Notes under the pieces: model-generated | What the model was told of the DNA's origin: nothing | Database searches by the model: none | The model's input: only the letters and a program-made list of their open reading frames with translations | Origin: Candidatus Aenigmatarchaeota archaeon | GTDB lineage: Archaea > Aenigmatarchaeota > Aenigmatarchaeia > QMZP01 > QMZT01 | Assembly (NCBI GenBank): GCA_043808015.1 | Contig: JAZDFI010000022.1 | Coordinates: 1-13,089, forward strand | Reading direction: 5' to 3' | Length of the DNA stretch: 13,089 bases | Shown: one piece after another, positions 1-13,089 of the stretch | Position numbering within the stretch: the first letter of the stretch is position 1 | How the letters are laid out: each line of letters begins with the position of its first letter | Made by a program: the position numbers and the translations under genes

Positions 1-1
1 T

Positions 2-397
2 CAGCCGCCTCCCGAACAGCCAAAGAAAACGGGAAAAATAGGATTCGTCCTCAGCATGATTGCGGCGCTTGCCGTGCTTTGCAGAATCCTTATTGTAGTC
101 ATTTCATACCTTTTTCCGGTTTCCGGCATGCTCGACTTCATAGTCCCCTATATTTACACGGTTAAAGTGGAACAAGACATGATATCCGTCATCATTTTTC
201 TTTTTTTGACGTCCGTGATGCTTTACGCAGCTGCAGGCACCAGAAGCCAGAAGAGGCATGGCCTGATGGGCAAGCTCGTCATAGTTTTTTCGGTCGCCAT
301 ATTCCTGGTAGAGGCCATCACCAGCATCAATCTCATAGGCGCATCTCTGATGGCACTCGGCGTAGCAGGCGGCCTGCTGGCATGGAAAGGCAAGTAG
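2..397 (+). CDS. Hypothetical membrane protein, 5'-truncated by the window edge
   Basis: Frame is open from position 2 (QPPPEQPKKTGKIGFVLSMIAAL...), so it extends upstream of the ORF-track start at 56. A Pro/Gln linker is followed by about 4 hydrophobic segments; stop TAG at 395-397. Confidence 0.7.
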   Translation, partial: QPPPEQPKKTGKIGFVLSMIAALAVLCRILIVVISYLFPVSGMLDFIVPYIYTVKVEQDMISVIIFLFLTSVMLYAAAGTRSQKRHGLMGKLVIVFSVAIFLVEAITSINLIGASLMALGVAGGLLAWKGK

Positions 398-452
398 AAT
401 TGAATTAAAAATTATTTTTAGGTTTTAGTTTTCGGATTAAAAATATTTTTTA
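398..452. terminator. Probable bidirectional A/T-tract terminator region between convergent genes
   Basis: T-tracts on both strands, arranged as two TAAAAA-N3-TTTTTA palindromes at 406-420 and 438-452. Confidence 0.45.
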
Positions 453-1697
453 CATCCACAACAGCTGCAGCGCTATTTGCGCGGCCAGCACGGCTATGAC
501 CGAGAACGGCAGGCTTATCTTGAGGTATTCTTTCAGCTTTACCTTGTAGCCGTGCTTCTCCAGCATGCCGCACGCGTATACGTTCGCCGTCGCCCCGATG
601 GGCGTTATGTTGCCTCCGATGCCGGTGCCTATCAGCATGCCGAAAAGGAACGGGAACGGGCTGATGCCCATCGTTGCCGCCAGCTGGTTGCAGACGGGTA
701 TCATGAGTATTGTGTAGGGAACGTTGTCTATGAACGACGAAGCGGCGACGGAAACCCATATTATGATTGCCAGCATCAGCGAGGCGTTGCTTATGCCCAT
801 GCCGCCTATAAGGCCGACGAAATCCGACAGGAGCCCGACGGATACAATGGAGCCGACTACTATGAATATGCCGCCTATGAACAGGAAAGAGTCCCAGTCG
901 AATTCTTTCATCATACCCTTCAGATTTTTCCTGCCGACGATAAGCGACACGATTCCAGCTCCGACGCCTATCAGGCCCGGGCTGATGTCATAGTAAGGGC
1001 CGATGACAAGCGCCAGCGTGCCGAAGACAAAGACGAGCGTCGGCACATAGTCGAGTTTACCCCTCTCCACCACGTGTGTGATTTTCTTGTTCATCTTCCT
1101 GAATATGAACAGCAGGCTGAGCATCGCCGCAGCGACGCCGAATATAGTTATGATGCCTAGTCCAACCCGTCCCTGGAACCAGTAGAAGTCGAAGAACTTC
1201 ATGCCAGTTTGCATTGCCAGTACGAGAGCCGGCGGGTCGGCGACCATGGTCACGGTCGTGACGACGTTGGAGCTTATCGCGATTGAAACTATGTACGGGA
1301 ACAGGCTCGACTTCAGCTTCTTCGCCATTTCTATCGCGATTGGTGCGACCATGAGGACCGTGCCGACGTTGGCCATGAAAGCCGATATCACGGCGGTCAG
1401 GATGCACAGCGAAACCAGCGCGTATTTTTCCTTTCTCACATGGTTTATGATGCCGCCCGCTATATGCGCCGGCATCCCGCTCTGCATGAAAATTATGGAG
1501 ATCATCATGAAACCCCAGTAGATGCCCATGACGTTCCATTCTATCATTTCAAAAAAAGCGGCCTGAGGCGAAACGATTCCGAGCAGAATCAGCGCGCCGG
1601 CCGCGGCCAGCGCAGCGTAGGCAATCTTGACCTTCCTGGACATCGCCAGGCCATAACAAGCTATGAAAATGACGAGAGTGAGCAGCTTCTCGATCAT
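450..1697 (-). CDS. ArsB/NhaD (IT superfamily, P-protein/CitMHS-like) ion transporter
   Basis: 415 aa, about 12 TM segments, with the duplicated IT motifs SAFMANVGT...TMVADPPA and SSFIDNVP...GGNITPIGATANV. Confidence 0.88.
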   Translation of the reverse strand: MIEKLLTLVIFIACYGLAMSRKVKIAYAALAAAGALILLGIVSPQAAFFEMIEWNVMGIYWGFMMISIIFMQSGMPAHIAGGIINHVRKEKYALVSLCILTAVISAFMANVGTVLMVAPIAIEMAKKLKSSLFPYIVSIAISSNVVTTVTMVADPPALVLAMQTGMKFFDFYWFQGRVGLGIITIFGVAAAMLSLLFIFRKMNKKITHVVERGKLDYVPTLVFVFGTLALVIGPYYDISPGLIGVGAGIVSLIVGRKNLKGMMKEFDWDSFLFIGGIFIVVGSIVSVGLLSDFVGLIGGMGISNASLMLAIIIWVSVAASSFIDNVPYTILMIPVCNQLAATMGISPFPFLFGMLIGTGIGGNITPIGATANVYACGMLEKHGYKVKLKEYLKISLPFSVIAVLAAQIALQLLWM

Positions 1698-1710
1698 AAT
1701 ATTAATAATT

Positions 1711-1739
1711 TAGCGGAGTTTCGCTATATAAGATTTTGT
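1711..1739 (-). promoter_or_regulatory. BRE/TATA promoter of the transporter with an adjacent inverted repeat
   Basis: Minus strand reads acaaaatc-TTATATA about 30 nt upstream of the ATG, running into TAGCG-N6-CGCTA (1711-1726). Confidence 0.55.
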
Positions 1740-1761
1740 CGCGTCTCTGCCTGCTTTTGCA

Positions 1762-1884
1762 TGCGCCGACCGGGATTTGAACCCGGGTTAGAGGCTTTTT
1801 CCATCAGTGGTTGCCGTATGCATCGAAACCCGCTGGGGTTTTGATTTGGGAAGCCCCTGTCCTACCAGGCTAGACTATCGGCGC
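1762..1884 (-). tRNA. tRNA-Gly(CCC) with a 50-nt intron at canonical position 37/38 (intron 1797-1846); CCA not encoded
   Basis: Acceptor GCGCCGA/TCGGCGC, anticodon arm GGGGC-TTCCCA^A-GCCTC, T arm CCGGG-TTCAAAT-CCCGG. Strict BHB: central helix TTCC/GGAA, bulges CA^A and AA^A, inner helix ATCA/TGAT. Spliced length 73 nt. Confidence 0.97.
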
Positions 1885-2042
1885 GGACCAGCGAAAGACG
1901 CAGGCAAGCCCGCGTCGAAATGCCGGGTGTTCTATAATATATTTGAATATAATAAAAGGGTTTTAGCCGTGCGGATAAAGCCGTGGCTATACTGGGAAAT
2001 AAAAAGAAAAAGCACTGTTTTTGTCCCAACCCGATTAAGCCT

Positions 2043-2417
2043 TCATTTCTTCTTTTTCATTTCAGGGCTTATCAGGAGAAGAACTGCTCCTATGAGCTCC
2101 GGTGCGCCGATGGGCGGAAGGAACGCTGATATGAGCGCGAATATGGCCACTCCCTGATAATCCTTTGACTTGAATTTGCTCATGCCTTTCCAAAGGACTA
2201 TTATGCCCGCTATTGCTAACAGGCCGAAAGCGGTCAAGGCTCCTGCCAGGACCCATGTGAAAGGTGCTATTCCGAGAGTCATGCTGACATTCGTTACCGG
2301 CACAAGGCCGCCGAATATCACTATTACGCCGACTAATTTCAGCAGCAGACCCACGATAATAAGCACTTTTGCTATCGTCGCTTCGGTGCTCAACCCTTTG
2401 AAGTTGAGGTCTATCAT
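2043..2417 (-). CDS. Small hypothetical membrane protein (3-4 TM)
   Basis: Hydrophobic helices and a Lys-rich C-terminus. Start chosen at ATG 2417 (MIDLNF) after a G-rich tract and TATATAA; the longest ORF reaches 2486, so the start is uncertain. Confidence 0.7.
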   Translation of the reverse strand: MIDLNFKGLSTEATIAKVLIIVGLLLKLVGVIVIFGGLVPVTNVSMTLGIAPFTWVLAGALTAFGLLAIAGIIVLWKGMSKFKSKDYQGVAIFALISAFLPPIGAPELIGAVLLLISPEMKKKK

Positions 2418-2510
2418 ATTATATACTTCCCCCGACCCCCCTAATAAATCAAAAACAGGCATATCGGAGCCAACATTGATGCACATGGCGATATAGAAAG
2501 CGCGTATTCG

Positions 2511-3770
2511 CTATTTTTTCCCGGCTTTCTTCCTTGGAACTTTCTTTTCCTTGGCTTTTTCTTCCTTGCACTCTTTTTCCTCGGCCCCGCTTTTCCTGGA
2601 CAGGATGGCGACGCACACCGAAGAATATATGGTGGTCACGAAAATGACAACGAATATGATGTTGGTCATGACGTCCGCTCCCGGGACATTGTATACAATT
2701 GCGAGCTGGGCCATTATTGCGGCGGCCAGCCCCCTGGGGGCCATGACCCTTATCAGGTTCTTGTCGAAAGACGTGGCCTCCATTCTGAGCATGGACACGT
2801 GCGTTGACAGCAGCCTTACTGCTATCAGAACCACGGCTATTATCACACCGTATATAATGTATGACTGGTTTATCACGACAATCAGTCCCAGGAAAACGAA
2901 GAAGAAAGAGCGGATGAAGAAGGTGATCTCGCTCTGGAACTTCTTGAGGTATTCGTTGATCTCGTAATGCCCGCTGCCGAACCTGAGAATCTTGTGCAGG
3001 GTCCGGCCGTTACCGAGCACCAGTCCGAAAAACAGGGCGGCTATCGCACCCGAACCGTCGGAATACTGGACTCCCGCGTAGAGCAGAAACAGGACGCCGA
3101 GCGTCACCATGTAATCGAAACCCTTGCCCCTTATCTTGTCCAGGAGGAAGAGCCATATCAGGCCCGCCACCACCCCGGCAACCGCGCCGATGGAGAAAGC
3201 GCTCAGGATGCCGTGGACAGGGGAATATGTCGCTACAAACGACGACGGCACAATGAGTGCCATGAGCGTCATCGCCACCACGATCACTATCGGGTCGGTG
3301 AGTATTGATTCGAGGTGGAGCGTCGTCCTGGTGTTTTCGTCTATTTTCAGGTGCGAGATCATGCTGATGACAAGCGCGGAGCTGGTGCCGCCGACTATCG
3401 ATCCCAGAAGAAGGCCCGTCAGCAGGTCGAACCTGAAAAACAAAACGGCCACCGCGGCCGTCGCCAGCATGGAGAACACGAACCCCGTTAACGCGAGCAA
3501 AAAGCTCCTGGAGAAGTCGTGGACGAACTTGTACATGCTCGTGTTGAGGCCGGCGTCGAAAAGAATCACGAACAGCGCTATCGATATCATCAGGTTCGAC
3601 ATCGAAACAAAAGGCGCCCTCGGGACGAAGCCGAAATAAGCTATCAGTATGCCGAAAATGAAAAGCCATATGACGTCGGGTATCTTGGTTTTCGAGAATA
3701 TGTGGTTACCTATGTACCCGAGCAGGAGCGTGACGCCGACCAGAAGTATGAACATCAGCGGCTCAATCAT
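2511..3770 (-). CDS. nhaP: NhaP-type cation:proton antiporter (CPA1 family)
   Basis: 419 aa, about 13 TM; motifs IPDV, ILFDAGL, GTSSA, LESILTDP, FFFVFLG, PRGLAAA; charged C-terminal tail. Confidence 0.9.
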   Translation of the reverse strand: MIEPLMFILLVGVTLLLGYIGNHIFSKTKIPDVIWLFIFGILIAYFGFVPRAPFVSMSNLMISIALFVILFDAGLNTSMYKFVHDFSRSFLLALTGFVFSMLATAAVAVLFFRFDLLTGLLLGSIVGGTSSALVISMISHLKIDENTRTTLHLESILTDPIVIVVAMTLMALIVPSSFVATYSPVHGILSAFSIGAVAGVVAGLIWLFLLDKIRGKGFDYMVTLGVLFLLYAGVQYSDGSGAIAALFFGLVLGNGRTLHKILRFGSGHYEINEYLKKFQSEITFFIRSFFFVFLGLIVVINQSYIIYGVIIAVVLIAVRLLSTHVSMLRMEATSFDKNLIRVMAPRGLAAAIMAQLAIVYNVPGADVMTNIIFVVIFVTTIYSSVCVAILSRKSGAEEKECKEEKAKEKKVPRKKAGKK

Positions 3771-3863
3771 AAAATATATTTGGCTGCGTTTGCTTATTAA
3801 ATTGCGGAATTCAACCAGGACTTTATCTTCATTTTTATTATCACATTCGCATAATAATTTATT

Positions 3864-5306
3864 ATGAAAAAAATAAGTCTCGTTTTCGGATTAGTTTTGG
3901 TTTCTGTTGTTTTTTTGTCAGGTTGCATCAACGTCAGCCCAGAGGCGCTGGCCATGGCGAACCCTCTGGTCAAGCAGTTCATGGAGCAATACCCGAATGC
4001 GAAAATAACCGTGAATCACTTTACCGCGGAGCAGAGCGCCCAGATACTTGAGAACATAAGCGCCGAGTGCGGCAATCCATACATAACCGCGAAGGAATTT
4101 TACAGGATAAGCATCGACGACCCGGACAGCGGGCTAAAAGCGTTAGCCTGGATTGACTGGGAGACGAGAAATATCGAGTGTGCCGTCAAGTACAGCAGCG
4201 GCCTGAACAAGACGATATCCAAGCCCGGTGAAGACAACCAGGAATGCAAGTCCCACGCCGAAGTGAAGTGCTACGGCGACCACGTTTACTGGTTCGATTC
4301 GTGCGGCCATAAGGAAGAGAAGAAAGAATACTGCACGTCCGGCTGCGAAAACGGCTTCTGTAAAAGCAAGGAAGGTTGCACCGAGCACGCTGGGGCGAAA
4401 TGCGCTGATGGCCATGTCTACTGGTACGACAGCTGCGACAACAAGGAAGACAAGAAAGAATATTGCCAGAATGGCTGCGAGAACGGCGCGTGCATCGCTA
4501 CAGAGAAGACCTGCTTGAACGAGGGAGAGAGCAAGCCCGTCATCGCGAACCCGCTGCCATGCTGCGAGAGTCTTAGTCTCATACCCCCGAAGGCAGAAAA
4601 CCTTGTGGGCATATACGGGTACTGCACCGCGAAATGCGGCAACGGCATTTGCAATGAAATCGAGACCGCATACAACTGCCCATCGGATTGCGGCAACGCA
4701 AACTGCACCGATTCGGACGGCGGGAAGGACTATTATGTGAAAGGGACGGCAACCCTTGGCGAACAGTCGCTCACCGACCACTGCAACGACGACGGCACGC
4801 TGACGGAGAAATACTGCGAGGGCAACGAGATAAAAGCCGAGTCAGTCTCCTGCCCGACAGGCTATAATTGCGAAGATGCCAGATGCATCATAGCTTCACA
4901 GTCCGATTGCACCGATTCGGACGGCGGGAAGGACTACTATGTCAAAGGCACGGCGACACTTGGTAGTTCTTCTGGGGGCGATTTTTGCATTGGAAACGTT
5001 CTGACAGAAAGGTTCTGCAACGAATATGGCAACATAGACATGGTCACTTACAACTGCACAAGCGAAGGCAAGCAGTGCGGGGACGGGAAGTGCATTATTG
5101 CATCGCAGTCAAATTGTAGCGATTCCGATGGAGGAATTGATTATTATGTCAAGGGAACTGCGACGCTTGGAGCCTCGCAAGGCGGAGATTTTTGCATTGG
5201 AAACGTTCTGACAGAAAGGTTCTGCAACGAATATGGCAACATAGACATGGTCACTTACAACTGCACAAGCGAAGGCAAGCAGTGCGGGGACTCTAGGTGC
5301 TTGTAG
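3864..5306 (+). CDS. Cys-rich secreted lipoprotein/surface protein with tandem repeat modules
   Basis: MKK plus hydrophobic signal peptide with lipobox FLSG^C; two HAxxKCxxxHVYWxDSC...KKEYCxxGCENGxC modules; one CGNGIC..E...NCPSDC module; three CxDSDGG-x-DYYVKGTATLG modules. Confidence 0.9.
   Translation: MKKISLVFGLVLVSVVFLSGCINVSPEALAMANPLVKQFMEQYPNAKITVNHFTAEQSAQILENISAECGNPYITAKEFYRISIDDPDSGLKALAWIDWETRNIECAVKYSSGLNKTISKPGEDNQECKSHAEVKCYGDHVYWFDSCGHKEEKKEYCTSGCENGFCKSKEGCTEHAGAKCADGHVYWYDSCDNKEDKKEYCQNGCENGACIATEKTCLNEGESKPVIANPLPCCESLSLIPPKAENLVGIYGYCTAKCGNGICNEIETAYNCPSDCGNANCTDSDGGKDYYVKGTATLGEQSLTDHCNDDGTLTEKYCEGNEIKAESVSCPTGYNCEDARCIIASQSDCTDSDGGKDYYVKGTATLGSSSGGDFCIGNVLTERFCNEYGNIDMVTYNCTSEGKQCGDGKCIIASQSNCSDSDGGIDYYVKGTATLGASQGGDFCIGNVLTERFCNEYGNIDMVTYNCTSEGKQCGDSRCL
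4704..5303 (+). repeat. Three ~204-207 bp intragenic CxDSDGG repeat units, including a 105-bp exact duplication
   Basis: 4980-5084 is identical to 5187-5291 (offset 207); 4704-4732 is identical to 4908-4936 (29 bp, offset 204). Confidence 0.93.
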
Positions 5307-5314
5307 GAATCTGA

Positions 5315-5328
5315 ATAAAAAAGAGAAA
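5315..5328 (-). terminator. Oligo-T terminator downstream of tRNA-Ser
   Basis: TTTCTCTTTTTTAT directly follows the discriminator base on the minus strand. Confidence 0.65.
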
Positions 5329-5452
5329 CGCTGAGAGCAGGACTCGAACCTGCGCGGGCTATTCACCCACAGGGTTAGCAACCTTACGCGGCTTTCGATT
5401 TTTTCGAAATTCTCGAAAAGCCTCTGCGCCTTAACCACTCGGCCATCTCAGC
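5329..5452 (-). tRNA. tRNA-Ser(GCT) with a 40-nt intron at non-canonical position 29/30 (intron 5384-5423); CCA not encoded
   Basis: Acceptor GCTGAGA/TCTCAGC with G discriminator, long variable arm, T arm GCAGG-TTCGAGT-CCTGC. Removing the insert restores CAG^GG-TTGCTAA-CCCTG. Junction: helix GCGC/GCGT, cuts AG^A and AA^G, inner stem GGCTTT/AAAGCC, no outer helix (relaxed BHB). Confidence 0.95.
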
Positions 5453-6092
5453 AGATTAATATTTCGTCCGCACCTATTTCAGCGAACTTTTTCTGTTTTG
5501 CATTATTATGTGGGTTTATCTCTTTAAAAAATCTTTCCATGTTCTTTCTGCCGGCCAAGCGTATCTTAAGGTTGGATTTTTCGAGCCAGAAATGAAAATC
5601 TAGGTCGCGCAGTATTTCCTTAAGCTGAACAAGATGCGCCAGCGACGGGCTGGAAATTTCTAATATAGGATTCCTGTATTTTCCCGACGTGCGGCGGAGA
5701 TAGAGAGAACCGCTCGAGTCGAAGACGCCTCGTACGTACGCCTTCCAGTATTCGTGGTTGTTGAAAATCAGCTTCGGCATGCGGAGCGCGTGCGCCTTCC
5801 TGCCTATTGGGAATTGCAGGTACGTATGGAACGTTTTCATCGCCTGCCCGCCGCACGCGCGGATGCAAATGACGTACCCGTTCTGGTGTTTCCTTTTGAC
5901 GAGCCTGAGCTCCCTGCCAAAAACCTTTTCGAAGAGCGGCTTCACGTGGCTGCGGTAGTATTGCATCTCGTCCTTCGTGCTCCTAATCTCTAGAATGTAA
6001 CTTCTCGCGGTCGCGTAGATGCTGCCGTCGCCGGCGAATATGCCGCACGCCTCGCCCAGCGTGTCCTTGTTGAGCGAAAGGAGATGGAACAT
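5448..6092 (-). CDS. Free-standing two-motif LAGLIDADG (intein DOD-like) endonuclease-fold protein, second motif degenerate
   Basis: Motif 1 LGEACGIFAGDGS, a GRKA segment, motif 2 AYVRGVFDSSGS, C-terminal RFFKEI; basic protein with no intein splicing ends. ATG 6092 is preferred over GTG 6140 because TATTTAAA lies about 23-30 nt upstream. Confidence 0.88.
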   Translation of the reverse strand: MFHLLSLNKDTLGEACGIFAGDGSIYATARSYILEIRSTKDEMQYYRSHVKPLFEKVFGRELRLVKRKHQNGYVICIRACGGQAMKTFHTYLQFPIGRKAHALRMPKLIFNNHEYWKAYVRGVFDSSGSLYLRRTSGKYRNPILEISSPSLAHLVQLKEILRDLDFHFWLEKSNLKIRLAGRKNMERFFKEINPHNNAKQKKFAEIGADEILIC

Positions 6093-6112
6093 GATTGTTA
6101 TTTGAGGAACGT

Positions 6113-6155
6113 GGTTTAAATATCCGCGCCTTAAAGTCACAAACTTTATAAAGCC
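6113..6155. promoter_or_regulatory. Divergent promoter region for the LAGLIDADG and PRC-barrel genes
   Basis: Minus-strand TATTTAAA at 6115-6122; palindromic CTTTATAAAG at 6144-6153 preceded by an A-rich BRE-like acaaa on the plus strand. Confidence 0.55.
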
Positions 6156-6212
6156 ACCGGATGAATTAAATAACAGATAAATTTTTCAGAAAATCGATTG
6201 AGGGGTGGGTAT

Positions 6213-6512
6213 ATGGCAATAAAAGTTTCGAGCATTTCCGAAACGTACGGCAAGGACGTTTTCACGAACAAGGGTATGTTCTGCGGAAAAGTCGAGGATA
6301 TCGAGTGTGACCTAAAGCGCTTCAAGGTTCGCTCACTGGTCGTGCGCGCGGCAAAGGAATCTTACATCTCCAAGATGCTCGGCAGCAAGAAAGGCGTTAT
6401 CATCCCGTTCCCCATGGTAGAATCCATCGGCGACGTGATACTGATAAAGCACATCTCGCTTCCGGTCGCGGATGATGAGCCCTCGAAAGACGGCGCAGCC
6501 GAAACAGAGTAA
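6213..6512 (+). CDS. Stand-alone PRC-barrel protein (CdpB-like, possible cell-division role)
   Basis: YGKDVFTNKG..GKVEDI...GVIIPFPMVESIGDVILIK is the archaeal PRC-barrel pattern. SD-like GAGGGGTG precedes ATG 6213; acidic tail. Confidence 0.88.
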   Translation: MAIKVSSISETYGKDVFTNKGMFCGKVEDIECDLKRFKVRSLVVRAAKESYISKMLGSKKGVIIPFPMVESIGDVILIKHISLPVADDEPSKDGAAETE

Positions 6513-6546
6513 ATTCTTGAAAAATATCAACGCGGCTTAGAATGAT

Positions 6547-7572
6547 TTAGAAAATAGGGATATCCTTGGACAGGACTTCTGTCCTCTTCTTCTTTATTAA
6601 AATCACGTCTTCAATCCTTACGCCGCCAATACCCTTGATGTAAACGCCCGGCTCTATGGTCATCACAGCGTTCTCCGCGAGCGTCTCCCCGGCGGATTCG
6701 TGCACCGAAAGTCCAAGCCCGTGGCCGAGGCCGTGCAGCACCTTGTAGCTTTTTTTGGCGAAAAGCTTTTTCTGCAGCTCGTCCAGCTCGCTGTAGGCGG
6801 CGCCGGCGCGCGCGGCGTATATGAGCTCGTCGTGTATCTGCTTGACATCGTCATATATCTTCTTTTGCACAGGACCCAGTTTCGTGAAAAACATGCGCGT
6901 TATGTCGGAGCAATAACCATTGACGATGCAGCCCGTGTCGATAAGGACTGGCGCTTTTGCTTTCGCGAGCGCCTCGCCCGGCTTGTGATGGACGAACGCC
7001 GCCTGCTTGCCCGCGCAGACGATGGTCTCGAACGACTCGCTCACGCCGCGCTTCCTGTATTCTATCTCTATCGCGTCCGCGATCTGCTTTTCGCTGTTGC
7101 CCCAGAGGAAGCCGCCTACCGTCGCTAGCGTCTCGCCGGTCAGCCTTATCGCCTCTTTGACCTGCTCTATTTCGTATTCGTCTTTCTGGATGCGCGGCAG
7201 CTCCATTATCTTGGACGACGGCACGAGCCTCGCTTTCAGCTTTTTCTTCATGGCCCTGAAAAGCAGGAGGCTCAGCGAGCGCTCGTCGTATCCCATGCGC
7301 TTGAAGCCGCCGAGATTACGGATAAAGTCATCCTTGTCGCGGATGTATGCTATGTCCGGGTATTTCGCCGCGGCGTCGTTCTCAAGCGACGAGACGAAAA
7401 GCTTCGGCTTGCCGCTGTCGTGAAAAAGCATGAATACTCGGTCGTCTTTAAGACCGGCATATCCAGTGTAATAGAACACGTCGTGGGCGTCGGATGTTAT
7501 GACAGCGTCCAGGCCGCTTTTCTGAATCAGCGCTCTCAGGTGCCTTTGCCTCGCCGCGAAGTCTGGCTTCAT
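6547..7572 (-). CDS. pepQ: Xaa-Pro peptidase, M24B family (PepQ/PepP-like)
   Basis: Creatinase-like N-domain (YYTGY) and metal-binding motifs IDTG, YCSDITR, HGLGHGLGLSVHE, TIEPGVY, GVRIED. ATG 7572 is the likely start. Confidence 0.93.
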   Translation of the reverse strand: MKPDFAARQRHLRALIQKSGLDAVITSDAHDVFYYTGYAGLKDDRVFMLFHDSGKPKLFVSSLENDAAAKYPDIAYIRDKDDFIRNLGGFKRMGYDERSLSLLLFRAMKKKLKARLVPSSKIMELPRIQKDEYEIEQVKEAIRLTGETLATVGGFLWGNSEKQIADAIEIEYRKRGVSESFETIVCAGKQAAFVHHKPGEALAKAKAPVLIDTGCIVNGYCSDITRMFFTKLGPVQKKIYDDVKQIHDELIYAARAGAAYSELDELQKKLFAKKSYKVLHGLGHGLGLSVHESAGETLAENAVMTIEPGVYIKGIGGVRIEDVILIKKKRTEVLSKDIPIF

Positions 7573-7644
7573 ATAATATTCTTGGTCCAAGCCCACTAAA
7601 AAAGCATAGCGGATGCGTAAAGCTTAAATTCCATTAATTGAAGA

Positions 7645-7668
7645 TATTATAATCCTTATTATAATCCT
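7645..7668. repeat. 12-bp perfect tandem repeat (TATTATAATCCT x2) upstream of transketolase
   Basis: Read directly at 7645-7656 and 7657-7668. Confidence 0.85.
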
Positions 7669-7683
7669 AAAACGTGATGCCCC

Positions 7684-8508
7684 ATGAACTACAGCATTCC
7701 TGACATGAAAAAGCTAGCTACCGAGATAAGAAAGGACATAATCAGGATGACGTGCGAGGCCGGCAGCGGGCACCCGGGCGGCTCGCTTTCTGCCGTGGAA
7801 ATAATGGTTTCCCTTTACTTCAATGTCATGAAGCATGATCCTAAAAACCAGGCATGGGACGAACGCGATCGTTTCGTGCTTTCGAAAGGGCATGTCTGCC
7901 CCGTTCTTTATGCGTCGCTGGCGAGACGCGGCTACTTCCCGACTGACGAGCTGCTCACGCTAAGGAAGTTCGGCTCCCGCCTTCAGGGACATCCTCACAG
8001 GCTCAAGCTTAGCTGTCTCGAAACGTCTTCGGGTTCGCTCGGCCAGGGGCTGTCCATCGCTAGCGGAATGGCGATTGGCCTGCGCATGGACAAGAAAAGC
8101 CCGCGCGTCTACTGCCTGATGGGCGACGGTGAGCTGCAGGAAGGACAGGTATGGGAAGCTGCGATGACCGGCGCTCACTACAAGCTGGACAACCTCTGCG
8201 GCATCGTCGACGTGAATGGTTTGCAGATAGACGGCAAAACCAAGGACGTGAAAAATCTGGAGCCGCTCGCTGACAAGTGGAAGGCTTTCGGCTGGCATGC
8301 CATCGAAGTGGATGGCCACGACGTCGAGTCGCTGATCTCCGCGTTCCGCGAGGCGGAGAAAACCAAAGGAAAGCCGACGGTCATACTTGCAAAGACAGTC
8401 AAGGGCAAAGGCGTCTCCTTCATGGAGAACAAAGCCGAGTGGCACGGCAAGCCGCCAAGCAAGGAAGAAGCCGCCAAAGCCCTGAAAGAGCTTGGCGATA
8501 CGTGTTGA
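7684..8508 (+). CDS. tkt: Transketolase, N-terminal (TPP-binding) subunit
   Basis: SGHPGGSLS, RDRFVLSKGH, LQGHP, GSLGQGL, GDGE...WEA, TVKGKG, WHG. Confidence 0.97.
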   Translation: MNYSIPDMKKLATEIRKDIIRMTCEAGSGHPGGSLSAVEIMVSLYFNVMKHDPKNQAWDERDRFVLSKGHVCPVLYASLARRGYFPTDELLTLRKFGSRLQGHPHRLKLSCLETSSGSLGQGLSIASGMAIGLRMDKKSPRVYCLMGDGELQEGQVWEAAMTGAHYKLDNLCGIVDVNGLQIDGKTKDVKNLEPLADKWKAFGWHAIEVDGHDVESLISAFREAEKTKGKPTVILAKTVKGKGVSFMENKAEWHGKPPSKEEAAKALKELGDTC

Positions 8509-8518
8509 AGTGACGAAT

Positions 8519-9523
8519 ATGACAGAAAAAAAACCCGGACTGAACGAGGCGCTTCATCTCGCGCCCAACATTTATGACAAGGTCGAGAAGATACCCACGA
8601 GGAATGGCTTCGGCCACGGGCTCGTCGAGCTGGGCCACTCGAACAAGAACGTCGTCGCCCTTTGTGCTGACCTTTCGGATTCGACGCGCGCGCTCTGGTT
8701 CGCCGAGAAATTCCCCGACAGGTTCATCGAAGTGGGAATCTCGGAGCAGGACATGATGGGCATAGCTGCTGGACTGGCTGCCGTAGGCAAGATTCCATTC
8801 CTGAGCACGTATGGCGTATTCTCGACAGGACGCGCGTGGGACCAGATGAGGACGACGGTCGCATACGGCGACTTCAACGTCAAGATCGCCAGCGCGCACG
8901 GCGGCATCTCGGTAGGCGCGGACGGCGCGACCCACCAGTCGCTCGAGGAGATCGCCTTGTCGCGAGTGCTCCCGAACATGAAAGTCATAGTGCCTGCGGA
9001 CTACTGGGAGTCGAAGAAGGCGACTATCGCATCCGCCTCGATTCATGGTCCCATAGTCATACGCTTCGGCCGCGAGAAAGTGCCGGTCATAACGACAGAG
9101 AAGACGCCGTTCGTTTTCGGGAAAGCCGAAACGTTCAGGTTCGGGAGCGATGTCACGGTATTCGCCTGCGGCCCGATGGTTTACGAAGCGCTCATCGCAG
9201 CGAAAGCGCTGGAGAAGAAAGGCGTCGATGTGCGAGTCGTCAACATGCACACGGTCAAGCCGCTCGACGAGAAGGCGATAATAGACGCGGCTAGAGAGAC
9301 GGGAGCAATCGTCACTGCAGAAGAGCACCAGGTCAACGCGGGCTTCGGCTCCGCGATCGCGGAAGTCGTGGTCGAGCACTGCCCTGTGCCGATGAAACGC
9401 GTCGGAGTCATCGATCGCTTCGGCGAATCTGGCGAGCCGGACCAGCTCATGGTGGAATTCAATCTCAAGAGCGCGGACATAATCAGGGCTGTCGAGAACG
9501 TTCTCGAACGCAAGAAAAAATAA
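8519..9523 (+). CDS. tkt: Transketolase, C-terminal subunit
   Basis: ADLSDST, FPDRFIEVGISEQ, GADGATHQSLE, TVKPLD, AEEH, FGESG. ATG 8519 lies 10 nt after the N-subunit stop. Confidence 0.96.
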   Translation: MTEKKPGLNEALHLAPNIYDKVEKIPTRNGFGHGLVELGHSNKNVVALCADLSDSTRALWFAEKFPDRFIEVGISEQDMMGIAAGLAAVGKIPFLSTYGVFSTGRAWDQMRTTVAYGDFNVKIASAHGGISVGADGATHQSLEEIALSRVLPNMKVIVPADYWESKKATIASASIHGPIVIRFGREKVPVITTEKTPFVFGKAETFRFGSDVTVFACGPMVYEALIAAKALEKKGVDVRVVNMHTVKPLDEKAIIDAARETGAIVTAEEHQVNAGFGSAIAEVVVEHCPVPMKRVGVIDRFGESGEPDQLMVEFNLKSADIIRAVENVLERKKK

Positions 9524-9560
9524 TCTTTTCGTGAATGCAACATGCTCAAGGAAGTTTCTT

Positions 9561-10814
9561 ATGGACACTAGCGCGAGAATAGCTGAAAGGATGTCGAGGC
9601 TTGGAACCGAAACGGCGTTTTCCGTTTCTCTCGAGGCGCGCGAATTCGCCTGCAGCGGCAAAAAAATATATCCCTTCCACCTTGGCGACATGAACATCAG
9701 GACACCCAAGAAGATTATTGATGCGGCGAGGAAAGCGATGGAAGACGGCAAGACGGGCTACTGCCCAAGCGCGGGCATTCCCGAGCTTAGGGCGGCGCTG
9801 GCCAAAGACATGAGCAGCTCGCGCGGCATAAAGCTCACGGCGAAAAACGTATCGATACAGACGGGAGGCAAGCCGGTCATCATGAAGTTCGTCATGGCTT
9901 TCATGAATCCCGGGGACGAGGTGATGTACCCGAATCCCGGATACCCGATTTACGAGTCGCAGATACGCTTCCACGGAGGCATAGCGAAACCTTACGGCTT
10001 CAGGATGAGCGACAACGGATTCAGCCTGGATATGGAACAGCTCGAGAGGCTTGCCACTCCAAAGACGAAGCTGTTCATTTTCAACAACTACCACAATCCG
10101 ATGGGCGCGGAATCCGACCCTATGGAAATGAACAGGATTACCGAATTCTGCAAAAGGCACGACCTGCTCGTGCTGTGCGACGAGGCGTATTTCGACATAA
10201 CTTACGACGGAAAGCCCAAGAGCCTCGTTTCGTATCCGGGCATGGCCGAGCGCACGCTGATACTTTACACGTTCTCCAAGAAGTTCGCCATGACGGGCTG
10301 GCGGCTCGGGGCGGCGGTCGGCCCGGAATGGATGATAGAGCAGATTAACCGCCTGAACGTGAATGACGAGTCGTGCTCGAACCACTTCATCCAGTGGGCC
10401 GCTGTCGAGGCGCTCACGAACACTCAGAAGGAAACGCAGCAGATACTCGATACGCTGAAAAAACGCAGGGACCTTGCGTGCAAGATGCTCAACACCATAA
10501 AGGGCATCAGGGTTTTCAAGCCCAATTCGACGTTCTACGTCTTCCCCGACGTGACCGAAGCGATGCGCAATCTCGGTTTCAACGACGTCGAAAAGTTCAG
10601 GCGGTTCATACTGGAGACGACTGGCGTATCGTTCTGCACGCGCCGCCATTTCGGGACGCCGCTGGATGACGAGAAGCACGAGTTCATCCGCCTCGCTTAT
10701 TCAGGCATCGACCTGGAGGACATCAGGGAAGGCCTGGCGAAGATGAAAAGCGCGATTGAGAACCCGTCGGTTTCAAAAAAGTGGCTTTCCGAAAAAAAGC
10801 GCAAAGACGTCTGA
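9561..10814 (+). CDS. PLP-dependent aminotransferase class I/II (aspartate aminotransferase-like)
   Basis: YxxxxGIPELR, NPGDEV..PNPGYPIY, HNPMG, DEAY, FSKKFAMTGWRLG (PLP lysine), FYVFP, IRLAYS. Confidence 0.95.
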   Translation: MDTSARIAERMSRLGTETAFSVSLEAREFACSGKKIYPFHLGDMNIRTPKKIIDAARKAMEDGKTGYCPSAGIPELRAALAKDMSSSRGIKLTAKNVSIQTGGKPVIMKFVMAFMNPGDEVMYPNPGYPIYESQIRFHGGIAKPYGFRMSDNGFSLDMEQLERLATPKTKLFIFNNYHNPMGAESDPMEMNRITEFCKRHDLLVLCDEAYFDITYDGKPKSLVSYPGMAERTLILYTFSKKFAMTGWRLGAAVGPEWMIEQINRLNVNDESCSNHFIQWAAVEALTNTQKETQQILDTLKKRRDLACKMLNTIKGIRVFKPNSTFYVFPDVTEAMRNLGFNDVEKFRRFILETTGVSFCTRRHFGTPLDDEKHEFIRLAYSGIDLEDIREGLAKMKSAIENPSVSKKWLSEKKRKDV

Positions 10815-10857
10815 TGCTTCTGCCCGGATTTATAAAATTCTTAATTATATAATTTTT

Positions 10858-12123
10858 ATGAAAAATGTAGTTTTGGTTGCCATAGGCAAACAAAGAAGGA
10901 ACCATCATTTTTTTCCGCTTGCCTTATACTACCTTAAAGCGGCTCTTCTGGAGGACAAAAAAATCGCTGAAAAGATAAACATCGGCATCGAGGAGTTCAT
11001 GGTCGAGGATTCCGATGAACACATACTGAAACGCATTCTGGAGTCGAGACCTGAAATAATCGGTTTCTCCTGCTATGTGTGGAATATTGAGAAAATCCTC
11101 ACACTTTCTTCCAAGATCAAAAGCGAGAATAATAATGTGAAAATTGTGCTCGGAGGGCCCGAGACCAGTCCTATTGCCTCGCTGATACTCAGGCAAAATC
11201 ATGCCGTAGACATAATAGTGAGAGACGAGGGAGAAATAACGTTCAGGGAACTGGTAAAAATACATGTCCTGACATCCGGAAATTTTGCCGGTTTGAAAGG
11301 CATAACATTCAGGCATGGTAGCAAAATAATAGAAAACGTGAGAATGCCAATCATAAAAGATCTCAGCACCATACCTTCGCCTTTTTTGAAAGGCATAGTT
11401 GACATGGAAAAACACAATCTTTTCATTGGAATAGAGCCATGCAGGGGTTGTTATTTCAGATGCCGCTATTGTTTTTTCAGCAAGAAATACGATGGCGTAA
11501 GATATTTTCCTTCAAAGAGGATTGAGAGCGAGATAAAATATATACTCGACTTTGAGCCCAGGACATTCTACATGATGGACCCTTCGTTCGGGGTCAATAT
11601 GAGCATTTCTAACAAAATCTGCGATACAATTATAAAATACAACAGGAAAACGGCTTTTTTCGGAGAATTGCGCACAGAATTGATGACTAAAAAAATAGTG
11701 GCCAAAATGGAAAAAGCTAATTTCAAGGACATAGAGGTGGGGCTGCAAAGCACGAATAAAAAAGCACTGATAAAAATGGGAAGAAACCTGAACATGGAGA
11801 AGTTCATGAAAGGCTTCAGGCTGTTTGATAATACTGGCATCAGAATCGCCATCGACCTTATCGTGGGCCTGCCCGGAGACGATCTGGAACATTTCAAAAA
11901 ATCCATAGACTTCGTAAAGTCCTTGGGGCCCAAGTACACATATGCTTATCGCCTGATGGTTTTGCCGGGAACCTATTTTTATGAAAACGCGGATAAGATG
12001 GGACTTAAATTTCAGGAAAAAGCCCCGCACTACGTGACTGCGACAAGAACATTCAGCGAAAGCGATATAACGAAAGCCATGGTGCTTGGCATTAAAGCCA
12101 TGGAAAACAACAAGCTTCCATAA
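10858..12123 (+). CDS. B12-binding domain radical SAM protein (class B methyltransferase-like)
   Basis: PLALYYL, IIGFSCYVWN, VLGGPE, DEGE, RGCYFRCRYC (CxxxCxxC), VGLQS, DLIVGLPGD, VLPGT. ATG 10858 follows a TTTATAAA box near 10829. Confidence 0.93.
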   Translation: MKNVVLVAIGKQRRNHHFFPLALYYLKAALLEDKKIAEKINIGIEEFMVEDSDEHILKRILESRPEIIGFSCYVWNIEKILTLSSKIKSENNNVKIVLGGPETSPIASLILRQNHAVDIIVRDEGEITFRELVKIHVLTSGNFAGLKGITFRHGSKIIENVRMPIIKDLSTIPSPFLKGIVDMEKHNLFIGIEPCRGCYFRCRYCFFSKKYDGVRYFPSKRIESEIKYILDFEPRTFYMMDPSFGVNMSISNKICDTIIKYNRKTAFFGELRTELMTKKIVAKMEKANFKDIEVGLQSTNKKALIKMGRNLNMEKFMKGFRLFDNTGIRIAIDLIVGLPGDDLEHFKKSIDFVKSLGPKYTYAYRLMVLPGTYFYENADKMGLKFQEKAPHYVTATRTFSESDITKAMVLGIKAMENNKLP

Positions 12124-12233
12124 ATTACCGCCATTTTTTGTAAAATCTAAAATAAATACCAATAGATGGTGTAGATGTTATACTTGGTCCAATTTTTTAT
12201 ATGTGGTTATGATAGTATCAACATTCCCAAGAA

Positions 12234-12473
12234 GTGATGAAATTCGATATAAATAAATATGGTGAAAATATCGTAAAGAAAAAATTCGAGATGGAAATAG
12301 AAATCCCGAACAATTCGGAAGCTGAGTACAACCAGATTATCGAATGGGTCAACGCCAAGAACCACAACGACAGGTGGAAGTTCGTGAAGAAAACGGCGTC
12401 CAACAACGATTTCCTGATGTGGAAGCTGAAAAAAAAGATGGCAGCGAACAAACCTGTAATGTTTAAAGCCTGA
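12234..12473 (+). CDS. Small hypothetical protein (about 78 aa)
   Basis: Lys/Asn/Glu-rich natural-looking composition; AAGTGA SD-like sequence at the GTG/ATG start; T-tract downstream. No recognised motif. Confidence 0.55.
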   Translation: MMKFDINKYGENIVKKKFEMEIEIPNNSEAEYNQIIEWVNAKNHNDRWKFVKKTASNNDFLMWKLKKKMAANKPVMFKA

Positions 12474-12550
12474 ACCTGACCCATGCTTTTTATTTTACTA
12501 TCATATCCATACCAGTATTTTTACCAAAGCTTCGCCATTTTTTAGCATGT

Positions 12551-12557
12551 AAAAAAA
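12551..12557 (-). terminator. T7 terminator after tRNA-Pro
   Basis: TTTTTTT begins 5 nt after the discriminator base on the minus strand. Confidence 0.65.
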
Positions 12558-12561
12558 CCGA

Positions 12562-12720
12562 TGGGGCCGCTGGGATTCTCAAAGCCATTTTCCGTAAACG
12601 CTTTTGCGCTAAGCGGAAAGGGTTTATTTGAACCCAGGTCGCCAGCACCCCAAGCTGGAATGATCATGGCGTCAAGCTCAAAAGCTCGAGGATGACTAGA
12701 CCAAGCTACACTACGGCCCC
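12562..12720 (-). tRNA. tRNA-Pro(GGG) with two non-canonical introns: 33 nt at 20b/21 (12665-12697) and 51 nt at 59/60 (12576-12626); CCA not encoded
   Basis: Spliced 75-nt sequence GGGGCCGTAGTGTAGCTTGGTCT^ATCATTCCAGCTTGGGGTGCTGGCGACCTGGGTTCAAA^TCCCAGCGGCCCCA folds as a cloverleaf. Intron 1: helix TGGT/GCCA, cuts CT^A and TG^A, inner GTCA/TGAC. Intron 2: helix TTCA/TGAG, two AA^T bulges, outer CTGGG/CCCAG. Confidence 0.95.
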
Positions 12721-12837
12721 ACGGATTGTATCTTATTATAGAGCGTGAATATATTAATTATAGAGGCCGGGCATCCGGAAACGAAAGAAACCGCGCTCGA
12801 GAGCGGTGAAAGTATTTAAGCGGCCCGTGACAATACA

Positions 12838-13002
12838 ATGTCTCATATAAGAATCGCACTTAAACCGAGTGATATGATGAAAAACCTGGACATGATAGAC
12901 ATCAGGAAAACGGCAAATACGGGCAGGATAATAAGGATGCCGGAAGCGACGAGAAGGAAAGTCAAGGCCTTCCTCAACGAGGGCTACCAGTTAAGCTTTT
13001 AA
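12838..13002 (+). CDS. Putative small basic protein (54 aa, or 42 aa from ATG 12874), below the ORF-track cutoff
   Basis: MSHIRIALKPSDMMKNLDMIDIRKTANTGRIIRMPEATRRKVKAFLNEGYQLSF*; BRE/TATA-like gaaagTATTTAAG at 12808-12820; GAGTGAT SD-like sequence before the internal ATG. Confidence 0.5.
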   Translation: MSHIRIALKPSDMMKNLDMIDIRKTANTGRIIRMPEATRRKVKAFLNEGYQLSF

Positions 13003-13051
13003 AGCAATTACGCGATAAATAAAGACAAACCAGCGTTTAGGGGTTTTTGAT

Positions 13052-13089
13052 ATGATAATACCGATAAGATGCATGACTTGCGGCAAGCC
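13052..13089 (+). CDS. rpoN: Archaeal RNA polymerase subunit Rpo10 (N), 3'-truncated by the window edge
   Basis: Translates MIIPIRCMTCGK(P), matching the Rpo10/RPB10 N-terminal signature MIIPVRCFTCGK with the CxxC zinc ligands. Confidence 0.92.
   Translation, partial: MIIPIRCMTCGK

What the first reader, a model, noticed from the sequence alone, without database searches (positions are those of the whole stretch)
5329..6155. Free-standing LAGLIDADG gene fused head-to-tail into an intron-bearing tRNA-Ser gene
Seen: the gene's last bases and TGA stop (5448-5452) are nucleotides 1-5 of tRNA-Ser(GCT), on the same strand. There is no intergenic space, no well-spaced TATA box for the tRNA, and the only clear T-tract follows the tRNA, so a joint mRNA-pre-tRNA transcript is likely. 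RNase P cleavage at tRNA +1 would then remove the stop codon from the mRNA. The tRNA has an intron at 29/30. Known: archaeal LAGLIDADG enzymes usually sit in rRNA introns or inteins; free-standing homing endonucleases next to tRNA genes, and collaborative homing with a neighbouring intron, are known from phages; how short archaeal tRNA introns spread is unresolved. Inference: this may be an endonuclease/tRNA-intron partnership in which the protein cuts or nicks intron-less tRNA-Ser alleles while the intron protects its own allele, or a maturase-like helper for the relaxed BHB.
Basis: partly seen in the sequence, partly recalled or inferred. Interest (0 to 1): 0.75.

Follow-up and report, generated by a model that had tools for sequence, protein, structure and literature searches.

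The report
Endonuclease gene cassettes lodged against tRNA genes
A homing-endonuclease-type gene runs straight into a serine tRNA gene, and it belongs to a large family of such genes in these tiny archaea that sit against tRNA genes and carry traces of having entered them at intron sites, which may help explain how archaeal tRNA introns spread.

Summary
A 214-aa two-motif LAGLIDADG ORF (6092-5448, minus strand) ends with its TGA on nt 3-5 of tRNA-Ser(GCT) (5452-5329), which has a 40-nt intron at 29/30.

It is not a one-off. In this genome 4 of 8 LAGLIDADG paralogues end inside a same-strand tRNA, against 2 of 1197 other ORFs nearby. In 61 related genomes 38 of 101 free-standing homologues abut a tRNA end, and 19 of 39 in other orders of the class.

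The Ser-linked gene occurs in 8 genomes of one family, always between a PRC-barrel gene and tRNA-Ser; 9 family members have the same site empty. All 8 carry, upstream of the ORF, a copy of tRNA nt 19-29 that ends at the intron site, followed at once by a TATA box centred 26 nt before the ATG. Three other lineages keep 13-26-nt exon remnants in the same position.

Best reading: a cassette (promoter, ORF, spare 5' exon) that entered the tRNA gene at the intron site.

In this genus one catalytic Asp is lost, yet dN/dS is 0.06-0.31. Intron and gene now occur independently for tRNA-Ser, so an active intron partnership here is unlikely. Co-transcription is untested.

The parts
6144..6152 (-). TTTATAAAG, a TATA-like box in the intergenic region shared with alleles that lack the endonuclease gene. 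Probably the old promoter of tRNA-Ser and/or of the divergent PRC-barrel gene.
   Evidence: Invariant TTATAAAG in 8 of 8 alleles with the gene. The same box lies about 31 nt before tRNA +1 in empty alleles G014, G018 and G008. Coordinates checked.
6123..6134 (-). TTAAGGCGCGGA, an 11/12 copy of tRNA-Ser nt 19-30 that ends at the 29/30 intron site. Read as a remnant of the displaced 5' exon and/or an operator-like half-site.
   Evidence: Direct repeat D2 with 5423-5434. TAAGGCGC is invariant in all 8 alleles with the gene and is not seen in that form in the upstream stretches printed for the empty alleles (by eye).
6115..6122 (-). TATTTAAA, the TATA box of the endonuclease gene, centred 26-27 nt before the ATG (leaderless-type promoter).
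   Evidence: TTTAAA is conserved in 8 of 8 orthologous loci, 21-23 nt before the ATG in 7 of them and 7 nt in G005. In this genome TATA-like hexamers peak at -27..-24 before the ATG of 691 ORFs.
5448..6092 (-). LAGLIDADG ORF of 214 aa plus stop. Motif 1 at 6044-6021 with Asp22 (6029-6027). Motif 2 at 5732-5706 with Ser127 (5714-5712) where relatives have the catalytic Asp.
   Evidence: Pfam; alignments; AlphaFold2 model with pLDDT 93.9; Foldseek best TM to I-Tsp061I 2dch, 0.70/0.73; PDB profile hits to intein endonucleases, 2dch and I-DmoI.
5523..5531 (-). TTTTTTAAA inside the ORF (the Phe-Phe-Lys codons). Conserved at nucleotide level. Candidate internal promoter or terminator for the tRNA.
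   Evidence: The same TTTTTT run is present in 7 of 8 orthologues although synonymous sites are saturated between genera.
5424..5452 (-). tRNA-Ser(GCT) exon 1 (nt 1-29). Nt 1-5 overlap the last ORF codon and the stop.
5384..5423 (-). 40-nt intron at 29/30 with a relaxed bulge-helix-bulge motif.
   Evidence: Exon join read from the intron-less same-genus allele; fold. Homologous introns ending GCG(T/C)AA occur in G009, G010, G014, G018 and G022.
5329..5383 (-). tRNA-Ser(GCT) exon 2, with anticodon GCT at 5379-5377.
5312..5328 (-). T-rich tract after the tRNA, the likely terminator.
   Evidence: That it terminates transcription is inferred.
6213..6512 (+). Divergent PRC-barrel gene, the synteny anchor of the locus.
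   Evidence: Pfam PF05239 at 1e-9. tblastn finds it beside tRNA-Ser(GCT) in 25 loci of the order (27 hits; 2 lack a GCT loop).

Best explanation
The ORF belongs to a class-wide clade of free-standing LAGLIDADG genes of the I-DmoI/I-Tsp061I type in Aenigmatarchaeota. These genes sit flush against tRNA genes.

The Ser lineage is a cassette. It has its own TATA box 26 nt before a leaderless ATG, an ORF with no stop or terminator of its own, and then a complete copy of the tRNA's 5' exon. The cassette entered an ancestral tRNA-Ser(GCT) gene at position 29/30, the intron site. It left part of the displaced 5' exon (nt 19-29) upstream, next to the new promoter.

Inferred steps: transcription from the cassette promoter reads through the ORF into the tRNA; RNase P and the splicing endonuclease then free the tRNA; the ORF simply ends at the first stop that conserved tRNA nucleotides provide.

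The gene has since been inherited vertically in one family, with losses. In this genus it lost one of its two catalytic Asp residues but stays under purifying selection. It therefore most likely acts now as a sequence-specific DNA binder at tRNA-Ser-like sites, for example as an autorepressor at the exon-remnant beside its TATA box. At most it is a nickase, not a double-strand homing nuclease.
For: Shown.
- Fold and family.
- Adjacency to tRNA genes: 4 of 8 paralogues in this genome; 38 of 101 homologues in 61 relatives (Rfam support); 19 of 39 in other orders.
- One FastTree clade (support 98) of 51 rows holds 26 of the 27 same-strand cases and all 11 convergent cases, plus two 23S-rRNA-intron genes.
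- Recurrent overlaps of 10 and 15 nt coincide with TAG at tRNA nt 8-10 and 13-15. Overlaps of 19 nt coincide with TGA antisense to the T-loop (by eye).
- Ser lineage: 8 genomes carry the gene and 9 in the same family have the site empty, within the same PRC-barrel/tRNA-Ser synteny.
- Conserved TAAGGCGC followed by TTTAAA in 8 of 8.
- Leaderless promoter pattern in this genome.
- Exon remnants of 22/22, 24/26 and 13/13 nt directly before the TATA box in L029, L048 and L017.
- Ser, Arg, Asn or Lys at catalytic positions in 6 of 8 orthologues.
- dN/dS of 0.06-0.31 within the genus.
- An RNase P RNA candidate and an EndA gene are present.

Inferred: the insertion mechanism, read-through transcription, and the DNA-binding or autoregulatory role. 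The last follows the analogy of I-TevI (passages read in PMC2988022).
Against: - There are no RNA data.
- The nucleotide-conserved T6A3 tract inside the ORF could be an internal tRNA promoter or a terminator. Either would break the joint transcript.
- In this lineage the remnant is only 11-12 nt. In a pairwise test it was not better than the best mismatched control; it stands on its conservation in 8 of 8 alleles.
- Its distance from the old TATA box requires that about 40 nt were later deleted.
- How a spare 5' exon comes to lie after the ORF is not known.
- The 11 convergent loci show no remnants, nor do 11 same-strand loci in other orders.
- Two endonuclease genes with both catalytic Asp residues sit beside intron-less tRNAs (L028, L030).
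- Loss of one Asp may abolish all activity, and what purifying selection preserves is unknown.
Confidence: 0.55

Rival explanations
1. An active partnership today. The enzyme cuts or nicks intron-less tRNA-Ser alleles at 29/30. The intron protects its own allele, and the gene and intron spread together (collaborative homing).
For: The exon remnant ends at the intron site. Both orthologues with both catalytic Asp residues (G009, G010) have the 29/30 intron. All 4 alleles that have the gene but lack that intron have a damaged active site, though this is 2/2 against 2/6, p = 0.21. For tRNA-Gln the gene goes with 5'-region introns. In L029 and L017 the remnant is intron-less while the working copy has a D-loop intron. 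There is a precedent in cyanophage psbA (passages read in PMC6083498).
Against: The window enzyme has Ser at the second catalytic position. Its 94%-identical orthologue lives with an intron-less tRNA-Ser. Intron and gene are independent for tRNA-Ser: 4/8 against 3/9. The locus looks vertically inherited across the genus.
Confidence: 0.12
2. Two separate transcription units that are only tightly packed. The tRNA is made from a promoter inside the 3' end of the ORF, and the overlap has no consequence for either product. The protein is still a domesticated or selfish DNA binder.
For: TTTTTTAAA is conserved at nucleotide level in 7 of 8 orthologues, 54-82 nt before tRNA +1, and resembles the TATA boxes of this genome. 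The junction itself is not conserved: overlaps of 5 nt, 9 nt (G002) and 21 nt (G005, G010, G013), a 12-nt spacer in G004, and a gap of 3 or about 17 nt in G009 depending on which GCTGGGT repeat is the 5' end.
Against: A leader of 26-55 nt would be longer than the leaders I read for other tRNAs of this genome (TATA-like tracts about 22-43 nt upstream, by eye). A T6 tract is also a typical archaeal stop signal, which would work against a promoter reading. None of this was tested.
Confidence: 0.17
3. A decaying selfish gene with no present function, whose closeness to the tRNA only reflects genome compaction.
For: Catalytic residues are lost in 6 of 8 orthologues. The distribution is patchy, with empty sites even within genera g6 and g7.
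Against: dN/dS is 0.06-0.31, and frames are intact in all 8 genomes across at least 5 genera. 74 columns are invariant among 7 aligned orthologues. Only LAGLIDADG ORFs overlap tRNA starts in this genome.
Confidence: 0.08
4. An RNA-level helper. The protein binds the pre-tRNA or its own transcript and aids splicing at the relaxed motif or processing of the 5' end, in the manner of a maturase.
For: The fold resembles I-AniI and the bI3 maturase as closely as it resembles nucleases. The intron has a relaxed motif.
Against: The intron is absent, moved or different in orthologous loci that keep the protein. No group I intron or other Rfam family was found in the window. An ordinary EndA gene is present.
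Confidence: 0.06

Closest known systems
Archaeal rRNA-intron LAGLIDADG homing endonucleases (I-DmoI, I-Tsp061I)
   Same: The same monomeric two-motif fold and sequence family. Two members of the same clade lie inside 23S rRNA genes (L034, L052).
   Different: Here the gene is not inside an intron. It lies in front of, or convergent to, a complete tRNA gene, and its ORF runs into the tRNA. In this genus one catalytic Asp is lost.
Collaborative homing of the free-standing F-CphI with the psbA intron in cyanophage S-PM2 (passages read in PMC6083498, which cites Zeng, Bonocora and Shub 2009)
   Same: A free-standing endonuclease gene beside an intron-bearing gene. Here the footprints place the cassette junction at the intron site.
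   Different: The enzyme family differs (Endo VII-like against LAGLIDADG). The intron type differs (group I against protein-spliced bulge-helix-bulge). The host differs (phage against archaeal chromosome). Here the cassette also carries a spare copy of the 5' exon, and gene and intron now occur independently for tRNA-Ser.
Phage T4 SegB, a free-standing GIY-YIG endonuclease in the tRNA gene cluster (Table 1 and passages read in PMC2988022)
   Same: A free-standing homing endonuclease gene placed between or next to tRNA genes.
   Different: SegB has its own intergenic slot and targets a tRNA intergenic region. No overlap with a tRNA and no exon duplication is described in the passages I read.
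I-TevI acting as autorepressor at an operator that resembles its homing site (passages read in PMC2988022)
   Same: A copy of part of the presumed target lies directly beside the endonuclease gene's promoter.
   Different: Binding was not tested here. The enzyme family and the promoter type differ.
WhiA, a domesticated LAGLIDADG transcription factor
   Same: The best Pfam match is to the WhiA LAGLIDADG-like domain, WhiA is among the fold matches, and catalytic residues are lost.
   Different: No C-terminal helix-turn-helix domain. The NCBIfam WhiA score of 19.6 is below the cut-off of 44.1.
Integrative elements that insert into tRNA genes and bring a replacement tRNA end (recalled, no call)
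   Same: A direct repeat of part of the tRNA flanks the insert, and the tRNA stays whole.
   Different: Those elements use integrases and, as I recall, usually the 3' part of the tRNA. Here there is no integrase, the 5' part is duplicated, and the insert is a single gene.

Membership tests
LAGLIDADG homing endonuclease, monomeric two-motif type | Two LAGLIDADG motifs in one chain | tested here: met
   GIFAGDGS (residues 17-24) and RGVFDSSGS (residues 121-129).
LAGLIDADG homing endonuclease, monomeric two-motif type | Duplicated alpha-beta-beta-alpha-beta-beta-alpha fold | tested here: met
   AlphaFold2 model with pLDDT 93.9 and pTM 0.91. Foldseek matches to 2dch, I-DmoI, I-AniI and I-SceI at probability 1.00.
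LAGLIDADG homing endonuclease, monomeric two-motif type | Acidic catalytic residue at the end of each motif | tested here: not met
   Asp22 is present. The second position is Ser127 in G000, G003 and G004 and Arg in G002, while G009 and G010 have Asp.
LAGLIDADG homing endonuclease, monomeric two-motif type | Site-specific DNA cleavage | not testable with these tools
   Needs an enzyme assay.
LAGLIDADG homing endonuclease, monomeric two-motif type | Optional presence at a fixed site among related genomes | tested here: met
   Present in 8 genomes and empty in 9 in family f1, within the same synteny. Both states occur within genera g6 and g7.
Collaborative homing pair (free-standing endonuclease plus protecting intron) | Endonuclease gene next to an intron-bearing target gene | tested here: met
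Collaborative homing pair (free-standing endonuclease plus protecting intron) | The intron interrupts the enzyme's recognition site | tested here: inconclusive
   The site is unknown. Indirect support: the exon remnant ends at 29/30.
Collaborative homing pair (free-standing endonuclease plus protecting intron) | Gene and intron occur together across genomes | tested here: not met
   tRNA-Ser: 4/8 against 3/9, p = 0.42. tRNA-Gln differs: 9/10 against 8/29, p = 8.7e-4, not corrected for relatedness.
LAGLIDADG maturase | Encoded in, and bound to, a group I intron | tested here: not met
   No group I intron or other family besides two tRNAs was found in the window at E <= 1.
WhiA-type domesticated LAGLIDADG regulator | C-terminal helix-turn-helix domain and a score above the family threshold | tested here: not met
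   214 aa, with only the LAGLIDADG region matched. TIGR00647 scores 19.6 against a cut-off of 44.1.
mRNA-tRNA co-transcript (tRNA-punctuated processing) | No promoter or terminator between the ORF and the tRNA; one RNA spans both | tested here: inconclusive
   There is no spacer, but a conserved T6A3 tract lies 74-79 nt upstream. No RNA run was listed.

The most novel reading that the evidence does not exclude
These LAGLIDADG cassettes may be the vehicles that put protein-spliced introns into archaeal tRNA genes. The enzyme would cut an intron-less tRNA gene. Repair would then copy in the cassette with its spare 5' exon and an intron that splits the target, leaving the recipient's own intron-less exon behind as the remnant. 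Later loss of the endonuclease gene by recombination between the two exon copies would leave an orphan short intron. This would account for the many non-canonical tRNA introns of these lineages.
Probability: 0.3. Interest if true: 0.9.

Novelty: new variant of a known kind. Interest (0 to 1): 0.72.

Why it matters
How archaeal tRNA introns reach new genes and new positions is an open question. [quoted passage not shown] A 2026 preprint on Asgard tRNA introns concludes that how they arrive remains open and does not mention homing or LAGLIDADG (abstract and passages read).

A family of endonuclease genes fixed to tRNA gene ends, with exon footprints at or next to intron sites, provides concrete and testable material. 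It offers enzymes with intact active sites, matching empty and occupied alleles, and predicted target sites.

It also shows a way for a selfish gene to live harmlessly in front of an essential RNA gene, with the normal tRNA processing enzymes doing the excision. Finally, it shows what such a gene looks like after it has lost a catalytic residue of its nuclease site yet is still kept by selection.

Tried and rejected
- The default tRNA tool found no tRNA in the window. Rfam and ARAGORN with introns allowed did.
- ARAGORN's tRNA-Glu with a 720-nt intron on C9 has no LAGLIDADG frame. I read it as a false call.
- I first took ARAGORN's opposite-strand tRNAs as miscalls. Rfam confirmed the opposite strand in L024, L027, L038, L049 and L061, so a convergent class is real. 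L018, L022, L032, L047, L050 and L060 rest on ARAGORN and/or my own detector only.
- I first wrote that the remnants in L029 and L017 end where a D-loop intron begins. Closer reading shows that they are intron-less copies running to about nt 26.
- A search for 3'-exon remnants at convergent loci found nothing above chance. A search for 5' remnants in 11 same-strand loci of other orders also found nothing.
- The pairwise test of the window's 12-nt repeat was not significant on its own.
- phmmer of the protein against PDB sequences gave 0 hits; the family profile did give hits.
- RNA evidence: no RNA holder was listed.
- ARAGORN's isotype labels for intron-rich tRNAs are unreliable. By eye the C8 partner is Gln(CTG) and the C15 partner looks like Ala(GGC). 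The C14 partner's identity is unresolved.
- Alignment A3 was built from wrong coordinates and is not used.
- Literature searches found no paper in the held library that describes LAGLIDADG genes abutting archaeal tRNA genes. Supplementary files were not consulted.
- Protein searches of the large collections, the protein atlas and complex prediction were not run.
Full report
WHAT IS THERE. On the minus strand an ORF runs from the ATG at 6092 to the TGA at 5450-5448 and encodes 214 aa. Pfam places it in the LAGLIDADG families (PF14527 at 1.5e-10, PF14528 at 5e-5). A family profile hits solved archaeal enzymes: intein endonucleases (7qsu, 3.9e-17), the entry 2dch (5.4e-14) and I-DmoI (2.6e-8). 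An AlphaFold2 model (pLDDT 93.9, pTM 0.91) matches monomeric two-domain LAGLIDADG structures. The best TM-score is to I-Tsp061I, an archaeal intron-encoded enzyme (0.70/0.73). tRNA-Ser(GCT) occupies 5452-5329 on the same strand (Rfam 42.1 bits, full length; ARAGORN with introns allowed). The stop codon is tRNA nt 3-5. The tRNA has a 40-nt intron between nt 29 and 30 (5423-5384). A fold of the pre-tRNA shows a 3-nt bulge at the 5' splice site, a 4-bp helix and an unpaired 3' site, which is a relaxed splicing motif (assignment by eye). All coordinates were checked.

NOT A ONE-OFF. The window is contig C22 of a 934-kb genome that is 90.7% complete. The closest named relative found (L105, 94% identity) is titled a Candidatus Aenigmatarchaeota genome. 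The genome has 8 LAGLIDADG paralogues. Four of them end inside a same-strand tRNA gene: C22 (5-nt overlap), C15 (10 nt), C8 (10 nt) and C14 (about 29 nt, with the stop inside a D-loop intron). As a control I took all 1205 mechanical ORFs of at least 150 aa. Six end within -35..+15 nt of a same-strand tRNA start. The four that overlap are the LAGLIDADG genes, and the other two stop 9 and 14 nt short (Fisher 1.2e-8).

RELATIVES. A profile of five paralogues found matches in 50 of 61 genomes of the same order. I examined 101 matches with open frames under 420 aa. I left out longer frames, which are mostly inteins, and 38 matches that the tool did not list. Twenty-seven have a same-strand tRNA starting -32..+12 nt from the ORF end (one at -83). 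Eleven have a convergent tRNA whose 3' part overlaps or abuts the ORF end. Of the 27, 23 are called by both ARAGORN and my detector. Rfam confirms many of the same-strand cases and five of the convergent ones. A FastTree of 94 proteins puts 26 of the 27 same-strand cases and all 11 convergent cases in one clade of 51 rows (support 98). That clade also holds two genes inside 23S rRNA (L034, L052) and four with a tRNA just upstream. A search of 301 genomes of the phylum found matches at E <= 1e-25 in 107, all in the same class. Of 39 assessable loci from other orders, 11 are same-strand, 8 convergent, 3 have a tRNA upstream and 17 have none detected. The overlap lengths recur: 10 and 15 nt in the same-strand cases and 19 nt in the convergent ones. 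By eye these are the TAG at tRNA nt 8-10 and 13-15, and the TGA antisense to a TTCAAAT T-loop. The ORFs therefore have no stop of their own; they read into the tRNA until conserved tRNA nucleotides supply one.

THE SER LINEAGE. The arrangement of PRC-barrel gene and tRNA-Ser(GCT) is conserved: tblastn found the PRC-barrel gene in 27 fetched loci of the order, 25 of which hold a tRNA with a GCT anticodon loop. The endonuclease gene lies between them in 8 genomes, all of family f1: G000, G002, G003 and G004 (one genus), and G005, G009, G010 and G013. Nine other f1 genomes and all those sampled from other families have the site empty. Both states occur within genera g6 and g7. The junction varies: a 5-nt overlap in G000 and G003, 9 nt in G002, 21 nt in G005, G010 and G013 (G013), and a 12-nt spacer in G004. 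In G009 the gap is 3 nt, or about 17 nt if the second of two GCTGGGT repeats is the true 5' end.

Intron state in this lineage. The 29/30 intron is present in G000, G004, G009 and G010. It is absent in G003, G005, G013 and G002 (G002 has a D-loop intron instead). It is also present in three empty alleles (G014, G018, G022). This gives 4/8 against 3/9 (p = 0.42), so gene and intron are independent here.

Catalytic positions in this lineage. G009 and G010 have Asp and Asp. G000, G003 and G004 have Asp and Ser. G002 has Asp and Arg. G005 has Asn and Asn. G013 has Lys and Arg. Yet frames are intact, 74 columns are invariant among the 7 aligned orthologues, and dN/dS within the genus is 0.06-0.31.

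FOOTPRINTS. Aligning the region between the PRC-barrel start and the ATG in the 8 occupied alleles gives three conserved blocks: the ribosome-binding site of the PRC-barrel gene, TTATAAAG, and TAAGGCGC-N3-4-TTTAAA. TTAAGGCGCAG is tRNA-Ser nt 19-29, the last exon bases before the intron site. In G009 and G013 the match is 11/11, and in the window it is 11/12 (6134-6123). It is followed at once by TATTTAAA (6122-6115), centred 26-27 nt before the ATG. In this genome TATA-like hexamers peak sharply at -27..-24 before the ATG of 691 ORFs, the mark of leaderless transcripts. Empty alleles keep TTTATAAAG about 31 nt before the tRNA and, in the stretches printed (by eye), lack the TAAGGCGC block.

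Three other lineages show the same plan with longer remnants placed directly before a TATA box and the ORF: L029 (22/22 nt of tRNA nt 1-22, continuing GCAT), L048 (24/26 nt) and L017 (13/13 nt, continuing GGATA). Degenerate versions occur in L020, L023 and this genome's C8 gene. In L029 and L017 the remnant is intron-less while the working tRNA copy after the ORF has a D-loop intron. In L048 the working copy has an intron exactly at the remnant's end. For tRNA-Gln, alleles with the gene have an intron in the 5' third in 9 of 10 cases, against 8 of 29 empty alleles (p = 8.7e-4; within the window's order 5/5 against 8/29, p = 4.6e-3). These counts are by eye. They use one locus per genome (30 of 59 pattern matches) and are not corrected for relatedness.

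TRANSCRIPTION. The gene has its own promoter of the leaderless type. Nothing separates the ORF from the tRNA. A T-rich tract follows the tRNA (5328-5312). A full-length RNase P RNA candidate (56 bits, below the 84-bit cut-off) and an EndA gene in a 398-aa frame are present. Against a simple joint transcript stands the tract TTTTTTAAA (5531-5523). It is identical in 7 of 8 orthologues although synonymous sites are saturated, and it lies 54-82 nt before the tRNA. It could be an internal TATA box or a stop signal. No RNA run was listed, so this question is open.

MODEL. Shown: the family, the adjacency to tRNA genes, the empty and occupied alleles, the remnants, the promoter position, the active-site losses and the purifying selection. 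Inferred: a cassette made of promoter, ORF and a spare 5' exon entered the tRNA gene at the intron site, whether as an intron-borne gene that later acquired an exon copy or by one-sided repair after a cut; the tRNA is then made by read-through and normal processing; in this genus the protein survives as a DNA binder or at most a nickase, perhaps repressing its own promoter through the exon-remnant, as I-TevI does at an operator resembling its homing site (passages read in PMC2988022).

KNOWN RELATIVES OF THE IDEA. Collaborative homing is described for the cyanophage enzyme F-CphI and the psbA intron (passages read in PMC6083498). T4 SegB sits in a tRNA cluster (Table 1 read in PMC2988022). Six searches of the held library found no description of LAGLIDADG genes abutting archaeal tRNA genes. 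This covers only that library, and supplements were not read.

LIMITS. All genomes are metagenome assemblies. tRNA calls at intron-rich genes rest partly on my own detector. Isotypes other than Ser(GCT) are uncertain. The tree is a FastTree with local support values only. No experiment or RNA data bear on function.

Noticed in passing
window 1885-1916 (minus strand), upstream of tRNA-Gly(CCC) at 1762-1884: A hairpin GACGCGGGCTTGCCTGCGTC followed by TTTCGCTGGTCC lies directly before the tRNA. Similar hairpins, with compensating stem changes and the tail TTTCGCT, precede at least 8 other tRNAs of this genome. They also occur as tandem inserts in the variable arm of tRNA-Ser in G008 and G013, and singly in G009. 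They look like a small mobile or processing element.
   Followed up: partly
window 1762-1884 (minus strand): A second tRNA, Gly(CCC) by ARAGORN, with an intron of about 50 nt (Rfam 49.7 bits). About two thirds of the tRNAs called in this genome carry introns.
   Followed up: no
window 3864-5306 (plus strand): A 480-aa ORF convergent on tRNA-Ser has no Pfam or NCBIfam match. Only its 3' part aligns in same-genus genomes.
   Followed up: no
window 10800-12600: G+C falls to 38-41%, against 50-59% in most of the window outside this region, over a B12-binding radical SAM gene at 10756-12123. This may be a foreign segment.
   Followed up: no
L125 (G047:C9) and L133 (G049:C77): Between the PRC-barrel gene and tRNA-Ser these two genomes hold about 480 and about 735 nt with no LAGLIDADG match. 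This is some other insert at the same site.
   Followed up: no
leader of tRNA-Ser in L132 (G014), L137 (G018), L012 (G009), L116 (G013), L133 (G049), L136 (G055): A near-copy of the acceptor 5' strand (GCTGGGTAAGG...) lies about 15-16 nt before the tRNA start, both in alleles with the endonuclease gene and in alleles without it. Its meaning is unknown.
   Followed up: no
L020 and L029: In L020 and L029 a 5S rRNA gene lies upstream of the LAGLIDADG-tRNA pair on the same strand. 5S genes are also present in L023 and L025 (downstream of the ORF in L025); their relation to the gene was not worked out for L023.
   Followed up: no
window 5531-5525 (minus strand): The conserved TTTTTTA run within the ORF also has the form of a classical slippery heptamer. 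I did not test for frameshifting.
   Followed up: no
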